From assembly GCA_964057225.1 (NCBI GenBank), contig OZ059899.1, forward strand, positions 4,154,001-4,218,000: a stretch of DNA of 64,000 bases, read 5' to 3'. Within the stretch, counting starts at the first letter, position 1. Every line of letters starts with the position of its first letter. Of the stretch, positions 1 to 64,000 are shown in pieces. Both the position numbers and the translations under genes were made by a program. This DNA comes from Auanema rhodensis (taxonomy: Eukaryota; Animalia; Nematoda). The notes beneath the pieces were generated by a model. It worked only from the letters and a program-made list of their open reading frames with translations. It made no database searches and was not told the DNA's origin.

Positions 1-3000
1 GTTTTTGGAAGCAATGTTGAGTGTACATGGAAACTCAACATACACTAATGCATCATTTTTCAAACGATCATAACTAATTTTTGTATTAAGCGTTTCTCAA
101 TGTAGTATAGTGCATTCGATGCGGATTTTTAAGCTGCGTCGATCTGTGTTATCAGATTTGCGCTAGCTTAAAAATGCACCGAGATATCAACTGATATAAG
201 TTCACACTTATATCCTCGATTTTCACCCTGAAGAATTAATTTTTTCGTTGAATAACATTGTCCATCGTCTTTGCCTCGAAAAATGGAATCTTAAAACATC
301 TACTTTTTGCTAAATTATTTTGAAATTTTTCGAAAAAATTTTTGTCAAAATGTTTTTGGAAGCAATGTTGAGTGTACATGGAAACTCAACATACACTAAT
401 GCATCATTTTTCAAACGATCATAACTAATTTTTGTATTAATCGTTTCTAAATGTAGTATAGTGCATTCGATGCGGATTTTTAAGTTGCGTCGATCTGTGT
501 TTTCAGATTTGCGCTAGCTTAAAAATGCACCGAGATATCAACTGATATAAGTTCACACTTATATCCTCGATTTTCACCCTGAAGAAATAATTTTTTCGTT
601 GAATAACATTGTCCATCGTCTTTGCCTTGAAAAATAGAATCTAAAAACATCTACTTTTTGCTAAATTATTTTGAAATTTTTCGAAAAAATTTTTGTCAAA
701 ATGTTTTTGGAAGCAATGTTGAGTGTACATGGAAACTCAACATACACTAATGCATCATTTTTCAAACGATCATAACTAATTTTTGTATTAAGCGTTTCTC
801 AATGTAGTATAGTGCATTCGATGCGGATTTTTAAGCTGCGTCGATCTGTGTTATCAGATTTGCGCTAGCTTAAAAATGCACCGAGATATCAACTGATATA
901 AGTTCACACTTATATCCTCGATTTTCACCCTGAAGAAATAATTTTTTCGTTGAATAACATTGTCCATCGTCTTTGCCTTGAAAAAAGGAATCTAAAAACA
1001 TCTACTTTTTGCTAAATTATTTTGAAATTTTTCGAAAAAATTTTTGTCAAAATGTTTTTGGAAGCAATGTTGAGTGTACATGGAAACTCAACATACACTA
1101 ATGCATCATTTTTCAAACGATCATAACTAATTTTTGTATTAAGCGTTTCTCAATGTAGTATAGTGCATTCGATGCGGATTTTTAAGCTGCGTCGATCTGT
1201 GTTATCAGATTTGCGCTAGCTTAAAAATGCACCGAGATATCAACTGATATAAGTTCACACTTATATCCTCGATTTTCACCCTGAAGAAATAATTTTTTCG
1301 TTGAATAACATTGTCCATCGTCTTTGCCTTGAAAAAAGGAATCTAAAAACATCTACTTTTTGCTAAATTATTCTGAAATTTTTCGAAAAAATTTTTGTCA
1401 AAATGTTTTTGGAAGCAATGTTGAGTGTACATGGAAACTCAACATACACTAATGCATCATTTTTCAAACGATCATAACTAATTTTTGTATTAAGCGTTTC
1501 TCAATGTAGTATAGTGCATTCGATGCGGATTTTTAAGCTGCGTCGATCTGTGTTATCAGATTTGCGCTAGCTTAAAAATGCACCGAGATATCAACTGATA
1601 TAAGTTCACACTTATATCCTCGATTTTCACCCTGAAGAAATAATTTTTTCGTTGAATAACATTGTCCATCGTCTTTGCCTTGAAAAATGGAATCTTAAAA
1701 CATCTACTTTTTGCTAAATTATTTTGAAATTTTTCGAAAAAATTTTTGTCAAAATGTTTTTGGAAGCAATGTTGAGTGTACATGGAAACTCAACATACAC
1801 TAATGCATCATTTTTCAAACGATCATAACTAATTTTTGTATTAAGCGTTTCTCAATGTAGTATAGTGCATTCGATGCGGATTTTTAAGCTGCGTCGATCT
1901 GTGTTATCAGATTTGCGCTAGCTTAAAAATGCACCGAGATATCAACTGATATAAGTTCACACTTATATCCTCGATTTTCACCCTGAAGAAATAATTTTTT
2001 CGTTGAATAACATTGTCCATCGTCTTTGCCTTGAAAAAAGGAATCTAAAAACATCTACTTTTTGCTAAATTATTCTGAAATTTTTCGAAAAAATTTTTGT
2101 CAAAATGTTTTTGGAAGCAATGTTGAGTGTACATGGAAACTCAACATACACTAATGCATCATTTTTCAAACGATCATAACTAATTTTTGTATTAAGCGTT
2201 TCTCAATGTAGTATAGTGCATTCGATGCGGATTTTTAAGCTGCGTCGATCTGTGTTATCAGATTTGCGCTAGCTTAAAAATGCACCGAGATATCAACTGA
2301 TATAAGTTCACACTTATATCCTCGATTTTCACCCTGAAGAATTAATTTTTTCGTTGAATAACATTGTCCATCGTCTTTGCCTTGAAAAATGGAATCTTAA
2401 AACATCTACTTTTTGCTAAATTATTTTGAAATTTTTCGAAAAAATTTTTGTCAAAATGTTTTTGGAAGCAATGTTGAGTGTACATGGAAACTCAACATAC
2501 ACTAATGCATCATTTTTCAAACGATCATAACTAATTTTTGTATCAAGTGTTTCTCAATGTAGTATAGTGCATTCGATGCGGATTTTTAAGCTGCGTCGAT
2601 CTGTGTTATCAGATTTGCGCTAGCTTAAAAATGCACCGAGATATCAACTGATATAAGTTCACACTTATATCCTCGATTTTCACCCTGAAGAATTAATTTT
2701 TTCGTTGAATAACATTGTCCATCGTCTTTTCCTTGAAAAATGGAATCTAAAAACATCTACTTTTTGCTAAATTATTTTGAAATTTTTCGAAAAAATTTTT
2801 GTCAAAATGTTTTTGGAAGCAATGTTGAGTGTACATGGAAACTCAACATACACTAATGCATCATTTTTCAAACGATCATAACTAATTTCTGTATTAAGCG
2901 TTTCTCAATGTAGTATAGTGCATTCGATGCGGATTTTTAAGCTGCGTCGATCTGTGTTATCAGATTTGCGCTAGCTTAAAAATGCACCGAGATATCAACT

Positions 3001-6000
3001 GATATAAGTTCACACTTATATCCTCGATTTTCACCCTGAAGAATTAATTTTTTCGTTGAATAACATTGTCCATCGTCTTTGCCTTGAAAAATGGAATCTT
3101 AAAACATCTACTTTTTGCTAAATTATTTTGAAATTTTTCGAAAAAATTTTTGTCAAAATGTTTTTGGAAGCAATGTTGAGTGTACATGGAAACTCAACAT
3201 ACACTAATGCATCATTTTTCAAACGATCATAACTAATTTTTGTATTAAGCGTTTCTCAATGTAGTATAGTGCATTCGATGCGGATTTTTAAGCTGCGTCG
3301 ATCTGTGTTATCAGATTTGCGCTAGCTTAAAAATGCACCGAGATATCAACTGATATAAGTTCACACTTATATCCTCGATTTTCACCCTGAAGAATTAATT
3401 TTTTCGTTGAATAACATTGTCCATCGTCTTTGCCTTGAAAAATGGAATCTAAAAACATCTACTTTTTGCTAAATTATTTTGAAATTTTTCGAAAAAATTT
3501 TTGTCAAAATGTTTTTGGAAGCAATGTTGAGTGTACATGGAAACTCAACATACACTAATGCATCATTTTTCAAACGATCATAACTAATTTTTGTATTAAG
3601 CGTTTCTCAATGTAGTATAGTGCATTCGATGCGGATTTTTAAGCTGCGTCGATCTGTGTTATCAGATTCGCGCTAGCTTAAAAATGCACCGAGATATCAA
3701 CTGATATAAGTTCACACTTATATCCTCGATTTTCACCCTGAAGAATTGATTTTTTCGTTGAATAACATTGTCCATCGTCTTTGCCTTGAAAAATGAAATC
3801 TAAAAACATCTACTTTTTGCTAAATTTTCTTGAAATTTTTCGAAAAAATTTTTGTCAAAATGTTTTTGGAAGCAATGTTGAGTGTACATGGAAACTCAAC
3901 ATACACTAATGCATCATTTTTCAAACGATCATAACTAATTTTTGTATTAAGCGTTTCTCAATGTAGTATAGTGCATTCGATGCGGATTTTTAAGCTGCGT
4001 CGATCTGTGTTATCAGATTTGCGCTAGCTTAAAAATGCACCGAGATATCAACTGATATAAGTTTACACTTATATCCTCGATTTTTACCCTGAAGAATTAA
4101 TTTTTTCGTTAAATAACATTGTCCATCGTCTTTGCCTTGAAAAAAGGAATCTAAAAACATCTACTTTTTGCTAAATTATTTTGAAATTTTTCGAAAAAAT
4201 TTTTGTCAAAATGTTTTTGGAAGCAATGTTGAGTGTACATGGAAACTCAACATACACTAATGCATCATTTTTCAAACGATCATAACTAATTTTTGTATTA
4301 AGCGTTTCTCAATGTAGTATAGTGCATTCGATGCGGATTTTTAAGCTGCGTCGATCTGTGTTATCAGATTTGCGCTAGCTTAAAAATGCACCGAGATATC
4401 AACTGATATAAGTTTACACTTATATCCTCGATTTTTACCCTGAAGAATTAATTTTTTCGTTAAATAACATTGTCCATCGTCTTTGCCTTGAAAAAAGAAA
4501 TCTAAAAACATCTACTTTTTGCTAAATTATTTTGAAATTTTTCGAAAAAATTTTTGTCAAAATGTTTTTGGAAGCAATGTTGAGTGTACATGGAAACTCA
4601 ACATACACTAATGCATCATTTTTCAAACGATCATAACTAATTTTTGTATTAAGCGTTTCTCAATGTAGTATAGTGCATTCGATGCGGATTTTTAAGCTGC
4701 GTCGATCTGTGTTATCAGATTTGCGCTAGCTTAAAAATGCACCGAGATATCAACTGATATAAGTTTACACTTATATCCTCGATTTTTACCCTGAAGAATT
4801 AATTTTTTCGTTAAATAACATTGTCCATCGTCTTTGCCTTGAAAAAAGAAATCTAAAAACATCTACTTTTTGCTAAATTATTTTGAAATTTTTCGAAAAA
4901 ATTTTTGTCAAAATGTTTTTGGAAGCAATGTTGAGTGTACATGGAAACTCAACATACACTAATGCATCATTTTTCAAACGATCATAACTAATTTTTGTAT
5001 TAAGCGTTTCTCAATGTAGTATAGTGCATTCGATGCGGATTTTTAAGCTGCGTCGATCTGTCTTATCAGATTTGCGCTAGCTTAAAAATGCACCGAGATA
5101 TCAACTGATATAAGTTCACACTTATATCCTCGATTTTCACCCTGAAGAAATAATTTTTTCGTTGAATAACATTGTCCATCGTCTTTGCCTTGAAAAAAGG
5201 AATCTAAAAACATCTACTTTTTGCTAAATTATTTTGAAATTTTTCGAAAAAATTTTTGTCAAAATGTTTTTGGAAGCAATGTTGAGTGTACATGGAAACT
5301 CAACATACACTAATGCATCATTTTTCAAACGATCATAACTAATTTTTGTATTAAGCGTTTCTCAATGTAGTATAGTGCATTCGATGCGGATTTTTAAGCT
5401 GCGTCGATCTGTGTTATCAGATTTGCGCTAGCTTAAAAATGCACCGAGATATCAACTGATATAAGTTCACACTTATATCCTCGATTTTCACCCTGAAGAA
5501 ATAATTTTTTCGTTGAATAACATTGTCCATCGTCTTTGCCTTGAAAAAAGGAATCTAAAAACATCTACTTTTTGCTAAATTATTATGAAATTTTTCGAAA
5601 AAATTTTTGTCAAAATGTTTTTGGAAGCAATGTTGAGTGTACATGGAAACTCAACATACACTAATGCATCATTTTTCAAACGATCATAACTAATTTTTGT
5701 ATTAAGCGTTTCTCAATGTAGTATAGTGCATTCGATGCGGATTTTTAAGCTGCGTCGATCTGTGTTATCAGATTTGCGCTAGCTTAAAAATGCACCGAGA
5801 TATCAACTGATATAAGTTCACACTTATATCCTCGATTTTCACCCTGAAGAATTAATTTTTTCGTTGAATAACATTGTCCATCGTCTTTGCCTTGAAAAAA
5901 GGAATCTAAAAACATCTACTTTTTGCTAAATTATTTTGAAATTTTTCGAAAAAATTTTTGTCAAAATGTTTTTGGAAGCAATGTTGAGTGTACATGGAAA

Positions 6001-9000
6001 CTCAACATACACTAATGCATCATTTTTCAAACGATCATAATTAATTTTTGTATTAAGCGTTCTTCCATGTAGTATAGTGCATTCGATGCGGATTTTTAAG
6101 CTGCGTCGATCTGTGTTATCAGATTTGCGCTAGCTTAAAAATGTACCGAGATATCAACTGATATAAGTTCACACTTATATCCTAGATTTTCACCCTGAAG
6201 AATTAATTTTTTCGTTGAATAACATTGTCCATCGTCTTTGCCTTGAAAAAAAGGAATCTAAAAACATCTACTTTTTGCTAAATTATTTTGAAATTTTTCG
6301 AAAAAATTTTTGTCAAAATGTTTTTGGAAGCAATGTTGAGTGTACATGGAAACTCAACATACACTAATGCATCATTTTTCAAACGATCATAACTAATTTT
6401 TGTATCAAGTGTTTCTCAATGTAGTATAGTGCATTCGATGCGGATTTTTAAGCTGCGTCGATCTGTGTTATCAGATTTGCGCTAGCTTAAAAATGCACCG
6501 AGATATCAACTGATATAAGTTCACACTTATATCCTCGATTTTCACCCTGAAGAATTAATTTTTTCGTTGAATAACATTGTCCATCGTCTTTTCCTTGAAA
6601 AATGGAATCTAAAAACATCTACTTTTTGCTAAATTATTTTGAAATTTTTCGAAAAAATTTTTGTCAAAATGTTTTTGGAAGCAATGTTGAGTGTACATGG
6701 AAACTCAACATACACTAATGCATCATTTTTCAAACGATCATAACTAATTTCTGTATTAAGCGTTTCTCAATGTAGTATAGTGCATTCGATGCGGATTTTT
6801 AAGCTGCGTCGATCTGTGTTATCAGATTTGCGCTAGCTTAAAAATGCACCGAGATATCAACTGATATAAGTTCACACTTATATCCTCGATTTTCACCCTG
6901 AAGAATTGATTTTTTCGTTGAATAACATTGTCCATCGTCTTTGCCTTGAAAAATGAAATCTAAAAACATCTACTTTTTGCTAAATTTTTTCGAAATTTTT
7001 CGAAAAAATTTTTGTCAAAATGTTTTTGGAAGCAATGTTGAGTGTACATGGAAACTCAACATACACTAATGCATCATTTTTCAAACGATCATAACTAATT
7101 TTTGTATTAAGCGTTTCTCAATGTAGTATAGTGCATTCGATGCGGATTTTTAAGCTGCGTCGATCTGTGTTATCAGATTTGCGCTAGCTTAAAAATGCAC
7201 CGAGATATCAACTGATATAAGTTTACACTTATATCCTCGATTTTTACCCTGAAGAATTAATTTTTTCGTTAAATAACATTGTCCATCGTCTTTGCCTTGA
7301 AAAAAGGAATCTAAAAACATCTACTTTTTGCTAAATTATTTTGAAATTTTTCGAAAAAATTTTTGTCAAAATGTTTTTGGAAGCAATGTTGAGTGTACAT
7401 GGAAACTCAACATACACTAATGCATCATTTTTCAAACGATCATAACTAATTTTTGTATTAAGCGTTTCTCAATGTAGTATAGTGCATTCGATGCGGATTT
7501 TTAAGCTGCGTCGATCTGTGTTATCAGATTTGCGCTAGCTTAAAAATGCACCGAGATATCAACTGATATAAGTTTACACTTATATCCTCGATTTTCACCC
7601 TGAAGAAATAATTTTTTCGTTGAATAACATTGTCCATCGTCTTTGCCTTGAAAAAAGAAATCTAAAAACATCTACTTTTTGCTAAATTATTTTGAAATTT
7701 TTCGAAAAAATTTTTGTCAAAATGTTTTTGGAAGCAATGTTGAGTGTACATGGAAACTCAACATACACTAATGCATCATTTTTCAAACGATCATAACTAA
7801 TTTTTGTATTAAGCGTTTCTCAATGTAGTATAGTGCATTCGATGCGGATTTTTAAGCTGCGTCGATCTGTCTTATCAGATTTGCGCTAGCTTAAAAATGC
7901 ACCGATATATCAACTGATATAAGTTCACACTTATATCCTCGATTTTCACCCTGAAGAATTAATTTTTTCGTTGAATAACATTGTCCATCGTCTTTGCCTT
8001 GAAAAATGAAATCTAAAAACATCTACTTTTTGCTAAATTTTTTCGAAATTTTTCGAAAAAATTTTTGTCAAAATGTTTTTGGAAGCAATGTTGAGTGTAC
8101 ATGGAAACTCAACATACACTAATGCATCATTTTTCAAACGATCATAACTAATTTCTGTATTAAGCGTTTCTCAATGTAGTATAGTGCATTCGATGCGGAT
8201 TTTTAAGCTGCGTCGATCTGTGTTATCAGATTTGCGCTAGCTTAAAAATGCACCGAGATATCAACTGATATAAGTTCACACTTATATCCTCGATTTTCAC
8301 CCTGAAGAATTGATTTTTTCGTTGAATAACATTGTCCATCGTCTTTGCCTTGAAAAATGAAATCTAAAAACATCTACTTTTTGCTAAATTTTTTCGAAAT
8401 TTTTCGAAAAAATTTTTGTCAAAATGTTTTTGGAAGCAATGTTGAGTGTACATGGAAACTCAACATACACTAATGCATCATTTTTCAAACGATCATAACT
8501 AATTTTTGTATTAAGCGTTTCTCAATGTAGTATAGTGCATTCGATGCGGATTTTTAAGCTGCGTCGATCTGTGTTATCAGATTTGCGCTAGCTTAAAAAT
8601 GCACCGAGATATCAACTGATATAAGTTTACACTTATATCCTCGATTTTTACCCTGAAGAATTAATTTTTTCGTTAAATAACATTGTCCATCGTCTTTGCC
8701 TTGAAAAAAGGAATCTAAAAACATCTACTTTTTGCTAAATTATTTTGAAATTTTTCGAAAAAATTTTTGTCAAAATGTTTTTGGAAGCAATGTTGAGTGT
8801 ACATGGAAACTCAACATACACTAATGCATCATTTTTCAAACGATCATAACTAATTTTTGTATTAAGCGTTTCTCAATGTAGTATAGTGCATTCGATGCGG
8901 ATTTTTAAGCTGCGTCGATCTGTGTTATCAGATTTGCGCTAGCTTAAAAATGCACCGAGATATCAACTGATATAAGTTTACACTTATATCCTCGATTTTC

Positions 9001-12000
9001 ACCCTGAAGAAATAATTTTTTCGTTGAATAACATTGTCCATCGTCTTTGCCTTGAAAAAAGAAATCTAAAAACATCTACTTTTTGCTAAATTATTTTGAA
9101 ATTTTTCGAAAAAATTTTTGTCAAAATGTTTTTGGAAGCAATGTTGAGTGTACATGGAAACTCAACATACACTAATGCATCATTTTTCAAACGATCATAA
9201 CTAATTTTTGTATTAAGCGTTTCTCAATGTAGTATAGTGCATTCGATGCGGATTTTTAAGCTGCGTCGATCTGTCTTATCAGATTTGCGCTAGCTTAAAA
9301 ATGCACCGATATATCAACTGATATAAGTTCACACTTATATCCTCGATTTTCACCCTGAAGAAATAATTTTTTCGTTGAATAACATTGTCCATCGTCTTTG
9401 CCTTGAAAAAAGGAATCTAAAAACATCTACTTTTTGCTAAATTATTTTGAAATTTTTCGAAAAAATTTTTGTCAAAATGTTTTTGGAAGCAATGTTGAGT
9501 GTACATGGAAACTCAACATACACTAATGCATCATTTTTCAAACGATCATAACTAATTTTTGTATTAAGCGTTTCTCAATGTAGTATAGTGCATTCGATGC
9601 GGATTTTTAAGCTGCGTCGATCTGTGTTATCAGATTTGCGCTAGCTTAAAAATGCACCGAGATATCAACTGATATAAGTTTACACTTATATCCTCGATTT
9701 TTACCCTGAAGAATTAATTTTTTCGTTAAATAACATTGTCCATCGTCTTTGCCTTGAAAAAAGGAATCTAAAAACATCTACTTTCTGCTAAATTATTTTG
9801 AAATTTTTCGAAAAAATTTTTGTCAAAATGTTTTTGGAAGCAATGTTGAGTGTACATGGAAACTCAACATACTCTAATGCATCATTTTTCAAACGATCAT
9901 AACTAATTTTTGTATTAAGCGTTTCTCAATGTAGTATAGTGCATTCGATGCGGATTTTTAAGCTGCGTCGATCTGTGTTATCAGATTTGCGCTAGCTTGA
10001 AAATGCACCGAGATATCAACTGATATAAGTTTACACTTATATCCTCGATTTTCACCCTGAAGAATTAATTTTTTCGTTGAATAACATTGTCCATCGTCTT
10101 TGCCTTGAAAAAAGGAATCTAAAAACATCTACTTTTTGCTAAATTATTTTGAAATTTTTCGAAAAAATTTTTGTCAAAATGTTTTTGGAAGCAATGTTGA
10201 GTGTACATGGAAACTCAACATACACTAATGCATCATTTTTCAAACGATCATAATTAATTTTTGTATTAAGCGTTCTTCCATGTAGTATAGTGCATTCGAT
10301 GCGGATTTTTAAGCTGCGTCGATCTGTGTTATCAGATTTGCGCTAGCTTAAAAATGTACCGAGATATCAACTGATATAAGTTCACACTTATATCCTAGAT
10401 TTTCACCCTGAAGAATTAATTTTTTCGTTGAATAACATTGTCCATCGTCTTTGCCTTGAAAAAAAGGAATCTAAAAACATCTACTTTTTGCTAAATTATT
10501 TTGAAATTTTTCGAAAAAATTTTTGTCAAAATGTTTTTGGAAGCAATGTTGAGTGTACATGGAAACTCAACATACACTAATGCATCATTTTTCAAACGAT
10601 CATAACTAATTTTTGTATTAAGCGTTTCTCAATGTAGTATAGTGCATTCGATGCGGATTTTTAAGCTGCGTCGATCTGTGTTATCAGATTTGCGCTAGCT
10701 TAAAAATGCACCGAGATATCAACTGATATAAGTTTACACTTATATCCTCGATTTTCACCCTGAAGAATTAATTTTTTCGTTGAATAACATTGTCCATCGT
10801 CTTTGCCTTGAAAAAAGGAATCTAAAAACATCTACTTTTTGCTAAATTATTTTGAAATTTTTCGAAAAAATTTTTGTCAAAATGTTTTTGGAAGCAATGT
10901 TGAGTGTACATGGAAACTCAACATACACTAATGCATCATTTTTCAAACGATCATAATTAATTTTTGTATTAAGCGTTCTTCCATGTAGTATAGTGCATTC
11001 GATGCGGATTTTTAAGCTGCGTCGATCTGTGTTATCAGATTTGCGCTAGCTTAAAAATGTACCGAGATATCAACTGATATAAGTTCACACTTATATCCTA
11101 GATTTTCACCCTGAAGAATTAATTTTTTCGTTGAATAACATTGTCCATCGTCTTTGCCTTGAAAAAAAGGAATCTAAAAACATCTACTTTTTGCTAAATT
11201 ATTTTGAAATTTTTCGAAAAAATTTTTGTCAAAATGTTTTTGGAAGCAATGTTGAGTGTACATGGAAACTCAACATACACTAATGCATCATTTTTCAAAC
11301 GATCATAACTAATTTTTGTATTAAGCGTTTCTCAATGTAGTATAGTGCATTCGATGCGGATTTTTAAGCTGCGTCGATCTGTGTTATCAGATTTGCGCTA
11401 GCTTAAAAATGCACCGAGATATCAACTGATATAAGTTTACACTTATATCCTCGATTTTCACCCTGAAGAATTAATTTTTTCGTTGAATAACATTGTCCAT
11501 CGTCTTTGCCTTGAAAAAAGGAATCTAAAAACATCTACTTTTTGCTAAATTATTTTGAAATTTTTCGAAAAAATTTTTGTCAAAATGTTTTTGGAAGCAA
11601 TGTTGAGTGTACATGGAAACTCAACATACACTAATGCATCATTTTTCAAACGATCATAATTAATTTTTGTATTAAGCGTTCTTCCATGTAGTATAGTGCA
11701 TTCGATGCGGATTTTTAAGCTGCGTCGATCTGTGTTATCAGATTTGCGCTAGCTTAAAAATGTACCGAGATATCAACTGATATAAGTTCACACTTATATC
11801 CTAGATTTTCACCCTGAAGAATTAATTTTTTCGTTGAATAACATTGTCCATCGTCTTTGCCTTGAAAAAAAGGAATCTAAAAACATCTACTTTTTGCTAA
11901 ATTATTTTGAAATTTTTCGAAAAAATTTTTGTCAAAATGTTTTTGGAAGCAATGTTGAGTGTACATGGAAACTCAACATACACTAATGCATCATTTTTCA

Positions 12001-15000
12001 AACGATCATAACTAATTTTTGTATTAAGCGTTTCTCAATGTAGTATAGTGCATTCGATGCGGATTTTTAAGCTGCGTCGATCTGTGTTATCAGATTTGCG
12101 CTAGCTTAAAAATGCACCGAGATATCAACTGATATAAGTTTACACTTATATCCTCGATTTTCACCCTGAAGAAATAATTTTTTCGTTGAATAACATTGTC
12201 CATCGTCTTTGCCTTAAAAAAAGGAATCTAAAAACATCTACTTTTTGCTAAATTATTTTGAAATTTTTCGAAAAAATTTTTGTCAAAATGTTTTTGGAAG
12301 CAATGTTGAGTGTACATGGAAACTCAACATACACTAATGCATCATTTTTCAAACGATCATAACTAATTTGTGTATTAAGCGTTTCTCAATGTAGTATAGT
12401 GCATTCGATGCGGATTTTTAAGCTGCGTCGATCTGTGTTATCAGATTTGCGCTAGCTTGAAAATGCACCGAGATATCAACTGATATAAGTTCACACTTAT
12501 ATCCTCGATTTTCACCCTGAAGAATTATTTTTTTCGTCGAATAACATTGTCCATCGTCTTTGCCTTGAAAAATGGAATCTAAAAACATCTACTTTCTGCT
12601 AAATTATTTTGAAATTTTTCGAAAAAATTTTTGTCAAAATGTTCTTGGAAGCAATGTTGAGTGTACATGGAAACTCAACATACACTAATGCATCATTTTT
12701 CAAACGATCATAACTAATTTTTGTATCAAACGTTTCTTAATGTAGTATAGTGCATTCGATCCGGATTTTGAAGCTGCGTCGATCTGTGTTATCAGATTTG
12801 CGCTAGCTTAAAAATGCACCGAGATATCAACTGATATAAGTTCACACTTATATCCTCGATTTTCACCCTGAAGAATTAATTTTTTCGTTGAATAACATTG
12901 TCCATCGTCTTTGCCTTGAAAAATGGAATCTAAAAACATCTACTTTTTGCTAAATTATTTTGAAATTTTTCGAAAAAATTTTTGTCAAAATGTTTTTGGA
13001 AGCAATGTTGAGTGTACATGGAAACTCAACATACACTAATGCATCATTTTTCAAACGATCATAATTAATTTTTGTATTAAGCGTTCTTCAATGTAGTATA
13101 GTGCATTCGATCCGGATTTTTAAGCTGCGTCGATCTGTGTTATCAGATTTGCGCTAGCTTAAAAATGCACCGAGATATCAACTGATATAAGTTCACACTT
13201 ATATCCTCGATTTTCACCCTGAAGAATTAATTTTTTCGTTGAATAACATTGTCCATCGTCTTTGCCTTGAAAAAAGAAATCTAAAAACATCTACTTTTTG
13301 CTAAATTATTTTGAAATTTTTCGAAAAAATTTTTGTCAAAATGTTTTTGGAAGCAATGTTGAGTGTACATGGAAACTCAACATACACTAATGCATCATTT
13401 TTCAAACGATCATAACTAATTTGTGTATTAAGCGTTTCTCAATGTAGTATAGTGCATTCGATGCGGATTTTTAAGCTGCGTCGATCTGTGTTATCAGATT
13501 TGCGCTAGCTTGAAAATGCACCGAGATATCAACTGATATAAGTTCACACTTATATCCTCGATTTTCACCCTGAAGAATTATTTTTTTCGTCGAATAACAT
13601 TGTCCATCGTCTTTGCCTTGAAAAATGGAATCTAAAAACATCTACTTTTTGCTAAATTATTTTGAAATTTTTCGAAAAAATTTTTGTCAAAATGTTCTTG
13701 GAAGCAATGTTGAGTGTACATGGAAACTCAACATACACTAATGCATCATTTTTCAAACGATCATAACTAATTTTTGTATCAAGCGTTTCTTAATGTAGTA
13801 TAGTGCATTCGATCCGGATTTTGAAGCTGCGTCGATCTGTGTTATCAGATTTGCGCTAGCTTAAAAATGCACCGAGATATCAACTGATATAAGTTCACAC
13901 TTATATCCTCGATTTTCACCCTGAAGAATTAATTTTTTCGTTGAATAACATTGTCCATCGTCTTTGCCTTGAAAAATGGAATCTAAAAACATCTACTTTT
14001 TGCTAAATTATATTGAAATTTTTCGAAAAAATTTTTGTCAAAATGTTTTTGGAAGCAATGTTGAGTGTACATGGAAACTCAACATACACTAATGCATCAT
14101 TTTTCAAACGATCATAACTAATTTTTGTATTAAGCGTTCTTCAATGTAGTATAGTGCATTCGATCCGGATTTTTAAGCTGCGTCGATCTGTGTTATCAGA
14201 TTTGCGCTAGCTTAAAAATGCACCGAGATATCAACTGATATATGTTCACACTTATATCCTCGATTTTCACCCTGAAGAAATAATTTTTTCGTTGAATAAC
14301 ATTGTCCATCGTCTTTGCCTTGAAAAAAGGAATCTAAAAACATCTACTTTTTGCTAAATTTTTTTGAAATTTTTCGAAAAAATTTTTGTCAAAATGTTTT
14401 TGGAAGCAATGTTGAGTGTACATGGAAACTCAACATACACTAATGCATCATTTTTCAAACGATCATAACTAATTTTTGTATTAAGCGTTCTTCAATGTAG
14501 TATAGTGCATTCGATGCGGATTTTTAAGCTGCGTCGATCTGTGTTATCAGATTTGCGCTAGCTTAAAAATGCACCGAGATATCAACTGATATAAGTTCAC
14601 ACTTATATCCTCGATTTTCACCCTGAAGAATTAATTTTTTCGTTGAATAACATTGTCCATCGTCTTTGCCTTGAAAAAAGGAATCTAAAAACATCTACTT
14701 TTTGCTAAATTATTTTGAAATTTTTCGAAAAAATTTTTGTCAAAATGTTTTTGGAAGCAATGTTGAGTGTACATGGAAACTCAACATACACTAATGCATC
14801 ATTTTTCAAACGATCATAACTAATTTTTGTATTAAGCGTTTCTCAATGTAGTATAGTGCATTCGATGCGGATTTTTAAGCTGCGTCGATCTGTGTTATCA
14901 GATTTGCGCTAGCTTAAAAATGCACCGAGATATCAACTGATATAAGTTTACACTTATATCCTCGATTTTCACCCTGAAGAAATAATTTTTTCGTTGAATA

Positions 15001-18000
15001 ACATTGTCCATCGTCTTTGCCTTAAAAAAAGTAATCTAAAAACATCTACTTTTTGCTAAATTATTTTGAAATTTTTCGAAAAAATTTTTGTCAAAATGTT
15101 TTTGGAAGCAATGTTGAGTGTACATGGAAACTCAACATACACTAATGCATCATTTTTCAAACGATCATAACTAATTTGTGTATTAAGCGTTTCTCAATGT
15201 AGTATAGTGCATTCGATGCGGATTTTTAAGCTGCGTCGATCTGTGTTATCAGATTTGCGCTAGCTTGAAAATGCACCGAGATATCAACTGATATAAGTTC
15301 ACACTTATATCCTCGATTTTCACCCTGAAGAATTATTTTTTTCGTCGAATAACATTGTCCATCGTCTTTGCCTTGAAAAATGGAATCTAAAAACATCTAC
15401 TTTCTGCTAAATTATTTTGAAATTTTTCGAAAAAATTTTTGTCAAAATGTTCTTGGAAGCAATGTTGAGTGTACATGGAAACTCAACATACACTAATGCA
15501 TCATTTTTCAAACGATCATAACTAATTTTTGTATCAAACGTTTCTTAATGTAGTATAGTGCATTCGATCCGGATTTTGAAGCTGCGTCGATCTGTGTTAT
15601 CAGATTTGCGCTAGCTTAAAAATGCACCGAGATATCAACTGATATAAGTTCACACTTATATCCTCGATTTTCACCCTGAAGAATTAATTTTTTCGTTGAA
15701 TAACATTGTCCATCGTCTTTGCCTTGAAAAATGGAATCTAAAAACATCTACTTTTTGCTAAATTATTTTGAAATTTTTCGAAAAAATTTTTGTCAAAATG
15801 TTTTTGGAAGCAATGTTGAGTGTACATGGAAACTCAACATACACTAATGCATCATTTTTCAAACGATCATAACTAATTTTTGTATTAAGCGTTCTTCAAT
15901 GTAGTATAGTGCATTCGATCCGGATTTTTAAGCTGCGTCGATCTGTGTTATCAGATTTGCGCTAGCTTAAAAATGCACCGAGATATCAACTGATATAAGT
16001 TCACACTTATATCCTCGATTTTCACCCTGAAGAATTAATTTTTTCGTTGAATAACATTGTCCATCGTCTTTGCCTTGAAAAAAGGAATCTAAAAACATCT
16101 ACTTTTTGCTAAATTATTTTGAAATTTTTCAAAAAAATTTTTGTCAAAATGTTTTTGGAAGCAATGTTGAGTGTACATGGAAACTCAACATACACTAATG
16201 CATCATTTTTCAAACGATCATAACTAATTTGTGTATTAAGCGTTTCTCAATGTAGTATAGTGCATTCGATGCGGATTTTTAAGCTGCGTCGATCTGTGTT
16301 ATCAGATTTGCGCTAGCTTGAAAATGCACCGAGATATCAACTGATATAAGTTCACACTTATATCCTCGATTTTCACCCTGAAGAATTATTTTTTTCGTCG
16401 AATAACATTGTCCATCGTCTTTGCCTTGAAAAATGGAATCTAAAAACATCTACTTTTTGCTAAATTATTTTGAAATTTTTCGAAAAAATTTTTGTCAAAA
16501 TGTTCTTGGAAGCAATGTTGAGTGTACATGGAAACTCAACATACACTAATGCATCATTTTTCAAACGATCATAACTAATTTTTGTATCAAGCGTTTCTTA
16601 ATGTAGTATAGTGCATTCGATCCGGATTTTGAAGCTGCGTCGATCTGTGTTATCAGATTTGCGCTAGCTTAAAAATGCACCGAGATATCAACTGATATAA
16701 GTTCACACTTATATCCTCGATTTTCACCCTGAAGAATTAATTTTTTCGTTGAATAACATTGTCCATCGTCTTTGCCTTGAAAAATGGAATCTAAAAACAT
16801 CTACTTTTTGCTAAATTATTTTGAAATTTTTCGAAAAAATTTTTGTCAAAATGTTTTTGGAAGCAATGTTGAGTGTACATGGAAACTCAACATACACTAA
16901 TGCATCATTTTTCAAACGATCATAACTAATTTTTGTATTAAGCGTTCTTCAATGTAGTATAGTGCATTCGATCCGGATTTTTAAGCTGCGTCGATCTGTG
17001 TTATCAGATTTGCGCTAGCTTAAAAATGCACCGAGATATCAACTGATATAAGTTCACACTTATATCCTCGATTTTCACCCTGAAGAATTAATTTTTTCGT
17101 TGAATAACATTGTCCATCGTCTTTGCCTTGAAAAAAGGAATCTAAAAACATCTACTTTTTGCTAAATTTTTTTGAAATTTTTCGAAAAAATTTTTGTCAA
17201 AATGTTTTTGGAAGCAATGTTGAGTGTACATGGAAACTCAACATACACTAATGCATCATTTTTCAAACGATCATAACTAATTTTTGTATTAAGCGTTCTT
17301 CAATGTAGTATAGTGCATTCGATCTGGATTTTTAAGCTGCGTCGATCTGTGTTATCAGATTTGCGCTAGCTTAAAAATGCACCGAGATATCAACTGATAT
17401 AAGTTCACACTTATATCCTCGATTTTCACCCTGAAGAATTAATTTTTTCGTTGAATAACATTGTCCATCGTCTTTGCCTTGAAAAAAGAAATCTAAAAAC
17501 ATCTACTTTTTGCTAAATTATTTTGAAATTTTTCGAAAAAATTTTTGTCAAAATGTTTTTGGAAGCAATGTTGAGTGTACATGGAAACTCAACATACACT
17601 AATGCATCATTTTTCAAACGATCATAACTAATTTGTGTATTAAGCGTTTCTCAATGTAGTATAGTGCATTCGATGCGGATTTTTAAGCTGCGTCGATCTG
17701 TGTTATCAGATTTGCGCTAGCTTGAAAATGCACCGAGATATCAACTGATATAAGTTCACACTTATATCCTCGATTTTCACCCTGAAGAATTATTTTTTTC
17801 GTCGAATAACATTGTCCATCGTCTTTGCCTTGAAAAATGGAATCTAAAAACATCTACTTTTTGCTAAATTATTTTGAAATTTTTCGAAAAAATTTTTGTC
17901 AAAATGTTCTTGGAAGCAATGTTGAGTGTACATGGAAACTCAACATACACTAATGCATCATTTTTCAAACGATCATAACTAATTTTTGTATCAAGCGTTT

Positions 18001-21000
18001 CTTAATGTAGTATAGTGCATTCGATCCGGATTTTGAAGCTGCGTCGATCTGTGTTATCAGATTTGCGCTAGCTTAAAAATGCACCGAGATATCAACTGAT
18101 ATAAGTTCACACTTATATCCTCGATTTTCACCCTGAAGAATTAATTTTTTCGTTGAATAACATTGTCCATCGTCTTTGCCTTGAAAAATGGAATCTAAAA
18201 ACATCTACTTTTTGCTAAATTATTTTGAAATTTTTCGAAAAAATTTTTGTCAAAATGTTTTTGGAAGCAATGTTGAGTGTACATGGAAACTCAACATACA
18301 CTAATGCATCATTTTTCAAACGATCATAACTAATTTTTGTATTAAGCGTTCTTCAATGTAGTATAGTGCATTCGATCCGGATTTTTAAGCTGCGTCGATC
18401 TGTGTTATCAGATTTGCGCTAGCTTAAAAATGCACCGAGATATCAACTGATATATGTTCACACTTATATCCTCGATTTTCACCCTGAAGAAATAATTTTT
18501 TCGTTGAATAACATTGTCCATCGTCTTTGCCTTGAAAAAAGGAATCTAAAAACATCTACTTTTTGCTAAATTTTTTTGAAATTTTTCGAAAAAATTTTTG
18601 TCAAAATGTTTTTGGAAGCAATGTTGAGTGTACATGGAAACTCAACATACACTAATGCATCATTTTTCAAACGATCATAACTAATTTTTGTATTAAGCGT
18701 TCTTCAATGTAGTATAGTGCATTCGATGCGGATTTTTAAGCTGCGTCGATCTGTGTTATCAGATTTGCGCTAGCTTAAAAATGCACCGAGATATCAACTG
18801 ATATAAGTTCACACTTATATCCTCGATTTTCACCCTGAAGAATTAATTTTTTCGTTGAATAACATTGTCCATCGTCTTTGCCTTGAAAAAAGGAATCTAA
18901 AAACATCTACTTTTTGCTAAATTATTTTGAAATTTTTCGAAAAAATTTTTGTCAAAATGTTTTTGGAAGCAATGTTGAGTGTACATGGAAACTCAACATA
19001 CACTAATGCATCATTTTTCAAACGATCATAACTAATTTTTGTATTAAGCGTTTCTCAATGTAGTATAGTGCATTCGATGCGGATTTTTAAGCTGCGTCGA
19101 TCTGTGTTATCAGATTTGCGCTAGCTTAAAAATGCACCGAGATATCAACTGATATAAGTTTACACTTATATCCTCGATTTTCACCCTGAAGAAATAATTT
19201 TTTCGTTGAATAACATTGTCCATCGTCTTTGCCTTAAAAAAAGGAATCTAAAAACATCTACTTTTTGCTAAATTATTTTGAAATTTTTCGAAAAAATTTT
19301 TGTCAAAATGTTTTTGGAAGCAATGTTGAGTGTACATGGAAACTCAACATACACTAATGCATCATTTTTCAAACGATCATAACTAATTTGTGTATTAAGC
19401 GTTTCTCAATGTAGTATAGTGCATTCGATGCGGATTTTTAAGCTGCGTCGATCTGTGTTATCAGATTTGCGCTAGCTTGAAAATGCACCGAGATATCAAC
19501 TGATATAAGTTCACACTTATATCCTCGATTTTCACCCTGAAGAATTATTTTTTTCGTCGAATAACATTGTCCATCGTCTTTGCCTTGAAAAATGGAATCT
19601 AAAAACATCTACTTTCTGCTAAATTATTTTGAAATTTTTCGAAAAAATTTTTGTCAAAATGTTCTTGGAAGCAATGTTGAGTGTACATGGAAACTCAACA
19701 TACACTAATGCATCATTTTTCAAACGATCATAACTAATTTTTGTATCAAACGTTTCTTAATGTAGTATAGTGCATTCGATCCGGATTTTGAAGCTGCGTC
19801 GATCTGTGTTATCAGATTTGCGCTAGCTTAAAAATGCACCGAGATATCAACTGATATAAGTTCACACTTATATCCTCGATTTTCACCCTGAAGAATTAAT
19901 TTTTTCGTTGAATAACATTGTCCATCGTCTTTGCCTTGAAAAATGGAATCTAAAAACATCTACTTTTTGCTAAATTATTTTGAAATTTTTCGAAAAAATT
20001 TTTGTCAAAATGTTTTTTGAAGCAATGTTGAGTGTACATGGAAACTCAACATACACTAATGCATCATTTTTCAAACGATCATAACTAATTTTTGTATTAA
20101 GCGTTCTTCAATGTAGTATAGTGCATTCGATCCGGATTTTTAAGCTGCGTCGATCTGTGTTATCAGATTTGCGCTAGCTTAAAAATGCACCGAGATATCA
20201 ACTGATATAAGTTCACACTTATATCCTCGATTTTCACCCTGAAGAATTAATTTTTTCGTTGAATAACATTGTCCATCGTCTTTGCCTTGAAAAAAGAAAT
20301 CTAAAAACATCTACTTTTTGCTAAATTATTTTGAAATTTTTCGAAAAAATTTTTGTCAAAATGTTTTTGGAAGCAATGTTGAGTGTACATGGAAACTCAA
20401 CATACACTAATGCATCATTTTTCAAACGATCATAACTAATTTGTGTATTAAGCGTTTCTCAATGTAGTATAGTGCATTCGATGCGGATTTTTAAGCTGCG
20501 TCGATCTGTGTTATCAGATTTGCGCTAGCTTGAAAATGCACCGAGATATCAACTGATATAAGTTCACACTTATATCCTCGATTTTCACCCTGAAGAATTA
20601 TTTTTTTCGTCGAATAACATTGTCCATCGTCTTTGCCTTGAAAAATGGAATCTAAAAACATCTACTTTTTGCTAAATTATTTTGAAATTTTTCGAAAAAA
20701 TTTTTGTCAAAATGTTCTTGGAAGCAATGTTGAGTGTACATGGAAACTCAACATACACTAATGCATCATTTTTCAAACGATCATAACTAATTTTTGTATT
20801 AAGCGTTCTTCAATGTAGTATAGTGCATTCGATCCGGATTTTGAAGCTGCGTCGATCTGTGTTATCAGATTTGCGCTAGCTTAAAAATGCACCGAGATAT
20901 CAACTGATATAAGTTCACACTTATATCCTCGATTTTCACCCTGAAGAATTAATTTTTTCGTTGAATAACATTGTCCATCGTCTTTGCCTTGAAAAATGGA

Positions 21001-22782
21001 ATCTAAAAACATCTACTTTTTGCTAAATTTTTTTGAAATTTTTCGAAAAAATTTTTGTCAAAATGTTTTTGGAAGCAATGTTGAGTGTACATGGAAACTC
21101 AACATACACTAATGCATCATTTTTCAAACGATCATAACTAATTTTTGTATTAAGCGTTCTTCAATGTAGTATAGTGCATTCGATCCGGATTTTTAAGCTG
21201 CGTCGATCTGTGTTATCAGATTTGCGCTAGCTTAAAAATGCACCGAGATATCAACTGATATAAGTTCACACTTATATCCTCGATTTTCACCCTGAAGAAT
21301 TAATTTTTTCGTTGAATAACATTGTCCATCGTCTTTGCCTTGAAAAAAGAAATCTAAAAACATCTACTTTTTGCTAAATTATTTTGAAATTTTTCGAAAA
21401 AATTTTTGTCAAAATGTTTTTGGAAGCAATGTTGAGTGTACATGGAAACTCAACATACACTAATGCATCATTTTTCAAACGATCATAACTAATTTGTGTA
21501 TTAAGCGTTTCTCAATGTAGTATAGTGCATTCGATGCGGATTTTTAAGCTGCGTCGATCTGTGTTATCAGATTTGCGCTAGCTTGAAAATGCACCGAGAT
21601 ATCAACTGATATAAGTTCACACTTATATCCTCGATTTTCACCCTGAAGAATTATTTTTTTCGTCGAATAACATTGTCCATCGTCTTTGCCTTGAAAAATG
21701 GAATCTAAAAACATCTACTTTTTGCTAAATTATTTTGAAATTTTTCGAAAAAATTTTTGTCAAAATGTTCTTGGAAGCAATGTTGAGTGTACATGGAAAC
21801 TCAACATACACTAATGCATCATTTTTCAAACGATCATAACTAATTTTTGTATTAAGCGTTCTTCAATGTAGTATAGTGCATTCGATCCGGATTTTGAAGC
21901 TGCGTCGATCTGTGTTATCAGATTTGCGCTAGCTTAAAAATGCACCGAGATATCAACTGATATAAGTTCACACTTATATCCTCGATTTTCACCCTGAAGA
22001 ATTAATTTTTTCGTTGAATAACATTGTCCATCGTCTTTGCCTTGAAAAATGGAATCTAAAAACATCTACTTTTTGCTAAATTTTTTTGAAATTTTTCGAA
22101 AAAATTTTTGTCAAAATGTTTTTGGAAGCAATGTTGAGTGTACATGGAAACTCAACATACACTAATGCATCATTTTTCAAACGATCATAACTAATTTTTG
22201 TATTAAGCGTTCTTCAATGTAGTATAGTGCATTCGATCCGGATTTTTAAGCTGCGTCGATCTGTGTTATCAGATTTGCGCTAGCTTAAAAATGCACCGAG
22301 ATATCAACTGATATATGTTCACACTTATATCCTCGATTTTCACCCTGAAGAAATAATTTTTTCGTTGAATAACATTGTCCATCGTCTTTGCCTTGAAAAA
22401 AGGAATCTAAAAACATCTACTTTTTGCTAAATTTTTTTGAAATTTTTCGAAAAAATTTTTGTCAAAATGTTTTTGGAAGCAATGTTGAGTGTACATGGAA
22501 ACTCAACATACACTAATGCATCATTTTTCAAACGATCATAACTAATTTTTGTATTAAGCGTTCTTCAATGTAGTATAGTGCATTCGATGCGGATTTTTAA
22601 GCTGCGTCGATCTGTGTTATCAGATTTGCGCTAGCTTAAAAATGCACCGAGATATCAACTGATATAAGTTCACACTTATATCCTCGATTTTCACCCTGAA
22701 GAAATAATTTTTTCGTTGAATAACATTGTCCATCGTCTTTGCCTCGAAAAATGGAATCTTAAAACATCTACTTTTTGCTAAA
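1..22782. repeat. 351-bp tandem satellite, ~65 monomers, runs off the left window edge
   Basis: GTTTTTGGAAGCAATGTTGAG recurs at 1, 352, 703, 1054 and onward. Monomers differ by only a few substitutions or single-base indels. The array ends abruptly at ...CTTTTTGCTAAA (~22782). Confidence 0.98.
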
Positions 22783-22789
22783 AAAAAAA

Positions 22790-22844
22790 GAACCCCAGAC
22801 TTCTCGCATGCAAAGCGAGCGCTCTACCCCTGAGCTATATCCCC
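22790..22844 (-). pseudogene. 3'-truncated tRNA-Ala at the satellite junction
   Basis: First 55 nt of the tRNA are present and cut within the B box (GGTTC|). An A10 run (T10 on the minus strand) and the satellite follow. Confidence 0.9.
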
Positions 22845-23020
22845 ACATTCGACAGAATATATGACTGTGAGTTTGTTCAAACTTGAAGAACCTCTTGATC
22901 AGAAATTTTAGTTGTGAATATTAATTTCCTAATCTAATTTTTCTTTCAATCATTTTGTAAATCTCCTGAAAAAAAAAATATAAAAGTAAAGAACTTGAAG
23001 AATAAAACCAAAACTACTGT

Positions 23021-23092
23021 TGGAGATATGGGGAATCGAACCCCAGACTTCTCGCATGCAAAGCGAGCGCTCTACCCCTGAGCTATATCCCC
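23021..23092 (-). tRNA. tRNA-Ala-TGC: tRNA-Ala(TGC), first complete copy (representative unit)
   Basis: 72 nt: acceptor GGGGATA/TATCTCC plus discriminator A, anticodon arm CTCGC-TTTGCAT-GCGAG, T arm TGGGG-TTCGATT-CCCCA. Confidence 0.96.
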
Positions 23093-23679
23093 ACATTCGA
23101 CAGAATATATGACTGTGAGTTTGTTCAAACTTGAAGAACCTCTTGATCAAAAATTTTAGTTGTGAATATTAATCTCCTAATCTAATTTTTGTTTCAATCA
23201 TTTTGTAAATCTCTTGAAAAAAATATAGAAAAGTAAAGAACTTGAAGAATAAAACCAAAACTACTGTTGGAGATATGGGGAATCGAACCCCAGACTTCTC
23301 GCATGCAAAGCGAGCGCTCTACCCCTGAGCTATATCCCCACATTCGACAAAGTCAATGACTGTGAGTTTGTTCAAACTTGAAGAACCTCTTGATCAGAAA
23401 TTTTAGTTGTGATTATTAATTTCCTAATCTAATTTTTCTTTCAATCATTTTGTGAATCTCCTGAAAAAAAATATAGAAAAGTAAAGAACTTGAAGAATAA
23501 AACCAAAACTACTGTTGGAGATATGGGGAATCGAACCCCAGACTTCTCGCATGCAAAGCGAGCGCTCTACCCCTGAGCTATATCCCCACATTCGACAAAG
23601 TCAATGACTGTGAGTTTGTTCAAACTTGAAGAACCTCTTGATCAGAAATTTTAGTTGTGAATATTAATTTCCTAATCTA

Positions 23680-24016
23680 CGTTCCGTTATGCTCTCACGT
23701 CGATCCTATAGACCAATAAAGCCTACAAGATGAGTGTGATAGTATTCCAGATGAAGCGGTAGTTAAAGAGCATAGTGGATAAACATAAGACTCGAGAAAG
23801 AAAGGTTTATTATGTCTACATGATTACAATAAGTTATATAAGTCTACATAAAGATATAAAGTGAAAGAGACCTAAGAAAGGAAGACCAACCATCCATAGT
23901 CATTCCATAAGGCAAAGCTGAAGTCTGTGTTCCATATGAAGGGCGTGTCGTCCTCTCTCAGCCTCATGTCGTCTGATTCTAACCCGCCTGCTACGTATTG
24001 ATTTCCGAATGGAACG
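23680..24016. mobile_element. 337-bp insertion, probable solo LTR of a second LTR-retrotransposon family
   Basis: Flanked by 4-bp direct repeat TCTA (23676-79 / 24017-20). Ends are CGTTCC...GGAACG. Size and purine-rich layout resemble the LTR of the full element, but the sequence differs. Confidence 0.8.
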
Positions 24017-24215
24017 TCTAATTTTTCTCTCAATCATTTTGTAAATTTCCTGAAAAAAAAAGTGAGTTTGTTCAAACTTGAAGAACCTCTTGATCAAAAA
24101 TTTTAGTTGTGAATATTAATCTCCTAATCTAATTTTTGTTTCAATCATTTTGTAAATCTCCTGAAAAAAAATATAGAAAAGTAAAGAACTTGAAGAATAA
24201 AACCAAAACTACTGT

Positions 24216-24287
24216 TGGAGATATGGGGAATCGAACCCCAGACTTCTCGCATGCGAAGCGAGCGCTCTACCCCTGAGCTATATCCCC
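24216..24287 (-). tRNA. tRNA-Ala-CGC: tRNA-Ala(CGC) anticodon variant
   Basis: Plus strand GCATGCGAAG replaces GCATGCAAAG, giving loop TT-CGC-AT. The rest of the gene is consensus. Confidence 0.85.
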
Positions 24288-27200
24288 ACATTTGACAGAA
24301 TATATGACTGTGAGTTTGTTCAAACTTGAAAAACCTCTTGATCAAAAATTTTAGTTGTGAATATTAATTTCCTAATCTAAGTTTTCTTTCAATCATTTTG
24401 TAAATTTCCTGAAAAAAAATTTATAAAAGTAAAGAACTTGAAGAATAAAACCAAAACTACTGTTGGAGATATGGGGAATCGAACCCCAGACTTCTCGCAT
24501 GCAAAGCGAGCGCTCTACCCCTGAGCTATATCCCCACATTCGACAAAGTCAATGACTGTGAGTTTGTTCAAACTTGAAGAACCTCTTGATCAGAAATTTT
24601 AGTTGTGAATATTAATTTCCTAATCTAATTTTTCTTTCAATCATTTTGTAAATTTCCTGAAAAAAAATTTATAAAAGTAAAGAACTTGAAGAATAAAACC
24701 AAAACTACTGTTGGAGATATGGGGAATCGAACCCCAGACTTCTCGCATGCAAAGCGAGCGCTCTACCCCTGAGCTATATCCCCACATTTGACAGAATATA
24801 TGACTGTGAGTTTGTTCAAACTTGAAAAACCTCTTGATCAAAAATTTTAGTTGTGAATATTAATTTTCTAATCTAATTTTTGTTTCAATCATTTTGTAAA
24901 TCTCCTGAAAAAAAATATATAAAAGTAAAGAACTTGAAGAATAAAACCAAAACTACTGTTGGAGATATGGGGAATCGAACCCCAGACTTCTCGCATGCAA
25001 AGCGAGCGCTCTACCCCTGAGCTATATCCCCACATTCGACAGAATATATGACTGTGAGTTTGTTCAAACTTGAAAAACCTCTTGATCAAAAATTTTAGTT
25101 GTGAATATTAATCTCCTAATCTAATTTTTGTATCAATCATTTTGTAAATCTCCTGAAAAAAAATTTATAAAAGTAAAGAACTTGAAGAATAAAACCAAAA
25201 CTACTGTTGGAGATATGGGGAATCGAACCCCAGACTTCTCGCATGCAAAGCGAGCGCTCTACCCCTGAGCTATATCCGCACATTCGACAGAGTTAATGAC
25301 TGTGAGTTTGTTCAAACTTGAAGAACCTCTTGATCAAAAATTTTAGTTGTGAATATTAATTTCCTAATCTAATTTTTTTTTCAATCATTTTGTAAATCTC
25401 CTGAAAAAAAATTTATAAAAGTAAAGAACTTGAAGAATAAAACCAAAACTACTGTTGGAGATATGGGGAATCGAACCCCAGACTTCTCGCATGCAAAGCG
25501 AGCGCTCTACCCCTGAGCTATATCCCCACATTCGACAGAATATATGACTGTGAGTTTGTTCAAGCTTGAAGAACCTCTTGATCAAAAATTTTAGTTGTGA
25601 ATATTAATTTCCTAATCTAATTTTTTTTTCAATCATTTTGTAAATCTCCTGAAAAAAAATATAGAAAAGTAAAGAACTTGAAGAATAAAACCAAAACTAC
25701 TGTTGGAGATATGGGGAATCGAACCCCAGACTTCTCGCATGCAAAGCGAGCGCTCTACCCCTGAGCTATATCCCCACATTCGACAAAGTCAATGACTGTG
25801 AGTTTGTTCAAACTTGAAGAACCTCTTGATCAGAAATTTTAGTTGTGAATATTAATTACCTAATCTAATTTTTCTTTCAATCATTTTGTAAATCTCCTGA
25901 AAAAAAATATATAAAAGTAAAGAACTTGAAGAATAAAACCAAAACTACTGTTGGAGATATGGGGAATCGAACCCCAGACTTCTCGCATGCAAAGCGAGCG
26001 CTCTACCCCTGAGCTATATCCCCACATTCGACAAAGTCAATGACTGTGAGTTTGTTCAAACTAGAAGAACCTCTTGATCAGAAATTTTAGTTGTGAATAT
26101 TAATTTCCTAATCTAATTTTTCTTTCAATCATTTTGTAAATCTCCTGAAAAAAAATATATAAAAGTAAAGAACTTGAAGAATAAAACCAAAACTACTGTT
26201 TGAGATATGGGGAATCGAACCCCAGACCTCTCGCATGCAAAGCGAGCGCTCTACCCCTGAGCTATATCCCCACATTCGACAGAATATATGACTGTGAGTT
26301 TGTTCAAACTTGAAGAACCTCTTGATCAGAAATTTTAGTTGTGAATATTAATTTCCTAATCTAATTTTTCTTTCAATCATTTTGTAAATCTCCTGAAAAA
26401 AAATATATAAAAGTAAAGAACTTGAAGAATAAAACCAAAACTACTGTTGGAGATATGGGGAATCGAACCCCAGACTTCTCGCATGCAAAGCGAGCGCTCT
26501 ACCCCTGAGCTATATCCCCACATTCGACAGAATATATGACTGTGAGTTTGTTCAAACTTGAAGAACCTCTTGATCAAAAATTTTAGTTGTGAATATTAAT
26601 CTCCTAATCTAATTTTTGTTTCAATCATTTTGTAAATCTCCTGAAAAAAAATATAGAAAAGTAAAGAACTTGAAGAATAAAACCAAAACTACTGTTGGAG
26701 ATATGGGGAATCGAACCCCAGACTTCTCGCATGCAAAGCGAGCGCTCTACCCCTGAGCTATATCCGCACATTCGACAGAGTTAATGACTGTGAGTTTGTT
26801 CAAACTTGAAGAACCTCTTGATCAAAAATTTTAGTTGTGAATATTAATTTCCTAATCTAATTTTTTTTTCAATCATTTTGTAAATCTCCTGAAAAAAAAT
26901 ATAGAAAAGTAAAGAACTTGAAGAATAAAACCAAAACTACTGTTGGAGATATGGGGAATCGAACCCCAGACTTCTCGCATGCAAAGCGAGCGCTCTACCC
27001 CTGAGCTATATCCCCACATTCGACAGAATATATGACTGTGAGTTTGTTCAAACTTGAAGAACCTCTTGATCAGAAATTTTAGTTGTGAATATTAATTTCC
27101 TAATCTAATTTTTCTTTCAATCATTTTGTAAATCTCCTGAAAAAAAATATATAAAAGTAAAGAACTTGAAGAATAAAACCAAAACTACTGTTGGAGATAT

Positions 27201-27849
27201 GGGGAATCGAACCCCAGACTTCTCGCATGCAAAGCGAGCGCTCTACCCCTGAGCTATATCCCCACATTCGACAGAATATATGACTGTGAGTTTGTTCAAA
27301 CTTGAAGAACCTCTTGATCAAAAATTTTAGTTGTGAATATTAATCTCCTAATCTAATTTTTGTTTCAATCATTTTGTAAATCTCCTGAAAAAAAAAATAG
27401 AAAAGTAAAGAACTTGAAGAATAAAACCAAAACTACTGTTGGAGATATGGGGAATCGAACCCCAGACTTCTCGCATGCAAAGCGAGCGCTCTACCCCTGA
27501 GCTATATCCCCACATTCGACAGAATATATGACTGTGAGTTTGTTCAAACTTGAAGAACCTCTTGATCAAAAATTTTAGTTGTGAATATTAATCTCCTAAT
27601 CTAATTTTTGTTTCAATCATTTTGTAAATCTCCTGAAAAAAAATATAGAAAAGTAAAGAACTTGAAGAATAAAACCAAAACTACTGTTGGAGATATGGGG
27701 AATCGAACCCCAGACTTCTCGCATGCAAAGCGAGCGCTCTACCCCTGAGCTATATCCCCACATTCGACAGAATATATGACTGTGAGTTTGTTCAAACTTG
27801 AAGAACCTCTTGATCAAAAATTTTAGTTGTGAATATTAATCTCCTAATC

Positions 27850-28232
27850 CGTTACATATTGTTTCTTCCCGTCTTTTCATGGTCGGAAGATATATGTACT
27901 TCTACCTTGTTCCTTAGGTAGGCAGACCCGAACGCCCCGATTTCCTTATTAAGACAAATACTTAAAGAGAAAAAGATTCATTATCAGATAACAAGAAAAT
28001 ACAATATAAGAATTACATTAAGAAAGAATATAAAGAGATCTAATAAAGTATTAAATAGAGTATATATATATAGATGATATAGAGATGAGACTCACATGGC
28101 TATAAGACAACCTATCTGGGTTAGGCCAGAAGCAAGAGTGCCATGTGTGTCCCATGTTGTGGGCGGGGCTTGTTCAGGCTCCCGCTATTTGAATAGCGCG
28201 CACATGTTTACCATGTGCTTGCAGATGTGACA
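27850..28232 (-). repeat. 3' LTR (383 bp)
   Basis: Matches 37603-37987 except (TA)6 versus (TA)7. Sense-strand ends are TGTCACA...TGTAACG. Confidence 0.96.
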
Positions 28233-28244
28233 TCCCCCCACCTT
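28233..28244 (-). promoter_or_regulatory. Polypurine tract
   Basis: AAGGTGGGGGGA directly abuts the 3' LTR and is preceded by a T run. Confidence 0.9.
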
Positions 28245-28841
28245 AAAAAGTTGAACGTCCTCGTTCAAAAACAAAATAAATTAATTCACTTTTTAAGATA
28301 GTTGGGTGTTGGAAAAAAAAATCATGGTGTAGTGGATAAAAAAAAAAAAAAGTGTATACAATACGATTTGAAAGTTTAGCTATTGTCTCTTCAAGTTTGT
28401 TGAATTCGAAATGTAGTATCGAGTAGATTCTATTCCATTCACTTGAGTAGTGAAATGCTTGCAAACGAGAGCTTTGCTTCTAAACCATTCGACTGTGATA
28501 TAGTCGTTCATTTTCTCGAGTTGTACAGGTACGGTGTTACCCTGAGAATAGGTCGAGCCCGTTCTGTACAAAAAAATGAAAACTCGTTTAACCCGTATGA
28601 CTAATGTCCATAAGGTGAATACAAGTAATGATTAAGTATAAAAAATAGCAAAATTCACAAGAGAATGTTGAAAAAAAAATCTACTCAATGAGAGTTGGAG
28701 TAATAAAACAAACTTTTGTAAAACAATAGCAGACTTCTCAGAGAAAATCAATCAACAACAAAGAAGTGGTACAATCAGAAATGGCACAAAATAAAAATAA
28801 AAAAATTTCAACAATTTGATTTTGTTAAAAAAAAACTACCT

Positions 28842-31800
28842 TCAAGAAATTGTGATAACCGGAATAGATGTTGTCCGTTGGTAAGGTTTGACGAAGTCCT
28901 TGTGTACTCTTCTGCTTTTTCCTTTATCTGTTTGAACCACGACGAAAGATCTTTGAACTGCTGTAACTAAATAAGGCCCTTCGAATGAAGGTGTTAGTTT
29001 GTTTCGAGTAGAATTCACTTTTATCATAACTAAGTCATTAACCTGAATTTCTTTATTTTGTGTTCTATTTCGTGTATTGTACCGTTGTTCATTCTTCTTT
29101 GTGCATGTTTCAATTCTATCTTTTACTATATTAGATGTGCTTTCATTTTGTATTAGCGATCTATTGACAAAATCTTCTGTAGGATTGGCTGGTTCTTCAG
29201 TTTGAAGATTATTTCCAGGCAATTGATGGTCAATAGGAAGTCTTGCATCCCGACCAAATAATACAACATATGGACTAATAGATGTTGATGAGTTTGGTAA
29301 CGTATTGATCGCAAACATAACTTTAGGTAGGTGTATATCCCAGTTAGTTTGTTGTTCATTCACGAATGAAGAGAGAGCTTCTTCTAAAGTTCTATGAAGT
29401 CTCTCAACTTGTCCATTAGCATTTTTATGATATGGTAGCGTAGTAGTGTGTTTAATTCCAAATTGTTTACACATAGCTTGAAATTCAGATGACAAAAAAC
29501 TACTACCATTATCGGTTATCATACTCATTGGTGGTCCATATATGAAAACAAATCTAATCACAAACGCTTTTGTGATTTCAGTAGCTGTTTGTGTTATTAA
29601 TGGGCAAGTTGTTCCCCATTTACTAAAAGCGTCTTGAATACTCAAGATGTATCGATGTCCATCATTAGTGCGAGGTAAAGGACCTAGTATATCTACATGA
29701 ATACGATCAAATGGCTTTTCGGGTATAACAAATCTTCCCATAGGTTGAATATACGATTGGTGTGGGTTAGATTTCCTACTTGCACATTTTGTACAACGAT
29801 TAATAAATTCAGTTATTTGTGGAACCATATTAGTCCAAAAGAATCGTCGTCGAATCGCATCAGTAGTTTTATTTATACCTAGGTGTGCACCAATTTTGGA
29901 ATCTTCATGAAAAAACTTGATAACAACATCAGTTATTTTGTCGTTACGAGGCAAAATAATAGATCGTTTCAAATAATTTTTCGCTTGTTTTGCATGTAAT
30001 ATGCCTTCTCGTTCTTCATACCGGTCTGATATATTAGCCGGACAGTTATCATTATTAATTTGAGAAAGTGCTTCGCGAATCCAGGGAACTCCAGCTTGAA
30101 CTTTCCGTATTTCTTCACAATTTAGTTGGTCAATAGAAGAAATAGTTGTGATATGAGCAATAAAAGCATCAACAGGTTTTACTTTGTCCTTTGGTTTAGT
30201 AGGACGACTGTCATTTGCTTCGTTTCCTATATACCTGGAGAGAGCATCACAGACACTGTTTAATTTGCCAGGACGATATTCAATCTTTATGTTGAAATCT
30301 TGTATCATTAGTTGATACTTGGCTAATCTACCTATGAGATCTTTACGCGACATTAAACTGGTTAATGGTCGGTGATCTGTGATAACTATGGTAGGTACTC
30401 CTAATACATAGGTACGGAATTGTTGAAGAGCAAAGACTAAACCGAGTGCTTCAACTTCAATAGGAGGATATTTCCGTTCCGCTGGAGTCAACTTTCTACT
30501 AGCGAACGCAATCGGGTGTAATGGAGAATTTTTCTCTGCTGATTGCAATAAAACTGCTCCCACAGCGATCATACTGCCATCACTTTCTATAACAAAAGGT
30601 TGGTCTGCTTTAGGAGGTTTCAGTACAGGGGCAGTACACAGTAATGTTTTTAAAGTTTCAAATGCGTCTGCATGTTCCGATTTCCACTCAAAAGGAGTAT
30701 CCTTATGTGTTAACTTATACAATGGCTCAGCTATTCCGGCATAATTTTGAATAAACCGTCGAAAATAGTTAGTCATACCTAGAAAGGATCTGACAGCCGT
30801 AACTGTGCTTGGATTTGGAAATTCGGAAACAGCCTGTATTTTAGCAGGATCTGGTTTAACACCATTTCTACCTATTATAAAACCCAAAAACTTTACTTCA
30901 GTGGCTGCAAAGCAACATTTAGATAACTTAATTTTTAACCCTAGTTCAGTGACCTTTTTCAGCACTTCTTGTATATCTCTTAAATGTTCTTCAGCTGAGT
31001 TCGAAATTATTAGCAAATCATCTAGATATACAAACAGTTTGCATCTAACAAGAGATTGCAAGTATCGTACTGCGGATTGAAAAGTGTGTGGCGCTCCACA
31101 CAATCCCATAGGCATTCGGCAATACTGATAGGTACCTGATGGAGTGGTAAAAGCAGTTAGGTGTCTATCTGAGCGTTTCAACGGTATTTGGAAGAAACCA
31201 GAAATGAGATCAAAATTCGAAAAGAACTGAGCTCCAGCCGCTACGTCTATGATATCAGGAATGTGTGGGATGCTGTATGTTTGTTTCTTAGTAACACTAT
31301 TCAATGCTCTAAAGTCAGTAACGAACCGGAAAGAATTATCTTTCTTTTTCACAAGAACAACCGGACTAGTGAAAGTAGCCGTCGAATTTTCGATTATACC
31401 TTGCGACAACATTTCTTTCACTTGCCGTTCTACTTCTTCTTGCTTACCCAATGGTACTCTGTAAGATCTACTTTTTGGAAAATCCATATCGGATCTTATA
31501 GGAATGGCATGTTCAACTGGTCCGCAAAAGAGACCAATATTATGATCATGGTTGAAAAATGCCGTTTGGTTTTCCTTAATGATTGTGATCAGATTTTTCT
31601 TCATTTTATGGGACAGAGTGCAAGAATTGAAGTTCAAATCATCCAAAAGATGCTGAGGAAAAGTTGGTAACTTATCTTCCCAATCAGCTTCAGGTGGAAC
31701 ATAATCGTTCATAATTTCTTTAGATGCTATAAGTCCTGAACCAATGTGGTCATTTTTATTAATTTTAATTGGCTTTGAAGAATTGTTTGATACTACCATA

Positions 31801-34800
31801 GTAATAGGAAAAGGTCCTATGGCGGCATCTGGAATTGAGATAGGACCTGTGCTAGATTTTAAAAGAGCATATTGATCAAAATCTAATTCTGGTCCTGTTT
31901 GCAAAGATATGTGGGAGGTACTATGTGGTGGAACTGTTACTGTGGACAAACTTATGATATTTACTGTTTTAGTTGTGGTTTTATATGCAAAACAACCAGG
32001 TTTTACTAAGGGTGTTTCCATATTACCAACAATCAACTTTCCTTTACATAGTTTTAATGTAGTAAATATCTCTCTTTCTTCCAACGTACGCATAAAATCA
32101 GTACCAAGTAACATTTGTCCTGGACAGTCATTGTCTTCAGATATTAAAAATTCGTGTTCCACTTGGTAACCTGCTATACCCACATCTAACTTGCATTTTC
32201 CCACAAAGCGAAACTCTGATCCATTTGCAGTGGATGCAGATTTAGAATATTTTGTAAAATATTGTCTTCCAATATATGCCAATGTGGAGAACGGAATATA
32301 TGAGACAGTAGCTCCAGAATCCCATAATGCTAACAGTCCTCTACCTTCAATGTCAATATGAACAAACGGTAACAAGTGTCCATTTTTCTTTGTTGTTGTG
32401 TGACATACAAAAGGTATGGCTAAAGGAATGTAAGTTATGATGGTGGGAAAATAGCTCCGCATCAATTCATCACTAACTGTTTCATGAATCTCATCTCCCT
32501 CAAGTGGTGGAGCTGTTGGGCTCAACATGATATGGTTTATTTTTAACATAGAAGTAGGGGAGAGATAACATTTTATAGTGAAATATAATGCTATCATTAG
32601 ACATAATATCAGAGTTATACAACCGATGGTAATGAGTGTTCGTTCAATTGAACCTATACAAAAGTCAATGAACAGATCCCAATTGGAGAAAACAATTTTC
32701 CTGGCATCTCTTATAAGTTTACTTCCTTTCAAGATGAAAGAGGAAATTTGAGGCCAATCATGTGAACGAGAAATTACGCGGAGAAGATCATGGTGAGGGG
32801 AAGTAGATAAACTATAACCATAAGTTAATCCAATAGATAGGGCTAAGGATTTTTCAGTCGAATTTTCAAACAAATTCCGCCCTGTGAATCGAAGTTTACT
32901 CAATTCAGCATAATGATCATGTTTTTCTGAATGAATACTATCTACTTTATGTGTGTCACCTTTATAATCTCTCCATGTTCCATTTTCATACCAAATCTCT
33001 GTCTCTTTGTGTTCACAATTGATCTCATGTCCTTCAGTGCTCAAATCGTAGCTATCGATAGGAGCAAAGAATAATTGTTTATCGTGTGTTAAAACAGGGG
33101 TCTCTGCGTAACATTTATCATTGTAAGAATGATTACGATAAATGAAATGTGGTTCTATTTCCTGACAAGTTGTTATTTTTAAAACATTTCTTCCAACAAA
33201 TCGGGCAACGATATCATCCCGCTGAAGCATAGCTCTTACTCCTATTGTAGGATGTATACGTAATATAGCTTGCCAGCTTTTTACAGTTTCCATTTGAGAT
33301 TTACAGATGGTATGAAACTGTTGATGAAATTCGTCAATTATGGAGAGACGCGCTTTCTCAAACCCATAATTCAACTTATTATCTATTATCGTTTTAGTTT
33401 TATGCTCTGATTTGTGGAGAACATTGTCATATACTTCTGCTACATACAACTCTCGACCTCTCTCGTACGCATTAGGGGTAGGAGTTGTTAAACTACGAAT
33501 TGTAGTTTTGGTGGCAGTTATTGGGGTTACAGTAGTATGATGTACCATATTTTTATCAGTTGTAATTTGAGTTTTAACCCAACTTATAAATTCTAAAACT
33601 TCTGTTTTATTGAATTTAGGATTTTCCTGTGGGTATTCGATGGACTGTGGAGGAAATCCATAATATGCTGTACTATTCTTTGTATAAAGGTTGTGATAGT
33701 CAGGCAGCTTGGATATAATTGCTAAATCTTGCTCTTGGTTGTTTCTAACAGTAGCATCAGCTTTTTGTTGTCGACTGACTTGCATGTCACGAGATATTTG
33801 TTCTTTTCCCGATTGTTGTTGGATCATGAATAACATGCCTTGAGCAGTTGCAATAATTTCAGATTGATTCATATTTCCACTGCGTGGTAATATAGATGGA
33901 TATAAGGCTCTTGCCAACTGTTCAATTGATGGAACTGTTTGTGTACCATCAAGAATTGTGGCTTGATATACTACTGCGTGAGCCATTCCTCGAAAGAAAT
34001 CTTCTATGGATGTTGTAGATTTCATCAAAGATCTTTTTAACCGAGGAACTTCTATACGACGAGCTACTTGAGTGATAAGATCATCCAATTTCATGCTATT
34101 AATCATCTGTCTAGTAGCCAGTTTAATTTCCTCTATACCCATACATTGTAAAATCAAAAGATTGGGATCTTTGAAATTATTAGACTTCGCCCAGTTAGTT
34201 ATGTGATCTTTTGTCAATCCTAAACTAACAATTGTGTCAATGAACAGTGGATTATCTATCGCGAATTGGAGCAAACTCTCATAAGATGATGTAGCTGCAT
34301 ATCTCATATATTTTGCGTAAAACTTAGTGATAGATGCAGATCCAAAAATGAAAGTAGGTCTTAGAAATGGAAACGCATATGGTTGGGATTTCGCATTAAC
34401 AAAAAGATAATCATCACTGAAAGACCGATGTTTTTGAGGTAATGCATTACGTTTATTTCTGCGTCTATCAGCATTAAGCAAAGTATTGGAAAGATCAAGC
34501 AAATTATAAACACGGGGATGTGCTGTGAATCGGATAATTGCCTCAGAAGATGATTCAAAAACAGCGAATTCGAAACAAGATTGAACGTGAGCGGATGTGG
34601 AATGATTTTGGAGAACAAAAGCGCTTTCAATAGAGTGAACTAGAAGAATATGATCACCCAACATGGCGGAGAAGGGGCCAAGTTTTTGATAGTGACAGAC
34701 AACTGATGGGATAGGTGGTTGCCAGATAACTGCACCTTCACCAGTTGCACAAAACCCTTCATTTCCTTTACAATTATCAGTATTTATAAATAAGTCTGAT

Positions 34801-35636
34801 ACAATGTGATCTTCTTTCAATCTAGTTATTATCCCTCGTTTCAATACAAATTGTTCAATTTCTACACATTCTTCAGTGGACCAAGAGCGAGTTGGATTAT
34901 GCTCGTTTAATGGTGTTTCAAAAACTGAATGCTGTTGGGCATTTATGATTTTATCATTCCACATACGATTTCTATGTGCTCGAACACAATCTTTCTTATC
35001 TACTGTTTCAATATGAGAGAATGTGGTGTTACGATCTCTCAAAAACATGAAATCTCTCACACAGCTTTTATACTTTTTCACATAGCATTTCCATGCTTCC
35101 CATGACTCTATCTCAGCCTTTGGTAGATATATTTCTACCTCAACACTGTGAGCCTTTTCAATTTCTGCCTTATGGCAGCCTGTGACCACAGGAGGTGTTA
35201 CTAATATACCCCCTTCAGATTGAGCGCAAATCTGATATTTTGCCGACCCAAAGGGAAGGCATGAGAGTGCCAATAAAGTCAGGCACAACGTGACCGGTGG
35301 CATGAATGGGGTCGCTACGCTGTATACCCTTGAGTTACCATTCCCATTGGCTGATGGTCTTTGTCTTCTTGGGGAACTAGGCCTAGGGTTCCAAGACGAG
35401 CTATTGGCATTTCTGCCATTCGCAAATGGGCGGTTTCCCGGGTTAGGACGCCTATTCATATTCCCGTTCTGCGAGTTATTATTCTTATAACGTACGGCAG
35501 AAGGTCGCTCTCTCTCTCGCTCATAATCATTAGAGCCATTATTGTGCTGAGTCCAGTTATTATTTTTTTTTATTATTTTTATTATTTTTATAATTTTTAT
35601 TATTATTATTATTCCTACTTCTTTCTCTTTCTTCAC
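28842..35636 (-). CDS. env-pol: Env-Pol polyprotein ORF (2264 codons): basic N/R-rich segment, signal peptide, glycoprotein, TM, protease, RT, RNase H, integrase
   Basis: Uninterrupted ORF. The listed start is GTG inside the gag overlap, so it is probably entered from gag or from an internal ATG such as 35303. Confidence 0.93.
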   Translation of the reverse strand: MKKEKEVGIIIIIKIIKIIKIIKKNNNWTQHNNGSNDYERERERPSAVRYKNNNSQNGNMNRRPNPGNRPFANGRNANSSSWNPRPSSPRRQRPSANGNGNSRVYSVATPFMPPVTLCLTLLALSCLPFGSAKYQICAQSEGGILVTPPVVTGCHKAEIEKAHSVEVEIYLPKAEIESWEAWKCYVKKYKSCVRDFMFLRDRNTTFSHIETVDKKDCVRAHRNRMWNDKIINAQQHSVFETPLNEHNPTRSWSTEECVEIEQFVLKRGIITRLKEDHIVSDLFINTDNCKGNEGFCATGEGAVIWQPPIPSVVCHYQKLGPFSAMLGDHILLVHSIESAFVLQNHSTSAHVQSCFEFAVFESSSEAIIRFTAHPRVYNLLDLSNTLLNADRRRNKRNALPQKHRSFSDDYLFVNAKSQPYAFPFLRPTFIFGSASITKFYAKYMRYAATSSYESLLQFAIDNPLFIDTIVSLGLTKDHITNWAKSNNFKDPNLLILQCMGIEEIKLATRQMINSMKLDDLITQVARRIEVPRLKRSLMKSTTSIEDFFRGMAHAVVYQATILDGTQTVPSIEQLARALYPSILPRSGNMNQSEIIATAQGMLFMIQQQSGKEQISRDMQVSRQQKADATVRNNQEQDLAIISKLPDYHNLYTKNSTAYYGFPPQSIEYPQENPKFNKTEVLEFISWVKTQITTDKNMVHHTTVTPITATKTTIRSLTTPTPNAYERGRELYVAEVYDNVLHKSEHKTKTIIDNKLNYGFEKARLSIIDEFHQQFHTICKSQMETVKSWQAILRIHPTIGVRAMLQRDDIVARFVGRNVLKITTCQEIEPHFIYRNHSYNDKCYAETPVLTHDKQLFFAPIDSYDLSTEGHEINCEHKETEIWYENGTWRDYKGDTHKVDSIHSEKHDHYAELSKLRFTGRNLFENSTEKSLALSIGLTYGYSLSTSPHHDLLRVISRSHDWPQISSFILKGSKLIRDARKIVFSNWDLFIDFCIGSIERTLITIGCITLILCLMIALYFTIKCYLSPTSMLKINHIMLSPTAPPLEGDEIHETVSDELMRSYFPTIITYIPLAIPFVCHTTTKKNGHLLPFVHIDIEGRGLLALWDSGATVSYIPFSTLAYIGRQYFTKYSKSASTANGSEFRFVGKCKLDVGIAGYQVEHEFLISEDNDCPGQMLLGTDFMRTLEEREIFTTLKLCKGKLIVGNMETPLVKPGCFAYKTTTKTVNIISLSTVTVPPHSTSHISLQTGPELDFDQYALLKSSTGPISIPDAAIGPFPITMVVSNNSSKPIKINKNDHIGSGLIASKEIMNDYVPPEADWEDKLPTFPQHLLDDLNFNSCTLSHKMKKNLITIIKENQTAFFNHDHNIGLFCGPVEHAIPIRSDMDFPKSRSYRVPLGKQEEVERQVKEMLSQGIIENSTATFTSPVVLVKKKDNSFRFVTDFRALNSVTKKQTYSIPHIPDIIDVAAGAQFFSNFDLISGFFQIPLKRSDRHLTAFTTPSGTYQYCRMPMGLCGAPHTFQSAVRYLQSLVRCKLFVYLDDLLIISNSAEEHLRDIQEVLKKVTELGLKIKLSKCCFAATEVKFLGFIIGRNGVKPDPAKIQAVSEFPNPSTVTAVRSFLGMTNYFRRFIQNYAGIAEPLYKLTHKDTPFEWKSEHADAFETLKTLLCTAPVLKPPKADQPFVIESDGSMIAVGAVLLQSAEKNSPLHPIAFASRKLTPAERKYPPIEVEALGLVFALQQFRTYVLGVPTIVITDHRPLTSLMSRKDLIGRLAKYQLMIQDFNIKIEYRPGKLNSVCDALSRYIGNEANDSRPTKPKDKVKPVDAFIAHITTISSIDQLNCEEIRKVQAGVPWIREALSQINNDNCPANISDRYEEREGILHAKQAKNYLKRSIILPRNDKITDVVIKFFHEDSKIGAHLGINKTTDAIRRRFFWTNMVPQITEFINRCTKCASRKSNPHQSYIQPMGRFVIPEKPFDRIHVDILGPLPRTNDGHRYILSIQDAFSKWGTTCPLITQTATEITKAFVIRFVFIYGPPMSMITDNGSSFLSSEFQAMCKQFGIKHTTTLPYHKNANGQVERLHRTLEEALSSFVNEQQTNWDIHLPKVMFAINTLPNSSTSISPYVVLFGRDARLPIDHQLPGNNLQTEEPANPTEDFVNRSLIQNESTSNIVKDRIETCTKKNEQRYNTRNRTQNKEIQVNDLVMIKVNSTRNKLTPSFEGPYLVTAVQRSFVVVQTDKGKSRRVHKDFVKPYQRTTSIPVITIS
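28870..29915 (-). other. Integrase (HHCC, DDE core, GPY/F module)
   Basis: H...H / CTKC zinc finger, HVDILGP, ITDNGSSF, NGQVERLHR, FEGPY. No chromodomain is evident. Confidence 0.95.
30235..30600 (-). other. RNase H domain
   Basis: ESDGS..AVGAVL, AFASRKL..AE..Y...E.EAL, TDHRPL, N.VCDALSR. Confidence 0.94.
30860..31590 (-). other. Reverse transcriptase domain
   Basis: SPVVLVKKKD..RFVTDFRALN, DLISGFFQI, TAFTTP.G.YQY.RMPMGL, YLDD, KFLG. Boundaries are approximate. Confidence 0.96.
32070..32370 (-). other. Aspartic protease domain
   Basis: ALWDSGATVSYI catalytic motif, TANG flap, MLLGTDF terminal motif. Boundaries are approximate. Confidence 0.92.
32575..35303 (-). other. env: Envelope glycoprotein domain, herpes gB-like class III fusogen (within the long ORF)
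   Basis: Signal MPPVTLCLTLLALSCLPFGSA, Cys-rich ectodomain with N-glycosylation sequons, RRRNKR and RLKR sites, gB-like segment KLNYGFEK...ICKSQ...HPTIG...ARFVG..VLKITTC...CYAETPV...EINC, and TM TLITIGCITLILCLMIALYFTI. The family call was made by eye. Confidence 0.82.
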
Positions 35637-36450
35637 TAAAGCTTAATTTATGTTGTAAAGCATTTATGAGCTCCTTCAAGGTGCTGGTGTCTTCATTTCT
35701 TTTCATGAAGCTATTCCGAACGCCTTCTTCAAACCTAGCTAATTTCTTAGCTTGTTCATAAGTGGCGGGGTTTTTAGTTAAAACCGCAATACCCAGTTCC
35801 TCTTTTAAACCATTTAAAAATGCCGTTTTCAACATTGGTTCCCGCTCGGGATCCATTGGTGACATTATGGTGCTTGCCATTCTCTCTAATTCCATACTAA
35901 AATCAAGAACAGATTTATCTCCTTGTTGTACTCGATGAATAAGCGCTATGGTGAAATTTTTATCTGTTTTAGGCGCTAAAAGCTCAGTGAGCTGATCCAT
36001 CAAAACAATCCATGGGCCATTAGTTCTTATGCCACTAGGAATACTATTATACAAGGAGAGAGCTGTTTCATTTGATTCCAAAAGAAGAGGCAAAATTAAT
36101 AGTCTCTCAGGTAAGCTTAGATTCATAACATTAAAAAATCTATTTAAAGATTCAACAAAAGAACGAAAGCTACGAGAGCCGTCATACCTGGGACAGAGAT
36201 GGCAATTCAAAATAGTTGCCATATTTCTAGAGGGTGGAGCAACATTAGAATTAGGAGATGGAGAGGTAGGAGTCATTTTTCTTTCAAAAGCTTTAGTTAT
36301 AGCAGCGGCCCACCGACTTGGTGATCTATTTCGTACTATAGTAGGTGCCCGAGGTGTTTCCTCAGTGATGGCCTTTCTGCTTTTACTTCTCGTTCTAATT
36401 GTTAGAGAAGAAGAGTGAGAAGAAGAAGAGGAATCACCTTCTTCTCTCAA
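35560..36450 (-). CDS. gag: Gag (capsid) ORF. The listed start is TTG; the first in-frame ATG is at 36276
   Basis: Position 5' of pol and retrotransposon capsid-like motifs (PRYDG...F..FV, QQGDKSVLDF..EL, AFLNGL...L, P.TYEQA..LA). No CCHC knuckle is seen. Confidence 0.88.
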   Translation of the reverse strand: MREEGDSSSSSHSSSLTIRTRSKSRKAITEETPRAPTIVRNRSPSRWAAAITKAFERKMTPTSPSPNSNVAPPSRNMATILNCHLCPRYDGSRSFRSFVESLNRFFNVMNLSLPERLLILPLLLESNETALSLYNSIPSGIRTNGPWIVLMDQLTELLAPKTDKNFTIALIHRVQQGDKSVLDFSMELERMASTIMSPMDPEREPMLKTAFLNGLKEELGIAVLTKNPATYEQAKKLARFEEGVRNSFMKRNEDTSTLKELINALQHKLSFSEERERSRNNNNNKNYKNNKNNKKK

Positions 36451-37589
36451 AAATTCAAAAGGAGAGAGGTAGGTGGATGGAGTATTTAAGTTTTTAGAAT
36501 TAAATTCAAAAACTTGGCGTACCTCTGGTGATCCTTGTTCCTGATCTTTGTTTTCCTCGCTGATGTCCGAGTCCGACAGGGTGGCTGGTGAATACAGTTA
36601 GATGAATATAAGAGCGCGTACTGGAAGCAACTAGACTCCAGTAAAAACGTTTGTGACAATGGCGTCTGATGAAGGAGGATCGTTGAAGCTTCAAGCTCCG
36701 CCTCCAGCCATGTGTCACGACACCAGATGTTAGCGCTTATGGTAAACAACCATTGACCGTCTGTCGTGATATTTGAATATTATAATCACTTATGTCAGCT
36801 TAGAGACAAATAAGGAATCACAGATGGTGCCTTAAGCCTGTTTGAAAACTTTTGAATTTTAACAGCTGTTATTGACTACACATGTCGAACAGCTGGTACG
36901 CGTGGGCCAACTATTTGAATGTGAGTAAGCTTAAAGTAAACAAAAATGTCTCATCTCGTATATTAAGTTCAATTTTATAAAGTTTATTAAGATTTGTAGA
37001 AAGAATTTCAAAATAAATCTTAATTAAGATAATTTTTAATTTAATTTCAAAAGATTTAGAAGGTAATTTAAGATTGATATAGGAATTCAAATTCAGTAAT
37101 CTGTCAATAATATAGGAAAAAGGAAACGTTGGCAGACGTAGAGTGGACTTGGGTGGGTAGGAATTTAAATATTCTTATTATCTCTGAACTAATAAGAAAA
37201 GAGTTAACAGGAGTAGAACCCTGATGAACCCTTGGATGTGAATCAAAATCAAAAATCGTAAATAAAATTATCCCAACAGCCTCCAGCTTCCAAACAACTC
37301 AGCTAAAAAGTGAGCTCTGTTGCCACACTGGACATTCACATCATAAAGTAATGAATCAAAATAGCACGCGCGTGCATAACAAAAAGGTAACGCTCGTCAA
37401 AACTATTGTCTGATAGTTTCCCCAAACGTCTCAGACACCTCCCAGTTTTTGTTGAGCGGAGGAGAAGTGGTAGCCAAAATAATTTTTGGGGAAATCATGG
37501 TGCACGGCTCGGTTACTCCTCACTGTTGGGTAATTAAGTCCAAAAGTCTCGTAAACTTCATGTCAATAAATTAACAGTAAAGTAAGCAA

Positions 37590-37602
37590 GGTGGAACCTC
37601 CA
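37590..37602 (-). promoter_or_regulatory. Primer-binding site complementary to the 3' end of tRNA-Gln
   Basis: TGGAGGTTCCACC lies immediately after the 5' LTR. Its complement GGTGGAACCT-CCA is the 3' end of eukaryotic tRNA-Gln as I recall it (not searched). Confidence 0.85.
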
Positions 37603-37987
37603 CGTTACATATTGTTTCTTCCCGTCTTTTCATGGTCGGAAGATATATGTACTTCTACCTTGTTCCTTAGGTAGGCAGACCCGAACGCCCCGATTTCCTT
37701 ATTAAGACAAATACTTAAAGAGAAAAAGATTCATTATCAGATAACAAGAAAATACAATATAAGAATTACATTAAGAAAGAATATAAAGAGATCTAATAAA
37801 GTATTAAATAGAGTATATATATATATAGATGATATAGAGATGAGACTCACATGGCTATAAGACAACCTATCTGGGTTAGGCCAGAAGCAAGAGTGCCATG
37901 TGTGTCCCATGTTGTGGGCGGGGCTTGTTCAGGCTCCCGCTATTTGAATAGCGCGCACATGTTTACCATGTGCTTGCAGATGTGACA
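37603..37987 (-). repeat. 5' LTR (385 bp)
   Basis: Direct repeat of 27850-28232, followed on the minus strand by the PBS. Confidence 0.96.
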
Positions 37988-40900
37988 AATCTAATTTTTG
38001 TTTCAATCATTTTGTAAATCTCTTGAAAAAAATATAGAAAAGTAAAGAACTTGAAGAATAAAACCAAAACTACTGTTGGTGATATGGGGAATCGAACCCC
38101 AGACTTCTCGCATGCAAAGCGAGCGCTCTACCCCTGAGCTATATCCCTACATTCGACAGAATATATGACTGTGAGTTTGTTCAAACTTGAAGAACCTCTT
38201 GATCAAAAATTTTAGTTGTGAATATTAATCTCCTAATCTAATTTTTGTTTCAATCATTTTGTAAATCTCTTGAAAAAAATATAGAAAAGTAAAGAACTTG
38301 AAGAATAAAACCAAAACTACTGTTGGAGATATGGGGAATCGAACCCCAGACTTCTCGCATGCAAAGCGAGCGCTCTACCCCTGAGCTATATCCCCACATT
38401 CGACAAAGTCAATGACTGTGAGTTTGTTCAAACTTGAAGAACCTCTTGATCAGAAATTTTAGTTGTGAATATTAATTACCTAATCTAATTTTTCTTTCAA
38501 TCATTTTGTAAATCTCCTGAAAAAAAATATATAAAAGTAAAGAACTTGAAGAATAAAACCAAAACTACTGTTGGAGATATGGGGAATCGAACCCCAGACC
38601 TCTCGCATGCAAAGCGAGCGCTCTACCCCTGAGCTATATCCCCACATTCGACAGAATATATGACTGTGAGTTTGTTCAAACTTGAAGAACCTCTTGATCA
38701 GAAATTTTAGTTGTGAATATTAATTTCCTAATCTAATTTTTCTTTCAATCATTTTGTAAATCTCCTGAAAAAAAATATATAAAAGTAAAGAACTTGAAGA
38801 ATAAAACCAAAACTACTGTTGGAGATATGGGGAATCGAACCCCAGACTTCTCGCATGCAAAGCGAGCGCTCTACCCCTGAGCTATATCCCCACATTCGAC
38901 AGAATATATGACTGTGAGTTTGTTCAAACTTGAAGAACCTCTTGATCAAAAATTTTAGTTGTGAATATTAATCTCCTAATCTAATTTTTGTTTCAATCAT
39001 TTTGTAAATCTCCTGAAAAAAAATATAGAAAAGTAAAGAACTTGAAGAATAAAACCAAAACTACTGTTGGAGATATGGGGAATCGAACCCCAGACTTCTC
39101 GCATGCAAAGCGAGCGCTCTACCCCTGAGCTATATCCCCACATTCGACAAAGTCAATGACTGTGAGTTTGTTCAAACTTGAAGAACCTCTTGATCAGAAA
39201 TTTTAGTTGTGAATATTAATTACCTAATCTAATTTTTCTTTCAATCATTTTGTAAATCTCCTGAAAAAAAATATATAAAAGTAAAGAACTTGAAGAATAA
39301 AACCAAAACTACTGTTGGAGATATGGGGAATCGAACCCCAGACTTCTCGCATGCAAAGCGAGCGCTCTACCCCTGAGCTATATCCCCACATTCGACAAAG
39401 TCAATGACTGTGAGTTTGTTCAAACTAGAAGAACCTCTTGATCAGAAATTTTAGTTGTGAATATTAATTTCCTAATCTAATTTTTCTTTCAATCATTTTG
39501 TAAATCTCCTGAAAAAAAATATATAAAAGTAAAGAACTTGAAGAATAAAACCAAAACTACTGTTTGAGATATGGGGAATCGAACCCCAGACCTCTCGCAT
39601 GCAAAGCGAGCGCTCTACCCCTGAGCTATATCCCCACATTCGACAGAATATATGACTGTGAGTTTGTTCAAACTTGAAGAACCTCTTGATCAGAAATTTT
39701 AGTTGTGAATATTAATTTCCTAATCTAATTTTTTTTCAATCATTTTGTAAATCTCCTGAAAAAAAATATAGAAAAGTAAAGAACTTGAAGAATAAAACCA
39801 AAACTACTGTTGGAGATATGGGGAATCGAACCCCAGACTTCTCGCATGCAAAGCGAGCGCTCTACCCCTGAGCTATATCCCCACATTCGACAGAATATAT
39901 GACTGTGAGTTTGTTCAAACTTGAAGAACCTCTTGATCAAAAATTTTAGTTGTGAATATTAATCTCCTAATCTAATTTTTGTTTCAATCATTTTGTAAAT
40001 CTCTTGAAAAAAATATAGAAAAGTAAAGAACTTGAAGAATAAAACCAAAACTACTGTTGGAGATATGGGGAATCGAACCCCAGACTTCTCGCATGCAAAG
40101 CGAGCGCTCTACCCCTGAGCTATATCCCCACATTCGACAAAGTCAATGACTGTGAGTTTGTTCAAACTTGAAGAACCTCTTGATCAGAAATTTTAGTTGT
40201 GATTATTAATTTCCTAATCTAATTTTTCTTTCAATCATTTTGTGAATCTCCTGAAAAAAAATATAGAAAAGTAAAGAACTTGAAGAATAAAACCAAAACT
40301 ACTGTTGGAGATATGGGGAATCGAACCCCAGACTTCTCGCATGCAAAGCGAGCGCTCTACCCCTGAGCTATATCCACACATTCGACAGAAAATATGACTG
40401 TGAGTTTGTTCAAACTTGACGAACCTCTTGATCAAAAATTTTAGTTGTGAATATTAATCTCCTAATCTAATTTTTGTTTCAATCATTTTGTAAATCTCTT
40501 GAAAAAAATATAGAAAAGTAAAGAACTTGAAGAATAAAACCAAAACTACTGTTGGAGATATGGGGAATCGAACCCCAGACTTCTCGCATGCAAAGCGAGC
40601 GCTCTACCCCTGAGCTATATCCCCACATTCGACAAAGTCAATGACTGTGAGTTTGTTCAAACTTGAAGAACCTCTTGATCAGAAATTTTAGTTGTGATTA
40701 TTAATTTCCTAATCTAATTTTTCTTTCAATCATTTTGTAAATCTCCTGAAAAAAAATATATAAAAGTAAAGAACTTGAAGAATAAAACCAAAACTACTGT
40801 TGGAGATATGGGGAATCGAACCCCAGACTTCTCGCATGCAAAGCGAGCGCTCTACCCCTGAGCTATATCCCCACATTCGACAGAATATATGACTGTGAGT

Positions 40901-43900
40901 TTGTTCAAACTTGAAGAACCTCTTGATCAGAAATTTTAGTTGTGAATATTAATCTCCTAATCTAATTTTTAATTCAATCATTTTGTAAATCTCTTGAAAA
41001 AAATATAGAAAAGTAAAGAACTTGAAGAATAAAACCAAAACTACTGTTGGAGATATGGGGAATCGAACCCCAGACTTCTCGCATGCAAAGCGAGCGCTCT
41101 ACCCCTGAGCTATATCCCCACATTCGACAGAATATATGACTGTGAGTTTGTTCAAACTTGAAGAACCTCTTGATCAAAAATTTTAGTTGTGAATATTAAT
41201 CTCCTAATCTAATTTTTGTTTCAATCATTTTGTAAATCTCTTGAAAAAAATATAGAAAAGTAAAGAACTTGAAGAATAAAACCAAAACTACTGTTGGAGA
41301 TATGGGGAATCGAACCCCAGACTTCTCGCATGCAAAGCGAGCGCTCTACCCCTGAGCTATATCCCCACATTCGACAGAATATATGACTGTGAGTTTGTTC
41401 AAACTTGAAGAACCTCTTGATCAGAAATTTTAGTTGTGAATATTAATTTCCTAATCTAATTTTTCTTTCAATCATTTTGTAAATCTCCTGAAAAAAAATA
41501 TATAAAAGTAAAGAACTTGAAGAATAAAACCAAAACTACTGTTGGAGATATGGGGAATCGAACCCCAGACTTCTCGCATGCAAAGCGAGCGCTCTACCCC
41601 TGAGCTATATCCCCACATTCGACAGAATATATGACTGTGAGTTTGTTCAAACTTGAAAAACCTCTTGATCAAAAATTTTAGTTGTGAATATTAATCTCCT
41701 AATCTAATTTTTGTTTCAATCATTTTGTAAATCTCCTGAAAAAAAATATAGAAAAGTAAAGAACTTGAAGAATAAAACCAAAACTACTGTTGGAGATATG
41801 GGGAATCGAACCCCAGACTTCTCGCATGCAAAGCGAGCGCTCTACCCCTGAGCTATATCCCCACATTCGACAGAATATATGACTGTGAGTTTGTTCAAGC
41901 TTGAAGAACCTCTTGATCAAAAATTTTAGTTCTGAATATTAATTTCCTAATCTAATTTTTTTTTCAATCATTTTGTAAATCTCCTGAAAAAAAATATAGA
42001 AAAGTAAAGAACTTGAAGAATAAAACCAAAACTACTGTTGGAGATATGGGGGATCGAACCCCAGACTTCTCGCATGCAAAGCGAGCGCTCTACCCCTGAG
42101 CTATATCCCCACATTCGACAGAATATATGACTGTGAGTTTGTTCAAACTTGAGGAACCTCTTGATCAAAAATTTTAGTTGTGAATATTAATCTCCTAATC
42201 TAATTTTTGTTTCAATCATTTTGTAAATCTCTTGAAAAAAATATAGAAAAGTAAAGAACTTGAAGAATAAAACCAAAACTACTGTTGGTGATATGGGGAA
42301 TCGAACCCCAGACTTCTCGCATGCAAAGCGAGCGCTCTACCCCTGAGCTATATCCCTACATTCGACAGAATATATGACTGTGAGTTTGTTCAAACTTGAA
42401 GAACCTCTTGATCAAAAATTTTAGTTGTGAATATTAATCTCCTAATCTAATTTTTGTTTCAATCATTTTGTAAATCTCTTGAAAAAAATATAGAAAAGTA
42501 AAGAACTTGAAGAATAAAACCAAAACTACTGTTGGAGATATGGGGAATCGAACCCCAGACTTCTCGCATGCAAAGCGAGCGCTCTACCCCTGAGCTATAT
42601 CCCCACATTCGACAAAGTCAATGACTGTGAGTTTGTTCAAACTTGAAGAACCTCTTGATCAGAAATTTTAGTTGTGAATATTAATTACCTAATCTAATTT
42701 TTCTTTCAATCATTTTGTAAATCTCCTGAAAAAAAATATATAAAAGTAAAGAACTTGAAGAATAAAACCAAAACTACTGTTGGAGATATGGGGAATCGAA
42801 CCCCAGACTTCTCGCATGCAAGGCGAGCGCTCTACCCCTGAGCTATATCCCCACATTCGACAAAGTCAATGACTGTGAGTTTGTTCAAACTAGAAGAACC
42901 TCTTGATCAGAAATTTTAGTTGTGAATATTAATTTCCTAATCTAATTTTTCTTTCAATCATTTTGTAAATCTCCTGAAAAAAAATATATAAAAGTAAAGA
43001 ACTTGAAGAATAAAACCAAAACTACTGTTTGAGATATGGGGAATCGAACCCCAGACCTCTCGCATGCAAAGCGAGCGCTCTACCCCTGAGCTATATCCCC
43101 ACATTCGACAGAATATATGACTGTGAGTTTGTTCAAACTTGAAGAACCTCTTGATCAGAAATTTTAGTTGTGAATATTAATTTCCTAATCTAATTTTTCT
43201 TTCAATCATTTTGTAAATCTCCTGAAAAAAAATATATAAAAGTAAAGAACTTGAAGAATAAAACCAAAACTACTGTTGGAGATATGGGGAATCGAACCCC
43301 AGACTTCTCGCATGCAAAGCGAGCGCTCTACCCCTGAGCTATATCCCCACATTCGACAGAATATATGACTGTGAGTTTGTTCAAACTTGAAGAACCTCTT
43401 GATCAAAAATTTTAGTTGTGAATATTAATCTCCTAATCTAATTTTTGTTTCAATCATTTTGTAAATCTCCTGAAAAAAAATATAGAAAAGTAAAGAACTT
43501 GAAGAATAAAACCAAAACTACTGTTGGAGATATGGGGAATCGAACCCCAGACTTCTCGCATGCAAAGCGAGCGCTCTACCCCTGAGCTATATCCCCACAT
43601 TCGACAAAGTCAATGACTGTGAGTTTGTTCAAACTTGAAGAACCTCTTGATCAGAAATTTTAGTTGTGATTATTAATTTCCTAATCTAATTTTTCTTTCA
43701 ATCATTTTGTGAATCTCCTGAAAAAAAATATAGAAAAGTAAAGAACTTGAAGAATAAAACCAAAACTACTGTTGGAGATATGGGGAATCGAACCCCAGAC
43801 TTCTCGCATGCAAAGCGAGCGCTCTACCCCTGAGCTATATCCACACATTCGACAGAAAATATGACTGTGAGTTTGTTCAAACTTGAAGAACCTCTTGATC

Positions 43901-46900
43901 AAAAATTTTAGTTGTGAATATTAATCTCCTAATCTAATTTTTGTTTCAATCATTTTGTAAATCTCTTGAAAAAAATATAGAAAAGTAAAGAACTTGAAGA
44001 ATAAAACCAAAACTACTGTTGGAGATATGGGGAATCGAACCCCAGACTTCTCGCATGCAAAGCGAGCGCTCTACCCCTGAGCTATATCCCCACATTCGAC
44101 AAAGTCAATGACTGTGAGTTTGTTCAAACTTGAAGAACCTCTTGATCAGAAATTTTAGTTGTGATTATTAATTTCCTAATCTAATTTTTCTTTCAATCAT
44201 TTTGTAAATCTCCTGAAAAAAAATATATAAAAGTAAAGAACTTGAAGAATAAAACCAAAACTACTGTTGGAGATATGGGGAATCGAACCCCAGACTTCTC
44301 GCATGCAAAGCGAGCGCTCTACCCCTGAGCTATATCCCCACATTCGACAGAATATATGACTGTGAGTTTGTTCAAACTTGAAGAACCTCTTGATCAGAAA
44401 TTTTAGTTGTGAATATTAATCTCCTAATCTAATTTTTGTTTCAATCATTTTGTAAATCTCTTGAAAAAAATATAGAAAAGTAAAGAACTTGAAGAATAAA
44501 ACCAAAACTACTGTTGGAGATATGGGGAATCGAACCCCAGACTTCTCGCATGCAAAGCGAGCGCTCTACCCCTGAGCTATATCCCCACATTCGACAGAAT
44601 ATATGACTGTGAGTTTGTTCAAACTTGAAGAACCTCTTGATCAAAAATTTTAGTTGTGAATATTAATCTCCTAATCTAATTTTTGTTTCAATCATTTTGT
44701 AAATCTCTTGAAAAAAATATAGAAAAGTAAAGAACTTGAAGAATAAAACCAAAACTACTGTTGGAGATATGGGGAATCGAACCCCAGACTTCTCGCATGC
44801 AAAGCGAGCGCTCTACCCCTGAGCTATATCCCCACATTCGACAAAGTCAATGACTGTGAGTTTGTTCAAACTTGAAGAACCTCTTGATCAGAAATTTTAG
44901 TTGTGATTATTAATTTCCTAATCTAATTTTTCTTTCAATCATTTTGTGAATCTCCTGAAAAAAAATATATAAAAGTAAAGAACTTGAAGAATAAAACCAA
45001 AACTACTGTTGGAGATATGGAGAATCGAACCCCAGACTTCTCGCATGCAAAGCGAGCGCTCTACCCCTGAGCTATATCCCCACATTCGACAGAATATATG
45101 ACTGTGAGTTTGTTCAAACTTGAAGAACCTCTTGATCAGAAATTTTAGTTGTGAATATTAATTTCCTAATCTAATTTTTCTTTCAATCATTTTGTAAATC
45201 TCCTGAAAAAAAATATATAAAAGTAAAGAACTTGAAGAATAAAACCAAAACTACTGTTGGAGATATGGGGAATCGAACCCCAGACTTCTCGCATGCAAAG
45301 CGAGCGCTCTACCCCTGAGCTATATCCCCACATTCGACAGAATATATGACTGTGAGTTTGTTCAAACTTGAAAAACCTCTTGATCAAAAATTTTAGTTGT
45401 GAATATTAATCTCCTAATCTAATTTTTGTTTCAATCATTTTGTAAATCTCCTGAAAAAAAATATAGAAAAGTAAAGAACTTGAAGAATAAAACCAAAACT
45501 ACTGTTGGAGATATGGGGAATCGAACCCCAGACTTCTCGCATGCAAAGCGAGCGCTCTACCCCTGAGCTATATCCCCACATTCGACAGAATATATGACTG
45601 TGAGTTTGTTCAAGCTTGAAGAACCTCTTGATCAAAAATTTTAGTTCTGAATATTAATTTCCTAATCTAATTTTTTTTTCAATCATTTTGTAAATCTCCT
45701 GAAAAAAAATATAGAAAAGTAAAGAACTTGAAGAATAAAACCAAAACTACTGTTGGAGATATGGGGAATCGAACCCCAGACTTCTCGCATGCAAAGCGAG
45801 CGCTCTACCCCTGAGCTATATCCCCACATTCGACAGAATATATGACTGTGAGTTTGTTCAAACTTGAAGAACCTCTTGATCAAAAATTTTAGTTATGAAT
45901 ATTAATCTCCTAATCTAATTTTTGTTTCAATCATTTTGTAAATCTCTTGAAAAAAATATAGAAAAGTAAAGAACTTGAAGAATAAAACCAAAACTACTGT
46001 TGGTGATATGGGGAATCGAACCCCAGACTTCTCGCATGCAAAGCGAGCGCTCTACCCCTGAGCTATATCCCTACATTCGACAGAATATATGACTGTGAGT
46101 TTGTTCAAACTTGAAGAACCTCTTGATCAAAAATTTTAGTTGTGAATATTAATCTCCTAATCTAATTTTTGTTTCAATCATTTTGTAAATCTCTTGAAAA
46201 AAATATAGAAAAGTAAAGAACTTGAAGAATAAAACCAAAACTACTGTTGGAGATATGGGGAATCGAACCCCAGACTTCTCGCATGCAAAGCGAGCGCTCT
46301 ACCCCTGAGCTATATCCCCACATTCGACAAAGTCAATGACTGTGAGTTTGTTCAAACTTGAAGAACCTCTTGATCAGAAATTTTAGTTGTGAATATTAAT
46401 TACCTAATCTAATTTTTCTTTCAATCATTTTGTAAATCTCCTGAAAAAAAATATATAAAAGTAAAGAACTTGAAGAATAAAACCAAAACTACTGTTGGAG
46501 ATATGGGGAATCGAACCCCAGACTTCTCGCATGCAAAGCGAGCGCTCTACCCCTGAGCTATATCCCCACATTCGACAAAGTCAATGACTGTGAGTTTGTT
46601 CAAACTAGAAGAACCTCTTGATCAGAAATTTTAGTTGTGAATATTAATTTCCTAATCTAATTTTTCTTTCAATCATTTTGTAAATCTCCTGAAAAAAAAT
46701 ATATAAAAGTAAAGAACTTGAAGAATAAAACCAAAACTACTGTTTGAGATATGGGGAATCGAACCCCAGACCTCTCGCATGCAAAGCGAGCGCTCTACCC
46801 CTGAGCTATATCCCCACATTCGACAGAATATATGACTGTGAGTTTGTTCAAACTTGAAGAACCTCTTGATCAGAAATTTTAGTTGTGAATATTAATTTCC

Positions 46901-49900
46901 TAATCTAATTTTTCTTTCAATCATTTTGTAAATCTCCTGAAAAACAATATATAAAAGTAAAGAACTTGAAGAATAAAACCAAAACTACTGTTGGAGATAT
47001 GGGGAATCGAACCCCAGACTTCTCGCATGCAAAGCGAGCGCTCTACCCCTGAGCTATATCCCCACATTCGACAGAATATATGACTGTGAGTTTGTTCAAA
47101 CTTGAAGAACCTCTTGATCAAAAATTTTAGTTGTGAATATTAATCTCCTAATCTAATTTTTGTTTCAATCATTTTGTAAATCTCCTGAAAAAAAATATAG
47201 AAAAGTAAAGAACTTGAAGAATAAAACCAAAACTACTGTTGGAGATATGGGGAATCGAACCCCAGACTTCTCGCATGCAAAGCGAGCGCTCTACCCCTGA
47301 GCTATATCCGCACATTCGACAGAGTTAATGACTGTGAGTTTGTTCAAACTTGAAGAACCTCTTGATCAAAAATTTTAGTTGTGAATATTAATTTCCTAAT
47401 CTAATTTTTTTTTCAATCATTTTGTAAATCTCCTGAAAAAAAATATAGAAAAGTAAAGAACTTGAAGAATAAAACCAAAACTACTGTTGGAGATATGGGG
47501 AATCGAACCCCAGACTTCTCGCATGCAAAGCGAGCGCTCTACCCCTGAGCTATATCCCCACATTCGACAGAATATATGACTGTGAGTTTGTTCAAACTTG
47601 AAGAACCTCTTGATCAGAAATTTTAGTTGTGAATATTAATTTCCTAATCTAATTTTTCTTTCAATCATTTTGTAAATCTCCTGAAAAAAAATATATAAAA
47701 GTAAAGAACTTGAAGAATAAAACCAAAACTACTGTTGGAGATATGGGGAATCGAACCCCAGACTTCTCGCATGCAAAGCGAGCGCTCTACCCCTGAGCTA
47801 TATCCCCACATTCGACAGAATATATGACTGTGAGTTTGTTCAAACTTGAAGAACCTCTTGATCAAAAATTTTAGTTGTGAATATTAATCTCCTAATCTAA
47901 TTTTTGTTTCAATCATTTTGTAAATCTCCTGAAAAAAAAAATAGAAAAGTAAAGAACTTGAAGAATAAAACCAAAACTACTGTTGGAGATATGGGGAATC
48001 GAACCCCAGACTTCTCGCATGCAAAGCGAGCGCTCTACCCCTGAGCTATATCCCCACATTCGACAGAATATATGACTGTGAGTTTGTTCAAACTTGAAGA
48101 ACCTCTTGATCAAAATATTTAGTTGTGAATATTAATCTCCTAATCTAATTTTTGTTTCAATCATTTTGTAAATCTCCTGAAAAAAAATATAGAAAAGTAA
48201 AGAACTTGAAGAATAAAACCAAAACTACTATTGGAGATATGGGGAATCGAACCCCAGACTTCTCGCATGCAAAGCGAGCGCTCTACCCCTGAGCTATATC
48301 CCCACATTCGACAGAATATATGACTGTGAGTTTGTTCAAACTTGAAGAACCTCTTGATCAAAAATTTTAGTTGTGAATATTAATCTCCTAATCTAATTTT
48401 TGTTTCAATCATTTTGTAAATCTCTTGAAAAAAATATAGAAAAGTAAAGAACTTGAAGAATAAAACCAAAACTATTGTTGGTGATATGGGGAATCGAACC
48501 CCAGACTTCTCGCATGCAAAGCGAGCGCTCTACCCCTGAGCTATATCCCTACATTCGACAGAATATATGACTGTGAGTTTGTTCAAACTTGAAGAACCTC
48601 TTGATCAAAAATTTTAGTTGTGAATATTAATCTCCTAATCTAATTTTTGTTTCAATCATTTTGTAAATCTCTTGAAAAAAATATAGAAAAGTAAAGAACT
48701 TGAAGAATAAAACCAAAACTACTGTTGGAGATATGGGGAATCGAACCCCAGACTTCTCGCATGCAAAGCGAGCGCTCTACCCCTGAGCTATATCCCCACA
48801 TTCGACAAAGTCAATGACTGTGAGTTTGTTCAAACTTGAAGAACCTCTTGATCAGAAATTTTAGTTGTGAATATTAATTACCTAATCTAATTTTTCTTTC
48901 AATCATTTTGTAAATCTCCTGAAAAAAAATATATAAAAGTAAAGAACTTGAAGAATAAAACCAAAACTACTGTTGGAGATATGGGGAATCGAACCCCAGA
49001 CTTCTCGCATGCAAAGCGAGCGCTCTACCCCTGAGCTATATCCCCACATTCGACAAAGTCAATGACTGTGAGTTTGTTCAAACTAGAAGAACCTCTTGAT
49101 CAGAAATTTTAGTTGTGAATATTAATTTCCTAATCTAATTTTTCTTTCAATCATTTTGTAAATCTCCTGAAAAAAAATATATAAAAGTAAAGAACTTGAA
49201 GAATAAAACCAAAACTACTGTTTGAGATATGGGGAATCGAACCCCAGACCTCTCGCATGCAAAGCGAGCGCTCTACCCCTGAGCTATATCCCCACATTCG
49301 ACAGAATATATGACTGTGAGTTTGTTCAAACTTGAAGAACCTCTTGATCAGAAATTTTAGTTGTGAATATTAATTTCCTAATCTAATTTTTCTTTCAATC
49401 ATTTTGTAAATCTCCTGAAAAAAAATATATAAAAGTAAAGAACTTGAAGAATAAAACCAAAACTACTGTTGGAGATATGGGGAATCGAACCCCAGACTTC
49501 TCGCATGCAAAGCGAGCGCTCTACCCCTGAGCTATATCCCCACATTCGACAGAATATATGACTGTGAGTTTGTTCAAACTTGAAGAACCTCTTGATCAAA
49601 AATTTTAGTTGTGAATATTAATCTCCTAATCTAATTTTTGTTTCAATCATTTTGTAAATCTCCTGAAAAAAAATATAGAAAAGTAAAGAACTTGAAGAAT
49701 AAAACCAAAACTACTGTTGGAGATATGGGGAATCGAACCCCAGACTTCTCGCATGCAAAGCGAGCGCTCTACCCCTGAGCTATATCCGCACATTCGACAG
49801 AGTTAATGACTGTGAGTTTGTTCAAACTTGAAGAACCTCTTGATCAAAAATTTTAGTTGTGAATATTAATTTCCTAATCTAATTTTTTTTTCAATCATTT

Positions 49901-52900
49901 TGTAAATCTCCTGAAAAAAAATATAGAAAAGTAAAGAACTTGAAGAATAAAACCAAAACTACTGTTGGAGATATGGGGAATCGAACCCCAGACTTCTCGC
50001 ATGCAAAGCGAGCGCTCTACCCCTGAGCTATATCCCCACATTCGACAGAATATATGACTGTGAGTTTGTTCAAACTTGAAGAACCTCTTGATCAGAAATT
50101 TTAGTTGTGAATATTAATTTCCTAATCTAATTTTTCTTTCAATCATTTTGTAAATCTCCTGAAAAAAATATATAAAAGTAAAGAACTTGAAGAATAAAAC
50201 CAAAACTACTGTTGGAGATATGGGGAATCGAACCCCAGACTTCTCGCATGCAAAGCGAGCGCTCTACCCCTGAGCTATATCCCCACATTCGACAGAATAT
50301 ATGACTGTGAGTTTGTTCAAACTTGAAGAACCTCTTGATCAAAAATTTTAGTTGTGAATATTAATCTCCTAATCTAATTTTTGTTTCAATCATTTTGTAA
50401 ATCTCCTGAAAAAAAAAATAGAAAAGTAAAGAACTTGAAGAATAAAACCAAAACTACTGTTGGAGATATGGGGAATCGAACCCCAGACTTCTCGCATGCA
50501 AAGCGAGCGCTCTACCCCTGAGCTATATCCCCACATTCGACAGAATATATGACTGTGAGTTTGTTCAAACTTGAAGAACCTCTTGATCAAAAATTTTAGT
50601 TGTGAATATTAATCTCCTAATCTAATTTTTGTTTCAATCATTTTGTAAATCTCCTGAAAAAAAATATAGAAAAGTTAAGAACTCGAAGAATAAAACCAAA
50701 ACTACTGTTGAAGATATGGGGAATTGAACCCCAGACTTCTCGCATGCGAAGCGAGCGCTCTACCCCTGAGCTATATCCCCACATTCGACAGAGTTAATGA
50801 CTGTGAGTTTGTTCAAACTTGAAGAACCTCTTGATCAGAAATTTTAGTTGTGAATATTAATTTCCTAATCTAATTTTTCTTTCAATCATTTTGTAAATCT
50901 CCTGAAAAAAAATATATAAAAGTAAAGAACTTGAAGAATAAAACCAAAACTACTGTTGGAGATATGGGGAATCGAACCCCAGACTTCTCGCATGCAAAGC
51001 GAGCGCTCTACCCCTGAGCTATATCCCCACATTCGACAGAATATATGACTGTGAGTTTGTTCAAACTTGAAAAACCTCTTGATCAAAAATTTTAGTTGTG
51101 AATATTAATCTCCTAATCTAATTTTTGTTTCAATCATTTTGTAAATCTCCTGAAAAAAAAAATAGAAAAGTAAAGAACTTGAAGAATAAAACCAAAACTA
51201 CTGTTGGAGATATGGGGAATCGAACCCCAGACTTCTCGCATGCAAAGCGAGCGCTCTACCCCTGAGCTATATCCCCACATTCGACAGAATATATGACTGT
51301 GAGTTTGTTCAAACTTGAAGAACCTCTTGATCAAAAATTTTAGTTGTGAATATTAATCTCCTAATCTAATTTTTGTTTCAATCATTTTGTAAATCTCCTG
51401 AAAAAAAATATAGAAAAGTTAAGAACTCGAAGAATAAAACCAAAACTACTGTTGAAGATATGGGGAATTGAACCCCAGACTTCTCGCATGCGAAGCGAGC
51501 GCTCTACCCCTGAGCTATATCCCCACATTCGACAGAGTTAATGACTGTGAGTTTGTTCAAACTTGAAGAACCTCTTGATCAGAAATTTTAGTTGTGAATA
51601 TTAATTTCCTAATCTAATTTTTCTTTCAATCATTTTGTAAATCTCCTGAAAAAAAATATATAAAAGTAAAGAACTTGAAGAATAAAACCAAAACTACTGT
51701 TGGAGATATAGGGAATCGAACCCCAGACTTCTCGCATGCAAAGCGAGCGCTCTACCCCTGAGCTATATCCCCACATTCGACAGAATATATGACTGTGAGT
51801 TTGTTCAAACTTGAAAAACCTCTTGATCAAAAATTTTAGTTGTGAATATTAATCTCCTAATCTAATTTTTGTTTCAATCATTTTGTAAATCTCCTGAAAA
51901 AAAATATAGAAAAGTAAAGAACTTGAAGAATAAAACCAAAACTACTGTTGGAGATATGGGGAATCGAACCCCAGACTTCTCGCATGCAAAGCGAGCGCTC
52001 TACCCCTGAGATATATCCGCACATTCGACAGAGTTAATGACTGTGAGTTTGTTCAAACTTGAAGAACCTCTTGATCAAAAATTTTAGTTGTGAATATTAA
52101 TTTCCTAATCTAATTTTTTTCAATCATTTTGTAAATCTCCTGAAAAAAAATATAGAAAAGTAAAGAACTTGAAGAATAAAACCAAAACTACTGTTGGAGA
52201 TATGGGGAATCGAACCCCAGACTTCTCGCATGCAAAGCGAGCGCTCTACCCCTGAGCTATATCCCCACATTCGACAGAATATATGACTGTGAGTTTGTTC
52301 AAGCTTGAAGAACCTCTTGATCAAAAATTTTAGTTGTGAATATTAATTTCCTAATCTAATTTTTTTTTCAATCATTTTGTAAATCTCCTGAAAAAAAATA
52401 TAGAAAAGTAAAGAACTTGAAGAATAAAACCAAAACTACTGTGGGAGATATGGGGAATCGAACCCCAGACTTCTCGCATGCAAAGCGAGCGCTCTACCCC
52501 TGAGCTATATCCCCACATTCGACAGAATATATGACTGTGAGTTTGTTCAAACTTGAAGAACCTCTTGATCAAAAATTTTAGTTGTGAATATTAATCTCCT
52601 AATCTAATTTTTGTTTCAATCATTTTGTAAATCTCTTGAAAAAAATATAGAAAAGTAAAGAACTTGAAGAATAAAACCAAAACTACTGTTGGTGATATGG
52701 GGAATCGAACCCCAGACTTCTCGCATGCAAAGCGAGCGCTCTACCCCTGAGCTATATCCCTACATTCGACAGAATATATGACTGTGAGTTTGTTCAAACT
52801 TGAAGAACCTCTTGATCAAAAATTTTAGTTGTGAATATTAATCTCCTAATCTAATTTTTGTTTCAATCATTTTGTAAATCTCTTGAAAAAAATATAGAAA

Positions 52901-55900
52901 AGTAAAGAACTTGAAGAATAAAACCAAAACTACTGTTGGAGATATGGGGAATCGAACCCCAGACTTCTCGCATGCAAAGCGAGCGCTCTACCCCTGAGCT
53001 ATATCCCCACATTCGACAAAGTCAATGACTGTGAGTTTGTTCAAACTTGAAGAACCTCTTGATCAGAAATTTTAGTTGTGAATATTAATTACCTAATCTA
53101 ATTTTTCTTTCAATCATTTTGTAAATCTCCTGAAAAAAAATATATAAAAGTAAAGAACTTGAAGAATAAAACCAAAACTACTGTTGGAGATATGGGGAAT
53201 CGAACCCCAGACTTCTCGCATGCAAAGCGAGCGCTCTACCCCTGAGCTATATCCCCACATTCGACAAAGTCAATGACTGTGAGTTTGTTCAAACTAGAAG
53301 AACCTCTTGATCAGAAATTTTAGTTGTGAATATTAATTTCCTAATCTAATTTTTCTTTCAATCATTTTGTAAATCTCCTGAAAAAAAATATAATAAAGTA
53401 AAGAACTTGAAGAATAAAACCAAAACTACTGTTTGAGATATGGGGAATCGAACCCCAGACCTCTCGCATGCAAAGCGAGCGCTCTACCCCTGAGCTATAT
53501 CCCCACATTCGACAGAATATATGACTGTGAGTTTGTTCAAACTTGAAGAACCTCTTGATCAAAAATTTTAGTTGTGAATATTAATTTCCTAATCTAATTT
53601 TTTTTTCAATCATTTTGTAAATCTCCTGAAAAAAAATATAGAAAAGTAAAGAACTTGAAGAATAAAACCAAAACTACTGTTGGAGATATGGGGAATCGAA
53701 CCCCAGACTTCTCGCATGCAAAGCGAGCGCTCTACCCCTGAGCTATATCCCCACATTCGACAGAATATATGACTGTGAGTTTGTTCAAACTTGAAGAACC
53801 TCTTGATCAGAAATTTTAGTTGTGAATATTAATTTCCTAATCTAATTTTTCTTTCAATCATTTTGTAAATCTCCTGAAAAAAAATATATAAAAGTAAAGA
53901 ACTTGAAGAATAAAACCAAAACTACTGTTGGAGATATGGGGAATCGAACCCCAGACTTCTCGCATGCAAAGCGAGCGCTCTACCCCTGAGCTATATCCCC
54001 ACATTCGACAGAATATATGACTGTGAGTTTGTTCAAACTTGAAGAACCTCTTGATCAAAAATTTTAGTTGTGAATATTAATCTCCTAATCTAATTTTTGT
54101 TTCAATCATTTTGTAAATCTCCTGAAAAAAAAAATAGAAAAGTAAAGAACTTGAAGAATAAAACCAAAACTACTGTTGGAGATATGGGGAATCGAACCCC
54201 AGACTTCTCGCATGCAAAGCGAGCGCTCTACCCCTGAGCTATATCCCCACATTCGACAGAATATATGACTGTGAGTTTGTTCAAACTTGAAGAACCTCTT
54301 GATCAAAAATTTTAGTTGTGAATATTAATCTCCTAATCTAATTTTTGTTTCAATCATTTTGTAAATCTCCTGAAAAAAAATATAGAAAAGTTAAGAACTC
54401 GAAGAATAAAACCAAAACTACTGTTGAAGATATGGGGAATTGAACCCCAGACTTCTCGCATGCGAAGCGAGCGCTCTACCCCTGAGCTATATCCCCACAT
54501 TCGACAGAGTTAATGACTGTGAGTTTGTTCAAACTTGAAGAACCTCTTGATCAGAAATTTTAGTTGTGAATATTAATTTCCTAACCTAATTTTTCTTTCA
54601 ATCATTTTGTAAATCTCCTGAAAAAAAATATATAAAAGTAAAGAACTTGAAGAATAAAACCAAAACTACTGTTGGAGATATGGGGAATCGAACCCCAGAC
54701 TTCTCGCATGCAAAGCGAGCGCTCTACCCCTGAGCTATATCCCCACATTCGACAGAATATATGACTGTGAGTTTGTTCAAACTTGAAAAACCTCTTGATC
54801 AAAAATTTTAGTTGTGAATATTAATCTCCTAATCTAATTTTTGTTTCAATCATTTTGTAAATCTCCTGAAAAAAAATATAGAAAAGTAAAGAACTTGAAG
54901 AATAAAACCAAAACTACTGTTGGAGATATGGGGAATCGAACCCCAGACTTCTCGCATGCAAAGCGAGCGCTCTACCCCTGAGCTATATCCGCACATTCGA
55001 CAGAGTTAATGACTGTGAGTTTGTTCAAACTTGAAGAACCTCTTGATCAAAAATTTTAGTTGTGAATATTAATTTCCTAATCTAATTTTTTTCAATCATT
55101 TTGTAAATCTCCTGAAAAAAAATATAGAAAAGTAAAGAACTTGAAGAATAAAACCAAAACTACTGTTGGAGATATGGGGAATCGAACCCCAGACTTCTCG
55201 CATGCAAAGCGAGCGCTCTACCCCTGAGCTATATCCCCACATTCGACATAATATATGACTGTGAGTTTGTTCAAGCTTGAAGAACCTCTTGATCAAAAAT
55301 TTTAGTTCTGAATATTAATTTCCTAATCTAATTTTTTTTTCAATCATTTTGTAAATCTCCTGAAAAAAAATATAGAAAAGTAAAGAACTTGAAGAATAAA
55401 ACCAAAACTACTGTTGGAGATATGGGGAATCGAACCCCAGACTTCTCGCATGCAAAGCGAGCGCTCTACCCCTGAGCTATATCCCCACATTCGACAGAAT
55501 ATATGACTGTGAGTTTGTTCAAACTTGAAGAACCTCTTGATCAAAAATTTTAGTTGTGAATATTAATCTCCTAATCTAATTTTTGTTTCAATCATTTTGT
55601 AAATCTCTTGAAAAAAATATAGAAAAGTAAAGAACTTGAAGAATAAAACCAAAACTACTGTTGGTGATATGGGGAATCGAACCCCAGACTTCTCGCATGC
55701 AAAGCGAGCGCTCTACCCCTGAGCTATATCCCTACATTCGACAGAATATATGACTGTGAGTTTGTTCAAACTTGAAGAACCTCTTGATCAAAAATTTTAG
55801 TTGTGAATATTAATCTCCTAATCTAATTTTTGTTTCAATCATTTTGTAAATCTCTTGAAAAAAATATAGAAAAGTAAAGAACTTGAAGAATAAAACCAAA

Positions 55901-58900
55901 ACTACTGTTGGAGATATGGGGAATCGAACCCCAGACTTCTCGCATGCAAAGCGAGCGCTCTACCCCTGAGCTATATCCCCACATTCGACAAAGTCAATGA
56001 CTGTGAGTTTGTTCAAACTTGAAGAACCTCTTGATCAGAAATTTTAGTTGTGAATATTAATTACCTAATCTAATTTTTCTTTCAATCATTTTGTAAATCT
56101 CCTGAAAAAAAATATATAAAAGTAAAGAACTTGAAGAATAAAACCAAAACTACTGTTGGAGATATGGGGAATCGAACCCCAGACTTCTCGCATGCAAAGC
56201 GAGCGCTCTACCCCTGAGCTATATCCCCACATTCGACAAAGTCAATGACTGTGAGTTTGTTCAAACTAGAAGAACCTCTTGATCAGAAATTTTAGTTGTG
56301 AATATTAATTTCCTAATCTAATTTTTCTTTCAATCATTTTGTAAATCTCCTGAAAAAAAATATATAAAAGTAAAGAACTTGAAGAATAAAACCAAAACTA
56401 CTGTTTGAGATATGGGGAATCGAACCCCAGACCTCTCGCATGCAAAGCGAGCGCTCTACCCCTGAGCTATATCCCCACATTCGACAGAATATATGACTGT
56501 GAGTTTGTTCAAACTTGAAGAACCTCTTGATCAGAAATTTTAGTTGTGAATATTAATTTCCTAATCTAATTTTTCTTTCAATCATTTTGTAAATCTCCTG
56601 AAAAAAAATATATAAAAGTAAAGAACTTGAAGAATAAAACCAAAACTACTGTTGGAGATATGGGGAATCGAACCCCAGACTTCTCGCATGCAAAGCGAGC
56701 GCTCTACCCCTGAGCTATATCCCCACATTCGACAGAATATATGACTGTGAGTTTGTTCAAACTTGAAGAACCTCTTGATCAAAAATTTTAGTTGTGAATA
56801 TTAATCTCCTAATCTAATTTTTGTTTCAATCATTTTGTAAATCTCCTGAAAAAAAATATAGAAAAGTAAAGAACTTGAAGAATAAAACCAAAACTACTGT
56901 TGGAGATATGGGGAATCGAACCCCAGACTTCTCGCATGCAAAGCGAGCGCTCTACCCCTGAGCTATATCCGCACATTCGACAGAGTTAATGACTGTGAGT
57001 TTGTTCAAACTTGAAGAACCTCTTGATCAAAAATTTTAGTTGTGAATATTAATTTCCTAATCTAATTTTTTTTTCAATCATTTTGTAAATCTCCTGAAGA
57101 AAAATATAGAAAAGTAAAGAACTTGAAGAATAAAACCAAAACTACTGTTGGAGATATGGGGAATCGAACCCCAGACTTTTCGCATGCAAAGCGAGCGCTC
57201 TACCCCTGAGCTATATCCCCACATTCGACAGAATATATGACTGTGAGTTTGTTCAAACTTGAAGAACCTCTTGATCAGAAATTTTAGTTGTGAATATTAA
57301 TTTCCTAATCTAATTTTTCTTTCAATCATTTTGTAAATCTCCTGAAAAAAAATATATAAAAGTAAAGAACTTGAAGAATAAAACCAAAACTACTGTTGGA
57401 GATATGGGGAATCGAACCCCAGACTTCTCGCATGCAAAGCGAGCGCTCTACCCCTGAGCTATATCCCCACATTCGACAGAATATATGACTGTGAGTTTGT
57501 TCAAACTTGAAGAACCTCTTGATCAAAAATTTTAGTTGTGAATATTAATCTCCTAATCTAATTTTTGTTTCAATCATTTTGTAAATCTCCTGAAAAAAAA
57601 AATAGAAAAGTAAAGAACTTGAAGAATAAAACCAAAACTACTGTTGGAGATATGGGGAATCGAACCCCAGACTTCTCGCATGCAAAGCGAGCGCTCTACC
57701 CCTGAGCTATATCCCCACATTCGACAGAATATATGACTGTGAGTTTGTTCAAACTTGAAGAACCTCTTGATCAAAAATTTTAGTTGTGAATATTAATCTC
57801 CTAATCTAATTTTTGTTTCAATCATTTTGTAAATCTCCTGAAAAAAAATATAGAAAAGTTAAGAACTCGAAGAATAAAACCAAAACTACTGTTGAAGATA
57901 TGGGGAATTGAACCCCAGACTTCTCGCATGCGAAGCGAGCGCTCTACCCCTGAGCTATATCCCCACATTCGACAGAGTTAATGACTGTGAGTTTGTTCAA
58001 ACTTGAAGAACCTCTTGATCAAAAATTTTAGTTGTGAATATTAATTTCCTAATCTAATTTTTCTTCCAATCATTTTGTAAATTTCCTGAAAAAAAATATA
58101 GAAAAGTAAAGAACTTGAAGAATAAAACCAAAACTACTGTTGGAGATATGGGGAATCGAACCCCAGACTTCTCGCATGCAAAGCGAGCGCTCTACCCCTG
58201 AGCTATATCCCCACATTCGACAGAGTTAATGACTGTGAGTTTGTTCAAACTTGAAAAACCTCTTGATCAAAAATTTTAGTTGTGAATATTAATTTCCTAA
58301 TCTAATTTTTCTTTCAATCATTTTGTAAATTTCCTGAAAAAAAATTTATAAAAGTAAAGAACTTGAAGAATAAAACCAAAACTACTGTTGGAGATATGGG
58401 GAATCGAACCCCAGACTTCTCGCATGCAAAGCGAGCGCTCTACCCCTGAGCTATATCCCCACATTCGACAGAGTTAATGACTGTGAGTTTGTTCAAACTT
58501 GAAGAACCTCTTGATCAAAAATTTTAGTTGTGAATATTAATCTCCTAATCTAATTTTTGTTTCAATCATTTTGTAAATCTCCTGAAAAAAAATATAGAAA
58601 AGTTAAGAACTCGAAGAATAAAACCAAAACTACTGTTGAAGATATGGAGAATTGAACCCCAGACTTCTCGCATGCAAAGCGAGCGCTCTACCCCTGAGCT
58701 ATATCCCCACATTCGACAAAGTCAATGACTGTGAGTTTGTTCAAACTTGAAGAACCTCTTGATCAGAAATTTTAGTTGTGATTATTAATTTCCTAATCTA
58801 ATTTTTCTTTCAATCATTTTGTGAATCTCCTGAAAAAAAATATATAAAAGTAAAGAACTTGAAGAATAAAACCAAAACTACTGTTGGAGATATGGGGAAT

Positions 58901-61900
58901 CGAACCCCAGACTTCTCGCATGCAAAGCGAGCGCTCTACCCCTGAGCTATATCCCCACATTCGACAGAATATATGACTGTGAGTTTGTTCAAACTTGAAG
59001 AACCTCTTGATCAAAAATTTTAGTTGTGAATATTAATCTCCTAATCTAATTTTTGTTTCAATCATTTTGTAAATCTCCTGAAAAAAAAAATAGAAAAGTA
59101 AAGAACTTGAAGAATAAAACCAAAACTACTGTTGGAGATATGGGGAATCGAACCCCAGACTTCTCGCATGCAAAGCAAGCGCTCTACCCCTGAGCTATAT
59201 CCCCAGATTCGACAGAATATATGACTGTGAGTTTGTTCAAACTTGAAGAACCTCTTGATCAAAAATTTTAGTTGTGAATATTAATCTCCTAATCTAATTT
59301 TTGTTTCAATCATTTTGTAAATCTCCTGAAAAAAATATAGAAAAGTTAAGAACTCGAAGAATAAAACCAAAACTACTGTTGAAGATATGGGGAATTGAAC
59401 CCCAGACTTCTCGCATGCGAAGCGAGCGCTCTACCCCTGAGCTATATCCCCACATTCGACAGAGTTAATGACTGTGAGTTTGTTCAAACTTGAAGAACCT
59501 CTTGATCAAAAATTTTAGTTGTGAATATTAATTTCCTAATCTAATTTTTCTTCCAATCATTTTGTAAATTTCCTGAAAAAAAATATAGAAAAGTAAAGAA
59601 CTTGAAGAATAAAACCAAAACTACTGTTGGAGATATGGGGAATCGAACCCCAGACTTCTCGCATGCAAAGCGAGCGCTCTACCCCTGAGCTATATCCCCA
59701 CATTCGACAGAGTTAATGACTGTGAGTTTGTTCAAACTTGAAAAACCTCTTGATCAAAAATTTTAGTTGTGAATATTAATTTCCTAATCTAATTTTTCTT
59801 TCAATCATTTTGTAAATTTCCTGAAAAAAAATTTATAAAAGTAAAGAACTTGAAGAATAAAACCAAAACTACTGTTGGAGATATGGGGAATCGAACCCCA
59901 GACTTCTCGCATGCAAAGCGAGCGCTCTACCCCTGAGCTATATCCCCACATTCGACAGAGTTAATGACTGTGAGTTTGTTCAAACTTGAAGAACCTCTTG
60001 ATCAAAAATTTTAGTTGTGAATATTAATCTCCTAATCTAATTTTTGTTTCAATCATTTTGTAAATCTCCTGAAAAAAAATATAGAAAAGTTAAGAACTCG
60101 AAGAATAAAACCAAAACTACTGTTGAAGATATGGAGAATTGAACCCCAGACTTCTCGCATGCAAAGCGAGCGCTCTACCCCTGAGCTATATCCCCACATT
60201 CGACAAAGTCAATGACTGTGAGTTTGTTCAAACTTGAAGAACCTCTTGATCAGAAATTTTAGTTGTGATTATTAATTTCCTAATCTAATTTTTCTTTCAA
60301 TCATTTTGTGAATCTCCTGAAAAAAAATATATAAAAGTAAAGAACTTGAAGAATAAAACCAAAACTACTGTTGGAGATATGGGGAATCGAACCCCAGACT
60401 TCTCGCATGCAAAGCGAGCGCTCTACCCCTGAGCTATATCCCCACATTCGACAGAATATATGACTGTGAGTTTGTTCAAACTTGAAGAACCTCTTGATCA
60501 GAAATTTTAGTTGTGAATATTAATTTCCTAATCTAATTTTTCTTTCAATCATTTTGTAAATCGCCTGGAAAAAAATATATAAAAGTAAAGAACTTGAAGA
60601 ATAAAACCAAAACTACTGTTGGAGATATGGGGAATCGAACCCCAGACTTCTCGCATGCAAAGCGAGCGCTCTACCCCTGAGCTATATTCCCACATTCGAC
60701 AGAAAATATGACTGTGAGTTTGTTCAAACTTGAAAAACCTCTTGATCAAAAATTTTAGTTGTGAATATTAATCTCCTAATCTAATTTTTGTTTCAATCAT
60801 TTTGTAAATCTCCTGAAAAAAAATATAGAAAAGTAAAGAACTTGAAGAATAAAACCAAAACTACTGTTAGAGATATGGGGAATCGAACCCCAGACTTCTC
60901 GCATGCAAAGCGAGCGCTCTACCCCTGAGCTATATCCGCACATTCGACAGAGTTAATGACTGTGAGTTTGTTCAAACTTGAAGAACCTCTTGATCAAAAA
61001 TTTTAGTTGTGAATATTAATTTCCTAATCTAATTTTTTTTTCAATTATTTTGTAAATCTCCTGAAAAAAAATATAGAAAAGTAAAGAACTTGAAGAATAA
61101 AACCAAAACTACTGTTGGAGATATGGGGAATCGAACCCCAGACTTCTCGCATGCAAAGCGAGCGCTCTACTCCTGAGCTATATCCCCACATTCGACAGAA
61201 TATATGACTGTGAGTTTGTTCAAACTTGAAGAACCTCTTGATCAAAAATTTTAGTTGTGAATATTAATTTCCTAATCTAATTTTTTTTTCAATCATTTTG
61301 TAAATCTCCTGAAAAAAAATATAGAAAAGTAAAGAACTTGAAGAATAAAACCAAAACTACTGTTGGAGATATGGGGAATCGAACCCCAGACTTCTCGCAT
61401 GCAAAGCGAGCGCTCTACCCCTGAGCTATATCCCCACATTCGACAGAATATATGACTGTGAGTTTGTTCAAACTTGAAGAACCTCTTGATCAAAAATTTT
61501 AGTTGTGAATATTAATCTCCTAATCTAATTTTTGTTTCAATCATTTTGTAAATCTCTTGAAAAAAATATAGAAAAGTAAAGAACTTGAAGAATAAAACCA
61601 AAACTACTGTTGGTGATATGGGGAATCGAACCCCAGACTTCTCGCATGCAAAGCGAGCGCTCTACCCCTGAGCTATATCCCCACATTCGACAGAATATAT
61701 GACTGTGAGTTTGTTCAAACTTGAAGAACCTCTTGATCAAAAATTTTAGTTGTGAATATTAATCTCCTAATCTAATTTTTGTTTCAATCATTTTGTAAAT
61801 CTCTTGAAAAAAATATAGAAAAGTAAAGAACTTGAAGAATAAAACCAAAACTACTGTTGGTGATATGGGGAATCGAACCCCAGACTTCTCGCATGCAAAG

Positions 61901-64000
61901 CGAGCGCTCTACCCCTGAGCTATATCCCCACATTCGACAGAATATATGACTGTGAGTTTGTTCAAACTTGAAGAACCTCTTGATCAAAAATTTTAGTTGT
62001 GAATATTAATCTCCTAATCTAATTTTTGTTTCAATCATTTTGTAAATCTCTTGAAAAAAATATAGAAAAGTAAAGAACTTGAAGAATAAAACCAAAACTA
62101 CTGTTGGTGATATGGGGAATCGAACCCCAGACTTCTCGCATGCAAAGCGAGCGCTCTACCCCTGAGCTATATCCCCACATTCGACAGAATATATGACTGT
62201 GAGTTTGTTCAAACTTGAAGAACCTCTTGATCAAAAATTTTAGTTGTGAATATTAATCTCCTAATCTAATTTTTGTTTCAATCATTTTGTAAATCTCTTG
62301 AAAAAAATATAGAAAAGTAAAGAACTTGAAGAATAAAACCAAAACTACTGTTGGAGATATGGGGAATCGAACCCCAGACTTCTCGCATGCAAAGCGAGCG
62401 CTCTACCCCTGAGCTATATCCCCACATTCGACAAAGTCAATGACTGTGAGTTTGTTCAAACTTGAAGAACTTCTTGATCAGAAATTTTAGTTGTGAATAT
62501 TAATTACCTAATCTAATTTTTCTTTCAATCATTTTGTAAATCTCCTGAAAAAAAATATATAAAAGTAAAGAACTTGAAGAATAAAACCAAAACTACTGTT
62601 GGAGATATGGGGAATCGAACCCCAGACTTCTCGCATGCAAAGCGAGCGCTCTACCCCTGAGCTATATCCCCACATTCGACAAAGTCAATGACTGTGAGTT
62701 TGTTCAAACTAGAAGAACCTCTTGATCAGAAATTTTAGTTGTGAATATTAATTTCCTAATCTAATTTTTCTTTCAGTCATTTTGTAAATCTCCTGAAAAA
62801 AAATATATAAAAGTAAAGAACTTGAAGAATAAAACCAAAACTACTGTTTGAGATATGGGGAATCGAACCCCAGACCTCTCGCATGCAAAGCGAGCGCTCT
62901 ACCCCTGAGCTATATCCCCACATTCGACAGAATATATGACTGTGAGTTTGTTCAAACTTGAAGAACCTCTTGATCAGAAATTTTAGTTGTGAATATTAAT
63001 TTCCTAATCTAATTTTTCTTTCAATCATTTTGTAAATCTCCTGAAAAAAAATATATAAAAGTAAAGAACTTGAAGAATAAAACCAAAACTACTGTTGGAG
63101 ATATGGGGAATCGAACCCCAGACTTCTCGCATGCAAAGCGAGCGCTCTACCCCTGAGCTATATCCCCACATTCGACAGAATATATGACTGTGAGTTTGTT
63201 CAAACTTGAAGAACCTCTTGATCAAAAATTTTAGTTGTGAATATTAATCTCGTAATCTAATTTTTGTTTCAATCATTTTGTAAATCTCTCGAAAAAAATA
63301 TAGAAAAGTAAAGAACTTGAAGAATAAAACCAAAACTACTGTTGGAGATATGGGGAATCGAACCCCAGACTTCTCGCATGCAAAGCGAGCGCTCTACCCC
63401 TGAGCTATATCCCCACATTCGACAGAATATATGACTGTGAGTTTGTTCAAACTTGAAGAACCTCTTGATCAAAAATTTTAGTTGTGAATATTAATCTCCT
63501 AATCTAATTTTTGTTTCAATCATTTTGTAAATCTCCTGAAAAAAAATATAGAAAAGTAAAGAACTTGAAGAATAAAACCAAAACTACTGTTGGAGATATG
63601 GGGAATCGAACCCCAGACTTCTCGCATGCAAAGCGAGCGCTCTACCCCTGAGCTATATCCGCACATTCGACAGAGTTAATGACTGTGAGTTTGTTCAAAC
63701 TTGAAGAACCTCTTGATCAAAAATTTTAGTTGTGAATATTAATTTCCTAATCTAATTTTTTTTTCAATCATTTTGTAAATCTCCTGAAAAAAAATATAGA
63801 AAAGTAAAGAACTTGAAGAATAAAACCAAAACTACTGTTGGAGATATGGGGAATCGAACCCCAGACTTCTCGCATGCAAAGCGAGCGCTCTACCCCTGAG
63901 CTATATCCCCACATTCGACAGAATATATGACTGTGAGTTTGTTCAAACTTGAAGAACCTCTTGATCAAAAATTTTAGTTGTGAATATTAATCTCCTAATC
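37988..64000 (-). tRNA. tRNA-Ala: Tandem tRNA-Ala gene array, right segment (~105 genes, first 38077-38148, last 63839-63910), continues past the right edge
   Basis: Same 247-248-bp unit resumes in register after the TSD. Copy number is estimated from length divided by period. Confidence 0.96.
50709..50780 (-). tRNA. tRNA-Ala-CGC: tRNA-Ala(CGC) haplotype (also 51453-51524, 54425-54496, 57893-57964, 59380-59451)
   Basis: CGC anticodon linked to T-loop TTCAA, C71>T and two 3'-flank changes in all five copies. Confidence 0.82.

Follow-up and report, generated by a model that had tools for sequence, protein, structure and literature searches.

The window (64,000 nucleotides of Auanema rhodensis contig OZ059899.1) contains a recent Ty3/gypsy insertion of a kind already published for nematodes, and its lineage probably makes a membrane-spanning Gag-Env-Pol polyprotein that is cut later. 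The element covers 10,138 bp of the minus strand (37987-27850, Table 1), more than the interval 28842..36450 first given. The arrangement of its genes, with env upstream of the protease, had been put forward as possibly new. It is already in print: PMC13524379, which cites Sacco 2022, describes GAG-ENV-POL elements with gB-type Env in Nematoda, Bryozoa and Platyhelminthes. The present element is a further member of the nematode kind.

Table 1. Features of the element, in window coordinates.
Feature	Position	Strand	Characteristics
5' LTR	37603..37987	-	385 bp, ends TG...CG; self-BLAST and alignment
Primer-binding site, tRNA-Gln type	37591..37602	-	immediately 3' of 5' LTR
Leader	36277..37602	-	1,326 bases, 10 upstream ATGs
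gag frame	35560..36597	-	345 codons between stops; first AUG at 36276
Capsid-like domain in gag	about 36063-35674	-	Pfam Retrotrans_gag E 2.6e-4, Ty3_capsid E 3.9e-3, both below cut-off
Skipped stretch	32420..36522	-	4,103 bases, GT...AG ends; probable-RNA contigs, 3/4 runs, one study
gag/env-pol overlap	35560..35642	-	AAT/AAAAAT microsatellite, nine-A run at 35571-35563
env-pol frame	28842..35642	-	2,266 codons, one stop-free frame
Basic R/N-rich segment	35304..35459	-	in position and make-up, resembles the Gag C terminus of single-protein relatives
Predicted signal sequence	35241..35303	-	aa 114-134; hydropathy; internal in relatives
Predicted class III (gB / Monjiviricetes G-like) ectodomain	32640..35240	-	867 aa; two furin-like sites, aa 395 and 534
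Env insert	approx. 33468..34448	-	Thr/Pro-rich, helical, low-confidence; spacing 555 aa vs median 300 in 86 homologues
Predicted transmembrane anchor	32574..32639	-	hydropathy KD 2.6; relatives
Cytosolic tail/linker	32370..32573	-	[VI]N-x-[VI] motif (aa 1035); conserved hydrophobic P-x-x-x-TYIP motif
Aspartic protease	32079..32369	-	DSG at aa 1108; Pfam
Reverse transcriptase (YLDD)	30873..31352	-	Pfam RVT_1 E 6.4e-35
RNase H	30294..30686	-	Pfam
Integrase	28845..29936	-	HHCC finger, D-D-E core, GPY-type C-terminal part
Polypurine tract	28233..28244	-	abuts 3' LTR; read from sequence
3' LTR	27850..28232	-	383 bp; self-BLAST and alignment
Target-site duplication GATT	27846..27849; second copy 37991-37988	-	4 bp; 89 bases upstream of tRNA-Ala 5' end

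The structural features of Metaviridae (Ty3/gypsy) were all found, i.e. two LTRs, a primer-binding site, a polypurine tract and a short target duplication. Likewise, Pol displayed the PR-RT-RH-IN order, Ty3-type domains and a YxDD motif (Pfam; YLDD and GPY motifs). Since the LTRs are all but identical (383/383 aligned bases and a single 2-base gap in self-BLAST and alignment) and every catalytic motif is intact (DSG, YLDD, HHCC, D-D-E and GPY), the copy is a young, recent and nearly intact insertion. Its primer-binding 12-mer is the exact complement of the Gln_UUG_CUG 12-mer of two Caenorhabditis elements, Clat_errantivirus_4 and Ctro_errantivirus_1 (PMC13524379, Supplementary file 1), tRNA-Gln sites being recorded in 8 of the 36 nematode rows of that file. 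The final 434 bases of the leader are free of ATG in any frame, as were those of 2/2000 shuffles. A chimera of two elements was ruled out by the single LTR pair, the single target duplication and the same layout in relatives. So was a BEL/Pao identity (Belpaoviridae with Env), by YLDD instead of YVDN, the lack of a Peptidase_A17 match (Pfam) and the upstream position of Env. A Cer1-like extra ORF was considered and rejected.

The first-pass annotation had read the order gag-ENV-pol from one open frame. ORF and Pfam analyses confirmed a stop-free frame with its domains in that order: basic segment, signal, ectodomain, transmembrane segment (TM) and PR-RT-RH-IN. A chance ORF was ruled out, the probability of 900 open codons at this composition being about 1e-24. 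Signal and TM calls were made from hydropathy plus comparison with relatives. The signal proposed at 35303-35241 falls on a hydropathy peak (aa 108-135), and 65/69 relatives displayed a signal-like stretch, preceded directly by a Met in only 13/69. The ectodomain agrees in length with the approximately 870 aa estimated previously. The TM placed at about 32640-32575 corresponds to the most strongly hydrophobic stretch in the whole protein and was found between Env and protease in 46/46 relatives. Pfam matches to the four Pol domains follow it in the expected order, with their catalytic motifs.

The ectodomain also bore out the expectation of a fusogen fold, which is predicted to be of class III from Foldseek and VIA comparisons with gB and viral glycoprotein models. 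The Env model used (mean pLDDT 57.9, pTM 0.38) was derived from a 16-row alignment with some RT pieces misaligned into its variable middle; a fold from the single sequence was unusable (pLDDT 34). All rows listed by Foldseek against PDB for the ectodomain model were herpesvirus gB (best E 1.8e-10), with whole-chain TM-scores of only 0.15-0.17. The best viral-model matches were glycoproteins of rhabdo-like and nyamivirus type (E between 1.4e-17 and 3.3e-14), a nyamivirus G occupying rank 4. With VIA, residues 25-262 of the Env model gave Z 10.5 (rmsd 7.6, 222 residues) and gB domain IV gave Z 9.4 (rmsd 3.2, 121 residues). A class I or II Env was ruled out by these gB and Monjiviricetes G matches. 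At the sequence level, a weak Pfam Glycoprotein_B match was recorded (E 3.7e-4, below the curated cut-off), and a PDB sequence search with Env returned nothing (one row, E 0.22). Flavivirus fusogens are of class II. The resemblance to flaviviruses initially suggested for the polyprotein topology thus does not extend to the fusogen, which is predicted to be of class III here. The long Env insert is common to relative P0121; no Pfam family resembled it (best E 0.04), and the Atlas gave no credible match (best 0.84). By eye only, it has a death-domain-like look.

A search for Env by shared words among proteins of 1,212-3,859 aa scored none of 1,756 candidates, and a word-free search provided 246 Env homologues. 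Among 150 Env homologues, Pol was located after Env in 48 and before it in 5, the other 97 giving no Pol match; two homologues with Env last carry Pao domains. Of the nearest 17 Pol relatives, 14 had Env and protease in a single protein, with Env first, and 2 more had a TM at that place. In an RT tree obtained by a quick method from 60 rows (search hits only, with neither an outgroup nor named Ty3, Cer, Mag or BEL references), Pol clustered with nematode Env-upstream elements in a 17-row clade (SH-aLRT 99). All its rows are Env- or TM-upstream, its named members are from nematodes, and the nearest rows bear the names Auanema and Heterorhabditis (68% over 399 columns). Gene models, which may hide introns, account for many of the relatives; 6 of the 10 Gag-Env-Pol relatives looked up came solely from Logan, ENA or JGI. 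Three such proteins take up most of their contigs (1,500 aa in 4,727 bases, 2,486 in 8,161 and 2,338 in 7,928), which therefore leave little space for introns. For the DNA of relatives, the env alignment contained no stretch sufficiently conserved for a search. With a PR-RT alignment, 0/52 were confirmed in viral contigs, and the 18/64 metagenome parts scanned provided 80 loci, none of them with env; short profile matches at these loci were traced to RT pieces misaligned in the Env alignment.

The gag frame matched Gag of relatives (up to 5e-19), and no CCHC finger was seen in it. The basic segment (aa 62-113; net charge +10 over the 80 aa preceding the signal) is, judging from its position and make-up, the tail of Gag, to which it is fused in relatives. 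The earlier notion that Env-Pol is a protein of its own, apart from Gag, is therefore not supported, since in relatives a single protein comprises Gag, Env and Pol (11/150 Env homologues and 6/120 relatives in another set). Sacco et al. are said to have described in 2022 such a continuous gag-env-pro-pol ORF, with a nyamivirus-like Env. Against a single polyprotein stands the organization of the present copy, where gag lies in a different frame from env-pol and ends at a stop codon directly 3' of the A-run; this copy itself thus lacks a one-frame three-part protein. AUGs at 35459 and 35303 could start Env-Pol alone. The frame change may be a programmed shift, a copy-specific break or a homopolymer assembly error, and the repeat in which it occurs displays TRF periods 3 and 9 (35557-35613).

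Gag, Env and Pol at 1:1:1 fit capsid assembly poorly. If the shift at the A-run were programmed in this sub-lineage, most ribosomes would end after Gag and a minority would enter Env-Pol, providing the Gag excess that particles need. We consider this decidedly unlikely. It would suit a young copy with nearly identical LTRs and intact catalytic motifs, whose A-run leads straight into the gag stop codon, and Ty1 and Ty3 produce Pol by such a shift at the end of Gag (available sections of PMC5911963). Moreover, 12 of 23 Gag-before-Env homologues had no downstream Pol match, and many Env-Pol homologues had no Gag match. However, the site is within a mutable microsatellite with equal composition on both sides, reads break at the AAT/AAAAAT repeat in the runs examined, and the nearest Gag-bearing relatives have Gag in the same protein.

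The out-of-frame gag would also suit an element that is dead or mis-assembled at the junction, with Env as a passenger and spread restricted to capsids inside germ cells, in the absence of Env-driven entry. Cer1, although devoid of a fusogen, still makes capsids in germ cells (available sections of PMC10309623 and PMC3315495), and the fusion activity of gB-type errantivirus Env is undemonstrated (PMC13524379, Discussion). This reading is nevertheless very improbable: Env has kept its frame open, together with its signal, TM and invariant cysteines, in different nematode genera at identities of 19-25%, and selection on Env is therefore implied. In addition, ten DNA runs contained 0.72-0.82 of the words of 28300-37600, against a maximum of 0.71 without env.

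According to the preferred reading, that of a Gag-Env-Pol polyprotein, Gag, comprising the capsid and an unstructured basic tail for RNA binding, would be made in the cytosol. The internal signal would then thread the ectodomain into the ER, with signal peptidase cleaving after it, and the TM would halt transfer. PR-RT-RH-IN would thus hang from the cytosolic tail of Env. Provided that the frame is translated whole, this in-out-in topology is suggested by the conservation of signal, TM and in-frame Pol. Env trimers and Gag would gather at the budding membrane, where the protease could dimerise and free the enzymes, perhaps by cutting at the post-TM [VI]N-x-[VI] motif, which we take to be a candidate cleavage site. 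This motif, chosen from the alignment post hoc among relatives that share descent, was present in 25/46 linkers (0.016 per residue vs 0.0006 in the lumenal part). Furin would cleave the ectodomain; Pol would enter particles on the Env tail, as first proposed, and particles would enter other cells by fusion, germline cells being the most plausible targets. The question raised is how a protein that traverses the membrane of the ER two times can supply capsid, fusogen and enzymes in suitable quantities. The present copy offers several handles on it: the predicted signal-peptidase site, the conserved post-TM motif, the switch of frame where gag ends, and the splice donor and acceptor in probable RNA.

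The latter form a GT-AG joint, seen in 3/4 probable-RNA runs, between a donor before gag (after 36523) and an acceptor at 32419, 33 codons before the catalytic Asp of the protease. None of these runs is recorded as RNA, their status being a software guess (likeness threshold 90), and the lack of env cover in the four probable-RNA runs was not counted as evidence. Because of this joint, a Pol made only from spliced RNA, which would refute tethering, keeps some probability. Pol would then come mainly from an RNA running from the leader to the pre-protease acceptor, as in foamy viruses, and the in-frame fusion would be unimportant; we regard this as unlikely. The joint removes exactly the gag coding part and env, and the pol frame continues through it without a stop from 36736. 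Foamy viruses are established to make pol mRNA by splicing (available sections of PMC7828637), and the nematode Cer1 uses splicing as well (available sections of PMC10309623). Yet, the joint contigs (depths 8-21, flanks 34-43 letters) rather resemble RNA, or DNA, from an internally deleted copy: all three exit pol after 34-43 letters at a 7-8-base microhomology and skip 3,291 bases (deletion joint 32386/29094). They consequently lack most of pol, and none listed continues from the joint into the protease. Furthermore, no pol-frame ATG precedes the donor, and the first one after the acceptor, at aa 1177, lies past the catalytic Asp. The residues over the acceptor vary in relatives (LAIP vs IIIP), and its rank is only 73/574 among AG sites by an ad hoc score that was not relied on. 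Finally, the joint comes from a single study. If the env-skipping RNA does make Pol, the element would provide a foamy-virus parallel in an invertebrate.

Chary and Hayashi (eLife 2026, PMC13524379) described Ty3/gypsy 'errantiviruses' with HSV/gB-type ENV, including the 36 nematode rows. The present element, with its gag, env, pol order and a predicted class III Env carrying signal and TM, shares with their nematode elements, by description, gene order, gB-type Env, LTRs, a size of about 10 kb and the tRNA-Gln primer site. It differs in its long Env insert and in having gag in another frame. The main text of that paper contains none of the terms 'polyprotein', 'in frame', 'fused', 'splic' and 'frameshift', and topology and expression are therefore not treated there. 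Its figures define cysteine-bridge classes (C1a/d, C2a/c). As cited in it, Sacco et al. 2022 (J Gen Virol 103:1739, PMID 35550022) reported nematode ERVs with ENV and POL flipped, which arose when a metavirus captured an RNA-virus glycoprotein. Atlas virus from Ancylostoma ceylanicum (Belpaoviridae) is likewise a nematode LTR element with Env within a single polyprotein (2,828 aa in one ORF, no stops or introns), but it displays a BEL/Pao RT (YVDN), a last-placed Env of class II phlebovirus-like fold and nothing after the TM (PMC9094657). Foamy viruses (Spumaretrovirinae) make Pol separately from Gag through spliced RNA, hence their use as comparator for the joint; in contrast, they are vertebrate retroviruses with gag-pol-env order and a pol with its own start (available sections of PMC7828637), whereas no AUG was found here for an RNA with the joint. 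Cer1 of Caenorhabditis elegans is also a nematode Ty3/gypsy element with one long ORF and a spliced sub-genomic RNA, yet in the available sections of PMC10309623 and PMC3315495 it has no fusogen, an extra ORF after integrase (CERV) and a Gag with a nucleocapsid domain.

The element is inserted within a tandem array of tRNA-Ala genes, where the empty-site motif occurs 118 times. The available sections of PMC5911963 tabulate Pol III-gene targeting for fungi and amoebae; if the site upstream of the tRNA is targeted, such targeting would extend to an animal. An element combining two Pol routes (an Env-tethered polyprotein for enveloped cell-to-cell spread and spliced RNA for an intracellular one) with integration aimed some 90 bases 5' of tRNA genes and AACG-3' LTR ends is an unlikely composite. 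In the literature searched, Sacco 2022 excepted, no paper was found on two Pol routes or on tRNA-upstream targeting for nematode gag-env-pol elements. The 351-bp satellite matched no Rfam family. AACG-3' LTR ends are atypical. A second LTR-like insert, of 337 bp, was located at most 2 bp from the same site, upstream of a tRNA.

LTRs of the Ty3/gypsy element (main element in the table) were identical at 383/383 aligned positions. Its primer site is fully complementary to the tRNA-Gln 12-mer that Supplementary file 1 of PMC13524379 lists for two Caenorhabditis elements; 8 of the 36 nematode rows in that file use tRNA-Gln. The gag frame displayed weak Gag/capsid matches (Pfam) and lies upstream of env-pol in a different frame. 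Protease, RT, RNase H and integrase were matched by Pfam in the second half of the env-pol frame, with a full set of catalytic motifs, while Glycoprotein_B matched weakly, below cut-off, at aa 755-846 (E 3.7e-4). By hydropathy, the env-pol protein has a signal-like peak at aa 108-135 and its strongest hydrophobic segment at aa 994-1030; the 867-aa ectodomain carries two furin-like sites (aa 395 and aa 534). These peaks and matches bear out the first-pass annotation, which had read signal, ectodomain, TM and Pol in one frame.

Features of the main element and its surroundings (window coordinates)
Feature	Position	Size	Details
Main element	37987-27850	10,138 bases	minus strand; polypurine tract, tRNA primer site, 4-base duplication GATT
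Upstream LTR	37987-37603	385 bases
Downstream LTR	28232-27850	383 bases
ATG-free stretch	36277-36710	434 bases	before first AUG of gag
Pyrimidine-rich AG	36621		candidate cis- or trans-splicing site
gag frame	36597-35560	345 codons	minus strand
env-pol frame	35642-28842	2,266 codons	minus strand; no stop
Predicted signal	35303-35241
Env insert	33468-34448	~250-300 aa	partly between furin-like sites
Predicted TM	32639-32574
Env-skipping joint	36523/32419	4,103 bases skipped	GT...AG ends
Skip in pol	within 29043-32386	3,291 bases	multiple of three
Apparent GT-AG intron	29082-29043	40 bases	one contig
Satellite	1-22782	351 bp	65 copies, ~98% identity
tRNA-Ala array	22790-64000	123 genes	248-base period; runs off window end
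Solo-LTR-like insert	23680-24016	337 bases	perfect 6-base inverted ends, 4-bp duplication TAGA

Here gag ends inside a microsatellite that includes nine consecutive A, and env-pol continues in the other frame; a programmed shift, a break peculiar to this copy and an assembly error are all possible causes. The leader ahead of the ATG-free stretch has 10 ATGs, and splicing at the pyrimidine-rich AG could shorten it. The region 28300-37600 was partly present in fifteen public runs from four studies. Ten runs contain 0.72-0.82 of its words, above the maximum of 0.71 without env, so the env segment is not confined to the window's assembly, although one of these runs may be the source of that assembly.

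The TM-to-RT stretch retrieved 208 proteins, the best 120 of which were examined; among these, the nearest Pol relatives are labelled as coming from Caenorhabditis, Auanema, Diploscapter, Heterorhabditis and Ancylostoma. Env stood before protease in the same protein in 14 of the 17 nearest, and two more displayed a TM alone at that place; over the 120, Env was present in 15 and Gag-Env-Pol in 6. Env homologues numbered 246; in the best 150, Pol followed Env in 48, preceded it in 5 and gave no match in 97, Gag preceded Env in 23, and 11 combined all three parts. Ten of these 11 were looked up: Logan, ENA or JGI is the sole source of six, and three take up almost the whole of their contigs. Of the fetched proteins, 69 had 100 or more residues ahead of Env, and 65 of these displayed a signal-like stretch (a Met just upstream of it in only 13 of the 69); a TM separated Env from protease in 46/46, a median of 95 residues from the catalytic Asp. 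The basic segment previously noted before the signal was present, but not as a part distinct from Gag: in relatives the pre-signal region, basic and unstructured, is continuous with the capsid domain, which makes the segment Gag's tail. In five homologues (P0152, P0166, P0167, P0195 and P0203) this Env family follows integrase; two of them were scanned and both displayed BEL/Pao-type domains, so the family is common to Ty3/gypsy and BEL/Pao elements.

A quick RT-RNase H tree compared the window with 59 search matches, the top 60 less P0055 (too short), its rows being search matches without named references. The comparison of env position with RT phylogeny, proposed in the first-pass annotation, yielded a 17-row clade (SH-aLRT 99) containing the window's RT and composed entirely of Env- or TM-upstream proteins, with Auanema and Heterorhabditis rows as closest neighbours; the likely host is accordingly a rhabditid nematode. 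The RT of P0059, an Env-before-Pol protein, forms a long branch apart from the nematode clade, in agreement with the published non-monophyly of GAG-ENV-POL elements (PMC13524379).

The gene order noted initially is already in print. Chary and Hayashi (PMC13524379) described HSV/gB-type ENV in elements with ORFs GAG-ENV-POL from Nematoda, Bryozoa and Platyhelminthes, and credited Sacco et al. 2022 with their first report in nematodes; their main text contains none of the strings 'polyprotein', 'in frame', 'fused', 'splic' and 'frameshift'. Atlas virus, a nematode belpaovirus, has a single polyprotein ordered Gag-Pol-Env (PMC9094657), in contrast to gag, env, pol here. The observation is real, and the element is well supported as a further member of the published GAG-ENV-POL kind. 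The abstract of Sacco et al. 2022 reportedly describes gag-env-pro-pol as one continuous ORF; the in-frame fusion would then be covered as well.

While a single-sequence structure model of Env was unusable, one built with 15 relatives (mean pLDDT 57.9) was confident over ectodomain residues ~1-265 and ~624-769; its middle was poor, and there the underlying alignment held misplaced RT pieces. Herpesvirus gB appeared in all listed Foldseek matches against PDB (best E 1.8e-10, with TM-scores of only 0.15-0.17), and the best viral models were glycoproteins of Beihai rhabdo-like virus 3, hemipteran rhabdo-related virus, Keturi virus and Nyavirus midwayense. In VIA-align, the fusion and PH domains aligned over 222 residues (Z 10.5, rmsd 7.6) and gB domain IV over 121 (Z 9.4, rmsd 3.2). 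The top Atlas match, weak and of low recognition value, was a Monjiviricetes_fusion cluster (0.91; 57% of its members have the family), and for this family relatives exceed the Pfam cut-off. The fusogen fold anticipated earlier was recovered, the model resembling gB and rhabdo-/nyamivirus-like glycoproteins, and Env is class III by fold. The Env insert was common to one Auanema protein only among the best 150 of 246 homologues, and Pfam and Atlas identified no family for it.

Given the signal and TM, the frame, if translated whole, would adopt an in-out-in topology with Gag in the cytosol, the ectodomain in the ER lumen and Pol, attached to the Env tail, again in the cytosol. Cleavage by signal peptidase would separate Gag from Env-Pol, so that Pol would reach particles on Env, not on Gag, and the element's own protease would free the enzymes. 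The motif [VI]N-x-[VI], picked after inspection of the alignment and a candidate protease cleavage site, follows the TM in 25/46 relatives (per residue 0.016 versus 0.0006 in the lumenal part) and also occurs upstream of the signal in several. We infer that such a membrane-spanning polyprotein, cut by signal peptidase and element protease, is the probable arrangement.

Less probably, Pol would be made from RNA spliced past gag and env. Foamy viruses make Pol from a spliced RNA (PMC7828637); our literature search found no report of spliced pol RNA for GAG-ENV-POL elements. The Env-skipping joint, which removes the coding part of gag and the whole env, occurred in 3/4 probable-RNA runs (contigs from four runs of one study, likeness 90, RNA status guessed by the tool), and the pol frame is open through it from 36736. 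Yet this open stretch has no ATG upstream of the joint, downstream of the acceptor the pol frame has its first AUG only beyond the catalytic Asp, and in 3/3 joint-bearing runs the contig exits pol within 34-43 letters, at a 7-8-base microhomology, to make the skip in pol. One contig also appears to lack the 40-base intron. Spliced RNA from a copy with an internal deletion would explain these contigs most simply, and by this reading the splice sites are usable; a full pol mRNA does not follow.

The main element interrupts the tRNA-Ala array (anticodons 116 UGC, 7 CGC) 89 bases upstream of one tRNA gene, and the solo-LTR-like insert sits in the same array, upstream of another tRNA at 91 bases from its 5' end. 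Both terminate in AACG-3' rather than CA; the insert displayed AATAAA and TATA-like motifs and no sequence similarity to the main LTR was found. Two sites within 2 bases of the 248-base unit have a chance expectation of ~2%, from two events only, which hints at site preference, although two tandem-array sites cannot demonstrate targeting. The tRNA-targeting elements tabulated in PMC5911963 are fungal and amoebal, and our literature search found no such report for nematodes. The joint reading, in which splicing is a second way to make Pol and integration is aimed at tRNA genes, appears unlikely. The 351-bp satellite, without tRNA or Rfam match, adjoins the tRNA array.

What the first reader, a model, noticed from the sequence alone, without database searches (positions are those of the whole stretch)
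32575..35240. Envelope appears to be a herpesvirus gB-like class III fusion protein
Seen: 33380-33010 encodes KLNYGFEK...FHTICKSQ...WQAILRIHPTIGVRAML...ARFVGRNVLKITTCQEI...CYAETPV...DLSTEGHEINC. By eye this parallels the gB central helix and domain IV pattern (QLQF.YD...AWC..Q...LW....NP..I....ARMLGDV.AVS.C...CYSRP.V...L......E.C). The N-terminal Cys-rich part has candidate bipartite fusion loops (DFMFL, RSW). Established: gB-like envs occur in some invertebrate retroelements (e.g. Ascaris Tas) and in chuviruses. Inference: a captured viral fusogen that is still intact.
Basis: partly seen in the sequence, partly recalled or inferred. Interest (0 to 1): 0.8.

Follow-up and report, generated by a model that had tools for sequence, protein, structure and literature searches.

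The report
Nematode retroelement with class III envelope
A freshly inserted retrovirus-like jumping gene, likely of a nematode, carries an unbroken gene for a protein predicted to fold like herpesvirus gB, set between its capsid and enzyme genes; that layout is already published, but this copy adds a large insert and a likely budding signal in the envelope tail.

Summary
Confirmed, and a known kind. The motifs are real. They lie in the envelope part of one 2266-codon env-pol frame of a young, full-length Ty3/gypsy element (gag-env-pol order, near-identical LTRs) inserted in a tRNA-Ala array. A family profile hits herpes gB (E 6e-15) and rabies G (1e-5); the AlphaFold model matches prefusion gB (Z 12.7, 388 residues); 14 of 16 cysteines are conserved. 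It is not herpes gB itself: the best viral fold matches are negative-strand RNA virus glycoproteins, and the capture is old. The layout is published for nematodes (Chary and Hayashi, eLife; citing Sacco 2022), and this scan saw it on flatworm DNA. Not found in what I could read: (1) a PTAP motif in the envelope's cytoplasmic tail, present in 7 of 79 relatives' tails against 0.28 expected, suggesting ESCRT-driven budding; (2) a ~340-residue helical insert with two furin-type sites between domains II and III; (3) a deleted derivative with GT-AG ends in 8 of 8 runs; (4) a likely CUG start; (5) two insertions 90 and 92 bp upstream of tRNA genes. Fusion, trimer and budding are untested.

The parts
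37603..37987 (-). 5' LTR, 385 bp, TG...CG ends
   Evidence: 383 of 383 aligned bases identical to the 3' LTR, one 2-base gap in a (TA)n run
37591..37602 (-). Primer-binding site, tRNA-Gln type
   Evidence: directly behind the LTR; same 12 bases as the Gln PBS of Clat_errantivirus_4 and Ctro_errantivirus_1 in the eLife supplement
35560..36597 (-). gag frame, 345 codons stop to stop; candidate CUG start at 36579 in a GCCACC context; first ATG only at 36276
   Evidence: Retrotrans_gag E 2.6e-4 and Ty3_capsid E 3.9e-3, both below cut-off; frames and ATGs; unspliced contigs keep the CTG
35553..35626 (-). A-rich low-complexity repeat where gag and env-pol frames overlap; the two are in different frames in this copy
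   Evidence: one contig of run X1 spans it with a different length (table 8)
28842..35642 (-). One open frame, 2266 codons: gag C-terminal-like basic stretch, env, protease, RT, RNase H, integrase
35241..35303 (-). Internal signal-peptide-like hydrophobic stretch in front of the ectodomain
   Evidence: hydropathy; no signal-peptide predictor was run
34470..35240 (-). Env domains I and II (fusion domain and PH-like domain), 10 conserved cysteines
   Evidence: pLDDT 83-98; residues 28-260 align to HSV gB 140-461, Z 11.1, rmsd 7.0, 218 aligned; profile hits rabies G 53-183, E 1.6e-5
35040..35054 (-). Candidate fusion loop 1 (DFMFL)
   Evidence: turn between two long strands in the model; hydrophobic columns
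34881..34889 (-). Candidate fusion loop 2 (RSW)
   Evidence: W aromatic in 43 of 54 rows
34449..34466 (-). Furin-type site 1 (RRRNKR) at the end of domain II
   Evidence: basic sites at the same place in P0002, P0003, P0010 (by eye)
33441..34448 (-). ~340-residue, mostly helical insert between domains II and III, with a second furin-type site (RLKR, 34043-34032) and a Thr-rich end
   Evidence: low model confidence; 26% identical over 251 residues to the Auanema relative P0002; relatives' linkers have a median of 38 residues
33015..33470 (-). Env domain III central helix and domain IV, 4 conserved cysteines
   Evidence: helix 591-662, pLDDT 83-96 from residue 601
32570..32639 (-). Transmembrane helix
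   Evidence: best hydropathy window 2.63
32508..32519 (-). PTAP motif in the cytoplasmic tail between anchor and protease (candidate late domain)
32420..36522 (-). 4103-base stretch with GT...AG ends that is missing from a derivative of the element
   Evidence: joint in 8 of 8 runs laid; donor and acceptor context
32088..32360 (-). Aspartic protease (LWDSGA)
   Evidence: PF13975 E 4.3e-7
30294..31352 (-). Reverse transcriptase (YLDD) and RNase H
   Evidence: PF00078 E 6e-35, PF17917 E 7e-31
29427..29936 (-). Integrase zinc finger and core
   Evidence: PF17921, PF00665
28233..28244 (-). Polypurine tract
   Evidence: sequence
27850..28232 (-). 3' LTR, 383 bp; 4-bp target duplication AATC at 27846-27849 and 37988-37991

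Best explanation
This is the unbroken envelope gene of a young Ty3/gypsy retroelement, likely of a nematode, encoding a protein predicted to be a class III membrane-fusion protein that would be made within one gag-env-pol polyprotein. Shown: the element, the gene order, the open env-pol frame, the homology to gB and rhabdovirus G, the conserved cysteines. Inferred: Gag stays in the cytoplasm, the internal signal threads the ectodomain into the ER, the anchor stops transfer and returns the tail, protease, RT and integrase to the cytoplasm; signal peptidase and the element's protease separate the parts; furin cuts after domain II, and the insert acts as a cap or is released; the PTAP in the tail recruits ESCRT-I so that particles bud with Env; the trimer then fuses with a target cell through its two hydrophobic loops. 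The envelope was gained long ago and has stayed with this pol lineage under purifying selection.
For: Fold: profile to gB E 5.8e-15 and rabies G E 1.4e-5; all 40 listed Foldseek PDB rows are gB; VIA Z 12.7, rmsd 8.3, 388 aligned to prefusion EBV gB. One polyprotein in the family: of 150 relatives, 33 have gag upstream in the same protein, 50 protease or RT downstream, 16 both. Topology: two hydrophobic stretches flank the ectodomain. Selection: 25 silent, 16 changing, 0 stop among the 41 differences listed within the frame; 13 of 22 silent in env (rough test, tables were cut to the best-supported rows). Late domain: P[TS]AP in 7 of 79 relatives' tails (query not counted), shuffle mean 0.28, highest 3 in 5000; 7 permuted tetramers 0; carriers only 32-45% identical in env. 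Youth: LTR identity and target duplication.
Against: No fusion, trimer, cleavage or budding was tested. 72 of 79 tails lack P[TS]AP, including most of the closest env relatives (P0003, P0005, P0006, P0013, P0036), so it cannot be required across the family. In this copy gag and env-pol are in different frames. The single protein scores below the gB Pfam cut-off and does not hit PF24664. Whole-model TM-scores are low (0.12-0.28) because 260 of 866 residues are under pLDDT 50. Some relatives are gene predictions and may contain artificial joins. No raw RNA reads were available; the two guessed-RNA runs laid show little or no env, which contigs cannot turn into a statement on expression.
Confidence: 0.85

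Rival explanations
1. The class III envelope is real but is not used for infection between cells or animals; it is kept for an intracellular role (anchoring capsid assembly to membranes, passage through germline syncytia), and PTAP only sorts or degrades Env through endosomes.
For: Most relatives lack PTAP; no particles or infection are shown in the parts I read of the eLife survey; deleted derivatives without env are amplified alongside the full element.
Against: Both fusion-loop positions stay hydrophobic across 50-odd relatives at about 20-25% identity, which a mere anchor would not need.
Confidence: 0.25
2. This genomic copy is already dead or helper-dependent (gag and env-pol out of frame, no AUG for gag); only other copies of the family are active.
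For: Frames differ at 35553-35626; a contig of run X1 has another length there; no in-frame ATG near the start of gag.
Against: The break sits in an A-rich repeat, where assembly slips and programmed frameshifts both occur; the CTG is shared by unspliced contigs of other runs, so it is not decay of this copy; LTRs are still identical.
Confidence: 0.35
3. The gene was taken recently from a herpesvirus or a chuvirus.
For: Best PDB matches are herpes gB, but PDB holds no nyamivirus or chuvirus glycoprotein among the listed rows.
Against: No close viral relative: nearest proteins are other retroelement envs at 23-31%; env and RT trees both place it beside Caenorhabditis elements; best viral fold matches are 8-12% identical.
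Confidence: 0.03
4. The 4103-base deletion is a recombination product whose GT...AG ends are chance, not a reverse-transcribed spliced RNA.
For: It stands in DNA runs; 2 bases fit either side; a second join in the same contig (32377 to about 29085) has no splice ends; the join is out of frame with pol.
Against: Canonical ends by chance are about 1 in 100 (my arithmetic, three registers); donor reads AG|GTAC and the acceptor follows a pyrimidine run.
Confidence: 0.2

Closest known systems
GAG-ENV-POL, HSV/gB-type Ty3/gypsy 'errantiviruses' of nematodes (Chary and Hayashi, eLife, PMC13524379; first reported by Sacco et al. 2022 according to that paper)
   Same: Gene order, gB-type ectodomain between signal and anchor, two fusion loops, Gln primer site (8 of 36 nematode rows are Gln, 2 with the same 12 bases). 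Its nearest relatives P0003 and P0007 resemble the row Clat_errantivirus_4, group C1 (by eye).
   Different: Three peptides of this env are not in the seven supplements (gapped rows and cut cells could hide them). The main text has no hit for PTAP, ESCRT, late domain, budding, CUG, splicing, frameshift, polyprotein or non-autonomous, and I saw no account of a domain II-III insert. Sacco 2022 could not be read and may cover some of this.
Glycoproteins of negative-strand RNA viruses (Beihai rhabdo-like virus 3, Midway nyavirus, xinmo-, chu- and rhabdoviruses; Pfam PF24664)
   Same: Top fold matches in the viral library (E 9e-19, 1e-15); 16 of 19 relatives scanned hit PF24664, 14 above its cut-off; the N-terminal half matches rabies G.
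   Different: 8-12% identity; the window's own protein does not hit PF24664; encoded inside a retroelement polyprotein.
Herpesvirus glycoprotein B
   Same: Domain order, long central helix, domain IV, cysteine positions, furin site in the domain II-III linker (the last recalled).
   Different: Below the Pfam cut-off; no PH1/PH2 Pfam hit; 10-13% identity in structural alignments; shorter domains I-II; long helical insert; no partner genes such as gH/gL.
BEL/Pao elements with gB-like env (Ascaris Tas; relatives P0033, P0049, P0070)
   Same: Same env family occurs there (Tas per PMC9094657).
   Different: Those have env after integrase and BEL/Pao marker domains; this element has env before protease, YLDD and no such domains.

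Membership tests
Class III viral fusion proteins | Elongated beta fusion domain with two hydrophobic loops | tested here: met
   model strands 31-79 and 124-142 with loops at both motifs; conserved hydrophobic columns; profile hit to rabies G 53-183
Class III viral fusion proteins | PH-like domain II following domain I | tested here: met
   residues 28-260 align to HSV gB 140-461, Z 11.1, rmsd 7.0, 218 aligned
Class III viral fusion proteins | Long central helix (domain III) and beta crown (domain IV) | tested here: met
   helix 591-662 then strands; profile E 5.8e-15 to gB
Class III viral fusion proteins | Conserved cysteines at gB positions | tested here: met
   14 of 16 ectodomain cysteines are conserved in 78-100% of rows with a residue; three align with KSHV gB cysteines; five profile cysteines align with HSV-2 gB cysteines, the two N-terminal ones in a stretch not significant alone. 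The pairings were not read from the model.
Class III viral fusion proteins | Type I membrane topology (signal, ectodomain, one C-terminal anchor) | tested here: met
   hydropathy only
Class III viral fusion proteins | Homotrimer | not tested
   three full copies exceed the size limit; a cut-down job would pass by likeness to gB
Class III viral fusion proteins | Membrane-fusion activity | not testable with these tools
   needs a bench assay
Herpesvirus gB proper (PF00606) | Score above the Pfam cut-off and a herpesvirus genome context | tested here: not met
   21.7 bits against 43; none of 19 relatives reaches 43; context is a retroelement
Monjiviricetes fusion protein family (PF24664) | Score above the Pfam cut-off | tested here: inconclusive
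   no hit for the window's protein; 14 of 19 relatives pass
Ty3/gypsy GAG-ENV-POL gB-type errantiviruses | LTRs, primer site, polypurine tract; PR-RT-RH-IN order | tested here: met
Ty3/gypsy GAG-ENV-POL gB-type errantiviruses | env between gag and pol, gB type | tested here: met
Ty3/gypsy GAG-ENV-POL gB-type errantiviruses | Host among nematodes, bryozoans or flatworms; nematode C1 cysteine pattern | tested here: inconclusive
   host is not given; all 15 relatives looked up that carry an organism name are nematode (14 others have no organism); C1 pattern compared by eye only
BEL/Pao (Tas-like) elements | YVDN-type RT motif, Peptidase_A17 / DUF1759 / DUF5641, env after integrase | tested here: not met
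   YLDD; none of these domains; motif per PMC9094657

The most novel reading that the evidence does not exclude
Nematode gag-env-pol elements are true budding enveloped viruses built like an alphavirus-style single polyprotein: Env was slotted into the end of Gag so that a p6-like PTAP late domain now sits in Env's cytoplasmic tail and recruits ESCRT, the domain II-III linker is a swappable cargo slot (helical module here, mucin-like in others) that furin uncaps, and this family starts at CUG, sheds spliced parasites of itself and prefers a site about 90 bp upstream of tRNA genes.
Probability: 0.3. Interest if true: 0.75.

Novelty: new member of a known kind. Interest (0 to 1): 0.42.

Why it matters
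The headline (a gB-like envelope in an invertebrate retroelement) is published, so by itself it adds one more young, unbroken example. What could matter is the mechanism: whether these elements ever leave the cell is open in the parts of the literature I read. A late-domain motif enriched about 25-fold in the envelope tails of distant relatives is a first, cheaply testable sign that they bud through ESCRT. The variable insert shows a place where a class III fusogen tolerates and keeps 150-490 extra residues, which bears on how such proteins gain receptor-binding or shielding parts.

Tried and rejected
No whole genome is held for the window, so copy number and other insertion sites could not be counted. 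Word-based homologue searches with the env found nothing; the exhaustive search did. The insert stays unexplained: no Atlas hit, only P0002 in a capped search of longer proteins, no PDB sequence hit, two weak Pfam hits, model pLDDT 41, best fold Z 6.4 to generic three-helix bundles; none of this shows a new fold. Profile-profile comparison of 15 insert groups gave one pair above 30% probability, not involving this insert. A ~50-residue helical motif recurs in the inserts of 15 of 29 relatives, but the window's own score is weak (1.6 bits, 6 of 300 shuffles as high) and the seeds were picked by likeness to it, so this is a lead only. My by-eye idea of a UBA or death domain got no support. No related DNA was found in viral contigs, so splice sites and start codons of relatives could not be compared; the metagenome scan was not used. 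The idea that the GT-AG join makes a separate Pol mRNA was rejected: it is out of frame with pol and has no upstream ATG in that frame. Three annotated isoforms of a C. nigoni relative showed no env-skipping form. No RNA holder is on record. A paper for gB disulfide numbering was not found; that numbering is recalled and not used as evidence. The furin count (25 of 86) misses sites just before the projected boundary and was not relied on. PPxY (1 of 79) and YPxL (3 of 79) were also counted in tails and are not remarkable. No complex was predicted. One search was a wrong-frame translation and was ignored.

Full report
What is there. The window is a 351-bp satellite followed by a 248-bp tRNA-Ala array. 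A 10,138-bp LTR element interrupts the array on the minus strand (37987-27850). Its LTRs are identical but for a 2-base gap in a (TA)n run; it has a 4-bp target duplication, a tRNA-Gln primer site and a polypurine tract. It holds a gag frame (36597-35560) and one 2266-codon frame (35642-28842) that reads env, protease, RT, RNase H, integrase. The order PR-RT-RH-IN and the YLDD motif make it Ty3/gypsy. The host is not given; all 15 relatives looked up that carry an organism name are nematode, so a nematode is likely.

The observation. Alone, the protein gives weak but well-placed hits: PF00606 at E 1.6e-4 below cut-off and KSHV gB as best PDB sequence at E 0.06. An exhaustive search found 258 relatives at E <= 0.001, of which 150 were returned. 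A profile from the window's ectodomain and 85 of these (the longest were left out) hits herpes gB structures at E 5.8e-15 over domains III-IV and rabies G at E 1.4e-5 over the fusion domain. The AlphaFold model is confident at residues 1-260 and 601-770 and poor between. Foldseek lists only gB among the 40 PDB rows shown. VIA-align on Foldseek's top 1000 chains gives Z 12.7, rmsd 8.3, 388 aligned, to prefusion EBV gB. In the viral library the first rows are glycoproteins of Beihai rhabdo-like virus 3 and Midway nyavirus, with herpes gB first at rank 10. The Atlas also points to rhabdovirus-like glycoproteins, though with a low recognition value. Fourteen of 16 ectodomain cysteines are conserved, and both candidate loops sit on hydrophobic columns. 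The class III assignment is therefore solid; 'herpesvirus' describes the fold, not the source.

How it is likely made. Of the 150 relatives, 33 have gag upstream of env in the same protein, 50 have protease or RT downstream, 16 have both, and 5 have integrase upstream; Pfam confirms the layout in examples, and BEL/Pao markers in three of the last group. A hydrophobic stretch precedes the ectodomain and another ends it. This fits one polyprotein that crosses the membrane twice, leaving Gag and Pol in the cytoplasm (inference). In this copy gag and env-pol are in different frames and overlap in an A-rich repeat; one contig of another run spans the repeat with a different length. Assembly slip, copy-specific change and programmed frameshift remain open. 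Gag has no ATG near its start; a CTG in a GCCACC context at 36579 is kept in unspliced contigs of other runs, while the deleted derivative differs at this codon. A CUG start is likely, untested. Among 41 listed differences in the env-pol frame, 25 are silent, 16 change a residue and none makes a stop; 8 of 12 in the insert are silent. The tables were cut to their best rows, so this is rough, but it points to purifying selection.

Age of the capture. The RT is sister to a C. japonica element (58% identity, support 100/99; 19 rows). The N-terminal half of env groups with C. brenneri, C. remanei, C. briggsae and C. japonica elements (support 99; 33 rows, quick method). Env has stayed with this pol lineage for a long time, as the eLife survey argues in general.

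The insert. Among 86 relatives with both anchors, the domain II-III linker has a median of 38 residues; 27 exceed 150 and 10 reach 300; here it is 360 by the same measure. It begins after a furin-type site shared with three relatives inspected and holds a second one. Only the Auanema protein P0002 shares it (26% over 251 residues). Other relatives carry unrelated or mucin-like inserts. Its fold and role are unknown. A cap or released peptide is my best guess, by analogy (recalled) with inserts in other viral glycoproteins.

The tail. PTAP lies 17 residues behind the anchor. I saw it in the window first, then counted in relatives: P[TS]AP occurs in 7 of 79 tails with a detectable anchor (6 of 37 followed by a protease, 1 of 42 without), against 6 occurrences in 108,163 other residues. 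Shuffled tails give 0.28 on average and never more than 3 in 5000; seven permuted tetramers occur in none; the carriers are 32-45% identical in env. P[TS]AP as the TSG101-binding late domain is established knowledge (recalled). Against a general role: 72 of 79 tails lack it, among them most of the nearest env relatives.

The derivative. All 8 runs laid, of 15 listed and from 4 studies, hold a joint that skips 4103 bases with GT...AG ends on the element's strand, at depths similar to or above the env contigs (depth is no copy number; one run may be the window's own sample). Six are DNA-type runs, so the joined form exists as DNA. It is out of frame with pol and is linked to a second, non-splice deletion. 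Most likely a spliced RNA was copied back and spread as a non-autonomous element.

What is known. Chary and Hayashi (PMC13524379; I read the abstract, section 5 part 1, sections 6 and 10, found passages, all 36 nematode rows of supplement 1 and the first 15 nematode rows of supplement 2) report gB-type env in GAG-ENV-POL order in nematodes, bryozoans and flatworms, with AlphaFold trimers and fusion loops, and credit Sacco et al. 2022, of which I saw only the citation. Merchant et al. (PMC9094657, passages) note the gB-like env of Tas. Earlier notes of this scan report the same layout on flatworm DNA; none on this sequence. My searches for PTAP in Ty3/gypsy elements, CUG starts, spliced non-autonomous derivatives and tRNA targeting in nematodes listed nothing on these elements; I saw listings only, and the library lacks most subscription papers. 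Figure supplements of the eLife paper could not be viewed and may show inserts.

Verdict. Observation confirmed, interpretation supported with refinements. New member of a known kind. Interest 0.42, carried by the tail motif and the insert rather than by the gB likeness.

Noticed in passing
window 23680-24016: A 337-bp insert with inverted ends (CGTTCC...GGAACG) and a 4-bp duplication TCTA, likely a solo LTR of another family, lies 92 bp upstream of a tRNA-Ala 5' end; the full element lies at 90 bp. Same register by chance is about 5 in 248. LTR copies with other flanks exist (loose ends), so any preference is not exclusive. One search found no paper on tRNA-gene-targeted LTR elements in nematodes among its 2 listings.
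   Followed up: partly
window 22790-27849 and 37988-64000: Tandem array of a 248-bp unit, each with a tRNA-Ala gene: 123 genes in the window, 117 UGC and 6 CGC.
   Followed up: partly
window 1-22782: 351-bp satellite, 65 copies, 98% alike, abutting the tRNA array.
   Followed up: no
window 36523/32419 and 32377/about 29085: A short non-autonomous derivative: both joins lie in one contig (X13 record 9); further deletion joins in pol appear in single runs. Cer1 of C. elegans makes a regulator from a spliced RNA (PMC10309623, passages), but the join here gives only a short frame.
   Followed up: partly
window 37000-37600: The 5' untranslated leader between LTR and gag is about 1 kb, with several short ATG frames.
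   Followed up: no
P0027, P0095, P0122, P0008: These relatives carry Ser/Thr-rich (30-46%), mucin-like inserts at the same place in env; P0009 and P0029 share another insert.
   Followed up: partly
P0033, P0049, P0070: The same env family sits after integrase in BEL/Pao elements and does not form one group in the env tree, hinting at exchange between superfamilies; support is weak.
   Followed up: partly
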